Source of the DNA: a virus
IMG/VR virus record: IMGVR_UViG_3300035696_000018
Location: 1-64,000 of that record
Reading direction: 5' to 3' (one strand)
Length of the DNA: 64,000 nt
Shown here: piece by piece, positions 1 through 64,000 of the stretch
Layout: the number at the start of each line of letters is the position of its first letter
Position numbering within the stretch: the stretch's first letter is position 1
Notes under the pieces: generated by a model
Seen by the model: the letters and a program-made list of their open reading frames with translations, nothing else
The model's database searches: none
What the model was told of the DNA's origin: nothing
Made by a program: the position numbers and the translations under genes

Positions 1-7120: not shown

Positions 7121-7194
7121 GACGGAGTAACTCAATGGCAGAGTACTGGGTTGAAACCCCGGCGTTGGCCGTTCGATTCGGCCCTCCGTTGCCA
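7121..7194 (+). tRNA. tRNA-Phe(GAA)
   Basis: CTGGG-TT-GAA-AC-CCCGG, CCA. Confidence 0.75.
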
Positions 7195-7198
7195 CTTT

Positions 7199-7322
7199 AA
7201 GATGCGTACAGCCATAAACAATGCTACGTAAACCCGTGCGTCGGTGTGTGCAAATCCACCCCCGTCCACCATATGGACGGGTAGCTCAGTAGTAGAGCGG
7301 CGGGATGCAAAAACCGCATCTT
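7199..7322 (+). ncRNA. circularly permuted tRNA inside an ACAGC-family stem (Y-RNA-like)
   Basis: 3' tRNA half (CCCGT, T arm, CCCGTCC-ACCA), TAT, 5' half (GGACGGG, D arm, GCGGG), closed by AAGATGCG/CGCATCTT. Confidence 0.7.
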
Positions 7323-7351
7323 GTATTTCCCTCCTGATATGTAAATGTGTT

Positions 7352-7942
7352 ATGAAACACATTTGTCACAGCGACGGTTGTCCCGGTGCCGACATGGCAT
7401 GGGAGAATGAAGGAAAGCGTTACGGTGTCGAAACCATTGCCTACTCTTTCCGCAATCATATTCAAGAGAGCATGAACCCTAAAATCCTAACGGTTGAAGA
7501 ACTGGCCGAGGGTTGGGAGCACGTCAAGATTGCAGACAAGACTTTGAAAAAGAATGTCGAAAGTCTTACGTCTCCTTACATGCGAAATCTTCTCTGTCGA
7601 AACTGGTTTCAAGTCAAAAATGCCGATGCAATTTTCGCAGTCGGGAAATTCGGCTCCATACGAGGAACAGTGGATGGAGGAACGGGATGGGCAGTTCAAA
7701 TGGCAGTTGACAACAAGAAGCCCGTCTATTTTTTCGACCAAACACCGCCGACATGCAACATTGGTGGTGCTCCAATGTGGTCATATTACGACTACAAAGT
7801 GAATCTTTTCATTCCGTTGACCTATTGCCCAAGTTTGCCAGAAAACTTCGCTGGCATTGGTACACGGGATTTGAACGAGTATGGAAAGTCAGCCATCTGG
7901 ATGATTTTGCATACCAATCTGGCCCATTCGTCTATCAGCTAG
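7352..7942 (+). CDS. SLOG-superfamily (YpsA/MoCo-carrier-like) protein
   Basis: HSDGCPGAD, GGTGWAVQMA and FAGIGTR motifs. Confidence 0.6.
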   Translation: MKHICHSDGCPGADMAWENEGKRYGVETIAYSFRNHIQESMNPKILTVEELAEGWEHVKIADKTLKKNVESLTSPYMRNLLCRNWFQVKNADAIFAVGKFGSIRGTVDGGTGWAVQMAVDNKKPVYFFDQTPPTCNIGGAPMWSYYDYKVNLFIPLTYCPSLPENFAGIGTRDLNEYGKSAIWMILHTNLAHSSIS

Positions 7943-7995
7943 GACTACTCGTTTTCAGCGAGAGAAACTCGGAGCGTCACCGGGATGGGCTACCA
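7921..7995 (+). tRNA. tRNA-Glu(TTC)
   Basis: CTCG-TT-TTC-AG-CGAG, CCA. Confidence 0.8.
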
Positions 7996-7999
7996 ATTT

Positions 8000-8181
8000 G
8001 TGGGGATAACATAACAGCAGTGTGCTGCCCGTGGAGGGCAGAGTGAATATGCATATCTTAACTCGGAGTAGTTACCCGAGGGCGGGTATGAAATACATGA
8101 CACCACAGCAAGTTCCCGTAGTCTAACTAACGCAAGGGGATTTGTTTGCGATGAGGGTGCAACTCCTTCTCTACCACACCA
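8000..8181 (+). ncRNA. tRNA-scaffolded RNA (~180 nt)
   Basis: GTGG/CCAC-ACCA ends, T-like arm GAGGG-TGCAACT-CCTTC, hairpin-rich core. Confidence 0.45.
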
Positions 8182-8184
8182 ATT

Positions 8185-8319
8185 TAGGTACGCACAGCGA
8201 AAAAACATGCTTATGTCAAACCGCTGATGAGAGTGCAAATCTCTCTGCCCCGGCCATATCGGGGTATAGCTTAAGTAGCCAGAGCGGCGGTCCCGCAAGG
8301 GAGCAAAAAAACGTACCTA
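8185..8319 (+). ncRNA. circularly permuted tRNA inside an ACAGC-family stem (Y-RNA-like)
   Basis: TAGGTACG-C-ACAGC; ACCGC, T arm GAGAG-TGCAAAT-CTCTC, TGCCCCG-GCCA-TAT-CGGGGTA, D arm, GCGGT; CGTACCTA. Confidence 0.7.
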
Positions 8320-8324
8320 GCTCT

Positions 8325-8398
8325 GCGGTATTAGTTTACTGGAAAAACACGACATTGCCAATGTTGAGACAGCAGTTCAATTCTGCTATACCGCACCA
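8325..8398 (+). tRNA. tRNA-Gly(GCC)
   Basis: CGACA-TT-GCC-AA-TGTTG, CCA. Confidence 0.85.
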
Positions 8399-8403
8399 AT
8401 TTC

Positions 8404-8482
8404 GGAGTCGAAGCCATCAAAGACGGGCACCCGCCTTTTAAGCGGAATAATCGAGTGGGGGCAGTACCCATCGGCTCCACCA
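8404..8482 (+). tRNA. tRNA-Lys(TTT)
   Basis: CCGC-CT-TTT-AA-GCGG, CCA. Confidence 0.8.
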
Positions 8483-8486
8483 ATTT

Positions 8487-8560
8487 CAGACGGTAGTTAA
8501 ATCAATAGACGCTCGGCAAGGGGCCGAGAAATGTGGGTGAAATTCCCATCCGTCTGACCA
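8487..8560 (+). tRNA. tRNA-Pro(AGG)-like, atypical
   Basis: CAGACGG/CCGTCTG-ACCA, CTCGG-CA-AGG-GG-CCGAG. Confidence 0.55.
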
Positions 8561-8564
8561 GCTT

Positions 8565-8807
8565 GCCAACATGGTGTGTTCGGTGCCAATGGGGCGTGAG
8601 TAAACATACCGAAATCGTATCACCAGCAGTTGATAACATCGCAATGGGCTGTAAAACGCTCGTGGGTGAAAGCCCCACAAGGTCAACTGTAAGGAACGGA
8701 ATAAGTATGTGTAGGGGCGTCGAAGGTGCTGGATTCAATAGTAGCACGCCGTAGCACATTGCGATTACCAAGCGGGGGTCTGGGTGCAAGTCCCAGTGTT
8801 GGCTCCA
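8565..8807 (+). ncRNA. tRNA-scaffolded RNA (243 nt), Thr-type acceptor
   Basis: GCCAACA/TGTTGGC-TCCA, CTGGG-TGCAAGT-CCCAG, internal ATCGCAATG/CATTGCGAT helix. Confidence 0.6.
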
Positions 8808-8812
8808 CTTTT

Positions 8813-8919
8813 GCCTCCTTAGTCTAACCACCCCTTAGCCGGGGACAGACGGTACGAAAGACGCACGGCCCGGCGACGTAAGCCGTAGGACGATGGTGCA
8901 AATCCATTAGGAGGCTCCA
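8813..8919 (+). ncRNA. tRNA-Thr-like RNA with D-loop and anticodon-loop expansions
   Basis: GCCTCCT/AGGAGGC-TCCA; ACGGC-CCGGCGACGTAA-GCCGT. Confidence 0.6.
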
Positions 8920-8925
8920 ATTTAC

Positions 8926-9035
8926 GAGATGCCCGTTTCTACAGCAAATCCCAAAAGGAAAAGTGATTCATTGAACATGAAAAACCAGTTGGGTTCAAAC
9001 CCCGACACCCTCGCAAGAGGCTGGGCATCTCGCCA
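8926..9035 (+). ncRNA. ACAGC-family stem element with T-arm-like hairpin
   Basis: GAGATGCCC..ACAGCAA...GGGTTCAAACCCC...GGGCATCTC-GCCA. Confidence 0.55.
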
Positions 9036-9041
9036 ATTTAT

Positions 9042-9151
9042 CGCACTGTAGTTGGCCGTAGGACCGAGGCGTACCTCGGAGGTATCGGCGAATAATCAAC
9101 GCCTTACTAGGAGTTTGGAAACATTAGGTTCAAATCCTATCGGTGCGACCA
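9042..9151 (+). ncRNA. tRNA-scaffolded RNA (110 nt)
   Basis: CGCACTG/CGGTGCG-ACCA, TAGG-TTCAAAT-CCTA. Confidence 0.55.
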
Positions 9152-9157
9152 TTTCAT

Positions 9158-9240
9158 GGGCATGTGGGTTAAGACGAAAAGCACAGTCGCTAGGTCGAGA
9201 GCCTAGACCTTTACAGGTGCGAGTCCTGTCATGCCTACCA
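9158..9240 (+). tRNA. tRNA-Leu(GAG)-like, enlarged D loop, short variable arm
   Basis: CTAGG-TC-GAG-AG-CCTAG, CCA. Confidence 0.55.
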
Positions 9241-9345
9241 CTTTGTAACATGTATGTGCCTCAATGGCTCATTGTGGAACGTGTATGTTACGGTCTTATA
9301 TATCGGTCGTTATCCGGGTTTAGGTCCGATATATGAAACCATAAT

Positions 9346-9488
9346 GCCTCTGTAGCTTAAAAATTAGGACCAGAGCAGCGGGCCAATGTGTGCTCTTTTT
9401 GGAGCCAGCAAGACTTAGGGGGTTGTTTGACCTCCGATGACACTACTTGTGCCCGGGTATGGGTGCCCCAGCCCCATTGGAGGCTCCA
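9346..9488 (+). ncRNA. tRNA-scaffolded RNA with ~65-nt anticodon-arm insert, Thr-type acceptor
   Basis: GCCTCTG/TGGAGGC-TCCA, D arm, CGGGC..GCCCG stem. Confidence 0.55.
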
Positions 9489-9499
9489 GTTTCCCCCAC

Positions 9500-9527
9500 T
9501 TGACAAACGCCGAAGATGGTGTATAAT
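9500..9527 (+). promoter_or_regulatory. sigma70 consensus promoter
   Basis: TTGACA-N16-TATAAT; similar sites at ~13633, 16077, 20983, 25702, 27001, 27871, 35905. Confidence 0.7.
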
Positions 9528-9674
9528 GTGGGCATGATGAAAACATACACGATGATGAACAAGCCGAACTTCAAAAAGTGGCCTGTGGCCGCAAAAATGT
9601 GCTGGTGACAACCAACTACAGGGAAATCACCTGTAAGCGGTGCCTCGCCACTACAGTACACAAGGCGACCAAAA

Positions 9675-9893
9675 ATGCGACTCCAACTAAAGTTTGAAGA
9701 GAGCGATTTCGAGACGCTCCGCTCCTTCGACAAAGCAGTGAAGCGTCAACTCGGGCCGAACGTTTACGTCGGCACTGATTCGCTGTGCTTCTACTTCGAC
9801 TACCCGAAAGAGCTAGTCCAAAGGTTGAGACCGCTGTGTCCGCACAATCAGCTTGAATTCGAACTCGAATCTTCGCTGCCAGATGCCAAATGA
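9675..9893 (+). CDS. hypothetical protein
   Basis: ORF coupled to the next (ATGA overlap). Confidence 0.65.
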   Translation: MRLQLKFEESDFETLRSFDKAVKRQLGPNVYVGTDSLCFYFDYPKELVQRLRPLCPHNQLEFELESSLPDAK

Positions 9894-10183
9894 AAACTCC
9901 AGCCAAGTACAAAGTCGAATACTCAGTACAACAGCTTTGCGTAGGCAATAAGTGGGAGAATGTCCGATGGCACAGTTTTGATACAAAAGCCGAGGCCACG
10001 GATGACATGGATAATCACGTAAAACCGTATTATCCAGAAGACAGATTTCGAGTACGCCGCATAAAGGTGAGAACCGACAAGTGCCCTTGGCATTGTTTGC
10101 ATTGCGGCAACGGGCCGTTTGACGTAAAACATCACCAACGGATAGAAAGACTCATAACTCGTGTGGTAAATCTTGCGATATGA
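9890..10183 (+). CDS. hypothetical protein with C-terminal Cys/His motif
   Basis: ORF track, translational coupling. Confidence 0.65.
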   Translation: MKTPAKYKVEYSVQQLCVGNKWENVRWHSFDTKAEATDDMDNHVKPYYPEDRFRVRRIKVRTDKCPWHCLHCGNGPFDVKHHQRIERLITRVVNLAI

Positions 10184-10653
10184 AACTCGCTATTTGGATT
10201 GCATTCGTGGTCTTGCTCTCGGGATGTCGAGAGCAGACTGGTACATGTGCCCCCGACTCGATGGAACGACTAAGCGGGTTCTTGCCAATCAAGACCCCGA
10301 CACCATCGGCTAAGTTTGCCGCAATGATGCACACGACCAAAGCGGGGACGGAGTTGGGAGAGATAGACGAGGCGTGGGACAAAGTATATACGAATCACCC
10401 GCTGGTCCCCATTCTCGTCAAGAATGCTGATGGGATTGCGATTGACTTGGAAGAGGCGAAGATAAATTTCAACTCCCCGTATCTGTGGTCGGGCAAATGC
10501 CAAGGCGGGCATTGTGCATTGGTTTACTTTTATGGTGATTACATTGTTCTTTCCCATAGTCAGTACATTCCCGGCACTTGGGAGTGGTACAGGCAGACGA
10601 ATTCGTATTCGTGGCTATTAACGAATACGTATTGCATATGGAAAGTCAAATAA
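10180..10653 (+). CDS. putative lipoprotein
   Basis: signal peptide with LSGC lipobox. Confidence 0.65.
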   Translation: MKLAIWIAFVVLLSGCREQTGTCAPDSMERLSGFLPIKTPTPSAKFAAMMHTTKAGTELGEIDEAWDKVYTNHPLVPILVKNADGIAIDLEEAKINFNSPYLWSGKCQGGHCALVYFYGDYIVLSHSQYIPGTWEWYRQTNSYSWLLTNTYCIWKVK

Positions 10654-10654
10654 C

Positions 10655-10732
10655 GGGTTGGTAGCTCAGTCCAGTCAGAGCAGGAGTCTCTTAAACTCAA
10701 GGTCGTGGGAGCGAAGCCCACCCGACCCACCA
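10655..10732 (+). tRNA. tRNA-Lys(CTT)
   Basis: GAGT-CT-CTT-AA-ACTC, CCA. Confidence 0.85.
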
Positions 10733-10736
10733 TTTT

Positions 10737-11150
10737 ATGCATGACAACTACAAAAAAGGCCAAGAGGCAATCCTCAAAATGCAGGAACGAGCACTCCAAT
10801 TAGGTTGGGACGTATGTTTCCCCACGGTGGAAAGTCGCTTCGATGCGGTTCTTGTAGATACAAATGGAAAATGCCATAGGATTCAAACCAAATACGTGGA
10901 TTATCATCGGAGTTTTTCCAAGGGGTCCGTCGTATTGGATTTGCGGAAGAAAACGTGGAATCATGGTCAAACGAAAACCTATTCCAAATCGGAGATAGAC
11001 GCAATAGTTGCATATATCCCACAAGCAAAACGACTTGTATGGCTTGGTCCCGAAGTATTTCACCAGAAAGCGTCAGTAACTTTGAGGTATCAGCCGTCGA
11101 AAAACAATCAAGTCCGAGGAACTCGAAAAGTTCCTGATTATGAATGGTAA
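10737..11150 (+). CDS. PD-(D/E)XK homing-type endonuclease
   Basis: KGQEA..P..ESRFDAVL..RIQTK..YSKSEID motif set. Confidence 0.75.
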   Translation: MHDNYKKGQEAILKMQERALQLGWDVCFPTVESRFDAVLVDTNGKCHRIQTKYVDYHRSFSKGSVVLDLRKKTWNHGQTKTYSKSEIDAIVAYIPQAKRLVWLGPEVFHQKASVTLRYQPSKNNQVRGTRKVPDYEW

Positions 11151-11289
11151 TTTTGCGGGCCGTAGTCCTAAACACTCGACAGGAGGCCGAAAGGCTGACC
11201 GGAGAACTTTGCGATAGCGGTGTAATACGCTTACGAAATGAGGCGGGAGTTTAGATGTTAGTACCGCCCGATGCCCGCAGATTCACTTT

Positions 11290-11348
11290 GAGATACTAAC
11301 AGCAACCAACAAAAATTCGACTGAAATTCGAAAACCAAATGGTATCTC
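11290..11348 (+). ncRNA. ACAGC-family element displaying a Phe anticodon stem-loop
   Basis: GAGATACTA-ACAGCAA..TTCGA-CT-GAA-AT-TCGAA..TGGTATCTC. Confidence 0.55.
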
Positions 11349-11364
11349 GCCTATTTATCAACAT

Positions 11365-11439
11365 CAGGGTGTAGTGTAGTGGTAACACGCTTGCTTCGGG
11401 AGCAAGAGACCGGGAGTTCAAATCTCCCCATCCTGACCA
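11365..11439 (+). tRNA. tRNA-Pro(CGG)
   Basis: CTTGC-TT-CGG-GA-GCAAG, CCA. Confidence 0.9.
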
Positions 11440-11440
11440 T

Positions 11441-11525
11441 GCTACTGTGGTGAAACGGCAAACACGCTACGCTCAGAACGTAGAGCCGAAAGGCATTGTG
11501 GGTTCGACTCCCTCCAGTAGCACCA
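11441..11525 (+). tRNA. tRNA-Leu(CAG)
   Basis: CTACG-CT-CAG-AA-CGTAG, long variable arm, CCA. Confidence 0.9.
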
Positions 11526-11529
11526 ATTT

Positions 11530-11748
11530 ATGAAATGGAGAAAAGGTCAAAAAGTAGTTATCGAAGTTCACGTTGGCGGCATCGTAACCGAAGAGGAAGG
11601 TGTCATATCCGAAGTGAACAAGAAGGGAGTGTATTTGGACAATGGACCGGGGAACGACCCCAACGGGCCATTTGACAAGAAAACTGGCGAGCACATTACC
11701 ATTCGAGAAGTGGGAATGCTTGGCAGTCAAATCATTCGCCCGAAGTAA
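11530..11748 (+). CDS. hypothetical protein
   Basis: ORF directly after a tRNA. Confidence 0.65.
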   Translation: MKWRKGQKVVIEVHVGGIVTEEEGVISEVNKKGVYLDNGPGNDPNGPFDKKTGEHITIREVGMLGSQIIRPK

Positions 11749-11869
11749 TTTCGCTCGGCATCAGTGAGGACAGATAGGGATACCGGGACTTTAGTGATGC
11801 GGGACGCTTGCCTTCAAGCGATGAAGGGCTGCTCAATTCTGAGTGACCTGACATGCCGAGCACCGTTTT

Positions 11870-12331
11870 ATGAAGTATAGTAAAGAAATGTTGGAAAATG
11901 CCGCTCGCACTTCCACGTCAATTGCAGAGGTTATGCGTAATCTTGGCATTAGACGTGCAGGCGGAAGCCATTCCCATCTTTCACGTCGGTTGAAATTCTT
12001 TGCTATAGACATATCACATTTTACTGGCAAAACGTCATCAAAAGGTCGTCCTCAGAAACGAAAGACGTGGAAAGAAATACTTATTCTTCGGTCAGAGGGA
12101 CGACGCACCGCCGCATATCAATTGCGTCGTGCTTTAATTGAAAGCGGAGTCAAATACGTTTGCTCTGAATGCGGGCTTCCTCCGTTTTGGAATGGGAAAG
12201 AATTGGTAATACCAGTTGACCATCAAAACGGCAATTGGTTGGATGACCGCCCAAACAACGTAAGATTTCTGTGTCCTAATTGTCATACGCAGACACCGGG
12301 ATACAGTGGAAGAAAACGGCCATGTGGATAA
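11870..12331 (+). CDS. HNH endonuclease with N-terminal HTH-like region
   Basis: CSECG..VDHQNGNWLDDRPNNVRFLCPNCH; stop inside tRNA-Leu. Confidence 0.85.
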   Translation: MKYSKEMLENAARTSTSIAEVMRNLGIRRAGGSHSHLSRRLKFFAIDISHFTGKTSSKGRPQKRKTWKEILILRSEGRRTAAYQLRRALIESGVKYVCSECGLPPFWNGKELVIPVDHQNGNWLDDRPNNVRFLCPNCHTQTPGYSGRKRPCG

Positions 12332-12402
12332 GCGAAGCTGGCACAAGCAACACGCTTAGAACGTGTCATCCTTTATCGGTTCGAATCCGTTCATGGCTAC
12401 CA
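12318..12402 (+). tRNA. tRNA-Leu(TAG), short variable arm
   Basis: ACACG-CT-TAG-AA-CGTGT, CCA. Confidence 0.7.
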
Positions 12403-12406
12403 ATTT

Positions 12407-12574
12407 ATGACAACACAACAGAAACGCATTAAGCATGAGAAAGACTACATCGAGTTCTTGGAACGCCGAGTCAAAAGTTCCAACTACAAAAAGAATGTCA
12501 GTCCCGAAGAGTATGCGGCAACCGAGGCCAAGTTGAAGAAGGCCAAGCTTGTGATGCGAGTATTGTCGAAGTAA
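12407..12574 (+). CDS. small basic hypothetical protein (55 aa)
   Basis: MTTQQKRIKHEKDYIEFL...VLSK*. Confidence 0.6.
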   Translation: MTTQQKRIKHEKDYIEFLERRVKSSNYKKNVSPEEYAATEAKLKKAKLVMRVLSK

Positions 12575-12629
12575 TTCCGCTATGGTCGTAGGCGACCACA
12601 AAACCGTTAAGCCTGTAGGCAGGCAACAT

Positions 12630-12704
12630 GGCCCTGTCGTCTAGCAGCAGGACATCACCCCTTCAAGGTGAAGACCGTGAGTGCGATTCTCCGCAGGGCT
12701 ACCA
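12630..12704 (+). tRNA. tRNA-Glu(TTC), C33
   Basis: TCACC-CC-TTC-AA-GGTGA, CCA. Confidence 0.75.
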
Positions 12705-12709
12705 CTCTT

Positions 12710-13072
12710 ATGAGAACGTGGATTGAACAAAAACCAAACAAGAAAAACTGTGGGGTGATTGCAGTAGCCGTAGTAGCAAGTATCCCCGTAAACGTAGCCG
12801 CCGAGTGCATTGGAAAAGACGGAGCGACTACAACCAAACAACTCGTCAAAGCAGTTCGGAGGTTAGGATACAAATGTCCTGACCGATTGAAGGTGATGCC
12901 TCGACCTCCATTGGCAATCGCCAAATTGTCAAATCCAAAACGACGGGGAGGATGGCATTGGGTGGTGGTAGATGGAGACAAGATTTTCGACGGTATCAAT
13001 GGAAAGCCTGATGGCACCGTTGATTGGGTAAAAGGATGGCGAATCACTTCCTATCTCCCTATTTATGATTGA
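12710..13072 (+). CDS. peptidase C39-like protein
   Basis: Q....NCG.IAVA..HWVVVDG..IFD catalytic pattern. Confidence 0.6.
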   Translation: MRTWIEQKPNKKNCGVIAVAVVASIPVNVAAECIGKDGATTTKQLVKAVRRLGYKCPDRLKVMPRPPLAIAKLSNPKRRGGWHWVVVDGDKIFDGINGKPDGTVDWVKGWRITSYLPIYD

Positions 13073-13380
13073 TGAAATCACTATGCTTATTTTGGGCAAT
13101 AGTGTTTTTGACAGTCGGGTGTAGCGGGGTACGCTACATCGGGAAAGTTGGCGACGTTGACTTCTACAAAGTTCACACCGACAACTTTAACGGACCAACG
13201 ATTACCGCTCTGGTATCGTTGAGTAATGGTGTAACCAAAGTTGAAAGCGTCATATCGGCGACTTCAACCTCTACGCCAAGGATGGGAACGGAATTTGGGC
13301 CTGCTTCGGGGGTTTCCTCGTGGCAACAATCCACTGCAACTTCCACGGGCTGTACGGGTGGGAATTGCAGACTACCGTAA
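13072..13380 (+). CDS. putative lipoprotein
   Basis: TVGC lipobox. Confidence 0.55.
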   Translation: MKSLCLFWAIVFLTVGCSGVRYIGKVGDVDFYKVHTDNFNGPTITALVSLSNGVTKVESVISATSTSTPRMGTEFGPASGVSSWQQSTATSTGCTGGNCRLP

Positions 13381-13547
13381 ACATATTACCAGTTCTTCTC
13401 GTCTGGTGCGTCCAGCAACGATGAAAGGTGAGGGGTCCGTAGGAGCCTCCGGTGACCGCAAGGAAACCTCATGGACATTCGTTGGAGTGGCTTGAAAACA
13501 AAACGATTACGGGGACCGCTCGCTACCCTGTTGACACTGCGAGCTAT

Positions 13548-13624
13548 GGGCGGATGGTGAAAATGGATTATCATGATAGCCTTCTAAGCTTTAGTTCTGG
13601 GTTCAAGTCCCAGTCTGCCTACCA
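13548..13624 (+). tRNA. tRNA-Arg(TCT)
   Basis: AGC-CT-TCT-AA-GCT, CCA. Confidence 0.85.
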
Positions 13625-13670
13625 CTTTTCATTTGACAACGAGTGCATGGTGTGTTATTGTTAACGCACT

Positions 13671-14240
13671 ATGATTGAATCCTTACTTACAGCACTCGCA
13701 GTCGGAACCATCTGATTCTGGTTACTCGTCATTCTCGCCTCGGTGATTATCATCGCCTGTGTGGAGAACGAACATTACCCAACACCTTCCATCGTTGCCG
13801 TCCTCCTGGCTGTCATCTACTGGAAGGCTATCGTCTCCGTCCCGTGGTCACAGATTGCCATTGTGGTCGGTGCCTTCGCCCTTTTGGGTGCGGGATGGTC
13901 AACGTTTCAGTGGTTTCGCCGAGTTCAGAAGAAAGCCGCCTTTTATCGTGAAAAGTATGGCGAAGCTCTTACCGAAGGTCAACTCGCACAATTGAAAGAA
14001 GATGTTTCCGCCTCACGCCACAAGGCTCTCATTACAGGATGGATTGCATTCTGGCCGTGGGACATGTTCTGGACCTTCACGGGCGACTTCTTCAACATGA
14101 TTTACGAGGCTCTCTCGAATGTCTATCAGGGCATTTCCAACCGTGCGGTTGGTCAGTTCAAGGTGGCCGAGAAAGTCAAAGAGAAGGAAGATGCAATTCC
14201 CAACGACGAAATGTCGTATCGCCGTGGCCGCAGTTACTAA
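13671..14240 (+). CDS. membrane protein; in-frame TGA at 13713-13715 in the N-terminal extension
   Basis: hydrophobic frame continuous from ATG 13671 through TGA into the ORF 13743-14240. Confidence 0.6.
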
Positions 14241-14261
14241 GTCCGTTTGACCGTTTTGTTG

Positions 14262-14291
14262 TGCCAGCGGGTGTCCCCCGCTGGCCTTTTT
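14262..14291 (+). terminator. intrinsic terminator
   Basis: GCCAGCGGG..CCCGCTGGC then T-run. Confidence 0.65.
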
Positions 14292-14368
14292 GCTCACGAC
14301 CCCGAATTGGAATTGGGCTTTGTTTCCTAAACAAATGACTGTGGGTTCGAATCCCTCCGTGAGCACCA
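14292..14368 (+). tRNA. tRNA-Arg(CCT)
   Basis: TTTGT-TT-CCT-AA-ACAAA, CCA. Confidence 0.8.
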
Positions 14369-14372
14369 TTTT

Positions 14373-14630
14373 ATGATGCAAATCATCTATTGCAAAGAGT
14401 GCGGCGGCGGCTCCAGCATCGGGTTGGAATCTGTCAGCGTCAACGTGGAGTTATCCATGCACCATCATTGTGATATATGTCGCCACGGACGAACCGAAAC
14501 CCAAACATACTTTTTCTGCTCGCTTGCGTGCTTCCTTGCATATGTAAACAAGGTCGCCCAAGGGAAAGCAGAGTTCAAATTCAAGGTTTACGACCAAATG
14601 ACGGGTCAGAGTGTTGACCCGATAGATTGA
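14373..14630 (+). CDS. Cys-rich zinc-finger-like protein
   Basis: CKEC, CDIC, FCSLAC motifs. Confidence 0.65.
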   Translation: MMQIIYCKECGGGSSIGLESVSVNVELSMHHHCDICRHGRTETQTYFFCSLACFLAYVNKVAQGKAEFKFKVYDQMTGQSVDPID

Positions 14631-14713
14631 TGCGTGGTGTAACTGGTAACACGCTCGGCTTTGACCCGAGAGACGATTCGCTCGTGTAGGTTCAACTCCT
14701 ACCGCATCAGCCA
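14628..14713 (+). tRNA. tRNA-Gln(TTG) with long variable arm
   Basis: CTCGG-CT-TTG-AC-CCGAG, GCCA. Confidence 0.8.
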
Positions 14714-14719
14714 ATTTAT

Positions 14720-14793
14720 TCCCGCTTCGTATAACGGCAGTACAGGAGCCTTTGAAGCTTTTGGTGGTGGTTCGATTCCATCAGCGGGAGCCA
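14720..14793 (+). tRNA. tRNA-Gln(TTG)
   Basis: GGAGC-CT-TTG-AA-GCTTT, GCCA. Confidence 0.85.
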
Positions 14794-14798
14794 ACTTT

Positions 14799-15434
14799 AT
14801 GAAATACTTCGCACAGCTAGACCAAGACGCTTGGATTGAATCCATCTTCCCACAAGGATACAAGGGCTACTTCGTTGACATCGGAGCGGCCACAGGAACG
14901 TGGATTAGCAACAGCTACCACCTTGAGAAGGTTCTTGGGTGGAACGGTATCTGCGTCGAGCCGATGCCCGAAGCATTCGCAAAGTTGAAACAAGACCGCA
15001 AATGTCAATCTTTCAATCTCGCCGTTGCTGACACGAATGGCATGGCCAAGTTTACCATCAAGGGTGAAATGAGCCAAATAGTATTCGAAAATGACGCCGA
15101 GAACCATGACATTTTTGGCCGTGGTCCGAGTAGCGAGATTGTCGAAGTCGAAACCGTGACGCCTACGGAGTTACTCAAACGAGCAAACGCCCCCACGGTG
15201 ATTGACTATCTGAGTTTGGATACCGAAGGCAATGAGCGGGCCATCCTCGCAGTTTTCCCCTTTCACGTTTACAAGGTCAAAGCCCTCACGGTGGAGCACA
15301 ATGCCCATCGGCAAGGTCCAGACCGCAAGAACAGCATCAAAACCACCTTACTATCTCATGGGTTCAGAATGGCTCACGGGGACGTAGGAGGGTTTGAGGA
15401 TTGGTATTACAATCCCGAACTTCTGACTTTATGA
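14799..15434 (+). CDS. FkbM-family SAM methyltransferase
   Basis: FVDIGAATG..SNS..GW.GICVEP..IDYLSLDTEGNE. Confidence 0.85.
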   Translation: MKYFAQLDQDAWIESIFPQGYKGYFVDIGAATGTWISNSYHLEKVLGWNGICVEPMPEAFAKLKQDRKCQSFNLAVADTNGMAKFTIKGEMSQIVFENDAENHDIFGRGPSSEIVEVETVTPTELLKRANAPTVIDYLSLDTEGNERAILAVFPFHVYKVKALTVEHNAHRQGPDRKNSIKTTLLSHGFRMAHGDVGGFEDWYYNPELLTL

Positions 15435-16015
15435 GTTACGACAACACGTTTTACGAGCAATACGAAGCTTACTTGCGAGAGAGAACTGTTCGTGAGGCTC
15501 ACGACTGGATTTTCTCTTTGGTCGCATCCGATTACCCGTTTCGGAACGTCGTTGACCTCGGGTGCGGGCGTTCGCAAGAGTTTTACCACTGTGCCAATCC
15601 GAGATATTATCTCGGGGTGGATGAAAATGTGGAAGAGAATGAGCCGTCGTTTGAATACACGTTGCTCAAAGCCAACTATCGGGAGAAAGTTCGATGGGAA
15701 GGCATGACTGCGTTTGTGAGTTTGTTCTCGTGCGAGATTACGGCTCCGTTCCCACAAAACTATGTGTATTACAACGCATTGTTTGCGTTGAATCCAGACA
15801 TACAAGCGGGGTTGGTGAGTGGATTTTTCTATGCTAATCGCAAGCATGAGAATCCCGTCGTGGAAACGGGCGGCATAAAAAGCTGGCAGACGTTGGAGGC
15901 TCCCGATGGGGTGGTTTCTTCACTTTTCAGTGAGAAACGAATCATTCAGCCAGTACCATCCAAGATGTTCGGACCCGACGTGTTCGAAGTTTGGAAGATT
16001 TTCAATAGGATTTAG
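15431..16015 (+). CDS. class I SAM-methyltransferase-like protein
   Basis: VVDLGCG motif I, YLGVD. Confidence 0.6.
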   Translation: MSYDNTFYEQYEAYLRERTVREAHDWIFSLVASDYPFRNVVDLGCGRSQEFYHCANPRYYLGVDENVEENEPSFEYTLLKANYREKVRWEGMTAFVSLFSCEITAPFPQNYVYYNALFALNPDIQAGLVSGFFYANRKHENPVVETGGIKSWQTLEAPDGVVSSLFSEKRIIQPVPSKMFGPDVFEVWKIFNRI

Positions 16016-16125
16016 TAAACCCCGAATACGGCATTATCCGGCAGCATCCCCGCTGCCGGATTTTGCCCGATTTATGTTGACACTTTTGAAGGCGTCTGGT
16101 ATATTTATGGGCAGATGCTTGAAAT

Positions 16126-16215
16126 GGTAGGATGGCAGAGCGGCTTATCGCATCGGTCTTGAAAACCGAAGTGCCCTTAAAAGCACCGGGGGTTCGAATC
16201 CCTCTCCTACCGCCA
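16126..16215 (+). tRNA. tRNA-Ser(TGA)
   Basis: TCGGT-CT-TGA-AA-ACCGA, long variable arm, GCCA. Confidence 0.9.
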
Positions 16216-16383
16216 ATTTCCCGAGTAACGAAGCCATGTTAAGTGAGGCTGAGACGGACTACGGCAACCGAGGACTCAACGGTTGGACGACCCGGCTCGC
16301 AACAGGCTGCGACTTGGTATAAACGATGACGGCAGTAGTCCCTGTCGGACGTGGTTTAGTGCAGACGCCTCACTCGGGGATAT

Positions 16384-16459
16384 GCGGATGTGGCCCAGCG
16401 GCAACGGCACCACTCTTACACAGTGGCTATCACAGGTTCGAGTCCTGTCATCCGTACCA
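16384..16459 (+). tRNA. tRNA-Val(TAC)
   Basis: CCACT-CT-TAC-AC-AGTGG, CCA. Confidence 0.9.
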
Positions 16460-16463
16460 ATTT

Positions 16464-16760
16464 ATGAAACAGTTGATGATACCAGAAGTCATGGAAGCAA
16501 CGCTCGTTCATCCGAACGGAAAGCAAGAGCGGGTTCGGCTCGGGCAATATGAATGCTTTATGATTTCCGAGGAAAATGGATGGGACGTTCATGCGTGTCG
16601 CCCCGCAGTGGTATCAAATACTTATGTCATGGACGTGACCCGTGGTGATAACGTCAAGGTTGTTTTTGACAACCCGTGGTATTATCAAACGGACCCCGAA
16701 TTAGGAATGCCCGATGAACTCCGAAGAAAGCCTAAGCGAACAGACCTTAAAAGGGGGTAG
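16464..16760 (+). CDS. hypothetical protein
   Basis: ATG just after a tRNA. Confidence 0.6.
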   Translation: MKQLMIPEVMEATLVHPNGKQERVRLGQYECFMISEENGWDVHACRPAVVSNTYVMDVTRGDNVKVVFDNPWYYQTDPELGMPDELRRKPKRTDLKRG

Positions 16761-17091
16761 AGGACAGTGTTCTCAGTGCGGTGAATGGCACAACAATGTC
16801 TCTTACCATGAGGCCCATGAATGCAAAAAGCGTCCTTGTTGGGACTGTGGGAAACCTCAAGACCAATGCGAATGTGGAATAACGGCGTGCCACGAATGCG
16901 GAGAAGAAGTCGGAGCAATGTGCGTTTGTCAAGGAACACCGTTACCCTCGGATGAAGAGGATACAACGCCAACGGAACAATTTACAAAGCGGATGGAGAG
17001 GGTGACGGCGTTGCCGCCCCCGACACTGGAAGAAGTTCAAATTCAGATGGAAGCTTCTGCCAGATGGAGAAAAGAACATCAAGGTGAATAG
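16714..17091 (+). CDS. Cys-rich hypothetical protein
   Basis: multiple CxxC motifs. Confidence 0.55.
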   Translation: MNSEESLSEQTLKGGRGQCSQCGEWHNNVSYHEAHECKKRPCWDCGKPQDQCECGITACHECGEEVGAMCVCQGTPLPSDEEDTTPTEQFTKRMERVTALPPPTLEEVQIQMEASARWRKEHQGE

Positions 17092-17497
17092 TCGTAAACA
17101 AGGTGACGTAGGAACTGGTTATGCCGTTACGTATTTTTTGACGAACGGATACACAGTATCCATACCGATGTCTGACAGTCAGGGTTATGACCTTGTAGTA
17201 GAGAAGGATGGTAAGTTTGAGCGGGTGCAGTGCAAGACCACCTTCAAAAAGAACAAACATGGAATTTATCAGGTTGAACTGCGGACGATTAGCAACACCC
17301 GTGGTAAACAGCTTGAAGTACGCAAGCCGTCAAAGGATAACTTTGACCTTTTGTTTGTGACTGATGGGAACGGAAAAATGTATCTTATTCCCTCATTGGA
17401 AGTTCACGGAAGAAATTGTATATCGCTTGCAATAAGACAACAGAACGTTGTCCAATTTGGTAAGTTGGGAGAGAGGCTTAATCCAGTGCTTTGCTAA
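17084..17497 (+). CDS. PD-(D/E)XK homing-type endonuclease
   Basis: QGDVG..VSIP.SD..YDLVVE..RVQCKT..FDLLF; stop inside tRNA-Ser. Confidence 0.8.
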   Translation: MNSRKQGDVGTGYAVTYFLTNGYTVSIPMSDSQGYDLVVEKDGKFERVQCKTTFKKNKHGIYQVELRTISNTRGKQLEVRKPSKDNFDLLFVTDGNGKMYLIPSLEVHGRNCISLAIRQQNVVQFGKLGERLNPVLC

Positions 17498-17548
17498 AGC
17501 ACCGCACCCTAAAAAGTGCCGGGGGTTCGAATCCCTCACTTACCGCCA
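17459..17548 (+). tRNA. tRNA-Ser(GCT)
   Basis: GTGCT-TT-GCT-AA-AGCAC, GCCA. Confidence 0.9.
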
Positions 17549-17552
17549 CTTT

Positions 17553-17855
17553 ATGACAAACAAAGACATAGTTACAAATTGGAAGACCCTCGGGGTTCTA
17601 CTCGAAGGGGAGAAAGAACCACAAAAACTCGTCGAGCATTTCATGCTTTGTTGGGGTGAAGTCCAACAGCCAATCGAGTTGGAAGATGGCAAGAAAGTCA
17701 GCGTAGTCATTTTCGACACGGGCGGCGAACAAGGCAGTCCTTCTCTGTGGTGCCACTCGGACGAACAAGACAACTGTTGGGAGTTGTATTTCGACCCGAA
17801 GGATGAAAAGTCCAAAGAGAAGGTCATCGGCAAGTTTGTCAAACTGGGAGATTAG
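17553..17855 (+). CDS. hypothetical protein
   Basis: ORF between tRNAs; stop inside tRNA-Val. Confidence 0.6.
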   Translation: MTNKDIVTNWKTLGVLLEGEKEPQKLVEHFMLCWGEVQQPIELEDGKKVSVVIFDTGGEQGSPSLWCHSDEQDNCWELYFDPKDEKSKEKVIGKFVKLGD

Positions 17856-17919
17856 TATAACAGTAGAACAGTTCACTCACACTGAACAGGCGAAGGTGCG
17901 ACTCCTTCATCTCCTACCA
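17846..17919 (+). tRNA. tRNA-Val(CAC)
   Basis: GTTCA-CT-CAC-AC-TGAAC, CCA. Confidence 0.85.
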
Positions 17920-17923
17920 TTTT

Positions 17924-18142
17924 ATGAAGTACAACGAGAAAGCAGACGACTACCTAGAAACGCTCTATAACTCGGTAGGAGCCACGGCATGGGAGCAGAA
18001 GTATAACACGCTCTGCATCAAGATGGGTATTCGTCCCGAGAACCAGTCGTTCAGCCATACTCCCTCGTGGGAACAAAAGGTTGGATGCATGGAATACGAA
18101 TTGCTTAACGAGTTAAGACTCATTCAACTCACATTAGTATGA
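17924..18142 (+). CDS. hypothetical protein
   Basis: ORF coupled to the next. Confidence 0.6.
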   Translation: MKYNEKADDYLETLYNSVGATAWEQKYNTLCIKMGIRPENQSFSHTPSWEQKVGCMEYELLNELRLIQLTLV

Positions 18143-18765
18143 ATAAGACCCCAATGCCTTTCTACAAAAAGATACTCTATGGGTGGCTCGCCAGCATTGT
18201 CATCGCTCTCATAATGACATTGTTTACGGGTTGTGCTACTCGTGGGTTTCCTCCTGTGGCAACCATCAACAATTTCGACCACGTTGACAGTTATGTATGC
18301 CGTGGAGCACAACCCAATCAGTATGGGCTTGAGTTTCTCGCACGAATACAGCATGTCACTTTGGTAATCAATCTCCGAAACGTCGGAGATACTTGGGACC
18401 GAGAAGGAGTCATTTGCGTCAACGAAGGCATGAAGTACGCATGGGTTCCGCTCCCGGGAGCATCCGCCCCGACACCACAGCAAGAAGCATTGGTACAGGC
18501 TCTCATTGCCAATGAGGTTGCCCACGGCGGGAAGGTTTTCATTCATTGTCAACATGGTTGCGATAGAACGGGCACCGCTGTTGCGTGCTACGAAATCAAC
18601 CGTGGCGTCCCCAATGACGTGGCATTGAAGGAAGCGAAGTTCTATGGTCTGTCTCCGTTTGAGCCAGGAATGTCGGACTTCATCAAGAAATACAAACCAT
18701 CGGAGGATGCTATGACACCGCTAAACGCCCCAAGTACCGTGCCGTCAAGAGGCAAGAGTTTGTAG
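18139..18765 (+). CDS. tyrosine/dual-specificity phosphatase-family lipoprotein
   Basis: FTGC lipobox; RGAQP, VINLR, IHCQHGCDRTG (CX5R). Confidence 0.85.
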   Translation: MNKTPMPFYKKILYGWLASIVIALIMTLFTGCATRGFPPVATINNFDHVDSYVCRGAQPNQYGLEFLARIQHVTLVINLRNVGDTWDREGVICVNEGMKYAWVPLPGASAPTPQQEALVQALIANEVAHGGKVFIHCQHGCDRTGTAVACYEINRGVPNDVALKEAKFYGLSPFEPGMSDFIKKYKPSEDAMTPLNAPSTVPSRGKSL

Positions 18766-18776
18766 AGAATTGGGAA

Positions 18777-19151
18777 TTGTATATCAATTTCCCGAAGGTC
18801 TTTACCATACCTCCCATAAAGGGAGACCCAAATGGAGAGGAAGCAAAGTATGCTTTTCTCTGTTGGGAGAACGGAATCCAAGTTCCTTGCCGAGAGCCAG
18901 AACTCTTTCAGAGAGCGATTGAAGGCAAGATGACGGTGAACTTTCAGATTGAACAATGGTCTGAGGGCATGTGGGAAAAACAACTACAATGTCCGCTGTT
19001 CTTTCCCGAAGAGATTTTTGAGTACTGCCGAGGATACCCCAAGTGGGTGTTCAAGTCAGTGATAGAACAAACCAAGAAGCGTGTCATGACCGACCTTGGT
19101 TTTATCCCAACGTGGCTCAAGCGTGGGGATACGTTAGGTGACATTACGTAA
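18777..19151 (+). CDS. hypothetical protein
   Basis: ORF track. Confidence 0.55.
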   Translation: MYINFPKVFTIPPIKGDPNGEEAKYAFLCWENGIQVPCREPELFQRAIEGKMTVNFQIEQWSEGMWEKQLQCPLFFPEEIFEYCRGYPKWVFKSVIEQTKKRVMTDLGFIPTWLKRGDTLGDIT

Positions 19152-19227
19152 CATGTCGTTCCTCGCAGCCTTAAGGCTTGCGACAATGCTTCTGGCCCCG
19201 TGAGCGAGTTTAATCACGGGGCACTAC

Positions 19228-19301
19228 AGCCGTGTAGTATAAAAGTAGAACATGTCATTGACACTGACAAGACGGTGGGGCAGTACCACTCACGGCTACC
19301 A
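19228..19301 (+). tRNA. tRNA-Val(GAC)
   Basis: TGTCA-TT-GAC-AC-TGACA, CCA. Confidence 0.85.
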
Positions 19302-19317
19302 TTTATCTTGGAGGGAG

Positions 19318-19353
19318 CAGAAAACCCACCTGCTTTAGCGGGTGGGTAGTTCA
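19318..19353 (+). mobile_element. IS200/IS605(TnpB)-type right-end hairpin remnant
   Basis: GAAAACCCACCTGC-TTTA-GCGGGTGGGT-AGTTCA resembles TnpB element ends; no tnpB in the window. Confidence 0.45.
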
Positions 19354-19430
19354 TTCAAATGCATTCGTTTTGGTGGAGTCTGCAACTCGGGCAAGAGGGC
19401 TTGCCAAGAACTTCGAACATTGAGGACAAA

Positions 19431-19733
19431 GTGAAAAGGTTACTTTTAGCGATTTCAGTAGCGGGAATGCTACTTATGACTGGGTGTATTCCCCTTCGTA
19501 CCAATGGCACCACCCATTATTTGGTGGTTGGCATCGGGGTGGTAAGTGTGAATAACACCAACCAGTCCTCGGCGACCGTTACCAAGACCACAGTTCTTGG
19601 TGGATATGCGTCGGAGAATGGGGGCGGAATTGGGTACAGTTCTCAAAACCGCATAATGGTCAACACCAACGCCGATATAGCAATCGAAGTGAAAAGTGTA
19701 CCATTCAAATCAATGAAGGTGGACGTGAAATGA
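19431..19733 (+). CDS. putative lipoprotein
   Basis: MTGC lipobox; likely GTG start. Confidence 0.6.
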   Translation: MKRLLLAISVAGMLLMTGCIPLRTNGTTHYLVVGIGVVSVNNTNQSSATVTKTTVLGGYASENGGGIGYSSQNRIMVNTNADIAIEVKSVPFKSMKVDVK

Positions 19734-20143
19734 AAAGAATTTTTGCAGCAATCGGCGTGGCAGTATTGTCCGTGGCCCTCTTAACGGGTTGCCGTACTCC
19801 AATGAATTGTGTTGTTATCGGCTCGGGAACCACAGTTGGGTTTGATGTATCCGAGGCACCAGCAACACAAACGCCTCAAGCCACGCTTGCATACAAGCGG
19901 GTGGAACTTGCAGTCGTTCCTGTCAATACGAATGGTGTCGTCCCCGATGTTATTATGGACTTCTCGTTCAAGACGAGCCTCTTCACTTCGGCGGGTGGAA
20001 TTTACTCTCGCATTGCTGTGGGTCCAAACGCTACAACGCAAACTCCAGCAGCTTTGATGATGGCTAAAAACCGAAGTGGTAATATCATTACCAATCTCTC
20101 GGTTTTAGTCCCGCAGTTTCTCACAACCAAACCAACCAAGTAA
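19730..20143 (+). CDS. putative lipoprotein
   Basis: LTGC lipobox. Confidence 0.7.
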   Translation: MKRIFAAIGVAVLSVALLTGCRTPMNCVVIGSGTTVGFDVSEAPATQTPQATLAYKRVELAVVPVNTNGVVPDVIMDFSFKTSLFTSAGGIYSRIAVGPNATTQTPAALMMAKNRSGNIITNLSVLVPQFLTTKPTK

Positions 20144-20144
20144 C

Positions 20145-20483
20145 ATGTCATCACTAAGAAGTTTCAAGAGGCACCTAGACCCTAAGAAGGTCTGGTTAGC
20201 ACAGCAAGTCGCAATCGAGAAGGTCAAGATTGCTCGTCAAGTCGTGGCCGAACGTGCCAAGAAGGATGCTGCATTCGCAGCCGAGGTTCTCAAGGCCGTG
20301 GGTGACAACCTTCCGAAGGAAATCAAGGAAGCGTGTGAGGAAGGTATCAAGAGTCACGAGCCAATCGTTGGCGGGGATACAACCTATAAGTTGACCGAGA
20401 CGGTACAACTTGATGGCGGCGGGACTATTCTAGTTGACCCAAACGAGTCAATAATGGATGGGACGAAAGCCGAAAAGGCTTGA
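20145..20483 (+). CDS. hypothetical protein
   Basis: ORF track. Confidence 0.65.
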   Translation: MSSLRSFKRHLDPKKVWLAQQVAIEKVKIARQVVAERAKKDAAFAAEVLKAVGDNLPKEIKEACEEGIKSHEPIVGGDTTYKLTETVQLDGGGTILVDPNESIMDGTKAEKA

Positions 20484-20577
20484 TATTTATAGGAACTACT
20501 TCTCGCCGTAACAGGTGATTGCCGAGACCATACAAACGATTTCGGCTACGACGCCAGCGTCCAAAGCTGGTGTCTAT

Positions 20578-20655
20578 CGGAGTGTAGCACAGCTTGGCTA
20601 GTGCGTCTGCTTTGGGAGCAGAAGGTCGTTGGTTCAAATCCAATCACTCCGACCA
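20578..20655 (+). tRNA. tRNA-Pro(TGG)
   Basis: canonical, TCTGC-TT-TGG-GA-GCAGA. Confidence 0.95.
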
Positions 20656-20660
20656 GATTT

Positions 20661-20981
20661 ATGGCAACAGTTATGCAAACACCGTGGTCCGACGAGTTGG
20701 TTAAACGACTCAATGAAGACCAACACAGCAACGGCATCCACCCCTATACGTGTGGAAATTGCCGAGACAAATTGGGCATCTACTACGCTCGAAACAAAAA
20801 GACTGGTGTGGAACGCCACATTGGAATTTTGGGGAAACCTACCGAGGACGAAGAGACAGTCATCCATGACCGTGAGCTAGTCGCCACGAAAGATGGGTGG
20901 ATATGTCCTACTTGTGACTACAAACAAGACTGGTGTCTAAACCCCATTGAATGTTGGGTAAGAGCGGAAGACTTAAAATAA
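20661..20981 (+). CDS. zinc-ribbon hypothetical protein
   Basis: HPYTCGNC..WICPTCDYKQDW. Confidence 0.7.
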   Translation: MATVMQTPWSDELVKRLNEDQHSNGIHPYTCGNCRDKLGIYYARNKKTGVERHIGILGKPTEDEETVIHDRELVATKDGWICPTCDYKQDWCLNPIECWVRAEDLK

Positions 20982-21020
20982 GTTGACGATTCTCTTAGTG
21001 GGTGTTAAAATGCATCCACA

Positions 21021-21527
21021 ATGAGGAAGCAAGACTACGAGTTTCAACCCCAGGATGCAAAGGGGAAAGTTGCAGAAAAGCTTTTCGCCGATACAAATGC
21101 CGAATTCGGACCAATCAAACAGGAAGACAAAAGTTGGATTGACTTCGTTCTATCAAAACTCCCTCCGTGGACAACCAAACCCAACACGGAAATCAAGGGA
21201 GATGATATGTCGCAATACACTGGCAACATCTTTGTTGAAAAGTGTGTCATAAAGAATCAAAATCTGTTTGATGGCGGGCCGTGGAGAGCAATAAAATCCG
21301 ATGCCAATTACGTTCATTTTGCCCTCTACAACAACACATTTTATTGGCTTGATGCGGAGAAGTTCGCCGATTGGATAGATAGGGCGGGAATCCTTTGTAA
21401 GCCAGGAGCTAACAACAAGGATGGGAGTTATGTTCATGGATACATCATTTCCATTGACCGCATCGAGGGACTAAGCAAAGACATTTTAATACACAAACAA
21501 GTCTATGACAAAACAAGAAAAGCTTGA
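21021..21527 (+). CDS. PD-(D/E)XK-like nuclease fold protein
   Basis: GKVAE..IDF..EIKGD..TGNIFVE. Confidence 0.55.
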   Translation: MRKQDYEFQPQDAKGKVAEKLFADTNAEFGPIKQEDKSWIDFVLSKLPPWTTKPNTEIKGDDMSQYTGNIFVEKCVIKNQNLFDGGPWRAIKSDANYVHFALYNNTFYWLDAEKFADWIDRAGILCKPGANNKDGSYVHGYIISIDRIEGLSKDILIHKQVYDKTRKA

Positions 21528-21852
21528 AGCAATCCTCGAACGCCTTGACAAAAAAGGCATAGGTATTGACGGTAATCATATCTCCGCAATGGTGATTTCT
21601 GGTTATCTCAACGACCTTTCCAAAATCGGTCTTATCGAGAGTGCGTTCGATTTAACTCCCTCGGGGGAAACGATTCGGTCAGTTTGCGACGAATTTGATT
21701 GGAAGCCAGAGGATGACGAAATCAAAGCGTTCGTCATGGAAATGGTTGCTCCAAAGGAACAAGCCCCATTCTACTTCATGATTAAGAAGTGGCGGGACGA
21801 CCGTGAGGGGCTTAAGGAAGACTTCAAAAAGGTTCAGGAAACGGGCGAATAA
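21505..21852 (+). CDS. hypothetical protein
   Basis: ORF track. Confidence 0.65.
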   Translation: MTKQEKLEAILERLDKKGIGIDGNHISAMVISGYLNDLSKIGLIESAFDLTPSGETIRSVCDEFDWKPEDDEIKAFVMEMVAPKEQAPFYFMIKKWRDDREGLKEDFKKVQETGE

Positions 21853-21900
21853 CATCCGACTTTCGGAGGTTGGTCATATATTTATCCCTAAAGGATAAGT

Positions 21901-22092
21901 ATGTGGATTAAACAATGCCCAGTATGTAATGGAACACGCAAGAATTCGGACCCTCCACCGATAACACTATCTTGTCAAAATTGCCAAGGTACGGGTGCAG
22001 TTCCAAGTACAGACCCCGCAGATGAATACAACGAACAAATCGTTGATAATTCTGGGAATTGGGTCATTGTAAACGTACCTCCACAACAGTAA
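21901..22092 (+). CDS. DnaJ-type zinc-finger small protein
   Basis: CPVCNGT..CQNCQGTG; AAGGA RBS. Confidence 0.6.
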   Translation: MWIKQCPVCNGTRKNSDPPPITLSCQNCQGTGAVPSTDPADEYNEQIVDNSGNWVIVNVPPQQ

Positions 22093-22093
22093 T

Positions 22094-22178
22094 GCTACGG
22101 TGGCGGAATGGCAGACGCATCAGCTTGAGGGGCTGACGGGTAATTCCTTGAGGGTTCAAGTCCCTCCCGTAGCACCAT
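22094..22178 (+). tRNA. tRNA-Leu(GAG)
   Basis: TCAGC-TT-GAG-GG-GCTGA, long variable arm, CCA. Confidence 0.9.
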
Positions 22179-22184
22179 TTGTTT

Positions 22185-22499
22185 ATGAAACTCGAAACCG
22201 TTGTCGTCACCGCAAAATTGTTCTGTGTCTTTGCTGGCACTAGCTTGCTCACTCTTCAAACTGGTTTAGGCCAATGGTCACAGACCGAAAAAAGCCCCAC
22301 CGTTATCCAATGGGTAATGGTTGTCGGCGGCTCTCTCGGAACGGGGTTAACGGCCACGGGTGCCTTCCTGTCCAACGCCTTCGGGAACTACATGAACAAC
22401 GTCAACATCAATGGAAATGGGCCAATCACGCCTCCCACGGGAAGTGTGAATCAGGTGTTGACAGAAGCCAAAAAGCCTGATACATTGGTTCCAGAATAA
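22185..22499 (+). CDS. small membrane protein (two hydrophobic segments)
   Basis: hydropathy pattern. Confidence 0.55.
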   Translation: MKLETVVVTAKLFCVFAGTSLLTLQTGLGQWSQTEKSPTVIQWVMVVGGSLGTGLTATGAFLSNAFGNYMNNVNINGNGPITPPTGSVNQVLTEAKKPDTLVPE

Positions 22500-22514
22500 C
22501 GGTTCTTTGAATTT

Positions 22515-22777
22515 TGTCGTAAGCGACTCTACGCTGGCCCGCAAGGGTTAGAGGAAGTTCGCCGCTGCACAGCAGCTATGGGAGAGTGCAAAACACTCGT
22601 TTGGACCAAACAGTAGCAGCAATCCTAAAGTCCCAAAGGCTAGTGCTGGCCGTGGTAAAGGGAAGGTTGGAGCAGTCCCCTTTAACGGGGGACCGGGTTA
22701 AAATCCGAGAAAAATGTAGAGATAAACCAGAACGGCGGCTAAAACACTGTGCTATATGCCGGTGGGTGCGAACGACA
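22515..22777 (+). ncRNA. rnpB: compact RNase P RNA (rnpB-like)
   Basis: CR-I GAGGAAGTTCGCCG (22551) and CR-V CAGAACGGCGGCTA (22728) complementary in P4; P2 CTCTAC/GTAGAG; P3 CTGGCCC-GCAA-GGGTTAG. Confidence 0.75.
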
Positions 22778-22985
22778 GATACAGAATGGGTGGACGCCCG
22801 TAAGGAGTATTCCGATTGGGCTGCGAAGGTGACGCCCCCTGACAGCACGTTTATCACTGTCCACCCACCAATTTGACAGTAGTGGGGACGGCAGAAATGC
22901 CGCACCAGCCTCGCTCAGTATCTTGTACGGGTCGTGTGCTTACCCGCAGTGACAAGTTCACATGAATATCTGCATCAGCACTCAC

Positions 22986-23059
22986 GGGGCCGTCGTTCAA
23001 CAGTAGGACGAGTCGTTCGCAACGATTAGATAGGGGTGCGACTCCCCTCGGCTCCACCA
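22986..23059 (+). tRNA. tRNA-Ala(CGC)
   Basis: G3-U70, AGTCG-TT-CGC-AA-CGATT. Confidence 0.9.
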
Positions 23060-23071
23060 CTTTAATGAGTT

Positions 23072-23713
23072 ATGGGAATGAATGAAACGATGTTCGAACG
23101 CAATTTCCGTCCTCGGATGGAAAAGTGTCCGAAAGTTACCCTCACGGAGCAGCAAATGAAGTTTGTTCGAGACTTCGTTGCCCGCCTCTACAAACGCAAG
23201 ATTGACGAATATCCGTGGGATGCCAAAAACATCATTGACCGTAATGTCATTGGCCGTATGTGCGAGTACGGATTCCTCGGGGGATATGGAAAGGCAGACT
23301 ACTTCGACGATTCCTTCGGCCACTCCACTGAATACGATGCTCCCGATTTGTGGCAATCGCCCAAACACAAACGTCATTTGCCAGACCCTCGCATTCCCGT
23401 GGATATAAAAGGGGCCAATGTTGAGCGTAGGAATACGCCTCTCATTGAAAAGGAGCAGAAAGTCGTCGCCATCAATGGAATTCGGTATCGTTGCCCCGAG
23501 GTCATTTGTCTCGGCGATTTGGTCAGCGGTGAAGTGTGGATTTTGGGAATTGCTTCTCCCGAGGTTTTGACCACCTACAGCAGTGAGTCGCTCATTAAGA
23601 ATGCAAACAACAACAAGAAAACTGCATTCTTCGGGGCCGACAAACTGGTTGATATTCCCAAGACTTGGGAAGAACTCCGAACGGTCTGCAACTCCTTGCT
23701 CGCAAAAGTATGA
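23072..23713 (+). CDS. hypothetical protein (possible PD-(D/E)XK fold)
   Basis: IGRMCEY..PD..VDIKG pattern. Confidence 0.6.
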   Translation: MGMNETMFERNFRPRMEKCPKVTLTEQQMKFVRDFVARLYKRKIDEYPWDAKNIIDRNVIGRMCEYGFLGGYGKADYFDDSFGHSTEYDAPDLWQSPKHKRHLPDPRIPVDIKGANVERRNTPLIEKEQKVVAINGIRYRCPEVICLGDLVSGEVWILGIASPEVLTTYSSESLIKNANNNKKTAFFGADKLVDIPKTWEELRTVCNSLLAKV

Positions 23714-24162
23714 TTTACTGGTTCATAGGACAACCTGGGTGTGGCAAGACCACACTAGCCAAACGACTTAAGGCTCGTTTCGATAACGACACGATTGGTG
23801 CCATTCACCTTGATGGTGATGACCTTCGCAAAATCTTCGGGAATGCTTACAACAGGGAGCATTTCACCAGAGACTATCGCATCGAATGGACCAAGACGCT
23901 TTAACGATTTGTAGCCCACGTATCGGACCAAGGGGTCCACGTCATCGTTTCCACGGTCAACCCGTACAAAGGCGTGCGAGACGAGTTCAAAAAGAGTCGG
24001 AAGGACATGAAAGAGATTTATGTCTTTACCGATGACGTTCGTGGGCGTGAAAACTATCATGTGGCCGATTTCGAACCACCCGAGACGAACTACATTGGAA
24101 TCAAAACTGGCGGTGGACGAAGCGAAGAAGAGTCGTTTCAAACCTTACTCTCATACCTATGA
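23710..24162 (+). pseudogene. cysC: adenylyl-sulfate kinase (CysC)-like gene with in-frame TAA at 23902-23904
   Basis: WFIGQPGCGKTT, LDGDDLR; frame resumes RFVAH..VIVSTVNPY..R..FEPP after the stop. Confidence 0.75.
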
Positions 24163-24659
24163 AGAAACTTTGGCAATCCATCCTCGACTGGCGAATATTC
24201 AGCCATTTCTGGCGGGACCGCATTTGGTATGAGCATGTCTCTTCTCGTCTTCGCCCCCGTAACAAGTGGCTTACGAAGCAGATTCCCCGCACTTGGATTG
24301 ACAAGGACACCATTCTCGAAATCGTCGTCCTCGGGTGCCTCAAGCATTACTGCGAAAAGGATGGAGAAGATTGCTTCAACGTTTTAAGCTGCGACAGTCC
24401 CGAGTGGCAAGCGGAGTTCATGCGGGAAGTCAAACGCCAGTACGAACTGACGACTCAGAAGTTGGTCGCCTTGCAGAAAGAGTTGGATGCCGAATGGGAT
24501 AACGTTCCGCACCGTGACTTGAGCGAAATCAACAAGAGCACGAGGGAGGACTACGACCGCATTTACGGCAAGATTGACCGCTTGGACAAAGAGATTTACG
24601 ACTTGCAGACCGAGATTATGGTGTGGGTCGTCAAACACAGAAACGAGTTGTGGACATGA
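24159..24659 (+). CDS. hypothetical phage protein
   Basis: ORF coupled on both sides. Confidence 0.7.
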   Translation: MKKLWQSILDWRIFSHFWRDRIWYEHVSSRLRPRNKWLTKQIPRTWIDKDTILEIVVLGCLKHYCEKDGEDCFNVLSCDSPEWQAEFMREVKRQYELTTQKLVALQKELDAEWDNVPHRDLSEINKSTREDYDRIYGKIDRLDKEIYDLQTEIMVWVVKHRNELWT

Positions 24660-25246
24660 GTTGGAATAGAGAATATTCGAGAGAATTGGCACGACTACTG
24701 GTTAACAGTATCGGGATGCAAGATTTTTCTCGAATTGTTCATATTTGTCACTTTGTCATGCAAACCGAATCACTTGAGGGTGACATTGTTGAGTTTGGGT
24801 GTTATGTTGGCGATACCGCAAAACTGATTACAAAACTCACCAAGAAAACGGTTCATGTTTATGACAGTTTCAAGGGACTTCCTAACGATGGCCGAAACGC
24901 TGTTGTCAAAGAAAAACTACTGGAGAATTTCAATAGAGATAACATTCGGCTCCCCACCATTCACGAAGGATGGTTTAAGGATTTGAAACCCGAGGATATA
25001 CCTCAAAAAATCTCGCTTGCACATTTGGATGGAGATTTGTATTCTAGCATCCAAGAATCATTGAGCCTCGTGTATGGAAGAATGGTTCGGGGTGGCATCA
25101 TCCTTGTGGATGACTACAAAGACCCAGAATGGCCAGAAGTGACACCGGCAGTTGATGATTTTTTTGCCGATAAGTCGGATGATTTTTTGTGGCTTGGCGG
25201 CATAAATGGTAAAGCCTGCACAAAGGCATGTGTGAGAAAGTTATGA
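24656..25246 (+). CDS. TylF/MycF-family O-methyltransferase
   Basis: GDIVEFGCYVG, YDSFKGLP, GWFKD, AHLDGDLYSS, GGIILVDDY. Confidence 0.85.
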   Translation: MSWNREYSRELARLLVNSIGMQDFSRIVHICHFVMQTESLEGDIVEFGCYVGDTAKLITKLTKKTVHVYDSFKGLPNDGRNAVVKEKLLENFNRDNIRLPTIHEGWFKDLKPEDIPQKISLAHLDGDLYSSIQESLSLVYGRMVRGGIILVDDYKDPEWPEVTPAVDDFFADKSDDFLWLGGINGKACTKACVRKL

Positions 25247-25686
25247 AAAGAATAGGGTTGTATCCAGGGTCGTTTGACCCGTTTCATGTTGGCCATCTGG
25301 ACATTGTTCGTCAGGCTCAAAGAGTCTTTGATGATATTTATGTCGTCAGAGCCATCAACCCCGACAAGGCAACCCCTACCACCCAATTGCCCGAGACATT
25401 TCTGAACGAAATGAAGGTGCTCTGCACCACGCAATCGGGTTTGATTCCCGATTACGTCAAGAGTTTCGAGCGTTCGGGCCATGATGTTACTCTCATTCGT
25501 GGTCTTCGCAGTGGTGCCGATTTGGCTTACGAACAGAACCTTGTTGCGTTCTTACGCAATATGCATCCGCAAATCAAGGTTGTCTTTTTTCTTTGCGACC
25601 CGAAGTACCAACATGTTAGCTCAAGTGCGTTGCGGGGAATCCGCCAGTTCTCCGAGGAAGAGTATCGAAAATACGCCCTCGGATAA
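25243..25686 (+). CDS. coaD: phosphopantetheine adenylyltransferase
   Basis: YPGSFDPFHVGHLDIV, NPDK, LIRGLR..DLAYE, VSSS. Confidence 0.85.
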   Translation: MKRIGLYPGSFDPFHVGHLDIVRQAQRVFDDIYVVRAINPDKATPTTQLPETFLNEMKVLCTTQSGLIPDYVKSFERSGHDVTLIRGLRSGADLAYEQNLVAFLRNMHPQIKVVFFLCDPKYQHVSSSALRGIRQFSEEEYRKYALG

Positions 25687-25767
25687 AAAAACGACAGGGG
25701 CTTGACATTTGAGGATTCTGTGCTATATTTATGGTCAGATATTCGGATTGTTCTTTGTTAGCTTGAT

Positions 25768-25859
25768 TGCGGGGTGAAGGAAAAGAGCCTTGCCTGTTTC
25801 ATAAGCAGGATACTGAAAATGCGTATAAGTGGACCAAGACCCGCCCTATTCCGCAACCA
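25768..25859 (+). tRNA. tRNA-Met(CAT)-like, atypical T and variable region
   Basis: CCTGT-TT-CAT-AA-GCAGG, TGCGGGG/TTCCGCA-ACCA. Confidence 0.55.
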
Positions 25860-25864
25860 ATTTG

Positions 25865-25989
25865 GAGATGCACACTGCAACACAAAAAATTCGAGGATTC
25901 GTCCTCGCCATGTCGGGCCTATCGGACGTTAAACGAGGGGCGGAAGAAGACCGTGTAGTTTATAGTGCTACGTCAAATTGATGCATCTC
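25865..25989 (+). ncRNA. ACAGC-family stem element
   Basis: GAGATGCA-C-ACTGCAA...TGCATCTC. Confidence 0.5.
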
Positions 25990-25994
25990 GTCAC

Positions 25995-26069
25995 GGGGCT
26001 ATCTGTACAACGGTAGTACGGCAGCTTTGCAAGCTGTAGATAGGGGTTCGACTCCCCTTAGCTCCACCA
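25995..26069 (+). tRNA. tRNA-Ala(TGC)
   Basis: G3-U70, GCAGC-TT-TGC-AA-GCTGT. Confidence 0.9.
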
Positions 26070-26286
26070 ACTTCGACACAGAATCGGGGGGAAAGTAACC
26101 CAATGTCTGTGAGAGCACCCCAATGGCTTTTGCGGGGTGCAAATTTAACCGAGCCGAGTGGCAACGGTGTGCCGAGACTGGTTAAGGGCCAGCTACACAA
26201 GACTCAGAAGGAGTCTATAAATATTCTGGAAAGTCCTCGCCTAATGGCGAGGTACATCTCGCCGAGGGGCACTTCCCCTTGGTTGC

Positions 26287-26360
26287 GGGGCTATCGTTCA
26301 ACAGTAGGACACGAGTATGGCATACTTGAGATTAGGGTGCGATTCCCTATAGCTCCACCA
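26287..26360 (+). tRNA. tRNA-Ala(GGC)
   Basis: G3-U70, CGAGT-AT-GGC-AT-ACTTG. Confidence 0.85.
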
Positions 26361-26407
26361 ATTTGCCGAACACAGAGTTCGGCAGAACGTACGTACAACA
26401 AAATCAT

Positions 26408-26929
26408 ATGAAGAAACTCTTCGCAACATTCGGTCTCGTGGTCGGTATCCTGCTTGCAGGCTGCACCACGCTCAACAACCTGACTCCCGCTCAGGTTGCT
26501 CAAATCGGCACAGTCATTACGCAAGTAGCTGACGAAGGTGCTGTCTATGCCATTCAACAAAGCCCAGCAAACAAGGCTTATTTCGTGGCATCAATCCCAG
26601 TTCTTGACAATTTCGCCAACGGCACGGACCTTTCCCCAACGGCTCTTCAAGGAGCACTCGCTGGAACTTCGCTCGCAACGAACCAATGGGTAGGATTGGC
26701 CATTACCGCAGTTGTCACTGCATACGACGTTTCGTATAGCCAATACATTTCGGGTCAGTTGACTAATGCCCCGTATGCCAAGGCTTGGATTGTCGCTGTT
26801 GAAACGGGATTCAAGGAAGCAACCGGAGTTGCCGCAAGCAAGACTGTTGCTGGCACGCCAGCATGGGTTGTGAAGGGTAAGGTTGACAAGGCTGTCATTA
26901 CGGCTCGGGTCAAAGCAGCAAGAAAGTAA
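26408..26929 (+). CDS. putative lipoprotein
   Basis: LAGC lipobox. Confidence 0.75.
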   Translation: MKKLFATFGLVVGILLAGCTTLNNLTPAQVAQIGTVITQVADEGAVYAIQQSPANKAYFVASIPVLDNFANGTDLSPTALQGALAGTSLATNQWVGLAITAVVTAYDVSYSQYISGQLTNAPYAKAWIVAVETGFKEATGVAASKTVAGTPAWVVKGKVDKAVITARVKAARK

Positions 26930-26956
26930 TACTTTCACTGCATTCGGAATTACGAG

Positions 26957-26990
26957 AGACCCCGCCCCGTTTGGCGGGGTTTCTTTTTTC
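26957..26990 (+). terminator. intrinsic terminator
   Basis: ACCCCGCC..GGCGGGGT then T-rich tract. Confidence 0.7.
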
Positions 26991-27041
26991 TTCAAAGGGC
27001 TTGACATTTCGGAAAGACCTGCTATATTTATAGTCAAAGAT

Positions 27042-27115
27042 TGGAGTTTGGTGTAACGGTAGCACGCACGGCTCTGACCCGTTCAGTGTGGGTTCGATTC
27101 CTACAACTCCAGCCA
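27042..27115 (+). tRNA. tRNA-Gln(CTG)
   Basis: ACGG-CT-CTG-AC-CCGT, GCCA. Confidence 0.85.
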
Positions 27116-27317
27116 ATTTTGTTCTTTGACGTAGCAGACATACCAAAAGCGTATATCCCCGTCGTGTGGACACACGGGACTAACGCCCGCAATAAGTAGG
27201 CACTTAAGTTGTGCCGAAGAGGGCGATGGGAGGCCACAACCCAAAGAGTGGCTATGCGAAGACGGCGACGGCGGTCTAGGTCATAAATGAACTGTCATAA
27301 GGGCTACGTCATTCTTT

Positions 27318-27407
27318 GGAAGGATGGATGAGCGGTTTAAGTCACACGCTTGGAAAGCGTGCGGGGCGTTAAAACCCCCGTGGGTTCGAATCCCACTCCT
27401 TCCGCCA
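27318..27407 (+). tRNA. tRNA-Ser(GGA)
   Basis: CACGC-TT-GGA-AA-GCGTG. Confidence 0.95.
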
Positions 27408-27413
27408 ATTTCT

Positions 27414-27611
27414 ATGTCGCACGGTCCTCGCTCATATCTTAGGCTCGGCAGAAAAGGTCTGCAAGGTGACTTGGGCGGGTACTTCAACGGGTTCGTGAAA
27501 CCTGGGACGAAGTTAGACAAACGGAGAGCCGCCCGTCGTGTGAGACATGCAAAAGATGTTTCCGATGGAAAAGAATATCGAAAGCTTTGGGGATACTGGG
27601 AATGGTGCTAA
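27414..27611 (+). CDS. small basic hypothetical protein
   Basis: ATG after a tRNA. Confidence 0.55.
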   Translation: MSHGPRSYLRLGRKGLQGDLGGYFNGFVKPGTKLDKRRAARRVRHAKDVSDGKEYRKLWGYWEWC

Positions 27612-27766
27612 ATCCGAACTGGATAAAGCACTTGAAAGCATCTTCACCATTGATGGTCGAGGACGCCCCGCCAAGGCTAAGTTGTTTTTGCTGATAATGC
27701 AAAAGTATAGCCAAGACGAAGTGTTCAAGGGCATCGAGGAAATCAGCAAACGCAAATGGTTTTAAC

Positions 27767-27858
27767 GGTAGGTTGGCAGAGCACGGCTTATTGTACCTGT
27801 TTCGAAAACAGGAGCGGCCTAAAAACCGCCGGGGGTTCGAATCCCTCACCTACCGCCA
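27767..27858 (+). tRNA. tRNA-Ser(CGA)
   Basis: CCTGT-TT-CGA-AA-ACAGG. Confidence 0.9.
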
Positions 27859-27919
27859 CTTTCAAAAGACTTGACACACGTCTCGAAGTGTGTTAAATTA
27901 GCAGCGTAAACTCAAAGTT

Positions 27920-28192
27920 ATGACAACACTACCAATCTGGTTCCTCGTTCTGAGTCTTTTCCTCCCAAGGATTGCACTCATCGCCGCTTTCTTCACTGAT
28001 GGGGCATTCCCCCATTTGTTCACCAAATGGCTGTCCGTCCCGATGGCCTTCTTCATCCCCCGAGTTCTCGTTCTCATTGCCATCGGCACTGTGATGGGAA
28101 TCTGCACATGGTTTTGGATTCACCTTATCATCGCACTCATAGTTTGGTTCCTCTCGGCGGTGCATGGGATGGCCCAAGCCAACAAGAAGTAA
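27920..28192 (+). CDS. small integral membrane protein
   Basis: three hydrophobic segments; sigma70 promoter upstream. Confidence 0.7.
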   Translation: MTTLPIWFLVLSLFLPRIALIAAFFTDGAFPHLFTKWLSVPMAFFIPRVLVLIAIGTVMGICTWFWIHLIIALIVWFLSAVHGMAQANKK

Positions 28193-28494
28193 TGAAAGAC
28201 ACGACTCCAAGCGAACTGATGCTAAAATGTGCCTGTAGCTCCGAGGCATTGGAGTTGACACATTGGCCCAATGAGGACGTGCCAGATGAGTTTTGGTTTT
28301 CGATATGGCAGCAAGGGTTTGATAACCGCCTTTGCTGGCGTGAACGATTTCGATGGTGTTGGAACATCCTTCGCACGGGGAAGCCGTGGGGAGACAATAT
28401 CATCCTAAACCCGGAACAAGCGGGAGAAATCGCTCGTTTCATATCGAAACACTCAATACCACCAAAAGACAATGGCAAAGAGACCTCAAGATAA
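28192..28494 (+). CDS. hypothetical protein
   Basis: coupled start, Trp-rich. Confidence 0.65.
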   Translation: MKDTTPSELMLKCACSSEALELTHWPNEDVPDEFWFSIWQQGFDNRLCWRERFRWCWNILRTGKPWGDNIILNPEQAGEIARFISKHSIPPKDNGKETSR

Positions 28495-28720
28495 ATCGGC
28501 CCCGTCGAACCCTCAACCGACGACCAGCGGTAAACCAGAGGCAAGGCCCATTAAGTTCGTAGTTGTTCGGGATGGGCATAGAGTATCCGAGAAGGAGTAT
28601 GACTCGCCCACGGACCCCGCTTGCGTGGCCGAAATCGCCTTTTGGCGTAACGTCTCCAAGAACCGTTCCTACGGGCCGTTCAATTCGATTCCAAGAAACA
28701 TCGAGTGTGGAGCGGGGTGA
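28472..28720 (+). CDS. hypothetical protein
   Basis: ORF followed by terminator GCCGCCC/GGGCGGC-T run. Confidence 0.6.
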   Translation: MAKRPQDKSAPSNPQPTTSGKPEARPIKFVVVRDGHRVSEKEYDSPTDPACVAEIAFWRNVSKNRSYGPFNSIPRNIECGAG

Positions 28721-28808
28721 AATAACTCCACATTCAAATGCGTCAGCCGCCCGTTATGGGCGGCTTTTTTTATGTACCTTTGGTAGTACGTATCTCATAT
28801 TTATTGGC

Positions 28809-29183
28809 ATGGTCAGAAAAAAGAGACAGACCACAATGCCAGTAAACGAGTTATACATATTACCATCTCCCAACGACGAGATGCGGAAGTTTGTCACCAA
28901 ATTTAAGGTGGACATGATGGAGCACGTCGTATCTTCAATTAAGTTCGCAGTAGAGAACAAGCTTCCCATCGTGGAAGTGTTTCAATTCAAGGATTCCCCA
29001 TTCGTTGTCACAATCAACGAGAAGGAATTCATGCCCAATCTATCACACATTCGTAAGTACTACATGGACCATGAACTCTATGAACTGTGCCCGAAGGTGG
29101 AAAAGTTATGCGAAACTCTAACGAAGAATCCTGATGAAAAAGAGAAACAAGAACCTGACGGAAGTAATAACCCCAACTCCTAA
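28809..29183 (+). CDS. hypothetical protein
   Basis: ATG after TATTTAT motif. Confidence 0.65.
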   Translation: MVRKKRQTTMPVNELYILPSPNDEMRKFVTKFKVDMMEHVVSSIKFAVENKLPIVEVFQFKDSPFVVTINEKEFMPNLSHIRKYYMDHELYELCPKVEKLCETLTKNPDEKEKQEPDGSNNPNS

Positions 29184-29895
29184 TGACCTTGTTAAGCAAG
29201 ACCGCAGTCCAATCATACCTCAACGTTTGAAACTCAAGTCAGCCCTCAATATCTACCGCAGGCCGCTGACTGACAAACAACAAGAATTCCTCAAACTCGC
29301 CGAAGATAAAGCCACCAAGGTAATCTTCGTTTCCGGACCCGCCGGAACTGCAAAAACATACCTATCCATTCTTCACGCTCTCATTATGATTAACGAGAAG
29401 CGTGTAAGTGACCTTGTGTACGTCCGCAGTGCGGTTGAGTGCTCCGATGCTAAACTCGGTTTCCTGCCTGGAGAAGCAGACGAGAAGATGACTCCCTATA
29501 TCCAACCACTGCTTGATAAGCTGACCGAACTATTGCCGAAGGGAGACATTGACCTTCTGCTCAAAGAAGAGCGTGTCACAGGAGTCCCCGTGGGCTTTCT
29601 GCGTGGTCTAAACTGGAATGCGAAGGTCGTTATTGCTGATGAAGCTCAGAACATGACCTTCAAGGAACTTTTCACACTTATTACACGCACCGGGGAGTTT
29701 TCAAAAGTATTTATATTAGGCGACCCAGAGCAAAGCGACATCAATGGGAAAAGTGGCTTTATAAAAATGCAAAGCTACTTCGATGACGACGAAAGTCGAG
29801 CCAATGGTATCCATGTGTTTCGCTTCACGGAGGACGATATTGTCCGTAGCGGACTTGTCCAATTCATCATCAAGAAGATAAAAAAAGCTCTGTAA
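29134..29895 (+). CDS. phoH: PhoH-family ATPase
   Basis: GPAGTAKT, LGFLPG, FLRG, DEAQN, GDPEQSD, DIVRS. Confidence 0.95.
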   Translation: MKKRNKNLTEVITPTPNDLVKQDRSPIIPQRLKLKSALNIYRRPLTDKQQEFLKLAEDKATKVIFVSGPAGTAKTYLSILHALIMINEKRVSDLVYVRSAVECSDAKLGFLPGEADEKMTPYIQPLLDKLTELLPKGDIDLLLKEERVTGVPVGFLRGLNWNAKVVIADEAQNMTFKELFTLITRTGEFSKVFILGDPEQSDINGKSGFIKMQSYFDDDESRANGIHVFRFTEDDIVRSGLVQFIIKKIKKAL

Positions 29896-29914
29896 TCGCT
29901 ATGTATAGGATATT

Positions 29915-31843
29915 ATGGCGAACAAGCGTGTATCAGAACTGGCACCCATCACTGCCCCCGAGTTGGACTTTGCAGACCTCCTGCTCTTGTCCGACATTAC
30001 GGCACATGAGTCGAAGAAGTTACAACTGAGTGACCTCAGCAACTTTTTGCTGCTTGATGGGCAGCTAACAGGTTCTCTGCTTGGCACCGCCAGCTACGCC
30101 TTTTGGGCTGGCACGGCATCATTTGCCCTGAACTCATCCGTTCCTTCCAACGTGCTCACAGCCTCCTATCTGTGGTACACTCCCGGCTCGAACACTGGAA
30201 CCTCTTCATACGCTCTTGCTGCTCTATCAGCATCCTATGCGTTGAGTAGTTCCTATGCCATTACCGCTTCCTACGCTCTAACTTCATCCGTGGAGTTGGT
30301 ATATTCATCTGCGTTTGCCGACTATGCTCGAACGGCTTCCTATTTGCTATTCACCCCAGGTTCAACTAACGGAACTGCATCGTATGCATTGACCGCCTCA
30401 TACCTTGTCGGTGGAATTTACCAAGTCTCGGCTTCCTATGCTTCTACGTCATCTTGGGCTTGGGATGCCATCTTCGCTTCTGCATCGCTGGTTTCCTCAC
30501 AAAGTTTCTCTTCTTCGTATTCCAACACAGCATCATTCATGCAGTTCAACGGAGTTCCTAACGGAACCGCCTCCTATGCTCTGGTCGCCGGTAACGTCAT
30601 CAACAACCGTGTGGACTATGGTATCTTTACTGCCATAAGCACGTCCGTCTCAAGTTCTCAACTTGACGTAGTAGCTGTGACTCCAACGTTCGGAGGATTG
30701 AAAAATCTCACGGTTCAAGCAGTCGGAACCTACAAGGCTCCATACACAACTTCTGTGGATGGAACGATTCAACTTTGGGCTGTCAACCGTGCATACGGCA
30801 TATCCCAATCTCTCGATTCGACCCCAATCACATTCCAAGCTGGTGGAGTCAACCAAATTTCTGGAACAATTCGTTCGACTTTCGTATTGAATGGTCAAGC
30901 AAAAGTTTACGGATTGTATGAGGTTTTCGTTACTGCATCGAACGGTGTTTTCATCAGTTCCAAGAGAGCAACTCAGTACGATATTGTGAGCGACAGCGAC
31001 CAACTCGCCGTTTATCATGCCGAGCCTCTACAGTTTATCACCAGCCCATCAACGGCTATTTTGCTGTATTCGTCAAGCTTGTACCCTGGCGTTGCTTATC
31101 AAGGCTCCGCTTCGCAAGTCACATTCTCGGGGTCATATGATGTGAATCAGCTTCTTGTCCCGCCAGGAAGTGTTGGACAGATGCAATACACTTGGACCCT
31201 CACGGGATGCCAGACGATTGTTGCAGACGGAAATGCAGGATTGACTTCCATTGGTGGTCTTCCAACCAACTGTATTTCATTCTCTGCCGCCAATTGCAGT
31301 TTGGTCGAACTTCCTCCATTGGATAGCGGAAGCCTTTCGTATCTCAATGTTCCTAACAACACAATCGTTACTACATTGAATCCTCCATCGTCCATGAGCT
31401 ACATCAACGTGGCTAACAACTTCTACGTGACACTTCCTCTTACCCTTCCACCAGGATTGTCGGCCATCATTGCTGATGGATTGGGACTCACTTATGTCCC
31501 TTATGGAGTTCCCGATACTCTGCTTACGATGTCGTTCGCAAACTGCGGAAATTTGGCATCATATTTGGCACCCGCATTGCCAGCATCACTTGGTTGGTGG
31601 GATTCCCACAACTCTCCGTTGACGAACTTGCCAACATCTATTCCGACGAACACGCTTTACATGAACGTGTCCAACAATTTGTTGCAGTCAGTAACCATCG
31701 GTGGTATTGCTGCGGGACTCGTTGCTAATGGAAAAAGCAATGGTTATTTCTCGTTCCTGAACAACCCGGGGAGTGCTTCGGCATTCAACATCTTCCCGAA
31801 CATAACTACACTTCGTAGTCGTGGATGGTCAATCATATCCTAA
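29915..31843 (+). CDS. virion fibre-like protein with TASYA repeats and LRR-like C-terminus
   Basis: KRVSEL N-terminus, repeated TAS(Y/F)A, LP..L..L...N repeats. Confidence 0.65.
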   Translation: MANKRVSELAPITAPELDFADLLLLSDITAHESKKLQLSDLSNFLLLDGQLTGSLLGTASYAFWAGTASFALNSSVPSNVLTASYLWYTPGSNTGTSSYALAALSASYALSSSYAITASYALTSSVELVYSSAFADYARTASYLLFTPGSTNGTASYALTASYLVGGIYQVSASYASTSSWAWDAIFASASLVSSQSFSSSYSNTASFMQFNGVPNGTASYALVAGNVINNRVDYGIFTAISTSVSSSQLDVVAVTPTFGGLKNLTVQAVGTYKAPYTTSVDGTIQLWAVNRAYGISQSLDSTPITFQAGGVNQISGTIRSTFVLNGQAKVYGLYEVFVTASNGVFISSKRATQYDIVSDSDQLAVYHAEPLQFITSPSTAILLYSSSLYPGVAYQGSASQVTFSGSYDVNQLLVPPGSVGQMQYTWTLTGCQTIVADGNAGLTSIGGLPTNCISFSAANCSLVELPPLDSGSLSYLNVPNNTIVTTLNPPSSMSYINVANNFYVTLPLTLPPGLSAIIADGLGLTYVPYGVPDTLLTMSFANCGNLASYLAPALPASLGWWDSHNSPLTNLPTSIPTNTLYMNVSNNLLQSVTIGGIAAGLVANGKSNGYFSFLNNPGSASAFNIFPNITTLRSRGWSIIS

Positions 31844-31846
31844 TCT

Positions 31847-33874
31847 ATGGCCCCAGAGTATAACATCAAAATCAGCGAGCTAGACCCATTTACGTCACCA
31901 CGACGTACGGAAGACTTTTTCCCATTGGTTGATAGTTCGTCCATGACGACTTACCGAGCTACGATTCAAGATATTGGGTCATTGATAACACAGTCGCTTT
32001 CGGCATCGTATGTTCCTGCCACGGCGGTTATCGGGTCAGTTCAGTTTGCTACAAGTGCCTCGTGGGCATCGTGTAGCATTTCAGCTTCATGGGCAAAGTC
32101 GGCTTCTCATGCTCTGTTGTCGGATTCGGCATCGTGGTATCCTCCACAACAGTTTCCAGCATCCGCTTCGTGGGCCTCCCGCTCACTCCAAGCGTGGTAT
32201 TCAACTCGCTCCATTGATGTGGACACTCATGGGCCACAATACAATTTCCCATACTGGACAAGTAATACGCCTGGGGCAGGAAATGGAAATCTGAACCCAG
32301 ATTCTCCGATTGTTTACTATCCATATTCTGGGGACACGGGGCTTCTAACCATTGATAGTGCGTCAACAGCTTTGATTTCCTCTTATCCATATCCAGCTCA
32401 ACCATATTTTCAGGTATGGCAATATGGAGATAGAGCCAATGTTCCGTGGGGATTTGCTGGCGTCACTGGAATTCAATCAATTTGGCCAATTACGTCTCAA
32501 ACGTTCATCGGGACTGACCAGAGAGATTGGTATTTCACTACATCTTCAACCCCTCATGCTGGATATGACCCTTACCTGCAAGTAACCAACAGTTATTTCT
32601 CGGGAAGTGCGGGTGATTCAACCAGTGGGTCATTCTATACAATTCCGAATGCACCAGGGGCATTAGCATCCATTTTCAATGGTAAGTGGGTTCGGTTTGC
32701 TGCTCGAAGCATAACTCCAGCGGCTATTCCAAATCCAGTACCACCACACGCCGCTATGGGAGAAATGTGGTCCAATGAAGACCAAATCATGAAGGGTCTC
32801 ATTTCCATTCAGGTAGGGACTACTCTTGGTTCAGGAGGTTCTAATGCTTGGAATCAAGTTGATTTCTATGTTCATCAGAATCAATGGGGCGGTGGAATAA
32901 GTGCCACGGTTCTTCACGCAAATACCTACGGGCCACAACTCATTCGTGCCATTCGACTTCATACCGCTGCACCAAATCACGACCCATCAATGTGTATTGA
33001 TGTTCTGATTGATGGACTTTACTCGGGTGGAGAAGCTCCAGGTTACTTGGGCGAGCCAGTCATGAGCGTAAAGGCACAGTCATGGCAAGGAATACGTTTC
33101 TTGAAATGGCTCAACGTTGACCCGTGGCCTTTCCAAGACACTGGAAGCAATGACATCACTCAAGATTCAACTCAACTGATTTTCCCTGCGGCACCTGGAT
33201 TCTATTCCAATGTTTCCAAGGCCATGAATTACTACGTTCAAGGAAAGAACGTGGTGATTTGGCCAAACGCAAATCAGTTGACTCAAAGCGGGGCATCAAT
33301 CCTTGCTCAAGCCAGCACCCAATCCCTCTTTGTCAGCGGGAACATCAATACCAACACGGCTTACTGTTGCGATAACAACGTTGGATTGACGACGCAAGTG
33401 GTTTATGGAACCAACAACTTGTATTTCTCGGGTGGTATTTTGATAGGAAAGTATCCTCCTGATGGTATGGTTACTCCTGCCGGAACTCCATGCGGTCAGA
33501 CTTTGAAGTACGCAGGCGGTCAAACGATGCCATTTGAACAAAACATCATCCTCGGCTCAGATACGGGACCAGTTATCGTGGCTTTCGACATGTATGATAA
33601 TCCAGACCGTTTGCAGGTATGGTTTGACGGCAACGTTGTTCATGATACTGGTTATCGTGGGGCACAGTCCTATGAGGCAACCCTCAATGCGGGGCTGACT
33701 GCTCACGGTTCGGCTTCGGAAACCCCGGCAACAATCATAAGCCCTGGTCAAGGAAACTTCACTTGGTATAAAAACTCGGCGACGACCTATGCCAAGATTC
33801 AAGTCTTCGCACCGGATGCTGGCACAGCCTGGAACTTTACCATGAGTTGCCCGAACCAGCCACTCCCGTCATAA
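31847..33874 (+). CDS. virion fibre-like protein
   Basis: IKISEL N-terminus, SASWA repeats, C-terminal domain shared with 45540-50711. Confidence 0.65.
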   Translation: MAPEYNIKISELDPFTSPRRTEDFFPLVDSSSMTTYRATIQDIGSLITQSLSASYVPATAVIGSVQFATSASWASCSISASWAKSASHALLSDSASWYPPQQFPASASWASRSLQAWYSTRSIDVDTHGPQYNFPYWTSNTPGAGNGNLNPDSPIVYYPYSGDTGLLTIDSASTALISSYPYPAQPYFQVWQYGDRANVPWGFAGVTGIQSIWPITSQTFIGTDQRDWYFTTSSTPHAGYDPYLQVTNSYFSGSAGDSTSGSFYTIPNAPGALASIFNGKWVRFAARSITPAAIPNPVPPHAAMGEMWSNEDQIMKGLISIQVGTTLGSGGSNAWNQVDFYVHQNQWGGGISATVLHANTYGPQLIRAIRLHTAAPNHDPSMCIDVLIDGLYSGGEAPGYLGEPVMSVKAQSWQGIRFLKWLNVDPWPFQDTGSNDITQDSTQLIFPAAPGFYSNVSKAMNYYVQGKNVVIWPNANQLTQSGASILAQASTQSLFVSGNINTNTAYCCDNNVGLTTQVVYGTNNLYFSGGILIGKYPPDGMVTPAGTPCGQTLKYAGGQTMPFEQNIILGSDTGPVIVAFDMYDNPDRLQVWFDGNVVHDTGYRGAQSYEATLNAGLTAHGSASETPATIISPGQGNFTWYKNSATTYAKIQVFAPDAGTAWNFTMSCPNQPLPS

Positions 33875-33984
33875 GCATATACGTATCTACATGCAAAGCC
33901 CCCCCCCCGTATAGTGTCAATTTCAAGACAATATAAATAATAAAAATTCATCTAAACTGATTTCCGTAACCTATTTATATTGGT

Positions 33985-34896
33985 ATGAGAAATATAATTC
34001 AGTTTAGTGAGTGGAGCAGGATTTGTTCGTCTTGTCTGTCTCCGATTTATTACTCCAACAAATATAAGATGCGATATGGGGAAACCCACAATTCTGTCTG
34101 TAGTCGCTGCAAATATTCAAAAATTTCTGTTTCTCTTACAGGAAAGCATTTATCTGATGAACATAAACAATCTCTAAAAAGAGGATGGGAGCACAGAAAA
34201 GAAAATGGATATATCCACCCGATGTTAGGACGAACTCATTCCGAGGAAACTAAACGGAAAATGTGTTTGGCAAAACAAAAATATAATCCATTTCTCGGAA
34301 AGCATCATACACAAGAAACCCTACAAAAAATGTCTCACGCATGGAAGGAAACCCCGAGGGATATGCAAAAAGTGATAGATGCAGCACGCATTAAAAACAT
34401 AGGAAGATTGCATAATCAAATACACAAGGAAAAAATATCTTTGGCTTTGTGTGGGCATAAGTTATCCGATAATACTAAACAAAAAATATCAAGTAAAATA
34501 TTGGGGTTGAAACGTTCAGATTCCACCAAAGAAAAATTACGAATAGCAAAATTAAATCAACTAAAATCTCAAGGGATATGCCGTGGTTATAATCCAGTCG
34601 CCTGTCAGTTTATATCAGAATTTGGAAATAGGTATGGATATGATTTCCAACACGGAATGAATGGTGGGGAAGTTATGATAGCTGGTTACATGGTTGATGG
34701 TTATGACAAAAGCAAAAATATCGTATTTGAATATGATGAACCAAAACATGAAAATTTCAATAGGAAAATGAAAGATTTGGAAAGGATTAGCCGTATTATC
34801 CAAAGAGTGAATTGCAAGGTAATTAGATATAGTAAACGATACAACACGTTTTATTGGTCTTTTCCTGATAGGTCGGAGATATTTATAAAAACATGA
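33985..34896 (+). CDS. NUMOD3-repeat homing endonuclease
   Basis: repeated GKH.S.E.K.K.S motifs; C-terminal VDGYD..VFEYDEPKH nuclease; AT-rich. Confidence 0.85.
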   Translation: MRNIIQFSEWSRICSSCLSPIYYSNKYKMRYGETHNSVCSRCKYSKISVSLTGKHLSDEHKQSLKRGWEHRKENGYIHPMLGRTHSEETKRKMCLAKQKYNPFLGKHHTQETLQKMSHAWKETPRDMQKVIDAARIKNIGRLHNQIHKEKISLALCGHKLSDNTKQKISSKILGLKRSDSTKEKLRIAKLNQLKSQGICRGYNPVACQFISEFGNRYGYDFQHGMNGGEVMIAGYMVDGYDKSKNIVFEYDEPKHENFNRKMKDLERISRIIQRVNCKVIRYSKRYNTFYWSFPDRSEIFIKT

Positions 34897-35894
34897 AATA
34901 TTTAATGTTTGACAAGATATTATTCGTTTCTGCTATGCTGCTCGCTTTATGCGGGGCATATTATTCTATCATCGGAATAGCAACTCTATTTAGTGGAGCA
35001 ATGCTCTCGGTAGGAATAATGGCGTGTGCAATAGAATTAGCGAAAATTTGTTCGGTGACATTTTTATATCGTTATTGGAATAAGACAAACAAAGTTATGA
35101 AGAACTATATGTGTATAGCATCTATAGTTTTGGTAATGATAACTTCGGTAGGAATTTCTGCATTTTTACTTGCTGCCTATCAGAAGTCATCCCTTGAATT
35201 CAAGGCGGGACAAGAGAGGATTGTAATGGTTGAGGGGCAGAAGACGTATCTGACCGACAAAATCGCCCAAGCCAAGTCTCGAATTGACACCCTGAACAAG
35301 ATGCGAGCATTGCAGGAAAGCCGTATGAATGAGTCACTTACGAATGCTTTCCTTACCCGAACTCCAATACAGTTCAAACAGTTGCAGGACCAAACGGCTG
35401 AGATGATTAAGACTGCCGATGCCAACATTGGCACTGAGCAGCAGACCATTCAGAAGACCACGGACGACATCGCCAAACTTGACCAGCAAGTGAATGAGAT
35501 GAAATTCGCCTCAGCCAACAAGAAGGACATTCGCACCTTTCAGTTCGTTGCTGACCAGTTTGGGACCACCCTCGACAAGGTAGCGAAATGGTTCATCTTC
35601 ACTATCATTTTTGTCTTTGACCCGATGGCAATCGCACTCATCCTTGCCTATAACGTGGTGACTTATCATAAACCAGAGGAACCAAAGGTGGAGTTAACCA
35701 AAGCGGAGTTTTTCGAAAAGTTGCCGATAGTTAATCCCCCCGAGGAATCAACCAACTCCGAAAATAAGGAAAAGGTGGAGATAGTTGATTCTCCATCAAA
35801 AGAGCCTGTGGCAGAGAATCCTGTAACTTCTACCTCGTCTTCCCCGTCTATAACCCAATCCAAACCTCAACCTCGTCCCAGTTGGTTGCAGTAA
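34893..35894 (+). CDS. membrane-anchored coiled-coil protein
   Basis: three N-terminal TM segments, coiled coil, IIFVFDPMAIAL. Confidence 0.75.
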   Translation: MKYLMFDKILFVSAMLLALCGAYYSIIGIATLFSGAMLSVGIMACAIELAKICSVTFLYRYWNKTNKVMKNYMCIASIVLVMITSVGISAFLLAAYQKSSLEFKAGQERIVMVEGQKTYLTDKIAQAKSRIDTLNKMRALQESRMNESLTNAFLTRTPIQFKQLQDQTAEMIKTADANIGTEQQTIQKTTDDIAKLDQQVNEMKFASANKKDIRTFQFVADQFGTTLDKVAKWFIFTIIFVFDPMAIALILAYNVVTYHKPEEPKVELTKAEFFEKLPIVNPPEESTNSENKEKVEIVDSPSKEPVAENPVTSTSSSPSITQSKPQPRPSWLQ

Positions 35895-36018
35895 ATAAAA
35901 TAAGTTGACGTATTGTTTGAGTTAGTATATCATTGGAGGCGAAAAGTAAAAAAATCTACCTTTTCGTCTTGAAACCTATATGTATGCGACGGTTAGTCAT
36001 AGAAAGTCAACTGACAAT

Positions 36019-36156
36019 ATGGACCAATCAGACATCGAATACACATTGGAACTACTCAACGACGCCATCACTGAAAAAGATTGGGATAAGGTGGAGGAAG
36101 CTCGTGAAACCTTGAAAGAATTCTTGGACCACGAGGAACTTCCCTTGGAAGAATAA
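36019..36156 (+). CDS. small acidic protein (45 aa)
   Basis: MDQSDIEYTLELL...LEE*. Confidence 0.55.
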   Translation: MDQSDIEYTLELLNDAITEKDWDKVEEARETLKEFLDHEELPLEE

Positions 36157-36157
36157 T

Positions 36158-36445
36158 ATGATTACACTTTTGACACTTGGTCTAGTTATCGCTTTGGTGC
36201 TTCTTCTCATTTCAGTCGCCATTATCAAACGGCTCATGGACCGCTGTGAGACCTACGAAGATTGGATACTAGACTTCAAAACAGATGTCATTGACACGTT
36301 GGAGCAGATGCGTGAAATTGACAAGTCGGCTGTCTTCTCTTCAAAACTCAACGACAAAGGAGTGTTTGAGTCTGACGACATAGTGGGTGGAGTTTTCAAG
36401 GAGCTAATGGACCTTGTTGATAAACTCAACCAACGAACCCAATAA
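36158..36445 (+). CDS. single-pass membrane protein
   Basis: N-terminal TM segment. Confidence 0.7.
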   Translation: MITLLTLGLVIALVLLLISVAIIKRLMDRCETYEDWILDFKTDVIDTLEQMREIDKSAVFSSKLNDKGVFESDDIVGGVFKELMDLVDKLNQRTQ

Positions 36446-37350
36446 TGAGAAAACACAAAACGGTTACACGTCGTTCCCGAGCACCCAAACATCGTCGTAA
36501 GTTTCAACAAAGAACCTCCCGCAAGCAGCGAAGGCATTATAGCCGCAAGCCTGCTGTGAAGGTGATTCCTGTCGTAACCATTTCCGAGGAACCTATCAAG
36601 CTTCCCCGCAAACGACGCACCAAGAATGTGTCCCGCATGTACTTCACCCAGGAGACAGAGGACGCAATCATTCTATACAATCAAACCGAAGACATCGCTC
36701 TTCGAGAGCAAATCTTCCAAGACAAAATCCTACACCCGTTCCAAAAACTCGTAGAGAACGTCTTCAATACGTTCAAGTTTTCGTATTTTGAAACTGGCCC
36801 GCAGGATGTCCAGAAAGAATGCTTAACTCACCTTGTTGCCAACATGCACAAGTTTGACCCTTCCCGTTCAAGCAAGGCGAACCCCAAAAAGAAAACGACT
36901 GCTTTCGCATACTTTTCTATCATCGCCAAACACTATCTTATCCTCCTGAACAACACCAACTACAAGAAGTTCAACCAGAACATTGAAATCAGCGAGGAAC
37001 GGGACGAGAACACCGTCCAGCTTCAACAAGACGACAGATATTACGCCCAGCAAGAATTGACCGACTTCATCAAGCTTATCATTGACTTCTGGGAAAAGAA
37101 CGTCGGGAAAATCTTCACCAAGCAAAGGGATTTGAATATTGCCAATGCTGTGGTGGAATTGTTCCGAAATTCCGAGCGTATTGATGCCTTCAACAAGAAA
37201 GCATTGTACCTCTACATCCGTGAAATTGCCTCATGCAAGACCCAACAAATCACCAAGGTCATCAATCGCATGAAGCAGTATCATGATACAATTCAAAAGT
37301 CGTACGTAGAGCATGGCACCGTGAATACGGAGCGATACGCAACGGCGTAA
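36445..37350 (+). CDS. phage late sigma-factor-like protein (gp55-like region 2)
   Basis: YFT..EDAI..YN, KFDP..AFAYFSIIAKHY motifs. Confidence 0.6.
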   Translation: MRKHKTVTRRSRAPKHRRKFQQRTSRKQRRHYSRKPAVKVIPVVTISEEPIKLPRKRRTKNVSRMYFTQETEDAIILYNQTEDIALREQIFQDKILHPFQKLVENVFNTFKFSYFETGPQDVQKECLTHLVANMHKFDPSRSSKANPKKKTTAFAYFSIIAKHYLILLNNTNYKKFNQNIEISEERDENTVQLQQDDRYYAQQELTDFIKLIIDFWEKNVGKIFTKQRDLNIANAVVELFRNSERIDAFNKKALYLYIREIASCKTQQITKVINRMKQYHDTIQKSYVEHGTVNTERYATA

Positions 37351-37420
37351 GTAAGTACTGCCCAGTAAAAAGTGCCCTTTTGCCCGTGTAAATTCGGGTG
37401 AAAGGGCTATTTATGTACGT

Positions 37421-37804
37421 ATGGCTGACCTAGATTTTGAAGTTTTCGGAGGCAAGACCTTTAAGGACTTGTGCAAGGATGTTGTCGAGCGGTCTATGGC
37501 AAAGAAGGACCAGATAGACATCATGATTAGTGACCTCCGTTCTCTTATCAAGCAACCCAACGATGTTCAGGTCTTTATTCCTCGCATCAAAGAACTTCTC
37601 GAAGTGGGTGTGAAAAACGACGAGCAGCTTATCAAGCTTGCCGCAGTTGTTCAACGAATTGCCAGCAGTCAGATTGAAGTTTCTGGTGGTGAAGGTGCAG
37701 GGTTGACAGAAGCGGAGAAAGAACAGTTGCGAAAAAATCAGATGGCGGTGATTGATACTCTCAAAAGTATCAAAACAGAAACCGACCAACCAGTCCCCAA
37801 GTAA
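37421..37804 (+). CDS. hypothetical phage protein
   Basis: ATG after TATTTAT; VKNDEQLIKLAAVVQR. Confidence 0.75.
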   Translation: MADLDFEVFGGKTFKDLCKDVVERSMAKKDQIDIMISDLRSLIKQPNDVQVFIPRIKELLEVGVKNDEQLIKLAAVVQRIASSQIEVSGGEGAGLTEAEKEQLRKNQMAVIDTLKSIKTETDQPVPK

Positions 37805-37807
37805 CCT

Positions 37808-39394
37808 ATGGCTTATTGGAAAGGCAGTTCTAAAAACACAAGACCGCTGGATAGCTACGGTGTAGCCACGAGCCATACCGCAGGCGGCGGTGCTGGGCGT
37901 GAATTCCACGAGTTGGAGTTTGGCGTGGTCCTTGACATCGTGTTGGACCTCAAGCATCCCATCTTCACAAGTGCTAACACTCAACAAACTCGCATTGACA
38001 CTGACCGATGGCCCGTGGATTTGACAGATGCCCCGCCAGCCAAAGGAGACCCAGATTTGACATGGATTGGCCGTGCCCTTATTCGCCCTCTCGTCTCAGG
38101 GCAAATCATTGAAAAGGACCAACTCCGATGGGCATATCCGATGGAGACAAACTTTACGGAATACCCGCTCATCAACGAAACTGTCATTCTGTTCGAGCAA
38201 GACGACAAACTTTACTATAGCCGAAAAGTCAACTGCCGAAATTGGGTAAACAACAACCTCGATTTCACGATTGAGGGTGGAACGTCTGGACAATCCAACA
38301 TGGAATTGTTCACGAGGACACCATACACGGGGCGAATCCAAACGAATACGGATTGGAAAGCCGATTCTGGATACCACGGGTATGCAGGGAAGTATTTCTA
38401 TGGAAGCCCCAAGATGCGTACTTTGCACCGCTTCGAGGGAGACATTCTTGTAGAAAGCCGCTTCGGTTCCGAACTCCTGATGAAGGCATTCGATAAGAAC
38501 CGTGGAAACGATGTGGGAGACACAAAGTACCCCGATTACAAGAATAGCGGCAATCCAATGCTTATTCTTCGCAACCGTCAACGCCCATTGCTCAAAGTTG
38601 GGCAAACGCTTTCGTTGAAACACAGCCCGAATCCTGCGACAGTCGTGGGAACCGTTGAAGAGAAGAATGTCGGCGGGTATCTCGATGAGAATATCAATCA
38701 TGATGGGTCATCCATGTATATGACTTCGGGACTTACCATTAGCGAATGGGTAACGACCTGTTATAAGCGGATGTTTCATGACTCGAAGGATGAAGAAGTA
38801 GCCAAGTTTCGAGGGCCGAGCACGTTTGTATATCCAAATCCGATGAAGGGAGACCAGATTGTCATCAACTCCGACCGTCTTGTGCTTTCGGCTCGTTATG
38901 CTGAAATCCTTTCCTATTCCAAAAAGAGATACGGAATTTGCACCGACAACGAGTTCACGGTGGATGCACACCAGCAGATTGTGATGACAACCCATACCAA
39001 GACTGTTTTGAACTCGCCCGCCATTTATCTCGGGCAGTATGATGCCACAAACGAGCCAGTATTGCTTGGGCAGACAACTGTCAATTGGCTATACGAATTG
39101 TGCAATTGGCTACTGGCTCATACGCACTGGTATAAGCACTCCCACACGAATGCGGGGGAAGAATCTCCACACCAAACCCAAGTACCTGTTGAAGTTCAAC
39201 AACTGATACAGCTACGGGATAAGTTACACAAACTCATGAGCCGCCGTGTCTATGTAGTAGGCGGTGGGCTTGAGGCTGGCCAAGACGGGGCAAGTATCCC
39301 CGAGGGCACTCCACCCGTCAAGATTCAGGTCTATGACAGCGGTGCTGGGGCACCAGGAGGCTTTAAGGGACAAAACTATCGTCCGTCAGCCTAA
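37808..39394 (+). CDS. baseplate hub/spike-like protein
   Basis: YPLINETV, EGD..ESRFG, GDQIVINSDRLV, EPVLLG, HTH tip motif; upstream of gp25-like gene. Confidence 0.6.
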   Translation: MAYWKGSSKNTRPLDSYGVATSHTAGGGAGREFHELEFGVVLDIVLDLKHPIFTSANTQQTRIDTDRWPVDLTDAPPAKGDPDLTWIGRALIRPLVSGQIIEKDQLRWAYPMETNFTEYPLINETVILFEQDDKLYYSRKVNCRNWVNNNLDFTIEGGTSGQSNMELFTRTPYTGRIQTNTDWKADSGYHGYAGKYFYGSPKMRTLHRFEGDILVESRFGSELLMKAFDKNRGNDVGDTKYPDYKNSGNPMLILRNRQRPLLKVGQTLSLKHSPNPATVVGTVEEKNVGGYLDENINHDGSSMYMTSGLTISEWVTTCYKRMFHDSKDEEVAKFRGPSTFVYPNPMKGDQIVINSDRLVLSARYAEILSYSKKRYGICTDNEFTVDAHQQIVMTTHTKTVLNSPAIYLGQYDATNEPVLLGQTTVNWLYELCNWLLAHTHWYKHSHTNAGEESPHQTQVPVEVQQLIQLRDKLHKLMSRRVYVVGGGLEAGQDGASIPEGTPPVKIQVYDSGAGAPGGFKGQNYRPSA

Positions 39395-39416
39395 ACACAC
39401 ACATATTTATAAGAGT

Positions 39417-40139
39417 ATGAAAAAGTCAGAACTCACACAACTCACACAGTTAATCGAGGTTCTCGTTGAACGAGAAATCAAGAAACAGCTTCCAAAGCTG
39501 ATAGGCGAAGTATTCCAGAACATGGTTGGGAAATCTATGGTCACTGAAAGGGTGATGGTTCCCGAGCGTGAGGACTACATTGCCAAGGAAATAGAAGCTG
39601 CGACAATCAAGCAAGACCCACACGAATTTCGTGCGTCTTTGAAGGAACTCTTTACGGGTGCGACTCCCGTAACCAGAGCAGAATTGGAAACTGGAGCACC
39701 ACCGCCGCCGCCGAGAGTGCCAAAGCATTATACCAAAGACCCAGTTCTGAATCAGATTTTGAATGAAACTACTGGCGACCTGCGTCAACGTGAAAGTATG
39801 ACTGGAATGGCGGCATTTCAAGGTGGATACAATCCAATGCCAGGAGCGACTGCCGTAGTGGGGGTTGGAGAAATGATGCCAGAGTCAGAAATGCCTGCAT
39901 TTGCCCGTAATATGCCGACAATGCCTCACCCCGCAGCCGTGAGCAAGGCTCCGAACATGAACATCCCCGTGTCTCAGCCGTCCACGAGCGATGGTCATGC
40001 CCCTATGGCAGCGTTACCACAAGGGCTTTCGGCTTTGGACGTAGCCAGAGCGGTGACGCCAGCACCCGTAGCAGAAGCAATGACAAACTTTGCACGTATG
40101 AGGGCAGTTCTCGAAGCGTCAAAGGGCAAGAGATACTAA
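39417..40139 (+). CDS. hypothetical phage protein
   Basis: ATG after TATTTATA; DPVLNQILNET. Confidence 0.7.
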   Translation: MKKSELTQLTQLIEVLVEREIKKQLPKLIGEVFQNMVGKSMVTERVMVPEREDYIAKEIEAATIKQDPHEFRASLKELFTGATPVTRAELETGAPPPPPRVPKHYTKDPVLNQILNETTGDLRQRESMTGMAAFQGGYNPMPGATAVVGVGEMMPESEMPAFARNMPTMPHPAAVSKAPNMNIPVSQPSTSDGHAPMAALPQGLSALDVARAVTPAPVAEAMTNFARMRAVLEASKGKRY

Positions 40140-40140
40140 A

Positions 40141-40569
40141 ATGCCAACAGTACCACTCATCAAAAATACACCTATTGGATTGTCTCTCCCGATTAGGGAT
40201 GGGAGCGTGGGATATTTTGAGCAAACAACCGATACATTCAATGCGTATCGGATGAATATCATCAATCTTCTACGAACAAGGCCAGGAGAACGTAGGCTAA
40301 ACCCTACGTTCGGATGTCGTTTGTGGAGTTTGGTATTCGAACAGAATGACGATTTCATCCCAAAAAAGGTTGAAAACATCATTCGGTCTGATGTAGCTCA
40401 ATGGATTCCAGGCGTAACCGTCAATTCGGTGCAAGTAAAATACCAAGATACTGACTCAAGTGTGGACTTGCGGGATATTTATAAACTATACATCATCGTC
40501 TCGTTCACCATTGATTCAATAAATGCGTCCGATGCGGTGGAGCTAACCCTCGACGTGAATAAGGTTTAA
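40141..40569 (+). CDS. baseplate wedge gp25-like protein
   Basis: NIINLLRTRPGERRLNPTFGCRL..LVFE. Confidence 0.9.
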   Translation: MPTVPLIKNTPIGLSLPIRDGSVGYFEQTTDTFNAYRMNIINLLRTRPGERRLNPTFGCRLWSLVFEQNDDFIPKKVENIIRSDVAQWIPGVTVNSVQVKYQDTDSSVDLRDIYKLYIIVSFTIDSINASDAVELTLDVNKV

Positions 40570-40574
40570 GACAT

Positions 40575-42554
40575 ATGGCAACCACAGTACAAAAATCCTT
40601 TGCCCCAAACAGCAAAGACATTCGCTACCTCAATCGGGACTTTTCCCAGTTGCGGGACGCTCTCATTAACTTTGCCAAGGTCTATTACCCGAATACCTAC
40701 AAGGATTTCTCCCCCGCTGCCCCTGGCATGATGTTCATTGAACAAGCAGCCTACGTCGGTGACGTTTTGAGCTACTACACGGATTACGCTTTCAAGGAAG
40801 GCACCCTCCAAAGTGCAACGGAACGTAAGAACATCATTGCTCTTGCTCGCTATTTGGGATACAAAGTCAAGCCATCTTCCGCAGCAACGGGAATAGTAAA
40901 CTTGATGCAGCTTTGCCCATCCGCTGATGATGGCTCGGGGAATTACTACCCCGATTCCAACTACTTCCTTTCGGTTCAGGAAAATACACAGTTCTCCAAC
41001 ACCAATGGCTCGTACTTCATTTTGACCGCAGCCGTTGACTTCTCGGTGAGTTCTTCGCTATCACCAAGAATTGAAACGGTGTACTCCCGAAATAGCGACG
41101 GGACGCCACAATTCTTCTTGCTGACCAAGCAAGGTCCAGTAAGTTCTGGACAAATCATCAGCCGCCAAGTGACAGTTGGAAATCCATCTCCATACTTCAC
41201 GATTCAGTTGACCGAAGATAATGTCCTCGGGATTGTGGATGTTTATGATTCGGACAACAACCGATGGTACGAAGTGGACTACCTAGCACAAGGGTTGGTT
41301 CCAATCGCCATTCCAAACGATGCCGAATATGAAGGTTCGCTTTCGCAATACAAGGATTCGGTGCCGTACATCTTAAACTACCTCCAGACTTCTCGTAAAT
41401 TCATCACCACCGTTGATGAGAACAATCTGACTACAATTTCATTCGGGGCGGGAGTGGACGGAGTTGACGACGAGTTGGTGACGTTCGATTCAGACCTCAT
41501 TGGTGTGGGTCTCCAGAACATCTCGAATGTGAATGTTCCACTTGACCCGAGCAACTTCCTTTCCAACGAGAACTTTGGTATAGCACCGCAGAACACGACG
41601 CTTACTGTACGCTATCTGATTGGTGGTGGACTCAACTCCAACTGCCAAACGGACGAAATTCGGGACGTGGTGTCAGCCGTATTTGACAATCCAACGGAAG
41701 GATTACTTCCAGAGCAAGTTGACTTGCTCAACACGGTCAAAAACTCACTGGCTGTCACCAACCCGTCCCCATGCACGGGAGGAAAGGATGCGGAAACCAA
41801 CGACGAGATTCGCATGAACGCAATGGCGAACTTCTCGGCACAGAACAGAACGGTCACTCAAAACGACTATCTGGTTCGGCTGTATTCCCTCCCGGCACAA
41901 TTTGGCTCTATTGCCAAGGCCCAAGTCATTGCTGACACCAGCCTTCAAGCGGGAGTCAACAAGATTCTCGTGGGAATTGTGGACCAAAACAACATTGCTC
42001 AAGTCGTTGACAATAGCGATAACAACTACTTCCGTCGCATCGCATACGATAACACGAACCCGTTCGCCATCAACGTGTATATTTTGAGCTACGATGCCAA
42101 CAAGAACTTGGTCCCGCCAAATCAAGCGTTGGTGACAAACTTGATTACGTATATCAAGAACTTTCGCATGATTACGGATGGTGTAAACATCATTGATGGT
42201 TACATCATCAACATTGGAGTGGATTTCACTATCACGGTGTACAAGGGATACAACAAAAAGGACGTGTTGACGAACTGTATTCAAACCGTACAGGATTTCT
42301 TCAACATTGACAACTGGAATTTCTCTCAACCAATCAATCTGAGCCAGTTGCAGCTTGAAATTGCCAAGGTGGATGGCGTGCAATCAGTCGTGAGCGTAGA
42401 TATTTATAACCTGACAGCTTTGGACGGAAACTATTCATCGGTGCAGTATGACCTGGACGCCGCAACTAAAAACGGAGTCATTTATCCATCGGTGGACCCA
42501 AGCATTTTCGAGGTAAAGTACCCCGATAGCGACATTCGAGGCTCCGTATTATAA
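40575..42554 (+). CDS. baseplate wedge gp6/J-like protein
   Basis: YLNRDF..L, AYVGDVLSYY, GGKDAET..IR..QNR.VT..DY. Confidence 0.9.
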   Translation: MATTVQKSFAPNSKDIRYLNRDFSQLRDALINFAKVYYPNTYKDFSPAAPGMMFIEQAAYVGDVLSYYTDYAFKEGTLQSATERKNIIALARYLGYKVKPSSAATGIVNLMQLCPSADDGSGNYYPDSNYFLSVQENTQFSNTNGSYFILTAAVDFSVSSSLSPRIETVYSRNSDGTPQFFLLTKQGPVSSGQIISRQVTVGNPSPYFTIQLTEDNVLGIVDVYDSDNNRWYEVDYLAQGLVPIAIPNDAEYEGSLSQYKDSVPYILNYLQTSRKFITTVDENNLTTISFGAGVDGVDDELVTFDSDLIGVGLQNISNVNVPLDPSNFLSNENFGIAPQNTTLTVRYLIGGGLNSNCQTDEIRDVVSAVFDNPTEGLLPEQVDLLNTVKNSLAVTNPSPCTGGKDAETNDEIRMNAMANFSAQNRTVTQNDYLVRLYSLPAQFGSIAKAQVIADTSLQAGVNKILVGIVDQNNIAQVVDNSDNNYFRRIAYDNTNPFAINVYILSYDANKNLVPPNQALVTNLITYIKNFRMITDGVNIIDGYIINIGVDFTITVYKGYNKKDVLTNCIQTVQDFFNIDNWNFSQPINLSQLQLEIAKVDGVQSVVSVDIYNLTALDGNYSSVQYDLDAATKNGVIYPSVDPSIFEVKYPDSDIRGSVL

Positions 42555-42555
42555 T

Positions 42556-45069
42556 ATGCACCACTTCATATTCCCATCACAGGACACGTACATAACCAAC
42601 CGCCCAAATGGGTTGGACGTGGAGAACTTTGGCGTTGATGAAATCCTGCAAGTGGGAACTCAGAACAACCTCGTTGCCTACATAAGCCCAACCACAAACT
42701 ATACGTATGTAAACGTCAGTTTTCTCCAAGTCGGGGTGGAGTTTTTCAATGGGCAATTTACGGGGTCTATTTCTGGAACCGATGCTACGAGTTCATTTGC
42801 CATTCTGAATGGAACTGCATCCGATGGCTTGTTTACCGTCAACAATTTCACAGGAAGCATTTCCAGTGGTTCCACTATTTGTCTCTACGGAACCGCCTCG
42901 GGCGTGGACACTCGAACGGAGAACTCACGTCAGTACATAAACCAAGCCTACATTGACCGTGCGTTGATTCAATTCGACATCACAGCCATTTCCAACTCGA
43001 TTGCAGATGGCACGATTACAAGTGCCTCATTCTTCTTGAAGGTGAAGATTTGCAATGAATACCAACTCCCTATTGACTACACAATCTACGCCTATCCAGT
43101 CTCCGAGAGTTGGGTAATGGGCAACGGATACATGTCAGACGGAGGCTCCGACGAAGGAGCAAGTTGGGTCTATCGTGATTTCAATGGAGGAACACCGTGG
43201 GCGGCATCAGGCAGCAGTATCGTCAGCAATGTTGTATGCACGCAAAGTTTCCATTACAAATCAGCCGATATTGACATGGATGTTACTCCGATTGTCAACT
43301 ACTGGCTGTCAAACCCAAACAAAAACTTCGGACTTATCCTCATTTCTTCGGGCGAACAACAAACAACAGGCTCGGGATTCACACTCAAGTATTTCAGCGA
43401 AGATACCAACACGATTTACTCTCCATTGTTGGACGTAGGTTGGAGCGAGTGGTCGTTCAATACGGGAAGCTTCCTAACGGCAAGCGTGACTATTACTCAA
43501 GCTTCGGGGTCCAACTCCACAGTTCAAACGGGGTCTTGGATTTCTGTTCCGAATGGAGTCTATGGAAACTTCATCGGGTCCGCTCTGATATATGAGACAG
43601 CCAACTTTATCACGGCGAGCGATGAAATATTCACAAGTAGCTTTGTTCAACAGTTCACTGGAAGTTTCTCGGGGTCATTCTACGGCATAGCAACTGCACA
43701 AGGGTACTACACGGGTAGCGGAGGATTCTCTGCAAGCTTCACTGGCTCCATTGACGGAACGGGGTCAATCGAACTCACAAGCAGTGCTGTTTCGGGCACA
43801 AGCGTTGAAGGATACATCGTAGGAGACGTTTCCATGCCATCATTCTTGGGAACCTTCTCTGGCAGTTTGGCGGGACTGGCATTATGTCTTGCGGGAACGG
43901 GGTCGGGAACGTGGCTAGACGAAACCTACGAGGCGTACAGTGGGTATATCTCTGCCTCGGGAATCTCGGGGGACATTGTGAATGACCCGATTTTCGGGAA
44001 TGCACAAGGCATCATGACTTTGAATTCGTTCCAAGTCGTATTGCCAGCGGACCTTCATTATCTATATCCGACATCTCCAAACGAAGCCCCTTACCAAAAC
44101 ATATTGGCTCAAAATCCGCAGTTTGCGACCAACTATCAGTTTTTGAGTCCTTACAACCCACTCGAAGAACTTTGGTATGTATGGGGTGGAGACGAAGCGG
44201 GATGGACAACAGAACTTCCACTTTACACCCCGAACGTATTCACTTGTTCTTGTGGGGTGTCTCACAGCGTTCAAGTAATGTCGGGGTCGTTCACGGATGG
44301 TGTTTTCAGTGGAAGCACATTCATAGCTTACTACGAAAACTACAGCATTATCTATGCGTCTATGACGGGTTCTTGGAATCCTACCGCACTATACGGAAGC
44401 AACTTCCTTATTCCGCTCCCGCAAGTGACGTATCCACATGTGACGGCGTACATCAATGGACCGTTCGTTACGGGCAGAGCCTTGGGATTATACACCAACT
44501 CGGCATCCATTTCTGCATCGGTGACACAGAGCATTACCAGTGCAAGCTTTTTCGGTCAAATTGTGGACGGGCCGTTCGTCGGTGGAATCGTATCACTGCA
44601 ATTGTCGGGAAGCACTGCGGGACAAACGAGTCCTTATGCCTTCACGAGCAGCGTCCAGATGACTTCAAGTTTCCTTGACCCGCTCGATACGGGACGCCAG
44701 TTCAGCATCAATTTGACGACGCTCCAGCCGACATACAAAGCAGGAGACATCATCAAAATCAATGTCTTTGCCAGACCAAAGTACCCGATTAAGGACTTCG
44801 GTATCTTGACCCAGCAGCAGGCATATCTTGTTCCTGAATTCTTGCCAACTTCGTCCTATTGGGCGTTGAAAGACAATCAGACCGACGAAATTGTAGTCAA
44901 TTTCGATAGTTATACTCAGATAAGCTGTCAGTATCCCGAGGGGAATTTCTTCCTCGTGGACACCACCAGCTTACCTCAAGAGCGTTACTATCGCATTTTG
45001 ATTCGTGTTGACGACGGAGTGCAGGTTAGCACGATTGACACTGGCAAGACATTCAAGATAACAAGGTAA
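42556..45069 (+). CDS. virion structural protein with GS-rich repeats
   Basis: QDTYI..NFG.DEIL, RALIQFD, SW.MG.G; FTGS repeats. Confidence 0.7.
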   Translation: MHHFIFPSQDTYITNRPNGLDVENFGVDEILQVGTQNNLVAYISPTTNYTYVNVSFLQVGVEFFNGQFTGSISGTDATSSFAILNGTASDGLFTVNNFTGSISSGSTICLYGTASGVDTRTENSRQYINQAYIDRALIQFDITAISNSIADGTITSASFFLKVKICNEYQLPIDYTIYAYPVSESWVMGNGYMSDGGSDEGASWVYRDFNGGTPWAASGSSIVSNVVCTQSFHYKSADIDMDVTPIVNYWLSNPNKNFGLILISSGEQQTTGSGFTLKYFSEDTNTIYSPLLDVGWSEWSFNTGSFLTASVTITQASGSNSTVQTGSWISVPNGVYGNFIGSALIYETANFITASDEIFTSSFVQQFTGSFSGSFYGIATAQGYYTGSGGFSASFTGSIDGTGSIELTSSAVSGTSVEGYIVGDVSMPSFLGTFSGSLAGLALCLAGTGSGTWLDETYEAYSGYISASGISGDIVNDPIFGNAQGIMTLNSFQVVLPADLHYLYPTSPNEAPYQNILAQNPQFATNYQFLSPYNPLEELWYVWGGDEAGWTTELPLYTPNVFTCSCGVSHSVQVMSGSFTDGVFSGSTFIAYYENYSIIYASMTGSWNPTALYGSNFLIPLPQVTYPHVTAYINGPFVTGRALGLYTNSASISASVTQSITSASFFGQIVDGPFVGGIVSLQLSGSTAGQTSPYAFTSSVQMTSSFLDPLDTGRQFSINLTTLQPTYKAGDIIKINVFARPKYPIKDFGILTQQQAYLVPEFLPTSSYWALKDNQTDEIVVNFDSYTQISCQYPEGNFFLVDTTSLPQERYYRILIRVDDGVQVSTIDTGKTFKITR

Positions 45070-45070
45070 T

Positions 45071-45538
45071 ATGGCCGATTTCTCAACCAACATTCAGCAA
45101 TTCCAGCAGAATGGGACTTATGAATATGAGTTCGATGATGTTGGGAACCTGATTTTTAACAGTTCCTCGGCTGACTTTTCACAAGTCTATCTGTCCCTGC
45201 CTCTGACCAACGTGGGATATAATAACGTCAAAATCGCTTCGTTTTATACGCCCGACTTCGAAGAATTCATCCCGACTACGGCTTCGGCGTCTCCTACATC
45301 GAGCGTAGATGATTTGAACAATCAACTGAGCACTTTGCAGCAAGAGAATCAGCAGTTACAAGGTCAGTTGAACGACATGATTGCTCAAAGTACAACGAGT
45401 AACCCCGCCGCCGATTCGCAGGCCAGCAAGCAAGTCATTTTGGACCTTCGAAAGGCGTTGGGGCAAGGAAGAGTAGATTCCGACTTTTCGGATACTTTCC
45501 CTTACACTCCGATAACGAAACCAGCACCATCAACATAA
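45071..45538 (+). CDS. hypothetical structural protein, coiled coil
   Basis: ORF in tail operon. Confidence 0.7.
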   Translation: MADFSTNIQQFQQNGTYEYEFDDVGNLIFNSSSADFSQVYLSLPLTNVGYNNVKIASFYTPDFEEFIPTTASASPTSSVDDLNNQLSTLQQENQQLQGQLNDMIAQSTTSNPAADSQASKQVILDLRKALGQGRVDSDFSDTFPYTPITKPAPST

Positions 45539-45539
45539 C

Positions 45540-48500
45540 ATGGACTACACGTCATACCAAATCGTATCCGAGAACTCTCAGAGTTTGAATACGGGTTCAT
45601 ACTTGAACTCGACGGAGTACTCCATGTTCGTGAATGGTTTCTATTCGGACTTGTGGTATGGTCTGTCCGAGAAAGACGTTATCGAAATTGGGCTGTGGGA
45701 CCGCAATCAGAATCTCATTGGATGGAATACTCTTGACCAGTCTAAGAGCTATGACATGGTAACGGTCTCCTATTTCAATACACTGAACAATGTCATCAGC
45801 TATTCCTATCAGGAACTCGAACCCGATTTCATTCTCAATAGCACCAAGAACATTTTGGTTGACCCCGCAGACCAAGTTTCTCAATCTTTTGCTATCCCAA
45901 GCGGAAGCTACATCCTCACGTACAATTTGACTCGTGAGATGGCGGGTGGGCCATCAGCCCCATTGGTCATCAAGGATATTTCTCCTTCCAAAAAGGAACT
46001 CAAGCTTGTTCCCCAAACCACGTTTGATGATACTTACACGGCATTTTGCCAACACCAGTTCTTAATGAACACGGTGTCGCCTCTCTATCTACAAGCCGTC
46101 AAGAATTGTCAATACGGAAACATCTACAATCAAGTAGCCCCATTTTATCCGAATCAGATTGCGACCATAAAGTCGTTGTTCTTCATTCCATCCGATGGGC
46201 AGATGCTTACCTTCTTCAAGAACCTCTACGAGGACTTGCTGATGTATTCTTCGACGCCGGTGGTCACGACTCAAGGAGTCAACATCGTTAGCCAGAACTT
46301 CATCCGAATCCAAGGCATTAGCACTTATTTCAACAACTATCTGTTGTCGAATTCGACTGCGAGCGTGGATTTCGATACCCTTGACTCCCACTTCCATGCG
46401 TTCGTATCGGCATCAATCGAGAGGAAGTTTTCCGCCGTAGGCCCGAACCCGCAAGAACAATACGTCCAAGCCAAAGCGTTCGTGTATGACTTCTTCACAA
46501 AGTATTTCTATGACCCAATTAGCCAAACGCTGGCACAGGCATATGAAGACAAATACTTTGGATACTTCAAGAACGCCCTGAACGTCGGGAACAACCGACT
46601 GCTTCCAATCCTCAACTTTGGAATGCTCGACGAGCGGGTAAATCCGACAGACCCACTCACTTTGTTGGTCAAGTTGAAGGATGAGTTGCCGAACGATTTG
46701 GCGGCTCAAACACAATGTTGGGTCTCCAACGTTTCACTCGTTCCTTTCGTCATCAGTGCAATTATCAAGACGAATCCAGAACTCATCGTTCACACGATTG
46801 GACCACCAAACTTCTCTATCCCAATTCCAAACGCAAGCCTGACGAACACCAACATATCGTACACGGCGAATGATTTGAAGAATGATGACGAGACGGAACG
46901 ACAGCTTACAGTAAGCCGAAACATAGCTGATTTGACCGTAGATTACAGCGATTTCAACAACTTCGTTGTCTTTTCTTCGGCGGAAATGCGTCTCAAGATT
47001 TTCAAGAACAAGATGATTAACCTCTGTGGCCTTACGGCCTCGGTATCAACTCTTGAAAATAACGCCAGCCAGTGGATGGTTGCCATCGGCAGTGTCTATC
47101 CTTACTATGACCGAGAGTATTGCTCCCTTCAAGGGAAGATGAACGACATAATCAAGACGTTTGATGGTTATGAGTCCTATCTGTACCGCCAAGGATACTA
47201 TACCTATGTCAGCGGAGCATTTGTCAGTGCAAGCTATGTTACTTCCCAAGATTCAGCAGCCGTTGCTTATGACCAAACGAATCGTGACAGCCTGATTAAC
47301 ACCTGCCCCGAGCATATCCTGACCAATCCAGACAACGACGACTACATTGTCTTTTTGGCGATGGTGGGTCACTTCTTCGATACGCTGTACGTTTACATCG
47401 CCAATCTCCCAGCAGAAAAAGTGATTGGCCAAGACGCAACCTCGGCCTTTACTCGCCGAGTTGTAGATTACATGCTTGAAACTTTCGGATGGAATCTCGA
47501 CGACTCCCTTGAGCAATCCGATTTGCTTAACAACTATTTGACAAACGAGCAAGTTGCTGGTCTCAACAGCATGTCAGCCGAAGACCGATTGAAAGTGATA
47601 CGAAATCGTATCTTAAGCACTTTGCCTCAGATTTACAAGACCAAGGGAACAGAAGAAGCCGTACGCCTCATTTTGGCGTGCTACGGCATACCTAACGTAC
47701 TTCTAAGCGTCCGAGAATACGGCGGGGTGGTCTATGATGACCCGAAAGCTTCCTACACCCTCTACGAGCGTGTCTATATGCGACAATGGGATACGTCGTC
47801 TCGATATGACTCGTACGATTTGAACCTCCCGACGAGTTCTTATACTTACCTCTTCAAAGTAAGCATTGATGACTCGACTCCCTATACTTACGGAGTTGAA
47901 CAAACCCTCTTTGGTAGTGTTCAGACCAACGTCCGAAATTCCATAAGTGCTTCTGGAGAATGGGGAGTTGGATTTGTCCGCATTCCCAAGAAAAACACTG
48001 GACAAATCTTCTTCCGTATTGGCTACCAAGGAGCCGAGACATTCAAGATGTATAGCCAAGAGTTCCCGCTCTTTGATGGGAACATTTACTCGGTTATGCT
48101 CCGTCGTAACTATCCTGACCCAGGTTACGAGTACAATCCAAACTACGATTCAATCCCCGCCGAATATGATTTGTATGTCAAGCGGAATGAGTTTGGAAAC
48201 CAGTTGGTCAATCTGTCTTCCAGTGCCATTTGTTACTTGACAGCCTCCAATATGCAGTTTGGGGCGGGAGGATTGCTCAAGATTGGTGGATGGTTCGCCG
48301 ATGTCAACGGGCAAGGATTTACGGGAGCATTCGATAAGTTCCAAGTTTGGAGGGCACCTGTGCCCGACGCCAACGTGGAAGATTACACGAACAATTTCAG
48401 TGCTTACAGTTTCCAAGGGTCTGGGTCCGTGCCATATGAGGCTTTGATGTTTCGTATGCATACGGACTACCCGTTCAATCAGCTTGAAACGGGAATGTGG

Positions 48501-50711
48501 GTCAATGGGAACCCTTATCTCGCAGTATCGTCTTCGTGGAAACTCGATGCCCTTTACTCCGACCCAACCAATGTTGACTACATGGTTAGCACCAATGCTT
48601 GGTCTGGTTCTACCAACATCGTGGATGGTCCGTGCGGACCAGTATCACAGTCGGTATATCCATATCAATTCACGGTGTTCAACTATCCAAGCACTTGGGG
48701 TATTTCTCAATACGGCCCGAACAAATTCCGCAACGAAAAGACTCGCTACGTGTCACAGTCTGTCGAAGCCCGCTTCGACAACCTTGACCGTTCAACGTAC
48801 GTTGACCCGAATGCCACGGCTCCAGACTCCAACCAAGTCGGGTTCTTCGTGGACCCGCAGGATTTCAAAAACCGTGACATCGTTCGCTACTTCGGTAACT
48901 TCAACTTCATGGATGTCATCGGAGACCCTGGCTATGAATACTCTCAAAGCTATGACCAGTTGAGGCTTTACAGAAACGAGTATGCCACAGACCGTAATCA
49001 GTACAGCGGAAGCCGAACTCTTTTCAACGAGTTGCAGACAGTTTACAAGTTGTATTTCAACCGCTCGATTTTCGATAGCATAAAGAACGTCATTCCAGCA
49101 AGAGTCAATGCTCTTCTTGGAGTCGTGATTGAGCCAACGATTCTTGAACGTCCGAAGTATCAACTCAAGCCAGTTACCACTCATTGCCATTATGCATTGA
49201 GTTCTTCGGTGGGACATTACGCTGGGGATTCGGGGTCTTTGGTCAGAATCAGCAGCAGTATCGTTCCAAGCGGGTCTCTTTACCTTGACCTGACCGACCT
49301 CTCCACCCCAACACGGGATTATCCAGTGAACTATGGGGGCAACTACATTCGTGACCTAGCAGACAACTTTGAACTCGGGCATTTTGCCTCGGGAGTTCCA
49401 GCACGCACCGTTGACTTTGTGGGAGTACCGTTGTTTGGATATGCTCCGTTGGGAGTCCATTTCACGAACCTATCGTTCGGTCCAACGTCTTACATATGGG
49501 ATTTTGGGGATGGCACCACGAGTACGGATGCCAACCCAATACACATTTACCAGGACGCTGGAGTTTATACGGTCATTCTGTATGGTTATTACGGGGCATT
49601 CCAGTTGACAAGGAAGAAGCTCCAGTACGTCACGGCGATTCAGTACAATCTTTCGGCAGATTTCACGGCAGACCACGTTTATGGGCAAGAGCCTCAGACC
49701 ATCCATTTCACGAACAAGAGCGTGGGCGGTCAGACATATTTGTGGAGTTTCGGGTCTCAATCCATTACCTCGACGGATGTCAACCCAACCTTCACTTACA
49801 CTCACGCAGGGTTCTATACGGTTGTTTTGACAGCGTATGCTTCAATCATAAACCCAGGAGACCCACCAAACAACTATGCCTCACAGCACACAAGCACGAG
49901 CTATATTAGCATCAGTGCTCCACCGCTGCCAGCGGCAACTTGCTATGGTCCATACGAAAACTATCAGTATGGCGACAATGGAAATGGAACATTGGCCTTT
50001 ACTTGGCTTAACCCATTGGGCACTGGAACGGGTGACGTAACCTTCCAGTGGAGTGACAATAATGACCCAGTTTGGTATCGTGTGGTCCTTAATAACAACA
50101 TCGTCTTTGATTCAGGATGGCTCTGCACGGATGTCTCTCCATCCAAACAGACGGCATTGCAGGCTGCTTTGACCGCTTACCCGACGCATCCATTGTTCTT
50201 GAATAACACGACGATTCACTCTGGATTTGCGTCTCAATCAGTGTGGACTAAGACTGACACGAATGCTTATGCCACAGTCTTTGCATATGCCCCGATGCAG
50301 GCTCGCTTCGACTACACACAAAGCTGCCCAGTTTACATCCCACCAGCACTTCCTTGCGGTGGTGCTGTAACCGAGACGGGTGGAGTAGTTCCATATCCGT
50401 ACTACAAAGATTACTATGTCCAGCTTGGAAACGGGGCGGGAAGTGTAACACTCGACTTCAATATGTACGATGTTCCCGACAAAGCACAAGTCATTATTGA
50501 TGGCGTACTTGTTCTGGATACTGGTTGGAGAGGCGACACATCATATAAAAGCAATCTTGAAGCTTTGGGGTTCACTGACCCAATTACATCTCCAGGAGCA
50601 GGTTCATTGACGTTTACCAAGGCAGTATCAGTAAGCCCAGTGGCAACCGTCAGAATGTGGTCGCCGCTCGGAGGAACTGCATGGACATTCACTTTGAACT
50701 GCCCAGTGTAA
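45540..50711 (+). CDS. large baseplate/tail protein with PKD domains
   Basis: 1723 aa; YKTKGT..LI.CYG gp7/tail-I-like motif; WDFGDG..NP.H.Y..G.Y PKD repeats. Confidence 0.75.
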   Translation: MDYTSYQIVSENSQSLNTGSYLNSTEYSMFVNGFYSDLWYGLSEKDVIEIGLWDRNQNLIGWNTLDQSKSYDMVTVSYFNTLNNVISYSYQELEPDFILNSTKNILVDPADQVSQSFAIPSGSYILTYNLTREMAGGPSAPLVIKDISPSKKELKLVPQTTFDDTYTAFCQHQFLMNTVSPLYLQAVKNCQYGNIYNQVAPFYPNQIATIKSLFFIPSDGQMLTFFKNLYEDLLMYSSTPVVTTQGVNIVSQNFIRIQGISTYFNNYLLSNSTASVDFDTLDSHFHAFVSASIERKFSAVGPNPQEQYVQAKAFVYDFFTKYFYDPISQTLAQAYEDKYFGYFKNALNVGNNRLLPILNFGMLDERVNPTDPLTLLVKLKDELPNDLAAQTQCWVSNVSLVPFVISAIIKTNPELIVHTIGPPNFSIPIPNASLTNTNISYTANDLKNDDETERQLTVSRNIADLTVDYSDFNNFVVFSSAEMRLKIFKNKMINLCGLTASVSTLENNASQWMVAIGSVYPYYDREYCSLQGKMNDIIKTFDGYESYLYRQGYYTYVSGAFVSASYVTSQDSAAVAYDQTNRDSLINTCPEHILTNPDNDDYIVFLAMVGHFFDTLYVYIANLPAEKVIGQDATSAFTRRVVDYMLETFGWNLDDSLEQSDLLNNYLTNEQVAGLNSMSAEDRLKVIRNRILSTLPQIYKTKGTEEAVRLILACYGIPNVLLSVREYGGVVYDDPKASYTLYERVYMRQWDTSSRYDSYDLNLPTSSYTYLFKVSIDDSTPYTYGVEQTLFGSVQTNVRNSISASGEWGVGFVRIPKKNTGQIFFRIGYQGAETFKMYSQEFPLFDGNIYSVMLRRNYPDPGYEYNPNYDSIPAEYDLYVKRNEFGNQLVNLSSSAICYLTASNMQFGAGGLLKIGGWFADVNGQGFTGAFDKFQVWRAPVPDANVEDYTNNFSAYSFQGSGSVPYEALMFRMHTDYPFNQLETGMWVNGNPYLAVSSSWKLDALYSDPTNVDYMVSTNAWSGSTNIVDGPCGPVSQSVYPYQFTVFNYPSTWGISQYGPNKFRNEKTRYVSQSVEARFDNLDRSTYVDPNATAPDSNQVGFFVDPQDFKNRDIVRYFGNFNFMDVIGDPGYEYSQSYDQLRLYRNEYATDRNQYSGSRTLFNELQTVYKLYFNRSIFDSIKNVIPARVNALLGVVIEPTILERPKYQLKPVTTHCHYALSSSVGHYAGDSGSLVRISSSIVPSGSLYLDLTDLSTPTRDYPVNYGGNYIRDLADNFELGHFASGVPARTVDFVGVPLFGYAPLGVHFTNLSFGPTSYIWDFGDGTTSTDANPIHIYQDAGVYTVILYGYYGAFQLTRKKLQYVTAIQYNLSADFTADHVYGQEPQTIHFTNKSVGGQTYLWSFGSQSITSTDVNPTFTYTHAGFYTVVLTAYASIINPGDPPNNYASQHTSTSYISISAPPLPAATCYGPYENYQYGDNGNGTLAFTWLNPLGTGTGDVTFQWSDNNDPVWYRVVLNNNIVFDSGWLCTDVSPSKQTALQAALTAYPTHPLFLNNTTIHSGFASQSVWTKTDTNAYATVFAYAPMQARFDYTQSCPVYIPPALPCGGAVTETGGVVPYPYYKDYYVQLGNGAGSVTLDFNMYDVPDKAQVIIDGVLVLDTGWRGDTSYKSNLEALGFTDPITSPGAGSLTFTKAVSVSPVATVRMWSPLGGTAWTFTLNCPV

Positions 50712-50725
50712 GCTATTTATAACGT

Positions 50726-51478
50726 ATGAGCCTCAATGGTGAAATCTACTTTGACATGACCCGAGACGCCCACCGTATGTACGGGCAATCAAGGTTCATG
50801 CTCAAGCGATGGCGAAAATTTGACATTTTCACCAAGACGGGTTCGTTTGTCCGTTCGGAGAACCCCGCCGCCAATACGTATGCCAGCACGTCAGTCTATT
50901 TGTATGACTATGTGGTGGTGAACGATACGTGGTTCTTCAACAACGTGGTGACTGCCTCGTACGTTTCTCCAGTTCCATCGAACGATTGGGATTATGCTGG
51001 TGGAAACATGTGGAATCACGGCATTAACACATGGGCCAACAGTCCAAACGCCATCACAAACAACTACATTTTGAGGCCGAACCAACCGGCGTCCTCCTTC
51101 ATTGGGCATCAAGTTTCGGGGTCTCTACCGGGGTATTATCCAAACCCAGTTCCATCTCCATTCAACGGGTTGACCACGCAGCAGTATCTCACGTTGATGG
51201 CTACTCCGATTTACCGAGACGACGGAACGTACTTTGAAATCGTCCGTGGGTATCCCCGAAACCATTACACCCACAAACGAAGCATTTTCACGCTGGAAAG
51301 GTTTACCAGTTACGGCATTGCCAATGGCAGCGTTACGACTCAAGTGTATCAGAAGGGAAGAAACACGTCGCAAACGACCATTGGATTGACTGGACTCAAC
51401 GATGGAAGCGACCCCGTTCAAACGACGCAGGTCACGAACATTGACATTATCCAGTCGGACAACGTAATTTACCACTAA
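50726..51478 (+). CDS. hypothetical structural protein
   Basis: ATG after TATTTATA. Confidence 0.7.
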   Translation: MSLNGEIYFDMTRDAHRMYGQSRFMLKRWRKFDIFTKTGSFVRSENPAANTYASTSVYLYDYVVVNDTWFFNNVVTASYVSPVPSNDWDYAGGNMWNHGINTWANSPNAITNNYILRPNQPASSFIGHQVSGSLPGYYPNPVPSPFNGLTTQQYLTLMATPIYRDDGTYFEIVRGYPRNHYTHKRSIFTLERFTSYGIANGSVTTQVYQKGRNTSQTTIGLTGLNDGSDPVQTTQVTNIDIIQSDNVIYH

Positions 51479-51530
51479 AAAACCAAGGACTCGTTGATAC
51501 TTATAGATGAGTACCTTTTTATAACAGCAT

Positions 51531-52175
51531 ATGGCCTACATAGACAATCAAACCATCACCGTGGATGCAGTTCTCACCCAAAAGGGTCGTCAACTTTTGG
51601 CACAGAATGGCAATCTCAACATTACCAGCTTCGCACTGGCCGATGACGAGATTGACTACACGCTGTACAACCCGAACCATCCAAACGGCAGTGCTTTCTA
51701 CGACATCGCACTCCGCAACACTCCAATTTTCGAGCCACTGACGGATGAGACCCAAGTGATGAAGTACAAGCTTGTCACCCTCAATCAGGGTGTCACGTCT
51801 ATTCCGGTTATCACCATCACCCAAGACAAGATTCTCGTGACGAAGGATTACACGGGCGACATCGTTATTTCTCCGTCCACCAACCCCGCTTACAACTTGC
51901 AGGCTGGTTATACGGCCATTCTTGGCAACAAGAACGTCGGTATTCTGATTGTTCAGCAAACAAATGCTGTCAACTCGGTTTCCAACACAGTTCCAACCTT
52001 CGCAGGAGACATTAACATTGCCAGTGCCCAAGTCGTGGTCGGCAACGTTTTCCGTTTCGTTCCGAACAGCGGTCTTGGAACAACGACTACCACGAACCTG
52101 ACAATCATCGGCAACGAATCGGGCGGTAGCACTTCCATTGAAGTCACTGTCACGGTCCCGCCAGTATCCTCGTAA
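51531..52175 (+). CDS. conserved baseplate-associated protein
   Basis: ITVDAVLT.KGR.LLA..FALADDEIDY.LY. Confidence 0.7.
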   Translation: MAYIDNQTITVDAVLTQKGRQLLAQNGNLNITSFALADDEIDYTLYNPNHPNGSAFYDIALRNTPIFEPLTDETQVMKYKLVTLNQGVTSIPVITITQDKILVTKDYTGDIVISPSTNPAYNLQAGYTAILGNKNVGILIVQQTNAVNSVSNTVPTFAGDINIASAQVVVGNVFRFVPNSGLGTTTTTNLTIIGNESGGSTSIEVTVTVPPVSS

Positions 52176-52181
52176 ACGATT

Positions 52182-53336
52182 ATGATATTCAACACGTTTG
52201 ACCCCAATCAAGACATTGTAGCTGGCCGTGTAACACGGGTGGCAAGTGGATTCTGGCCCGATGGAACTCCCGATTGGGACCAAGGCAATTTCCAAGACGA
52301 TTTTTTCCGCCTGACGGGTTCAGGTACTCCGTCGCCATCAGTCGGCACGTCGAACTATGACGTTCGCCGCACGATGTATTACCTCAACGTATTCCCCGAT
52401 GCGTCGTCTTACGTGAACTATGACCCGTACTTCTCGATTGCATACGGAAACTTCTACGGTGAATATGGAAGTGGCTCCTTCACCCAAGAGTCGGCAAGTA
52501 TTATGGCGTCCCCAACCAAGGCCATCTATACTCAGTACAAGAACGTTCTTCTCGCCAACTCTGACGCCAATGCGACTTCCGATGGAATGTTTTCAATGGT
52601 TAGTGCAAGCACCACGGTTGAAGCTCAAGACATTTGGGTTGTCAACTTCTCGGCTTACAAGATGAAAGACCGCATTGACGAAGGTCTTCTTCAACTCAAT
52701 TTCAGCGGTTCCTCGGGGTCAATCAGTCTCATTGACGACTCCATCTATACGACTCAGAACCAATCGGTATATCAATTGGTTCAAGGAACCATTGCTGCCC
52801 CACCGGGAAGCCCAACCTACCAAGGATTTGGATTGTTCTACCCACAAGCGGGAATTGTCGTTTTGAACGCCACTTTGCTTGCAGCCCAACTTGGAATTAC
52901 CAGTGGGTCTGGTGTAGGGGCTGGAACGGGTGGTCCGTGCCCAGATGGTTCATGGCCATATGTCAGCGGCTCCCTCGGGAACATTGGATACACTTACAAC
53001 CACAAGACTCTATTCGAGTCCATGAACATTTGTCAAGGTATCATGATGAATGTTCGTCGCACTGAATACGTGCCATCAATTCACTACTTCGTGCGTGTGA
53101 TGAACCGTGACTTCAACTACAGCAACAACCCGACGTACGTCTATGACGGAACGGACGGAGTTCACCCGAAGGGTCAAATTTACAACTCAGACTTCATTAC
53201 TGACCCGAGGACGTACATTACCACGGTAGGATTGTATGACAATAGCAACAATCTCATAGCCGTAGCAAAATTGAGCCGACCTGCCGTCAAGTCTTTTGAC
53301 GAAGAGTTGCTCATCAAGGTCAGACTCGATTTCTAA
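52182..53336 (+). CDS. tail-collar-like structural protein
   Basis: C-terminal YITTVGLYD..LIAVAKLSRP..K..RLDF. Confidence 0.7.
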   Translation: MIFNTFDPNQDIVAGRVTRVASGFWPDGTPDWDQGNFQDDFFRLTGSGTPSPSVGTSNYDVRRTMYYLNVFPDASSYVNYDPYFSIAYGNFYGEYGSGSFTQESASIMASPTKAIYTQYKNVLLANSDANATSDGMFSMVSASTTVEAQDIWVVNFSAYKMKDRIDEGLLQLNFSGSSGSISLIDDSIYTTQNQSVYQLVQGTIAAPPGSPTYQGFGLFYPQAGIVVLNATLLAAQLGITSGSGVGAGTGGPCPDGSWPYVSGSLGNIGYTYNHKTLFESMNICQGIMMNVRRTEYVPSIHYFVRVMNRDFNYSNNPTYVYDGTDGVHPKGQIYNSDFITDPRTYITTVGLYDNSNNLIAVAKLSRPAVKSFDEELLIKVRLDF

Positions 53337-53350
53337 TACGTCCTGAATGA

Positions 53351-54526
53351 ATGATAAAGCACATCAATCACCAGAATGTCTCGACGACGCCGTTCGTTGC
53401 GGCTAAGTCTCGTGCTTTATCTAACATTCAGAATGCGGATACTGTAATTCTCGAACCATCTGGCTATCCAGATGGAACCAATGTATCGCTCGACTACATT
53501 GATTACAATTCGGGAGACCCCATCATCAACCGAGAGTGCGACATTGCTCTTGAGCAGCAAGACCTCGACTCACTTGGTTATGAAGAGGGCATCACTGGTT
53601 CTGCGAAGTTCAATCCCGACACGGACCCCCAAAACACTGATGGAACGTACAAAAGCCTCGTCCATCGAACGATTAAGAATGCTTTCTACAACGATTACCG
53701 GAACCCCACGGAAATCTTCGGTATTGAGCATATTGACTTCCCATTAAGTAAAACTCTCCGAAACCTTTCCGACAAGTTCAGGATGTTCAGCATTCCTCAA
53801 CTTGTGTTTGGCGACAAAATCAAGCCCCAAAGCGTACAGTTTTACGATAACCTCCTTGATGACAATGTTGTCATTACGGATGATGGGTATCAAAATCTAG
53901 TCGCTGGCACCAACCTCTTCTCGAAGGTCCAAGAGGTCAGATTTTATCCATCGGGAGGAAACTATGTCATCACGGGGTCGGTCACTTCAAGTTACATTTG
54001 CCCGACGTACACGGATACCAAATCGGTCTCGGATGGGGATGCTGGCTATATGTTTGTCGGATTTTGCAGTGGAAGCATATTCGATACCACTGTCTTTGTT
54101 TTTCAATCTCAATCTGTACAAGCAAACATTGCATTCCAATATGGAAGCCTTGCTAATGGAGTAGCAAAGACCGAGTATCCGGTAATGAATCTGTCATTTT
54201 TGAGTGGTTCATTGCTTAATGCCATCGTTTCTTCGTCGTACCCACCAGAGTCAGCTTCATTTAGTATGGGATTCTTGAGCGGTTCTATCTTCGATACCCT
54301 TATTTATATCAATGGAGGTAGTGATACCGGGTCAATGGCGAGCATTGGATTCTTGAGCGGGTCCATTTTTGACACTTTGATTGCCGTTTCTGGAAGCAAC
54401 GAAACCTCGTCTTTCGTAATGACTTTCTTAAGCGGTTCAGTATTTACTGGACTGGTAATAGCCCCGTCTCAATACGAAAGCAGCGGGACGCTACAAATCG
54501 GATTTAACAGCGGTTACATTACGTAA
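53351..54526 (+). CDS. structural protein, paralog of 55932-56648, with FLSGS repeats
   Basis: shared LDYIDY..G.P..NR.C.IALEQQD; repeated (G/S/T)FLSGS. Confidence 0.7.
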   Translation: MIKHINHQNVSTTPFVAAKSRALSNIQNADTVILEPSGYPDGTNVSLDYIDYNSGDPIINRECDIALEQQDLDSLGYEEGITGSAKFNPDTDPQNTDGTYKSLVHRTIKNAFYNDYRNPTEIFGIEHIDFPLSKTLRNLSDKFRMFSIPQLVFGDKIKPQSVQFYDNLLDDNVVITDDGYQNLVAGTNLFSKVQEVRFYPSGGNYVITGSVTSSYICPTYTDTKSVSDGDAGYMFVGFCSGSIFDTTVFVFQSQSVQANIAFQYGSLANGVAKTEYPVMNLSFLSGSLLNAIVSSSYPPESASFSMGFLSGSIFDTLIYINGGSDTGSMASIGFLSGSIFDTLIAVSGSNETSSFVMTFLSGSVFTGLVIAPSQYESSGTLQIGFNSGYIT

Positions 54527-54546
54527 TCACAAATAGGAGATGACAC

Positions 54547-55923
54547 ATGAATAACGAAACGTACAATCTTGGAGGAATGCACCACCAACTGGAAGGAGCC
54601 TTTAAGGTTTCGGTGGTTGACGCCAAGACAAATGAAATCGTCTGGTCGCAGCCAGATTGGCATAAGAATTTGATTCTTAACACAGGCATGAACCAAATCG
54701 TGGGCACAACCTACGCTGGAATGTTTTCGGCGGGTATTGTCGGAACAGGTACGAGAACAAACTCGGCCCCCGGGAATAATGCTGTCATTTCTCAAACGGG
54801 AACGACAGTCACGCTTACATCCGACCCAACATTTTTGGCGTTTACCCAATCCCTCGGTGGATACACCCAAACCCTCGAAATAGGAGACGTGATTGTATTC
54901 GCTACGGGGTCGGGAGGAACGACCAACGTGTTGGTCACGGGAGGAATCAGTGGAACATCTTGTACCGTCAACAAAAGCGTGTCTCTGACGAACAACAATT
55001 TCACAATCTGGAAGACCTCTGCCCCAGGACTACAAACCGAAGTCAAACGAGCCGATGGATATAACATCGCAAACACCGCTGTTATTGGTGGTCAAGGAAA
55101 CTGTGGAACCACGATTGTCGGAAACATCATTTCCATGCAAAAGACGTGGGACTTCGCTCCAGAAGTTTCATTGGTCAACTATACCGAAGTCGGAATTGGA
55201 TGGTCTTATCTTGTAGGATACCCAGGTTCCACGTTTAGCCGTCTTCTTCTCCCATTTGCAGTTCCAGTTGGAAGTGGGCAAAAGATTCGTTTGGCCTATC
55301 AGCTTCAAGTGTCTATTTACCCAACGGCATCTATTGCACGCCCAGATGCAACTATTACGGGATGGACGCAGGTAAGCCCAAGTGGAAGTACTACACAAGG
55401 CTCGGAATCCCTTCAAACGGTTCTTTCGGGTGGACCAAACGGAAGTGGGCAGTTTACCTACGCTATGATTCAGTATCTCGATTACAACGGAGCCGTACAA
55501 GGATACGCCTCTCTTGACCCAGCATCCACCAGCAACTATTGTTCGTTTTTCATTGCGACGAACTCTCAATCCTTGCAGCCGTTCAACAGTGCCATTGACC
55601 GAACGGGGACGGGAATCAACACAACATCTGGATTCGCTGGAATGTACAGTGACCAAGGAACATTGCCATATCAAAATGCCTATGTTGCCAACTCGTTCAC
55701 CGTCAATAAAACGGCAACGTTTGGGCTTTACACAATGTCCGGAAACAGCAACATCCGTTCGATGGGATTTGGATATAGCTATCAGAACGTTGGATACAAC
55801 TATTCCACCCAACCTGGGACTCAAGCGTTTTGTTTCGTGTTTGACCACAACCAATACAAAGCGAGTACTCAGACGCTCACGCTCTCGTACACATGGACGT
55901 GGGATAGAACCTACGTGGCATAA
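54547..55923 (+). CDS. structural protein
   Basis: HKNLILNTGM, TEVGIG, K...TL.L.Y pattern. Confidence 0.65.
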   Translation: MNNETYNLGGMHHQLEGAFKVSVVDAKTNEIVWSQPDWHKNLILNTGMNQIVGTTYAGMFSAGIVGTGTRTNSAPGNNAVISQTGTTVTLTSDPTFLAFTQSLGGYTQTLEIGDVIVFATGSGGTTNVLVTGGISGTSCTVNKSVSLTNNNFTIWKTSAPGLQTEVKRADGYNIANTAVIGGQGNCGTTIVGNIISMQKTWDFAPEVSLVNYTEVGIGWSYLVGYPGSTFSRLLLPFAVPVGSGQKIRLAYQLQVSIYPTASIARPDATITGWTQVSPSGSTTQGSESLQTVLSGGPNGSGQFTYAMIQYLDYNGAVQGYASLDPASTSNYCSFFIATNSQSLQPFNSAIDRTGTGINTTSGFAGMYSDQGTLPYQNAYVANSFTVNKTATFGLYTMSGNSNIRSMGFGYSYQNVGYNYSTQPGTQAFCFVFDHNQYKASTQTLTLSYTWTWDRTYVA

Positions 55924-55931
55924 GATGAGTC

Positions 55932-56648
55932 ATGATTAAGCAACTCAAAAAGACGGACGTAATGGTTTCGCCTTTCCGTGCCAACAAGGCACGGGAGTTG
56001 TTTAATGTACAGAACTCGTCGTGCCCCATTCTTGAAGAGTTATCTTCGAGCGTAGAGATTCCCGACACCCAAATCGCTCTCGACTACATTGACTACATCA
56101 CGGGGGAGCCATTGCTCAACCGTGATTGCAATATCGCCCTTGAGCAACAGGACGAAGACATAGCCGTTTACGAGGAAGGAGTGAGCGGCAGCTTGAAACC
56201 GTATAACCCCTCTGTGGATTCCTTCAACATCACTGGCACGTCAAAATTGCTTCTCTACAATCAGATGCGGCAGGCTTTTTATAACGGTTATCAAAACCCG
56301 ACCGAACTGTTTGGAATGGAGAATATTGACCTTCAACTGTCGAAAACGAATCGTTTTTTGGCAGATGATTTCCGAATGTTTACGATTCCCCGTCTCACGA
56401 TGGGAGACCGAATTCAGCCAGGAAGTGTCCAGTTTCAGGATACGGCGTTCGATGACAATGTTCGGATTCAAGATGATTCCAACGGCAACCTGATTGCGGG
56501 GGATTACCTATTCTCGAAGATTCAAGAGGTCCGACTTATTGGAAATCAAATCTTGCAAGGTTCGGCTTCTTACAGTTGTTCTGTCTATTATGAGGGGCCA
56601 CCAATGTTCATACCTAAAATCACTGCAAGCTATACGCTTCCCCCATAA
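55932..56648 (+). CDS. structural protein, paralog of 53351-54526
   Basis: direct sequence similarity. Confidence 0.7.
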   Translation: MIKQLKKTDVMVSPFRANKARELFNVQNSSCPILEELSSSVEIPDTQIALDYIDYITGEPLLNRDCNIALEQQDEDIAVYEEGVSGSLKPYNPSVDSFNITGTSKLLLYNQMRQAFYNGYQNPTELFGMENIDLQLSKTNRFLADDFRMFTIPRLTMGDRIQPGSVQFQDTAFDDNVRIQDDSNGNLIAGDYLFSKIQEVRLIGNQILQGSASYSCSVYYEGPPMFIPKITASYTLPP

Positions 56649-58381
56649 TGAATGCATCGGTATTAGTGAACTGGACGTACCAAGGAACCGATGATACCGG
56701 CTTTCTGTTGGAACGCTCCACCGACTCGGGGTCTTCATATCCCCTCGAATGGGGGTTCGATAAGAATACCCTGACGTACACTGATACGGATGTTGTTGTC
56801 AATGGAACGTATTGGTATCGAGTCGCTGCTAGAAACACAAATGGACTTGGCGGTTTCAGCAATTTGGCAGTCGTTTTCATTTCTCCACCTGCCTTTGACC
56901 AGACTCTCCTTACAGCGTCTCAATACAACTACGAACTGCAAGTCAACTTGAGTTGGAGTTACTCTGGGTCAAGTCAAGGAAATACAGATTTCTTCTTGGT
57001 CGAAAAGTCAAGTGATTTGGGAGCAACGTATCCAGTTTCGTGGTCGGTGACGGCCCCAGCATCAACTTGGAGTGATAATCTCCCGATGACTTACAGCAGT
57101 TACTATGATTATCGGGTCACTCCACATATTGACTTGAACCTTTACGGCCCTCCGAGCAACGTTTCTCGCTCGTTCATGCAAGCCCCGATTGGAACCGTGT
57201 ACACTTGGCAAACGGGGTCATCCGCAATAGCTTTTTGGAACTATCTAGGAACGTATTCAATGTCGCTTTCTCGTTCGGCGGATGGTGGAGTGACATGGCC
57301 ATTGACGACGGTCATTACTCCTTCATCATCGTCAACTTACTATTTCATTGATAACTCCACGTCTGCTGGAACGACCTATACGTATAGGATTCAAGAAATC
57401 GCTCGTCCAAATCAGCCAAATAGCACAGGTCCAGAAAAAACCATTCTCCAATATTCGACAACGACGAGTCTAGCATACGCAAGCGACCCTGGATATGACT
57501 ATTCGAATGTCGGCGACCTGATTACATGGGAACTTCACACCGCCTCGTTGCTTCAAGCAAATGACTCGGCCCGTGGCCAGTTTAGTATCAGCCGATTTTT
57601 GTTGGGTGGGGATGAGGGGCACGTCAACTGGCATGGTGGGTATCAGTTTTTGACCTTCCAATTGCTTGGTCCAACCGAGAGTATTTGGCCAACCTTTGGA
57701 AATCACGACCAAGCTGATATGGGTGGTGGTGCGGCATTCATTCACTATTTCGGATTGAGAACCGTCAACTACACTTGGAAAGAAGGATGCGTTCAAGGTT
57801 TTGTCATTCAAACCGTCTCCGAGACCGATACGACAATGACAAGTGGAAGTGCCCCGTGGCTATTTTTGAGTCGTTCGCTGTCATCTTCATTGAATGACCC
57901 GAGTGTAGCGTGGAGAATTGCGATGATTCACTCTTCTCCAATCTGTTCTCCGTTTTTGCATCCGCCAAACCCATTGGCATCCGCTATTCCGTGGCAACAA
58001 TGGGGAGTAAATATAGTGTTTTCGGGGCATAATCACATTGCAGAACGACTTGAATCTGGCTCAGTTCTTCATGTGATGAATGGAACATTTGCCAATTCCA
58101 AGACGAATTACTATCTGCGTGGGTCTCCCCATCCATATAGCAAAAACATATTCTCCAATGCAAATGACGGAAACGGCCCATATTTCAAAGGATACCTTTG
58201 GAACAACATTCTGGCGACTCCGCAGTACTTGTCCATGTCCTTTTACAGCGGTTCGACGAAAGTTCCCGACACGTCATCAACGTCAATCCCAGGTGCCCAT
58301 ATGGATGGAGGAAGTTTCATTTGGCAACATCTCCCGCCGCTTGCAACTCCATCGTTAACTTCCAGCACATTGTCCGTTTAA
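56648..58381 (+). CDS. Fn3-repeat protein fused to a calcineurin-like metallophosphoesterase
   Basis: Fn3 W..GF..ERS..Y.YRV.A.N; SD.G, GGD, GNHD, H, SGHNH motifs. Confidence 0.75.
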   Translation: MNASVLVNWTYQGTDDTGFLLERSTDSGSSYPLEWGFDKNTLTYTDTDVVVNGTYWYRVAARNTNGLGGFSNLAVVFISPPAFDQTLLTASQYNYELQVNLSWSYSGSSQGNTDFFLVEKSSDLGATYPVSWSVTAPASTWSDNLPMTYSSYYDYRVTPHIDLNLYGPPSNVSRSFMQAPIGTVYTWQTGSSAIAFWNYLGTYSMSLSRSADGGVTWPLTTVITPSSSSTYYFIDNSTSAGTTYTYRIQEIARPNQPNSTGPEKTILQYSTTTSLAYASDPGYDYSNVGDLITWELHTASLLQANDSARGQFSISRFLLGGDEGHVNWHGGYQFLTFQLLGPTESIWPTFGNHDQADMGGGAAFIHYFGLRTVNYTWKEGCVQGFVIQTVSETDTTMTSGSAPWLFLSRSLSSSLNDPSVAWRIAMIHSSPICSPFLHPPNPLASAIPWQQWGVNIVFSGHNHIAERLESGSVLHVMNGTFANSKTNYYLRGSPHPYSKNIFSNANDGNGPYFKGYLWNNILATPQYLSMSFYSGSTKVPDTSSTSIPGAHMDGGSFIWQHLPPLATPSLTSSTLSV

Positions 58382-58396
58382 CCGATATTTATATCT

Positions 58397-58975
58397 ATGG
58401 CATACGCCGCACTCATAACTTGGAATTACGTCCTCTCCGATGAAACGGGATTTTTGTTGCAACGTTCAACAAACTCTGGTTCGACGTGGACGTTGAATCT
58501 TCCGCAACCTGTGACCACTTCTTATGTGGATGCAGCCGTTGTGACGTACGGTACGTACTGGTATCGAATTGCCGCAACCAACCAATATGGAACGGGGTCA
58601 TTTAGTAACACGGGCAGTGTTTTCATTCCTGTCCTTCCACCAAATCCTCCAAGCAACCTGATGCTCGCAAGTGGGTCGGTTAGTGCGTCATGGCAATCTG
58701 GGTCAGTAGATTCCAATCATGGACCAACTGATTACTACACCTTTCAGAAATCTTTCGATGGCATCAACTTTTCGGAACTTCGTGTGACTCTCATTGAATC
58801 CACGATTGATACGAATGTTACGGCAAGTGTGGGTACAGGAAGTACTTACTGGTATGACGTTGCCGCAGTTAATACCGCTGGAACTTCAAGTTTCACTCCA
58901 ACGGCAAGCATTTCATTTACGTATAATCCAATTCCGCAGGCCGTTCCAAGATTGACTGCGAGTATCGTACCTTAA
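58397..58975 (+). CDS. Fn3-domain protein
   Basis: two Fn3 repeats. Confidence 0.75.
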   Translation: MAYAALITWNYVLSDETGFLLQRSTNSGSTWTLNLPQPVTTSYVDAAVVTYGTYWYRIAATNQYGTGSFSNTGSVFIPVLPPNPPSNLMLASGSVSASWQSGSVDSNHGPTDYYTFQKSFDGINFSELRVTLIESTIDTNVTASVGTGSTYWYDVAAVNTAGTSSFTPTASISFTYNPIPQAVPRLTASIVP

Positions 58976-58988
58976 CCACTAGAAACAT

Positions 58989-60647
58989 ATGGCAGGCGTA
59001 GCATCATCAATCAAATTGTTTACGGTTCCTCAAGCTGGTGGTACACTTACCGCCAGTTTTGCATCGGCTCAATCTATTTCACTAGGAGGCACTTCGACAG
59101 CTTTATCGGCATCAGGATTTTCTGCGACCATTCACGTCACGGCGAGCACTATAACTGCTGGTGGATATACCTTTAATGGATGGTATAACGGTGCTTCTCT
59201 GTTATCATCAAACGTTACTTATTCGTTCACAATAACAACTGGACAAAACGTATATTCAGCAAGTTTCTCGGGGGGCGGTGGACCGACAAACTATTCGGTG
59301 TCTCTCGCTGATAGCCCGAGTGGAAATTCCGTTCTCAGTGGAAGTGGTGTTTTTGCTTCGGGGAGTACCGTAACCGCCGCCGTGGGTCCGAACTATGGAT
59401 ATACCTTTTTGCAATGGACAACTGGTTCGGTCACTGCAAGTCTTTCTCCGACCTATTCATTTTCCATTGCCAACAACACTCAGCTTACAGCAAGCTTGGG
59501 GACAGCACCATTTTCAGTATCATTGGTCGCAAGTCCATCAGGAGATGCTACCCTAAGCGGCAGCGGAATCTTCCTTTCAGGGAGCACCGTGAGTGTTTCC
59601 GCAGGGCCAAACTATGGCTATACATTTTTGAACTGGACCTCGGCGTCAGTCAATGTCAGCACAAGTCCAACTTATTCGTTTGCCATTGGCAATACTCAAC
59701 AACTTACAGCAAGCCTCGGGAATGCGAGTTTCACGGCTTCCATCGCTGTAACCCCTTCTGGGTCTGCCTCTCTCAGCGGCAGTGGAATATACGTGTCGGG
59801 CAGCTTGGTGACAATTACGGCGACTCCTATTTTTGGATACGCCTTCAATGTTTGGACAACTGGCTCGGTAACGGCAAGTTCTTCTCCATCCTATACATTT
59901 GCCCTCGGAGAAAACGATTATTACACCGCCAGCGTTTACCCCGTGTACTATACGGTCTATACCGTAGATAACCCATTGGGAAGCACTGTCCTCAGTGGAA
60001 GCGGAACGTTTTTGTCGGGGAGCACTATTAGCGTCACTGCCACGGCGAATGCGGGATTCACCCCAGGAAGTTGGCTGACTGGCTCGACTACGGCAAGTGC
60101 ATTGCCAACTTATACGTTTGTTCTTGGAAGTGATACCTACCTTACTGCAAGCACAGACCCGATTTTCTACACGATAAATGCCGTCGCCATACCAGTTGGA
60201 AATGGAACAGCCACAGGCAGTGGAGTGTATCCGTACAATGGCACCGTGACATTGACCGAGAATACAAACTCTCGTTGTATTTTCGTTTCGTGGCTTGACG
60301 AAGGTGGGTCTCAACTAAGTACAAGCCAAAGTTACACTTTTACGGCAACTCGCAATGCGGTGATTACTGCTTCTTTCTACCACATACCATCGGTATCGTT
60401 GAACTGGGCGTACGACCTCACGGACGAAACGGTGTTTATGCTCCAACGTTCTAGCGATGGTCAAATAACATGGCCAGTTACAATATTCACCACGTCCACG
60501 CAGTCGGTAGATTACGACATAGCATACGACATCGAGTTGGGGGCACAATATTGGTATCAGGTTGCAGCAGTCAATAGTTATGGAACGGGGTCTTTCAGCA
60601 ACGTGGCGTACGTGAATATACCAGGGTTAATCCCGCCGCCCGTCTAA
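58989..60647 (+). CDS. InlB-B-repeat-like (Ig-like) repeat protein with C-terminal Fn3
   Basis: SGSG...GS.V...A.P..GY.F..W...S..YSF repeats. Confidence 0.75.
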   Translation: MAGVASSIKLFTVPQAGGTLTASFASAQSISLGGTSTALSASGFSATIHVTASTITAGGYTFNGWYNGASLLSSNVTYSFTITTGQNVYSASFSGGGGPTNYSVSLADSPSGNSVLSGSGVFASGSTVTAAVGPNYGYTFLQWTTGSVTASLSPTYSFSIANNTQLTASLGTAPFSVSLVASPSGDATLSGSGIFLSGSTVSVSAGPNYGYTFLNWTSASVNVSTSPTYSFAIGNTQQLTASLGNASFTASIAVTPSGSASLSGSGIYVSGSLVTITATPIFGYAFNVWTTGSVTASSSPSYTFALGENDYYTASVYPVYYTVYTVDNPLGSTVLSGSGTFLSGSTISVTATANAGFTPGSWLTGSTTASALPTYTFVLGSDTYLTASTDPIFYTINAVAIPVGNGTATGSGVYPYNGTVTLTENTNSRCIFVSWLDEGGSQLSTSQSYTFTATRNAVITASFYHIPSVSLNWAYDLTDETVFMLQRSSDGQITWPVTIFTTSTQSVDYDIAYDIELGAQYWYQVAAVNSYGTGSFSNVAYVNIPGLIPPPV

Positions 60648-60681
60648 AATGACCTCGAAGAGATATGTATAAAGCAGAGTT

Positions 60682-63123
60682 ATGTACGTCAATGTTCTAA
60701 ACAACAACTACGGCTACGCAGTGGCGACTTACGGCAACTACGTTGTCGTCTCCAACCCTGACCTTCTCCGATGGAATTCCGCAACTGCTTCGTTGCAGCA
60801 TTCGGGGACCGTGGATGTGTTTTTATACAACCGTGCCAAAGACGAGCACGATTACGTAGGAACGCTTTATCAGGTGTGGCGTCCGATGGATGTTCTCATG
60901 ACTTCGGAAGTCGTTTCTGCCTCGTGGCATATCACGACCGAAAACAACAATTGGTATCCCGATTATCAGATTTCGATTGACAAAGACCTCTACACGTCTT
61001 CCCTCGAAAACTCTTTTGGCAAATCTCTCGACATGTATGAGAATCTGGTGGTCGTCGGCACGCCTTATCTCACACAGGTATCTCAAACGACTGCCAGCTT
61101 TCTAACTGCATCTTACGCAATGGCAGAGGTTTATGACCTGAACGCACTCAAATGGACTGCCAATAGTCATAGTGCCGCCACGTTCACGATTGACGACCCA
61201 GACCTGTACATTGACCCCAATGCCGTGACAGGCTCGTTCGGGTGGTCGGTCTCAATCAGCAAAGATTGGCTCGCCGTGGGGTCTCCATTTTACAGTGCCT
61301 CCAACGGAGCGGTGTATATCTACAAAAATGTGAGTGCGGGGAACAATTACTCATGGTCGTTGTTCCAAAAAATCACCAGCCCAGAAACTTTCGACCAAGC
61401 ACAATTCGGCTTTAGCATGAAATTGAACAAGGCCGATAGCCAATACTCTTGGAGTTTGGTGGTAGGAAATGGGAACCCATCTGCTATTGAAGCATACCTG
61501 TACGAATACAGCGGAAGTGCGTGGTCACAATCCTATGTATTCCACCCCGATTACACCAACATGCCGTTGACGTTCAATCCGAAGTATTACGCACCACCAG
61601 GACAATTTCAGACCGTGTATGGCCCCGTGGACTTCCTTACGATGAACACCACCAATGGATTCGGATATTCGGTGGGGTGCTACGATGATTCCGTCATCAT
61701 CGGAGAACCATATGACCGTATGTTCTACGAGTTCAGCGGGTCAACGCTTTATCAACAGGGTTCAGCATACATATTCGAGCGTTGCACAGATTACCCACAC
61801 GGCTTCCAACAAGTTCTTAAGACCTATGGAACTCCTACCACCCTCTACAACAACCGCATGGGATGGTCCGTGGATATGTGGGGAACTAACGCCGTAGTAG
61901 GCATTCCAAAGCTTGATGTTGAGAGCATGACTTCGTGCTACATTGCGGGAACATTGAACCAACTTCACTATTGCAACGCCGACCTTCAAACACTTTTGAC
62001 TGGTCAAGCTATGCTTGTTCAGAAAAATACTGGGTCTGGTCAATGGGGCATCACCAACGTCTATCAGAAGAAGAAGAAATACCTCAGCCCATATCGTGAT
62101 TTCGGGTATGACGTTGCCGTAGCCGATGAATCAATGGTTGTAGGTTCCCCGATGTATCTATGGGATAGCAATCGTGAAATCAACATTGTCGTTACCCAGA
62201 GTGCTGATACTAACCTCGACGACCTTACGGGAAAAGCATACATTTACAATCTGCACAACCTCCGTGACCAGTTCCACGTTGGAAACGTATTCTATCGAAA
62301 CGGAAAGATTGTCATCATGACTTCTGGCTCGGTGTTTGATGGGTTGTTCTACGCCCCAATCAATACCTACACTTACGAATACGATTTGGAGTTCGAGAGT
62401 CAGCACACCATCCTTGAGAAACAAATCATTTGCACCGTGGACCCAGGCGAATTCAACGTAAGCACCAACCCATCCTCGGTTACGAAACAAGCCTCGATTT
62501 TGGACATCAACAACAACGGGGTGTTCGATTTCCAAGACGTGGACGTGATTCTTCGTTACATGCAGTACAAGAATACGCAGATTCTCGGCCTTCCAACCTC
62601 GTTCAATTGGAGTTCGTCCATTGTTACGACAGACGACGAGATAAGTTTACTGAACTACTATCAGGCCAACACTGATAGCAGCACGACGTTGTTCTATTTG
62701 AGTCAGAGTTTCAATACTTGGGAGAACGTGGATACTTCCATGCAAACCACCTTGGATTTGAACCAAGATAATCGCATTGATATTCGGGACATGAATATCA
62801 TGTGGAAGTACTTCTCCAATCGTTTGACTCAAGAGAACTATGCCACTTTCATTACCCCAGCGTGTAACCGTCGTTTGTTTAGCGACGTAATAGATTACCT
62901 CAACGGTTTGAGCAGGAAGTTCGCTCTGCCGACGATTCAAGCCCAATTCACGGATTACGAGCGTCTTTCGACGTTCGACAAGACAGGCTCGTATTTAGCC
63001 CCAATGGCCACTACAATCGGTTTGTACGATGGGTTAAGCCTTGTGGCCGTGGCCAAGCTTGGCACGCCAATCAAGATAACACCCGAATTGCCCATAAATT
63101 TCGTGGTGAAAATGGACTTCTAA
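60682..63123 (+). CDS. FG-GAP-repeat structural protein with dockerin/EF-hand pair
   Basis: FG.S...VG.P repeats; DINNNGVFDFQD and DLNQDNRIDIRD; collar-type C-terminus. Confidence 0.7.
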   Translation: MYVNVLNNNYGYAVATYGNYVVVSNPDLLRWNSATASLQHSGTVDVFLYNRAKDEHDYVGTLYQVWRPMDVLMTSEVVSASWHITTENNNWYPDYQISIDKDLYTSSLENSFGKSLDMYENLVVVGTPYLTQVSQTTASFLTASYAMAEVYDLNALKWTANSHSAATFTIDDPDLYIDPNAVTGSFGWSVSISKDWLAVGSPFYSASNGAVYIYKNVSAGNNYSWSLFQKITSPETFDQAQFGFSMKLNKADSQYSWSLVVGNGNPSAIEAYLYEYSGSAWSQSYVFHPDYTNMPLTFNPKYYAPPGQFQTVYGPVDFLTMNTTNGFGYSVGCYDDSVIIGEPYDRMFYEFSGSTLYQQGSAYIFERCTDYPHGFQQVLKTYGTPTTLYNNRMGWSVDMWGTNAVVGIPKLDVESMTSCYIAGTLNQLHYCNADLQTLLTGQAMLVQKNTGSGQWGITNVYQKKKKYLSPYRDFGYDVAVADESMVVGSPMYLWDSNREINIVVTQSADTNLDDLTGKAYIYNLHNLRDQFHVGNVFYRNGKIVIMTSGSVFDGLFYAPINTYTYEYDLEFESQHTILEKQIICTVDPGEFNVSTNPSSVTKQASILDINNNGVFDFQDVDVILRYMQYKNTQILGLPTSFNWSSSIVTTDDEISLLNYYQANTDSSTTLFYLSQSFNTWENVDTSMQTTLDLNQDNRIDIRDMNIMWKYFSNRLTQENYATFITPACNRRLFSDVIDYLNGLSRKFALPTIQAQFTDYERLSTFDKTGSYLAPMATTIGLYDGLSLVAVAKLGTPIKITPELPINFVVKMDF

Positions 63124-63155
63124 CGATATTTATAACTGTAAGGAAATAGACGACT

Positions 63156-63455
63156 ATGCCAACTCCAGTAACCAGACCATCATTGACGACCACCCTCGAC
63201 GTTCGCTATGCACAGCAACATGCAGGTGGTGCATTCGACGTGAAACAAGTTCTCGGTAATCCGGGCACGGAACCCGCCGTTGGCGAAGTCATTGACGCCG
63301 CCAGCCAGCAAGGTGTCAACAACCAGAACCCGAACGGATTTCAAGTGAAAATGATGCCGCAGGTATCGCAACTCAAGGTTGTTCAACAGGGTGGTGCCGG
63401 AAACAACTATTCGACCTACGTGAAGGGACTCGACACCACGAAGTACCATCCGTAA
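63156..63455 (+). CDS. hypothetical protein
   Basis: AAGGA RBS, TATTTATA upstream. Confidence 0.7.
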   Translation: MPTPVTRPSLTTTLDVRYAQQHAGGAFDVKQVLGNPGTEPAVGEVIDAASQQGVNNQNPNGFQVKMMPQVSQLKVVQQGGAGNNYSTYVKGLDTTKYHP

Positions 63456-63485
63456 ACAACCCATCTATAAAAACTCTTTCAACGA

Positions 63486-63518
63486 AGTCCTCCCGATAGT
63501 TATAGGGAGGACTTTTTG
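63486..63518 (+). terminator. intrinsic terminator
   Basis: AAGTCCTCCC..GGGAGGACTT then T-run. Confidence 0.7.
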
Positions 63519-63520
63519 TT

Positions 63521-64000: not shown

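Follow-up and report, generated by a model that had tools for sequence, protein, structure and literature searches.

A conserved family of permuted tRNA-like RNAs encoded within the tRNA array of a huge phage

Among the tRNA genes of an uncultured huge (giant) phage lie two RNAs whose tRNA-like parts run in an inside-out order, which raises the question of what such RNAs are and what a phage might do with them. The original prediction, made from the window (the whole stretch of 64,000 nucleotides analyzed, from IMG/VR record IMGVR_UViG_3300035696_000018), described two complete circularly permuted tRNAs at this locus. Reading the sequence and segmenting it separately led to the same coordinates and the same permuted order of parts. 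From 5′ to 3′, both elements consist of the 3′ strand of an anticodon stem, a variable loop, a T arm, a 7-bp acceptor stem closed by an N73-CCA-TAT loop, U8-A9, a D arm, and the 5′ strand of the anticodon stem, with an 8-bp closing stem around this body. The parts of the two elements, el1 and el2, are as follows.

7199 to 7322, + strand: el1 (type 1), complete scaffolded permuted tRNA-like RNA, 124 nt; 67.9 bits (E = 5.5e-14) with covariance model R1; orthologues at L009:503-637(-), L091:465-591, and L098:9161-9284
7199 to 7206 paired with 7315 to 7322, + strand: el1 closing stem P1, 8 bp
7208 to 7212, + strand: el1 ACAGC motif, unpaired, one base past P1
7226 to 7232, + strand: el1 anticodon-loop-like heptamer ACGUAAA, directly 5′ of the anticodon-stem 3′ strand
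7233 to 7237 (3′ strand) paired with 7300 to 7304, + strand: el1 anticodon stem, 5 bp, 4 of 5 pairs compensatory
7243 to 7260, + strand: el1 T arm, 5-bp stem with one bulged U, loop UGCAAAU
7261 to 7281, + strand: el1 acceptor hairpin, 3′ strand 7261 to 7267, 5′ strand 7275 to 7281
7268 to 7274, + strand: el1 acceptor loop A-CCA-TAT (A73 at 7268, CCA at 7269 to 7271, linker TAT at 7272 to 7274)
7274/7275, + strand: predicted RNase P site of el1
7282 to 7299, + strand: el1 U8-A9, D arm (7284 to 7298), and G26; A14 and A21 are kept, and G15 pairs with variable-loop C48
7305 to 7314, + strand: el1 3′ joiner J2, AUGC and then an A-run
8185 to 8319, + strand: el2 (type 2), complete scaffolded permuted tRNA-like RNA, 135 nt; 144.1 bits with R1; orthologues at L009:40-174(-), L091:1062-1197, and L098:9589-9720
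8185 to 8192 paired with 8312 to 8319, + strand: el2 closing stem P1, 8 bp
8194 to 8198, + strand: el2 ACAGC motif
8213 to 8219, + strand: el2 anticodon-loop-like heptamer AUGUCAA, with GUC at the anticodon position; the same in 4 of 4 type 2 orthologues
8220 to 8291, + strand: el2 tRNA body, anticodon stem 8220 to 8224 paired with 8287 to 8291
8229 to 8245, + strand: el2 T arm
8246 to 8252 paired with 8260 to 8266, + strand: el2 acceptor stem
8253 to 8259, + strand: el2 acceptor loop G73-CCA-TAT
8259/8260, + strand: predicted RNase P site of el2
8269 to 8285, + strand: el2 D arm
8292 to 8311, + strand: el2 J2, GNRA hairpin CCC-GCAA-GGG (8292 to 8301), then AGC and A7

Several details of the original description changed on inspection. 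It held that the anticodon loop is replaced by an ACAGC closing stem, leaving an RNA with no anticodon. The 5-bp anticodon stem is kept, however, and a loop-like heptamer lies 5′ of its 3′ strand, so the absence of an anticodon was overstated. ACAGC itself lies outside the closing stem, as a conserved, unpaired motif one base after it. The CCA-TAT loop reported as common to both bodies is indeed shared within this genome but not among orthologues, where NCCA is present in 9 of 11 members and the adjacent linker varies freely from 2 to 7 nt (TAT, ATAC, ATTTGAC, AT, CATATC, ATGTAT, and GAT). A hammerhead candidate in el2 (CUGAUGAG) was also considered and set aside, being neither conserved nor followed by a GAAA core.

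Conservation was assessed with covariance model R1, which was built from type 2 sequences only because MAFFT misplaced the 3′ parts when types 1 and 2 were aligned together; the other members were aligned by Infernal. With it, 11 members were identified among seven contigs of huge phages. When the seven phage records (633 kb, both strands) were scanned under strict structural criteria, 11 matches were likewise returned, all of the permuted tRNA-like kind, and none in reversed sequences. Across the 11 homologues, 98.3% of alignment cells pair, and in 25 of 33 pairs both partners have changed; these levels of pairing and covariation were reached in 0 of 500 shuffles, and slid controls paired at 28 to 47%. 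A separate manual segmentation gave compensatory changes at 20 of 29 pairs, with only 2 of 261 cells unpaired. All seven acceptor stem pairs covary, with 100% of cells paired in the 11 members, and at P1, 5 of 9 modelled pairs are compensatory among the family members. Covariation extends to the tertiary pairs 15-48 (G-C in type 1, A-U in type 2), 18-55, and 19-56. The D loop and T loop are matched to one another (AG with UGCAAAU, GG with UUCGAAU, UU with UGAAAAU, and GU with ACAAAC), position 55 of the T loop covarying with position 18 of the D loop, while G53-C61 is invariant and the T stem measures 5 bp. These data confirm that the fold is real, far beyond chance.

The two paralogues are syntenic across four divergent phages whose G+C content ranges from 36 to 48%. 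Searches beyond these contigs yielded little: a type 2 14-mer gave only chance matches outside them, a T-arm 18-mer matched mainly ordinary tRNAs, a metagenome scan recovered the L098 contig again along with one coding chance match, and a 20-mer scan of 185,579 species genomes produced nine chance matches and no element. A pattern combining the T loop with CCATAT found one true case among 10 matches in IMG/VR. The INPHARED phages held nothing similar, save a weak match to the open reading frame (ORF) between el1 and el2. We regard el1 and el2 as two paralogous conserved non-coding RNAs of a huge phage that form a separate, so far uncatalogued family that resembles YrlA tRNA mimics.

The closing stem belongs to a scaffold that is not restricted to permuted tRNAs. 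Ten of 11 members have ACAGC unaltered and G006 has CCAGC; the motif is common to other scaffold RNAs of the same tRNA array, as is the A-run ahead of the P1 3′ strand throughout the scaffold family. One conserved closing stem with differing cargoes recurs at 2121 to 2241, 2250 to 2305, 8926 to 9031, 11290 to 11348, and 25865 to 25989, and R1 also detects these cargo-variant scaffolds. The one at 8926 to 9031 always comes next after type 2 and carries a T-arm-like hairpin plus a GNRA hairpin rather than a permuted tRNA.

8926 to 9031, + strand: type 3 scaffold RNA, with the P1/ACAGC frame of el1 and el2; syntenic copies at G002 4979-5083 and G003 61000-61105

Spacers of only 4 to 5 nt separate the elements from neighboring tRNA genes, and neither a sigma-70-like promoter nor a terminator brackets el1 and el2, nor does any promoter-like site lie nearby; this arrangement fits cotranscription with the array. 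The acceptor loops are also built like the ends of this phage's normal tRNA genes, in that CCA is encoded, the trailer is A/U-rich, and position −1 is U or C. In the same phages, CCA is encoded in 177 of 189 normal tRNA genes, position −1 is mostly U or C (32 of 34 in G000), and trailers read AUU, UUU, or CUU; in the family, position −1 is U or C in every member. A recent origin of the elements from a neighboring tRNA was rejected, as no normal tRNA matches either half. ORF 7352-7942 is present only in this genome, and no protein gene keeps a fixed position beside the elements. Elsewhere in the phage, the anticodon of a tRNA-Asn contains an unexplained insert, and the array is followed by two large ORFs that are not Ro60-like by sequence, one with YopM/IpaH-type leucine-rich repeats and the other with no match. 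A candidate RNase P RNA at 22515 to 22777 of the window had no Rfam match at E ≤ 1.

As the retained heptamer, type 1 orthologues carry AUGAAGA or AUGAGGA, and el1 has C at the U33 position. The middle bases of the heptamer vary even among close orthologues (GAA, GAG, and GUA), and the discriminator tracks them, with A73 accompanying GAA, GAG, or GUA and G73 accompanying GUC or GUU. Bacterial identity rules call for A73 in tRNAs for Phe, Leu, and Tyr and for G73 in those for Asp and Asn. In L170, discriminator and heptamer have changed together, and the heptamer segment has one extra base (8 nt). The heptamers of G005 and G006 are not anticodon-like. When members were de-permuted in silico, ARAGORN recognized a tRNA in 5 of 10 (three Asp gtc, one Phe gaa, and one Tyr ata), el2 being called tRNA-Asp(gtc). 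As encoded, neither element is called as a tRNA by ARAGORN or by Rfam RF00005 at its gathering score; RF00005 gave only a 16-bit partial match at 7275 to 7335.

The topology had been likened to that of YrlA, and the comparison is borne out: Rfam YrlA (RF02553) is the best non-tRNA match to both elements, aligning the T arm, the closed acceptor, and the D arm. Identification as Y RNAs does not follow. Scores of 21.7 bits for el1 (partial, model positions 23 to 85) and 17.6 bits for el2 fall far below the gathering cutoff of 69. The GNCGAAN0-1G motif linked to Ro60 is absent, the conserved 5′ motif being N-ACAGC, mostly followed by AA; AGCGAA occurs only in el2 and the type 1 element of L098, and the first G of the motif is missing there. 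No TROVE match (PF05731) was found in G000 to G006, of which G006 is rated 100% complete and the other six are fragments that could leave room for a distant phage Ro60 or a host Ro60; control genomes did match. Among the 21 array ORFs, including one upstream of el2, none matched Pfam TROVE or DUF7873 at E ≤ 0.01.

We consider it the best single explanation, at a probability of roughly 0.45, that el1 and el2 are non-decoding tRNA mimics opened by RNase P at +1 and trimmed to CCA. Each RNA is a complete, properly folding tRNA body in which a loop of N73-CCA plus 2 to 7 nt connects the natural ends and the opening lies instead between positions 31 and 32, the new ends being extended and clamped by a stem of 8 to 9 bp. 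This stem is one part of the scaffold (stem, N-ACAGC, and A-run) also used by other array RNAs. Following probable transcription together with the array, the tRNA end-maturation machinery could treat the acceptor loop as the junction between two tRNA genes: RNase P would cut 5′ of +1 (7274/7275 and 8259/8260), and 3′ exonucleases would remove the linker as far as the encoded CCA. This would yield an L-shaped tRNA mimic in two pieces, joined through its acceptor, anticodon, and closing stems and able to engage tRNA-binding factors with no codon reading, and the scaffold might serve as a common handle for stability or for some protein. A non-decoding role is favored because the heptamer drifts among orthologues, el1 has C33, and normal tRNA-Phe and tRNA-Asp genes occur in the same arrays. 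Two features sit less easily with this scheme. A spacing of only 2 to 3 nt between A76 and +1 may make a poor RNase P substrate, and a pure mimic explains neither the conservation of the heptamer nor its match with the discriminator, which may both be relics of ancestral tRNAs. The distant members from G005 and G006 lack CCA, their acceptor loops being GCUAU and a 3-nt AUU, respectively; therefore, a free CCA end is not essential to the whole family.

Those closed loops would be expected if the RNAs were never cut. In that case, each would act as a sealed adaptor of the Y RNA kind, whose closing stem and ACAGC dock a protein (host Ro60, a Ro60-like protein, or another phage protein) and whose tRNA body recruits a second tRNA-binding factor, the CCA of the loop being a contact and not a future end. 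The modular design, with one closing stem serving several cargoes, is Y RNA architecture, and the rank of YrlA among Rfam matches points the same way. Against this stand the absence of a TROVE match in all seven records, the complete G006 included, the missing GNCGAAN0-1G motif, the 0 of 21 array ORFs matching TROVE or DUF7873 in Pfam, and the lack of any protein gene at a fixed position next to the elements. Retention of NCCA in most members would also go unexplained, and we regard this reading as rather doubtful. The joined CCA and loop could alternatively be what is left of a decaying, functionless tandem tRNA duplication (the 3′ half of copy 1, a spacer, and the 5′ half of copy 2), or an artefact in which tandem tRNAs pass for YrlA; Chen et al. 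caution that dimeric tRNAs can mimic YrlA (PMC4201824). The loop does resemble a trailer fused to a leader, and type 1 joiners both begin or end with AUG-N-N-A-A, as expected from truncation of an anticodon loop. Yet the acceptor strands pair perfectly and covary at every position, the closing stem covaries, both paralogues hold their synteny across the four phages, no half-tRNAs flank them, and no normal tRNA resembles either half. This last account is very improbable, and covariation already brings it close to refutation.

The remaining alternative takes the heptamer at face value. If these were genuine permuted tRNA genes, the scaffold would be removed, position 31 joined to the heptamer through a circular intermediate or one like that of split tRNAs, and the acceptor opened to CCA, yielding decoding products, namely, tRNA-Asp(GUC) from type 2 and tRNA-Phe, -Leu, or -Tyr from type 1. 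The 5-bp anticodon stem and a 7-nt A-U-G-N-N-R-A segment are correctly placed for this, half of the de-permuted sequences are called as tRNAs, and the discriminator fits the heptamer even where both changed together in L170. The phage has the insert in its tRNA-Asn anticodon, and no ordinary tRNA-Asp gene is present in the G000 sequence examined. Like the permuted genes of Thermofilum pendens, the elements encode CCA and have a short intervening sequence (PMC3978253). However, no 4-bp complement exists between J2 and the heptamer/J1 end in the type 1 and type 2 segments, and thus there is no bulge-helix-bulge, and neither a splicing endonuclease nor an RNA ligase is found among the array ORFs. 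C33 in el1, the extra base in L170, the non-anticodon-like heptamers of G005 and G006, and the drift in heptamer identity among close orthologues also argue against decoding, as does the presence, in G001, G002, and G004, of ordinary genes for tRNA-Asp and tRNA-Phe alongside the elements. The same scaffold bears non-tRNA cargoes, and outside algae and one archaeon no permuted tRNA genes are known (PMC3978253). Genuine permuted genes are thus quite unlikely here. A broader version, in which the RNAs are working permuted or split phage tRNAs with an opened, chargeable CCA aminoacylated by the synthetase that matches the heptamer, is also unlikely; it would call for a hypothetical cut-and-ligate system that joins 31 and 32 and is linked to the ACAGC scaffold, or else for a two-piece aminoacyl carrier acting off the ribosome.

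Little is understood of YrlA-type tRNA mimics, which have so far been linked to Ro60. In this phage, the inside-out tRNA design occurs with no Ro60 gene found, inside a phage tRNA array and on a scaffold that carries other small RNAs, and it keeps every signal read by tRNA end-processing enzymes. If the acceptor loop is opened, the phage would make a tRNA look-alike in two pieces whose CCA end is free. Such an RNA is a candidate for a decoy or adaptor role in the struggle over host tRNAs, which takes in tRNA-cutting defences, stress sensing, and RNA repair. Should the halves be rejoined, permuted tRNA genes would have their first example beyond algae and archaea. Whichever reading holds, R1 provides a direct handle with which to find and test the family.

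Several known RNAs share parts of this design. T4 species 1 and 2 RNAs are stable non-tRNA RNAs located between phage tRNA genes and matured by tRNA-processing enzymes; we know of no report that they are permuted tRNAs. In Nanoarchaeum equitans, split tRNAs are encoded as separate half genes that are joined by a splicing endonuclease and ligase at a bulge-helix-bulge. Opened el1 and el2 would resemble these halves in being extended pieces held by an extension helix, but with no such joining system seen here. Two-piece tmRNA (RF04321 and RF01849) also places a CCA-bearing acceptor 3′ strand upstream of the 5′ strand, and excision of the intervening segment leaves a two-piece RNA with a chargeable CCA end. 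In contrast to tmRNA, el1 and el2 have a full D stem and lack G3-U70 (pair 3-70 is A-U, C-G, U-A, or G-C), a tag reading frame, and pseudoknots; 124 to 135 nt is too short for the tmRNA parts, ARAGORN finds no tmRNA, and the Rfam tmRNA models do not match either element.

Permuted tRNA genes of Cyanidioschyzon merolae, green algae, and T. pendens likewise have the 3′ half upstream of the 5′ half. Their intervening sequence is 1 to 74 nt, compared with 2 to 7 nt past CCA here, and CCA is encoded in two T. pendens genes (PMC3978253). In those precursors, the leader pairs with the trailer, opening of the acceptor loop is attributed to RNase P and a 3′ nuclease, and a bulge-helix-bulge is cut by splicing endonuclease and ligated to a circle, giving rise to aminoacylated tRNAs (PMC3978253). 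The present elements differ in their break at 31/32, in a heptamer that is degenerate in some members, and in their bacteriophage host, and their leader and trailer form a plain stem of 8 to 9 bp far from the 31/32 junction.

The closest parallel is YrlA, which shares the permuted order, the loop-closed acceptor, and a closing stem formed from the RNA's own ends, and which is also found in phages and together with a second RNA bearing a T arm; Y RNAs occur several per locus (PMC4201824). Ro60 is presumed to contact GNCGAAN0-1G near the Y RNA 5′ end (PMC4201824), whereas el1 and el2 have N-ACAGC instead, with no Ro60 gene within 4 kb, and are located inside a tRNA array. They also differ in retaining all 5 bp of an anticodon stem together with a heptamer resembling an anticodon loop, and in encoding the full NCCA in the loop, where the CA of Mycobacterium smegmatis YrlA is added. 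With its 7-bp acceptor stem, M. smegmatis YrlA undergoes RNase P cleavage at the corresponding site both in vivo and in vitro, leaving a 5′ piece that ends in CCA (PMC4201824), which is the fate proposed for el1 and el2.

Both elements lie within a tRNA array that occupies bases 1-28,000 of the window and comprises ~37 tRNA genes, every one on the + strand. The 106,775-bp IMG/VR virus record, whose first 64 kb make up the window, is rated ~30% complete and is therefore a fragment of a huge phage. A tRNA-Phe gene lies upstream of the first element (4-nt gap), and a tRNA-Gly gene lies downstream of the second (5-nt gap).
7199-7322 (+), el1, type 1 permuted tRNA-like RNA
8185-8319 (+), el2, type 2 permuted tRNA-like RNA

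Sequence reading and segmentation bore out exactly the permuted anatomy that the original prediction assigned to both elements. An 8-bp closing stem (P1), formed from the element's two ends, encloses a circularly permuted tRNA body, which runs in this order:
anticodon stem, 5 bp
variable loop, 4-5 nt
T stem of 5 bp with a 7-nt loop
acceptor stem, 7 bp, with discriminator-CCA-TAT as its closing loop
U8-A9
D stem, 4 bp, with A14 and A21
purine 26

The statement that the anticodon loop is replaced overlooked the full 5-bp anticodon stem and seven bases that resemble an anticodon loop. This heptamer (AUGUCAA in every type 2; AUGAAGA or AUGAGGA in type 1, with ACGUAAA in el1) stands directly 5′ of the anticodon-stem 3′ strand, which places the permutation break point at 31/32. 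With position 31 and the heptamer joined computationally, 5 of 10 sequences passed as tRNAs in ARAGORN (three Asp gtc, one Phe gaa, and one Tyr ata). The discriminator agrees with the heptamer: A73 accompanies GAA, GAG, and GUA, and G73 accompanies GUC and GUU.

Also missed was a scaffold, consisting of P1, an unpaired N-ACAGC after it, and an A-run before the P1 3′ strand, that is common to at least five other array RNAs with unrelated cargo:
2121-2241, with G-CCA after the closing stem, as in an acceptor stem
2250-2305, scaffold RNA
8926-9031, T-arm-bearing type 3, likewise with G-CCA after an acceptor-stem-like closing stem
11290-11348, with a single hairpin as cargo, its loop (CUGAAAU) resembling that of the tRNA-Phe anticodon
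25865-25989, scaffold RNA
Types 1, 2, and 3 form a conserved trio. The other four share a closing stem N-AG-R-U-R-C followed by ACAGC or ACUGC and then an A-run.

Single-sequence folds of el1 and el2, with z of -3.3 and -4.3, are of moderate value only; the case rests mainly on comparison. Pattern scans of IMG/VR, together with a covariance model built from four type-2 sequences (R1), recovered 11 complete members, spread over seven phage contigs (G+C, 35-48%). Four records (G000, which contains the window, and G001 to G003) carry a syntenic type 1 and type 2 pair, G004 carries one hybrid element, and G005 and the complete 172-kb G006 carry more distant single copies. In the R1-guided alignment of the 11 members, 98.3% of cells were paired and both sides had changed in 25 of 33 pairs, a level reached by none of 500 shuffles; sliding the partners by 1 to 3 columns reduced pairing to 28-47%. 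All seven acceptor-stem pairs covaried. Because this alignment is biased towards the model, nine sequences were also segmented by hand, with the same outcome (20/29 pairs compensatory; unpaired cells, 2/261). When the seven records were scanned under strict structural criteria, 11 matches emerged, versus 0 in reversed sequences. Tertiary contacts behind the tRNA L-shape covary as well: at pair 15-48, type 1 has G-C and type 2 has A-U, and D-loop bases 18-19 covary with T-loop bases 55-56. Together, these sequence comparisons indicate that the elements are real, selected, tRNA-shaped RNAs.

Across the five closest contigs, the acceptor loop starts with N73-CCA without exception (type 1 elements have A73, while type 2 elements and the hybrid have G73) and ends in U or C in every case, while the remainder after CCA varies (TAT, TAT, ATTTGAC, ATAC, AT, TAT, CATATC, ATGTAT, and GAT). 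Thus, the common CCA-TAT originally proposed characterizes this genome alone, whereas NCCA is under selection. The more distant members have acceptor loops without CCA (GCUAU in G005; AUU in G006). Of 189 ordinary tRNA genes in these phages, 177 encode CCA; most have U or C at position -1 (32/34 in G000), and the genes continue 3′ with AUU, UUU, or CUU. The acceptor loop accordingly looks as though a tRNA 3′ terminus had been joined to the 5′ leader of a tRNA.

Other tRNA-like RNAs were observed. Four loci carry a permuted tRNA-like core of a fourth kind, which is not on the ACAGC scaffold and consists of a T arm, a 7-bp closed acceptor, and a D arm:
L178:7349-7413 (+)
L176:7697-7758 (-)
L183:3478-3540 (+)
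L187:7439-7498 (+)
Acceptor loops here are GCUCAU, GCUUAU, ACCAUUUAC, and ACCAAGG. The conserved flanks, CUGAUGGAG on the upstream side and GUGAAAUCCUCC on the downstream side, may close the core through an element resembling a kink-turn. Another permuted RNA in G006 (L198:16253-16418, -) has an A-CCA acceptor loop with a 12-nt linker and a different 7-bp closing stem without ACAGC. The tRNA-like gene at L098:9790-9935 (+) has an outer acceptor stem (GCCACUU/AAGUGGC, then U-CCA) around three internal parts (T arm, closed acceptor carrying A-CCA-AAC, and D arm) and looks like a permuted minihelix nested in a tRNA frame.

In the window, a ~70-nt insert lacking the ACAGC scaffold interrupts a tRNA-Asn gene at the anticodon (5940-6085). 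Three tRNA-like genes with CCA-AUUU ends (8100-8180, 8400-8487, and 8490-8572) were called by neither ARAGORN nor Rfam; the last has CAAGGGG, without U33, as its anticodon-position loop. At 8455-8531, the weak matches to alpha_tmRNA and permuted tmRNA simply reflect the junction of two such neighbors. At 22515-22777, a putative miniature phage RNase P RNA, an AGAGGAAGUUCGCC stretch is reminiscent of the P4 region; 22300-23000 gave no Rfam match at E ≤ 1. At 29915-31843 (+), a 642-aa protein without a Pfam match matches YopM, SlrP, and IpaH leucine-rich repeats over residues 430-600 (E = 3e-11) and probably serves the phage as a surface or binding protein. A 196-aa ORF between el1 and el2 (7352-7942, +) matches PHROG 768 (DprA-like; E = 3e-15) and has no clear Pfam match.

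We favor, tentatively (probability, about 0.45), the reading that el1 and el2 are non-decoding tRNA mimics that would be opened and trimmed to CCA. Ranked second, and rather unlikely, is a sealed adaptor with a protein partner. The 196-aa ORF is missing at the corresponding position in related contigs and is therefore probably no partner of the RNAs. A true permuted tRNA gene, ranked third, is improbable: the permuted genes of algae and Thermofilum have the same gene order as el1 and el2, and those of T. pendens also resemble them in encoding CCA and in the very short stretch between the acceptor ends (PMC3978253), but such genes require a bulge-helix-bulge where the halves join, and el1 and el2 cannot form one. 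That the elements are relics ranks last and is very hard to credit beside the compensatory changes.

This general design was not found in Rfam, and the literature searched gave no example from huge-phage tRNA arrays. Two-piece tmRNA has only the permutation in common with el1 and el2. The sole resembling Rfam family is YrlA, which is defined by a tRNA-like domain, a 5′ GNCGAAN0-1G motif, and a Ro60 gene no more than 4 kb away (PMC4201824). The proposed Y-RNA-type identity is supported for the YrlA-type topology but not for family membership: el1 and el2 have the tRNA-like domain only, scored 21.7 and 17.6 bits, respectively, versus a cut-off of 69, and lack the motif; no TROVE domain was found in the seven records searched (one complete), and no array ORF matched TROVE or DUF7873. 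The YrlA of M. smegmatis, the only one described in that study with a 7-bp acceptor stem, undergoes RNase P cleavage in vivo, is also cut in vitro by M1 RNA, and has a 5′ piece with a terminal CCA (PMC4201824). This opening provides a mechanistic precedent and, by analogy, supports RNase P opening of the el1 and el2 acceptor loops as plausible.

Follow-up and report, generated by a model that had tools for sequence, protein, structure and literature searches.

In a 64,000-nt stretch of viral DNA (the window), we confirm that positions 22513-22779 of the plus strand constitute a discrete, non-coding and structured RNA gene, and we put at roughly 0.78 the probability that its product is a phage RNase P RNA, derived from the bacterial type A enzyme, that would retain the full catalytic (C) domain, have lost nearly all of the specificity (S) domain and cleave pre-tRNAs. 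RNase P RNA, which processes the front end of newly made tRNAs, is generally viewed as a housekeeping ribozyme of all cells. A lineage that is widespread and restricted to viruses would extend by one ribozyme the translation-related functions of large phages and would constitute a natural experiment in the minimal size of bacterial-type RNase P (158-290 nt in the phage series analyzed here), making the role of the S domain directly testable on natural sequences. The original prediction, made from the letters of the window, had placed a phage-borne compact RNase P RNA of about 260 nt at 22515-22777. The element delineated here measures 267 nt and its ends agree with the predicted ones within 2 nt; its catalytic domain appears intact, and the proposed homology to RNase P RNA is borne out by bridging sequences and by covariation of the P4 and P6 helices.

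The window corresponds to positions 1-64,000 of an IMG/VR virus record 106.8 kb long, with a completeness of about 30% (CheckV), and its DNA is best represented in peat metagenomes. ARAGORN and Rfam locate 34-37 plus-strand tRNA genes within the first 28 kb of the window, and a T4-type baseplate wedge gene provided the sole name returned by PHROGs on ten large open-reading frames (ORF); together, the tRNA genes and the baseplate wedge gene point to a large, divergent tailed phage. The RNA gene occurs in a single copy in the phage's whole record and sits between tRNA-Leu (22094-22177) and tRNA-Ala (22986-23059), scoring 231 bits with the family covariance model (R1). A candidate sigma-70-like promoter (TTGACA, 17-nt spacer, TACATT, with TG) was identified by consensus match at 22458-22486 (+), 27 nt upstream of P1. 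Similar TTGACA-type promoters lie immediately 5′ of the copies in loci L105, L148 and L171, and an intrinsic terminator follows P1 directly in L105. Just 5′ of P1 in the window, at 22502-22510 (+), stands a GTTCTTTGA motif that is conserved in many family members and may be a leader or processing signal; GTTCTTTGA-like motifs are found 3-8 nt before P1 in L130, L133, L146, L147, L150, L163, L167, L179 and L183, whereas in L105, L148 and L171 the TTGACA-type promoters take its place. The motif shows no enrichment elsewhere in the window, and its interpretation as a general promoter was therefore rejected.

Family members were collected through pattern scans of IMG/VR and JGI metagenomes and, subsequently, with the covariance model R1, derived from 13 compact members. 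The resulting family has at least 45 distinct members, full-length and 234-386 nt long, found on viral and metagenome contigs. Their R1-guided alignment has 92.8% of its cells paired, compared to 68.6% in shuffles, with 43 of the 53 pairs varying on both sides, and pairing falls to 34-46% when the partners are slid by one to three columns. The P4 and P6 pseudoknots are both outside the structure of the R1 model. P4, made up of 3 bp, a bulged U and 5 bp, is 99.2% paired in 45 sequences and presents double-sided changes in five of its eight pairs; its inner helix occurs as CGCCG/CGGCG, CGAUG/CAUCG, CGCUG/CAGCG, CGUGG/CCGCG, CGAUA/UAUCG and CAAGA/UCUUG, among other variants. P6, which joins the strand following P5 with the loop of an inner hairpin (P17), is encountered as CAGC/GCUG, AAAC/GUUU and UAAC/GUUA. 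The presence of both type A pseudoknots in the window family is thus supported by covariation. RNAalifold, a program unable to draw pseudoknots, matched the CR-I strand to the invariant GGUUGGAGC block in place of P4; this pairing has zero double-sided changes and 22 broken cells and was discarded.

Two ORFs overlap the element, one on each strand (22586-22876, plus, 96 aa; 22576-22905, minus, 109 aa). No conservation of these ORFs was observed, with a stop-free frame spanning at least 90% of the element in only 4 of the 45 members, and the lengths of the element across the family are evenly spread modulo 3. Two sets of candidates were set aside as chance matches outside the family: seven GC-rich pattern matches (L151, L155, L159, L160, L162, L170 and L174) and about 140 loci harboring only the CR-I 14- or 16-mer.

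The element is closed by P1 (22513-22520 with 22772-22779), in which all five modelled pairs vary on both sides. P2 (22527-22533 with 22715-22721) is 98% paired, with six of its seven pairs covarying, and leads directly into P3 (22534-22551), a covarying 7-bp hairpin with a GCAA loop (22534-22540 with 22545-22551) and a variable length in the family; P2 and P3 are therefore both present, as originally predicted. J3/4 (AGGA) and the 5′ strand of P4 (AGU-U-CGCCG), the equivalent of CR-I, occupy 22552-22564 and include an invariant bulged U at 22559, while J2/4 (ending CCAGAA) and the 3′ strand of P4 (CGGCG-GCU), the equivalent of CR-V, occupy 22722-22740, with CAGAA and CGGCG-GCU at 22728-22740. 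The original prediction had read in these strands a pair of compensatory changes (TCGCCG/CGGCGG in place of TCCGGG/CCCGG). The strings are indeed there, and the geometry of P4 is preserved with its pairs swapped.

Following P4, the 5′ strand of P5 (22565-22568) pairs with 22616-22619 in all members, with covariation in four of four pairs, and the 5′ strand of P6 (CAGCA, 22570-22574) forms the pseudoknot with 22644-22648 in the P17 loop, again 100% paired and with three of four pairs covarying. Between the P5 strands lie 47 nt in the window (40-174 nt in the family, with a median of 63), versus approximately 165 nt in E. coli, so the specificity domain is truly reduced, in agreement with the original prediction. 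What is left of it (22575-22614) consists of a short P7-like closing helix (22575-22577/22612-22614 and 22579-22581/22606-22608), which receives moderate support, a conserved UGGGAG, a variable hairpin (22584-22598) and a conserved CGUUAAUACCAC-like strand, reading CGUUnnnACCAnA in the window.

The 3′ half of the element begins with J5/15 (CAA, 22620-22622), which equals the RF00010 consensus CAA and reads (C/U)AA in 45 of 45 sequences, and continues into an arm (22623-22671) formed by P15 (UCC/GGA), P16 (UCCC/GGGA) and P17 (GGC/GCC). Both P16 and P17 covary; P15 is 100% paired, and one member carries in it a double change from UCC/GGA to CCC/GGG. The 3′-side loop of this arm, L15 (AGGUU, with GGU at 22665-22667), is a candidate binding site for the tRNA 3′-CCA, and the form (A/U/G)GGU(U/C) is present in 45 of 45 family sequences. 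An extra hairpin to which no bacterial counterpart was assigned follows (hpA, 22675-22693; 97% paired, five of six pairs covarying) and precedes a second, covarying hairpin that is P18-like by position (hpB, 22694-22707), with a GNRA loop in most members and UUAAAA in the window copy. J18/2 (AGAAAAA(UG), 22708-22714) reads AGAAAAAUG in the window, with a family consensus of AGAUAAAUG versus the bacterial AGAugAAUG. A further hairpin between P4 and P1 (22745-22764) is optional, being found in a subset of members.

This architecture closely parallels that of type A RNase P RNA (E. coli M1 RNA, rnpB; Rfam RF00010), for which we used as reference the RF00010 consensus obtained by Rfam on E. coli rnpB. 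The helices follow the same order (P1-P2-P3-P4-P5-P6...P15-P16-P17...P18-P2′-P4′-P1′, with the P18-like hpB in the position of P18), P4 has the same 3 bp, bulged U and 5 bp, and P6 forms the same pseudoknot with the P17 loop. The segment from P3 to P5, encompassing J3/4 and the P4 strand, measures 13 nt in both (AGGAAGUUCGCCG in the window versus AGGAAAGUCCGGg in RF00010/E. coli rnpB). At the other side of P4, the window reads CCAGAA-CGGCG-GCU-A versus the bacterial ACAGAA-CCCGG-CUU-A, and J18/2 (AGAURAAUG in type A) is followed by a 7-bp P2 strand in both the window copy and the bacterial consensus. The arm likewise reads CAA-P15(UCC)-UAAAG-P16-P17...AGGUU-P15′(GGA)-GCA in the window versus CAA-ggcc-AAAUAG-P16-P17...GGGUa-ggcc-GCUuGA in Rfam. 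Overall, J3/4 AGGA(A), J5/15 CAA, L15 GGU, J18/2 AGAuRAAUG and J2/4 ending in CAGAA agree with RF00010 in sequence, order and length. Several traits nonetheless set the window family apart from type A. The S domain of type A (P7-P14, about 165 nt, with the T-loop/D-loop reader, CR-II and CR-III) is replaced in it by 40-174 nt, the P4 pairs are swapped, and there are an extra hairpin before P18 and an optional one between P4 and P1. Moreover, the RNA is phage-encoded within tRNA arrays, with no RnpA gene adjacent or elsewhere in the phage, and RF00010 is blind to the window copy.

The original prediction had named a search with Rfam RNase P models as part of its check. For the window copy, no Rfam RNase P match was obtained at gathering thresholds (100 bits for RF00010) or, for slices of 851 and 306 nt, at E≤10, and cmscan of window slices against all 4227 Rfam families returned no RNase P match, RF02357 included. 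RF00010 likewise found no match over the phage's own record or over ten other viral records holding the family, and running R1 on E. coli rnpB with filters off yielded nothing meaningful. This part of the check was thus negative, and it is overridden by bridging sequences that match both RF00010 and R1 and by the covariation of P4 and P6. Since there is no direct match between RF00010 and the window or between R1 and rnpB, the claim of homology rests on architecture and transitive matches; three independent lines of comparative evidence (a descriptor, the bridging sequences and the two covarying pseudoknots) nevertheless tie the window family to RNase P.

The descriptor was written from the bacterial consensus only. 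It specifies a 6-bp P2, one spacer base and a P3 that ends directly before AGGAAnnUCnnnn; next, AGAnRAAU leading into the P2 3′ strand; and finally AGAA followed by bases pairing with the first P4 strand, five after the bulged U and three before it. At least five of six P3 pairs were required, a rule relaxed because the third P3 pair of E. coli is non-canonical and a stricter version missed E. coli. The descriptor picks out E. coli rnpB at its correct position, the window copy and 42 further family loci; no other match was found in 2.13 Mb of real DNA, including the approximately 140 chance CR-I loci, or in 42.6 Mb of shuffled sequence. With covariation across the helices of at least 45 distinct sequences and this specificity, the resemblance lies well outside what chance would produce.

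Two bridging sequences are matched by both models at the same coordinates. The first, on viral contig L267, exceeds the gathering threshold of RF00010 with 191.5 bits and reaches 42.7 bits with R1 (E of about 1e-13). In the public 484-kb phage genome LR756508.1, a 226-nt element at approximately 76010-76235 (L251:2828-3053) scores 40.5 bits with RF00010 (E 1.6e-11) and 51 bits with R1 (E 2e-17), and its Rfam alignment assigns P1-P5, CAA, P15-P17, CGGGUAGG, AGAUAAAUG, P2′ and ACAGAA plus P4′ as we had mapped them by hand. A 187-nt copy (L257:1984-2170), wedged between two tRNAs with gaps of a few bases, scores 47.9 bits with the archaeal model of the RNase P clan, RF00373, and 50.2 bits with R1; both this copy and that of LR756508.1 are devoid of the two 3′ hairpins. 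Lastly, a 158-nt element (L258:8982-9139) reaches 73.6 bits with RF00010. These four elements indicate that phages hold a reduction series of RNase P RNA, in which the window family is the branch that Rfam misses. As a consequence of Rfam missing the family, standard annotation has a blind spot, and phage genomes are annotated without this mini RNase P RNA.

The distribution of the family is essentially viral. A three-block family pattern returned a single match in 185,579 cellular species genomes, and this practical absence argues that the family is virus-restricted and not a cellular lineage's own enzyme. The sole cellular match (L249, JBFRWB010000050.1) is a 3.8-kb contig binned in a Microcystaceae cyanobacterium metagenome-assembled genome; the bin probably includes phage DNA here, and the match gives only a weak hint about the host. 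In a blastn search of the region and two members against 50,697 phage records, no isolated phage was retrieved and the only match was a weak one to LR756508.1. RnpA (PF00825) was absent from the 6-7 phage records inspected, including this one and two complete genomes (205 kb and 354 kb), so host RnpA may be needed. Given this absence from the record and from two complete phage genomes carrying the RNA, the proposal that the ribozyme completes a self-sufficient RNA-production module is not supported.

Within the family, tRNA genes are found within 5 kb at 39 of 44 loci, and all 262 of these genes lie on the same strand as the RNA, with a median gap of 93 nt. The 3′-CCA is encoded by 291 of the 328 tRNAs (89%) located next to family members, compared with 7 of 26 (27%) in a small and heterogeneous set of control loci, and by 33 of the 34 tRNAs that ARAGORN predicts in the window; this high share of encoded 3′-CCA agrees with the invariant GGU of L15. 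It had also been proposed that the ribozyme is adapted to the phage's own non-TTC tRNAs. A G(U/A)GC(G/A)A T-loop does replace GUUCRA in 8 of the 34 window tRNAs (two Ile, Tyr, Phe, Lys, Val and two Ala), but the same variant is present in only 25 of the 328 tRNAs (7.6%) beside family members and 86% of them have a canonical T-loop, leaving that rationale weak. An enrichment of non-canonical T-loops beside the family (7.6% versus 0 of 26) was dismissed, the control being too small to mean anything. Most window tRNAs are then followed by AUUU or UUUU. Rfam reports five tRNA matches missed by ARAGORN (5940-6082, 2560-2661, 1198-1267, 12630-12701 and 19228-19298); the first of them stretches over 143 nt although the model has 71 positions, suggesting that this tRNA carries a large insertion, possibly an intron.

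Relatives of the element are represented in RNA libraries. Contigs with lengths of 151-474 nt and 85-99% identity to the window are present in four metatranscriptome runs (two peat, two wastewater). Of the 1.3 kb compared, these contigs cover only approximately 22500-22880, plus a conserved stretch of tRNA-Leu and, in a single run, the beginning of tRNA-Ala. In one expressed relative, P4 reads CGCCA/UGGCG, providing a further compensatory pair. Being assembled contigs of relatives, these data show presence and not ends or levels, and, for the same reason, the lack of contig cover on the flanking ORFs does not equate to silence. A 275-nt contig from a close relative (run X5, record 13; aligned on 22510-22741) has the same 30 letters at both ends. 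This repeat corresponds to k-1 in Logan (k=31) and thus denotes a circular unitig of about 245 nt in which the 3′ end of the RNA is joined to its 5′ start; in a second contig (X6, record 17), the 3′ part is placed upstream of the 5′ part. These joined ends could stem from a circular RNA, a tandem copy or a reverse-transcription artefact.

Directly 3′ of the mini RNase P RNA, at 22787-22871, the window encodes a tRNA-like RNA that was called by neither ARAGORN nor Rfam. It combines an acceptor-like stem of 9 bp (GGGUGGAC/GUCCACCC) with two internal arms and ends in an ACCA tail with AUUU behind it, as the real tRNAs do; its outer helix covaries in L140, L167, L178 and L181 (GAGACGGG/CCCGUCUC, GGGAUGGG/CCCAUCCC). 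The block is found in only a subset of family loci; metatranscriptome contigs show it adjoining the RNase P RNA in one continuous sequence. This RNA could be a substrate of its neighbor.

Several known systems provide a context for this reduction. The minimal type T RNase P RNA of Pyrobaculum and relatives (RF02357) is a natural RNA that has kept the C domain and lost most of the S domain, and in Pyrobaculum it remains active. Type T is archaeal, works with archaeal proteins and was reduced independently; the core features of the window element (P6, P16/P17 and GGU in L15) are those of bacterial type A. Engineered bacterial P RNAs (type A or B) consisting of the C domain only, or 'micro' versions thereof, still cleave pre-tRNA, with weaker binding and aided by protein and high salt. 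These are laboratory constructs, whereas the phage RNA occurs naturally, as a conserved family that has a small replacement module of its own. The RNase P RNAs detected by Rfam in phages (L267, L258 and LR756508.1) share with the window family their location in viral contigs, their tRNA-array context and the same core; that of L267 differs in keeping P7-P11 and a P12 stub, without P13/P14, and in its bacterial-like L15 and P18. The full-text literature, subscription journals being outside the coverage of the search, yielded no description of a phage RNase P RNA, and the only published viral case found was the RNase P-like RNA of camelpox virus, which showed no pre-tRNA cleavage in vitro (PMC3001073). 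Both RNAs are virus-encoded and RNase P-like; the camelpox one belongs to a eukaryotic virus and bears only a partial structural likeness.

For the mode of action of the mini RNase P RNA, we infer catalysis, recognition of the tRNA 3′-CCA through GGU and use of the host RnpA. The RNA would either be transcribed from a promoter of its own or derive from a co-oriented tRNA-array transcript. Its fold would comprise helices P1-P2-P3 and P5, two pseudoknots (P4, with its bulged U, and P6), the P15-P16-P17 arm and the P18-like hairpin. The ribozyme could then remove the 5′ leaders of the many pre-tRNAs of the phage by means of the metal site of P4 and J3/4, and probably cleave the tRNA-like RNA just downstream too. 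In bacterial RNase P, the S domain recognizes the T-loop/elbow of the tRNA. With this reader gone, substrate binding would take place mainly at the acceptor end and not at the elbow, with the invariant L15-like GGU pairing with the genome-encoded 3′-CCA and the CAA of J5/15 contacting the -1 nucleotide. The host RnpA protein probably helps, given that the phages encode none, and the lack of both an S domain and a phage RnpA means that activity could be weak or hang on other factors.

Not all features of the element fit RNase P equally well. Its P4 pairs differ from the near-invariant bacterial ones, and the P18-like loop of the window copy is not GNRA. The lack of a direct Rfam match and the overlapping ORFs of 96 and 109 aa might suggest an unrelated structured RNA with a convergent or chance likeness to RNase P, or a protein-coding stretch. 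We consider this extremely improbable: the bridging sequences are matched by both RF00010 and R1, the descriptor is specific, two pseudoknots fall at the same positions as in type A, and the ORFs are not conserved, with lengths evenly spread modulo 3. An origin from RNase P would also be compatible with a non-catalytic decoy that sequesters host RnpA or pre-tRNAs and thereby shuts down or redirects host tRNA maturation during infection. The loss of the S domain and the absence of a phage RnpA would suit such a role, as would the fact that the best-conserved regions (J18/2, J2/4 and the surroundings of P3/P4) are those that bind RnpA in bacterial enzymes, and the camelpox RNase P-like RNA sets a precedent for inactivity (PMC3001073). 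Yet positions involved in chemistry and docking, as opposed to protein binding, are invariant (the bulged U of P4, AGGA in J3/4, AA in J5/15 and GGU in L15), and the gene resides within tRNA arrays of the phage whose products require 5′ processing, making a decoy unlikely.

Catalysis could, alternatively, be directed elsewhere, in an active ribozyme whose main substrates are the adjoining tRNA-like RNAs, the tRNAs with variant T-loops or sites in phage or host transcripts, an idea close to that of the original prediction. Support for it comes from the tRNA-like RNA with a covarying acceptor-like stem and ACCA tail directly downstream, here and in several relatives, from the 8 of 34 window tRNAs with non-canonical T-loops and from the conserved mini-module (UGGGAG, hairpin and CGUUAAUACCAC) that stands in place of the S domain. 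We nevertheless judge it improbable, as 86% of the 328 neighboring tRNAs are canonical and the downstream tRNA-like block appears at only a subset of family loci. Within the preferred reading of a pre-tRNA-cleaving phage RNase P RNA, a bolder version can tentatively be entertained, although we lean against it: a private tRNA-maturation ribozyme that would dispense with elbow measuring in favor of CCA-GGU pairing and the new module (UGGGAG, hairpin, CGUUAAUACCAC), would require no phage protein, working protein-free or with host RnpA, and might exist partly as a circular RNA, as hinted by the circular 245-nt unitig in a peat metatranscriptome. With such a ribozyme, the phage could continue to process its 30-plus tRNAs and its tRNA-like RNAs under conditions in which the host RNase P is limiting, shut off or targeted.

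Additional observations concern other loci and the remainder of the intergenic region. On one strand of the 135-kb viral contig of L267, positions 9797-13140 hold a tmRNA (78.6 bits), about 13 tRNAs and the 286-nt type A RNase P RNA. A decayed copy (L032:1400-1606, minus strand) fuses the 5′ half of an L111-type mini RNase P RNA to a 3′ tRNA fragment (T-arm); it has no CR-V strand and is hence uninformative on P4. In the window, further conserved short blocks with an unremarkable fold z-score are found at 22885-22985, before tRNA-Ala. They include a hairpin motif (GAC-GGC-loop-GCC-GCACCAGC) common to the window, L140 and L178, and a CCCGCAGUGACAAG..CAUGAA block common to the window and L105.
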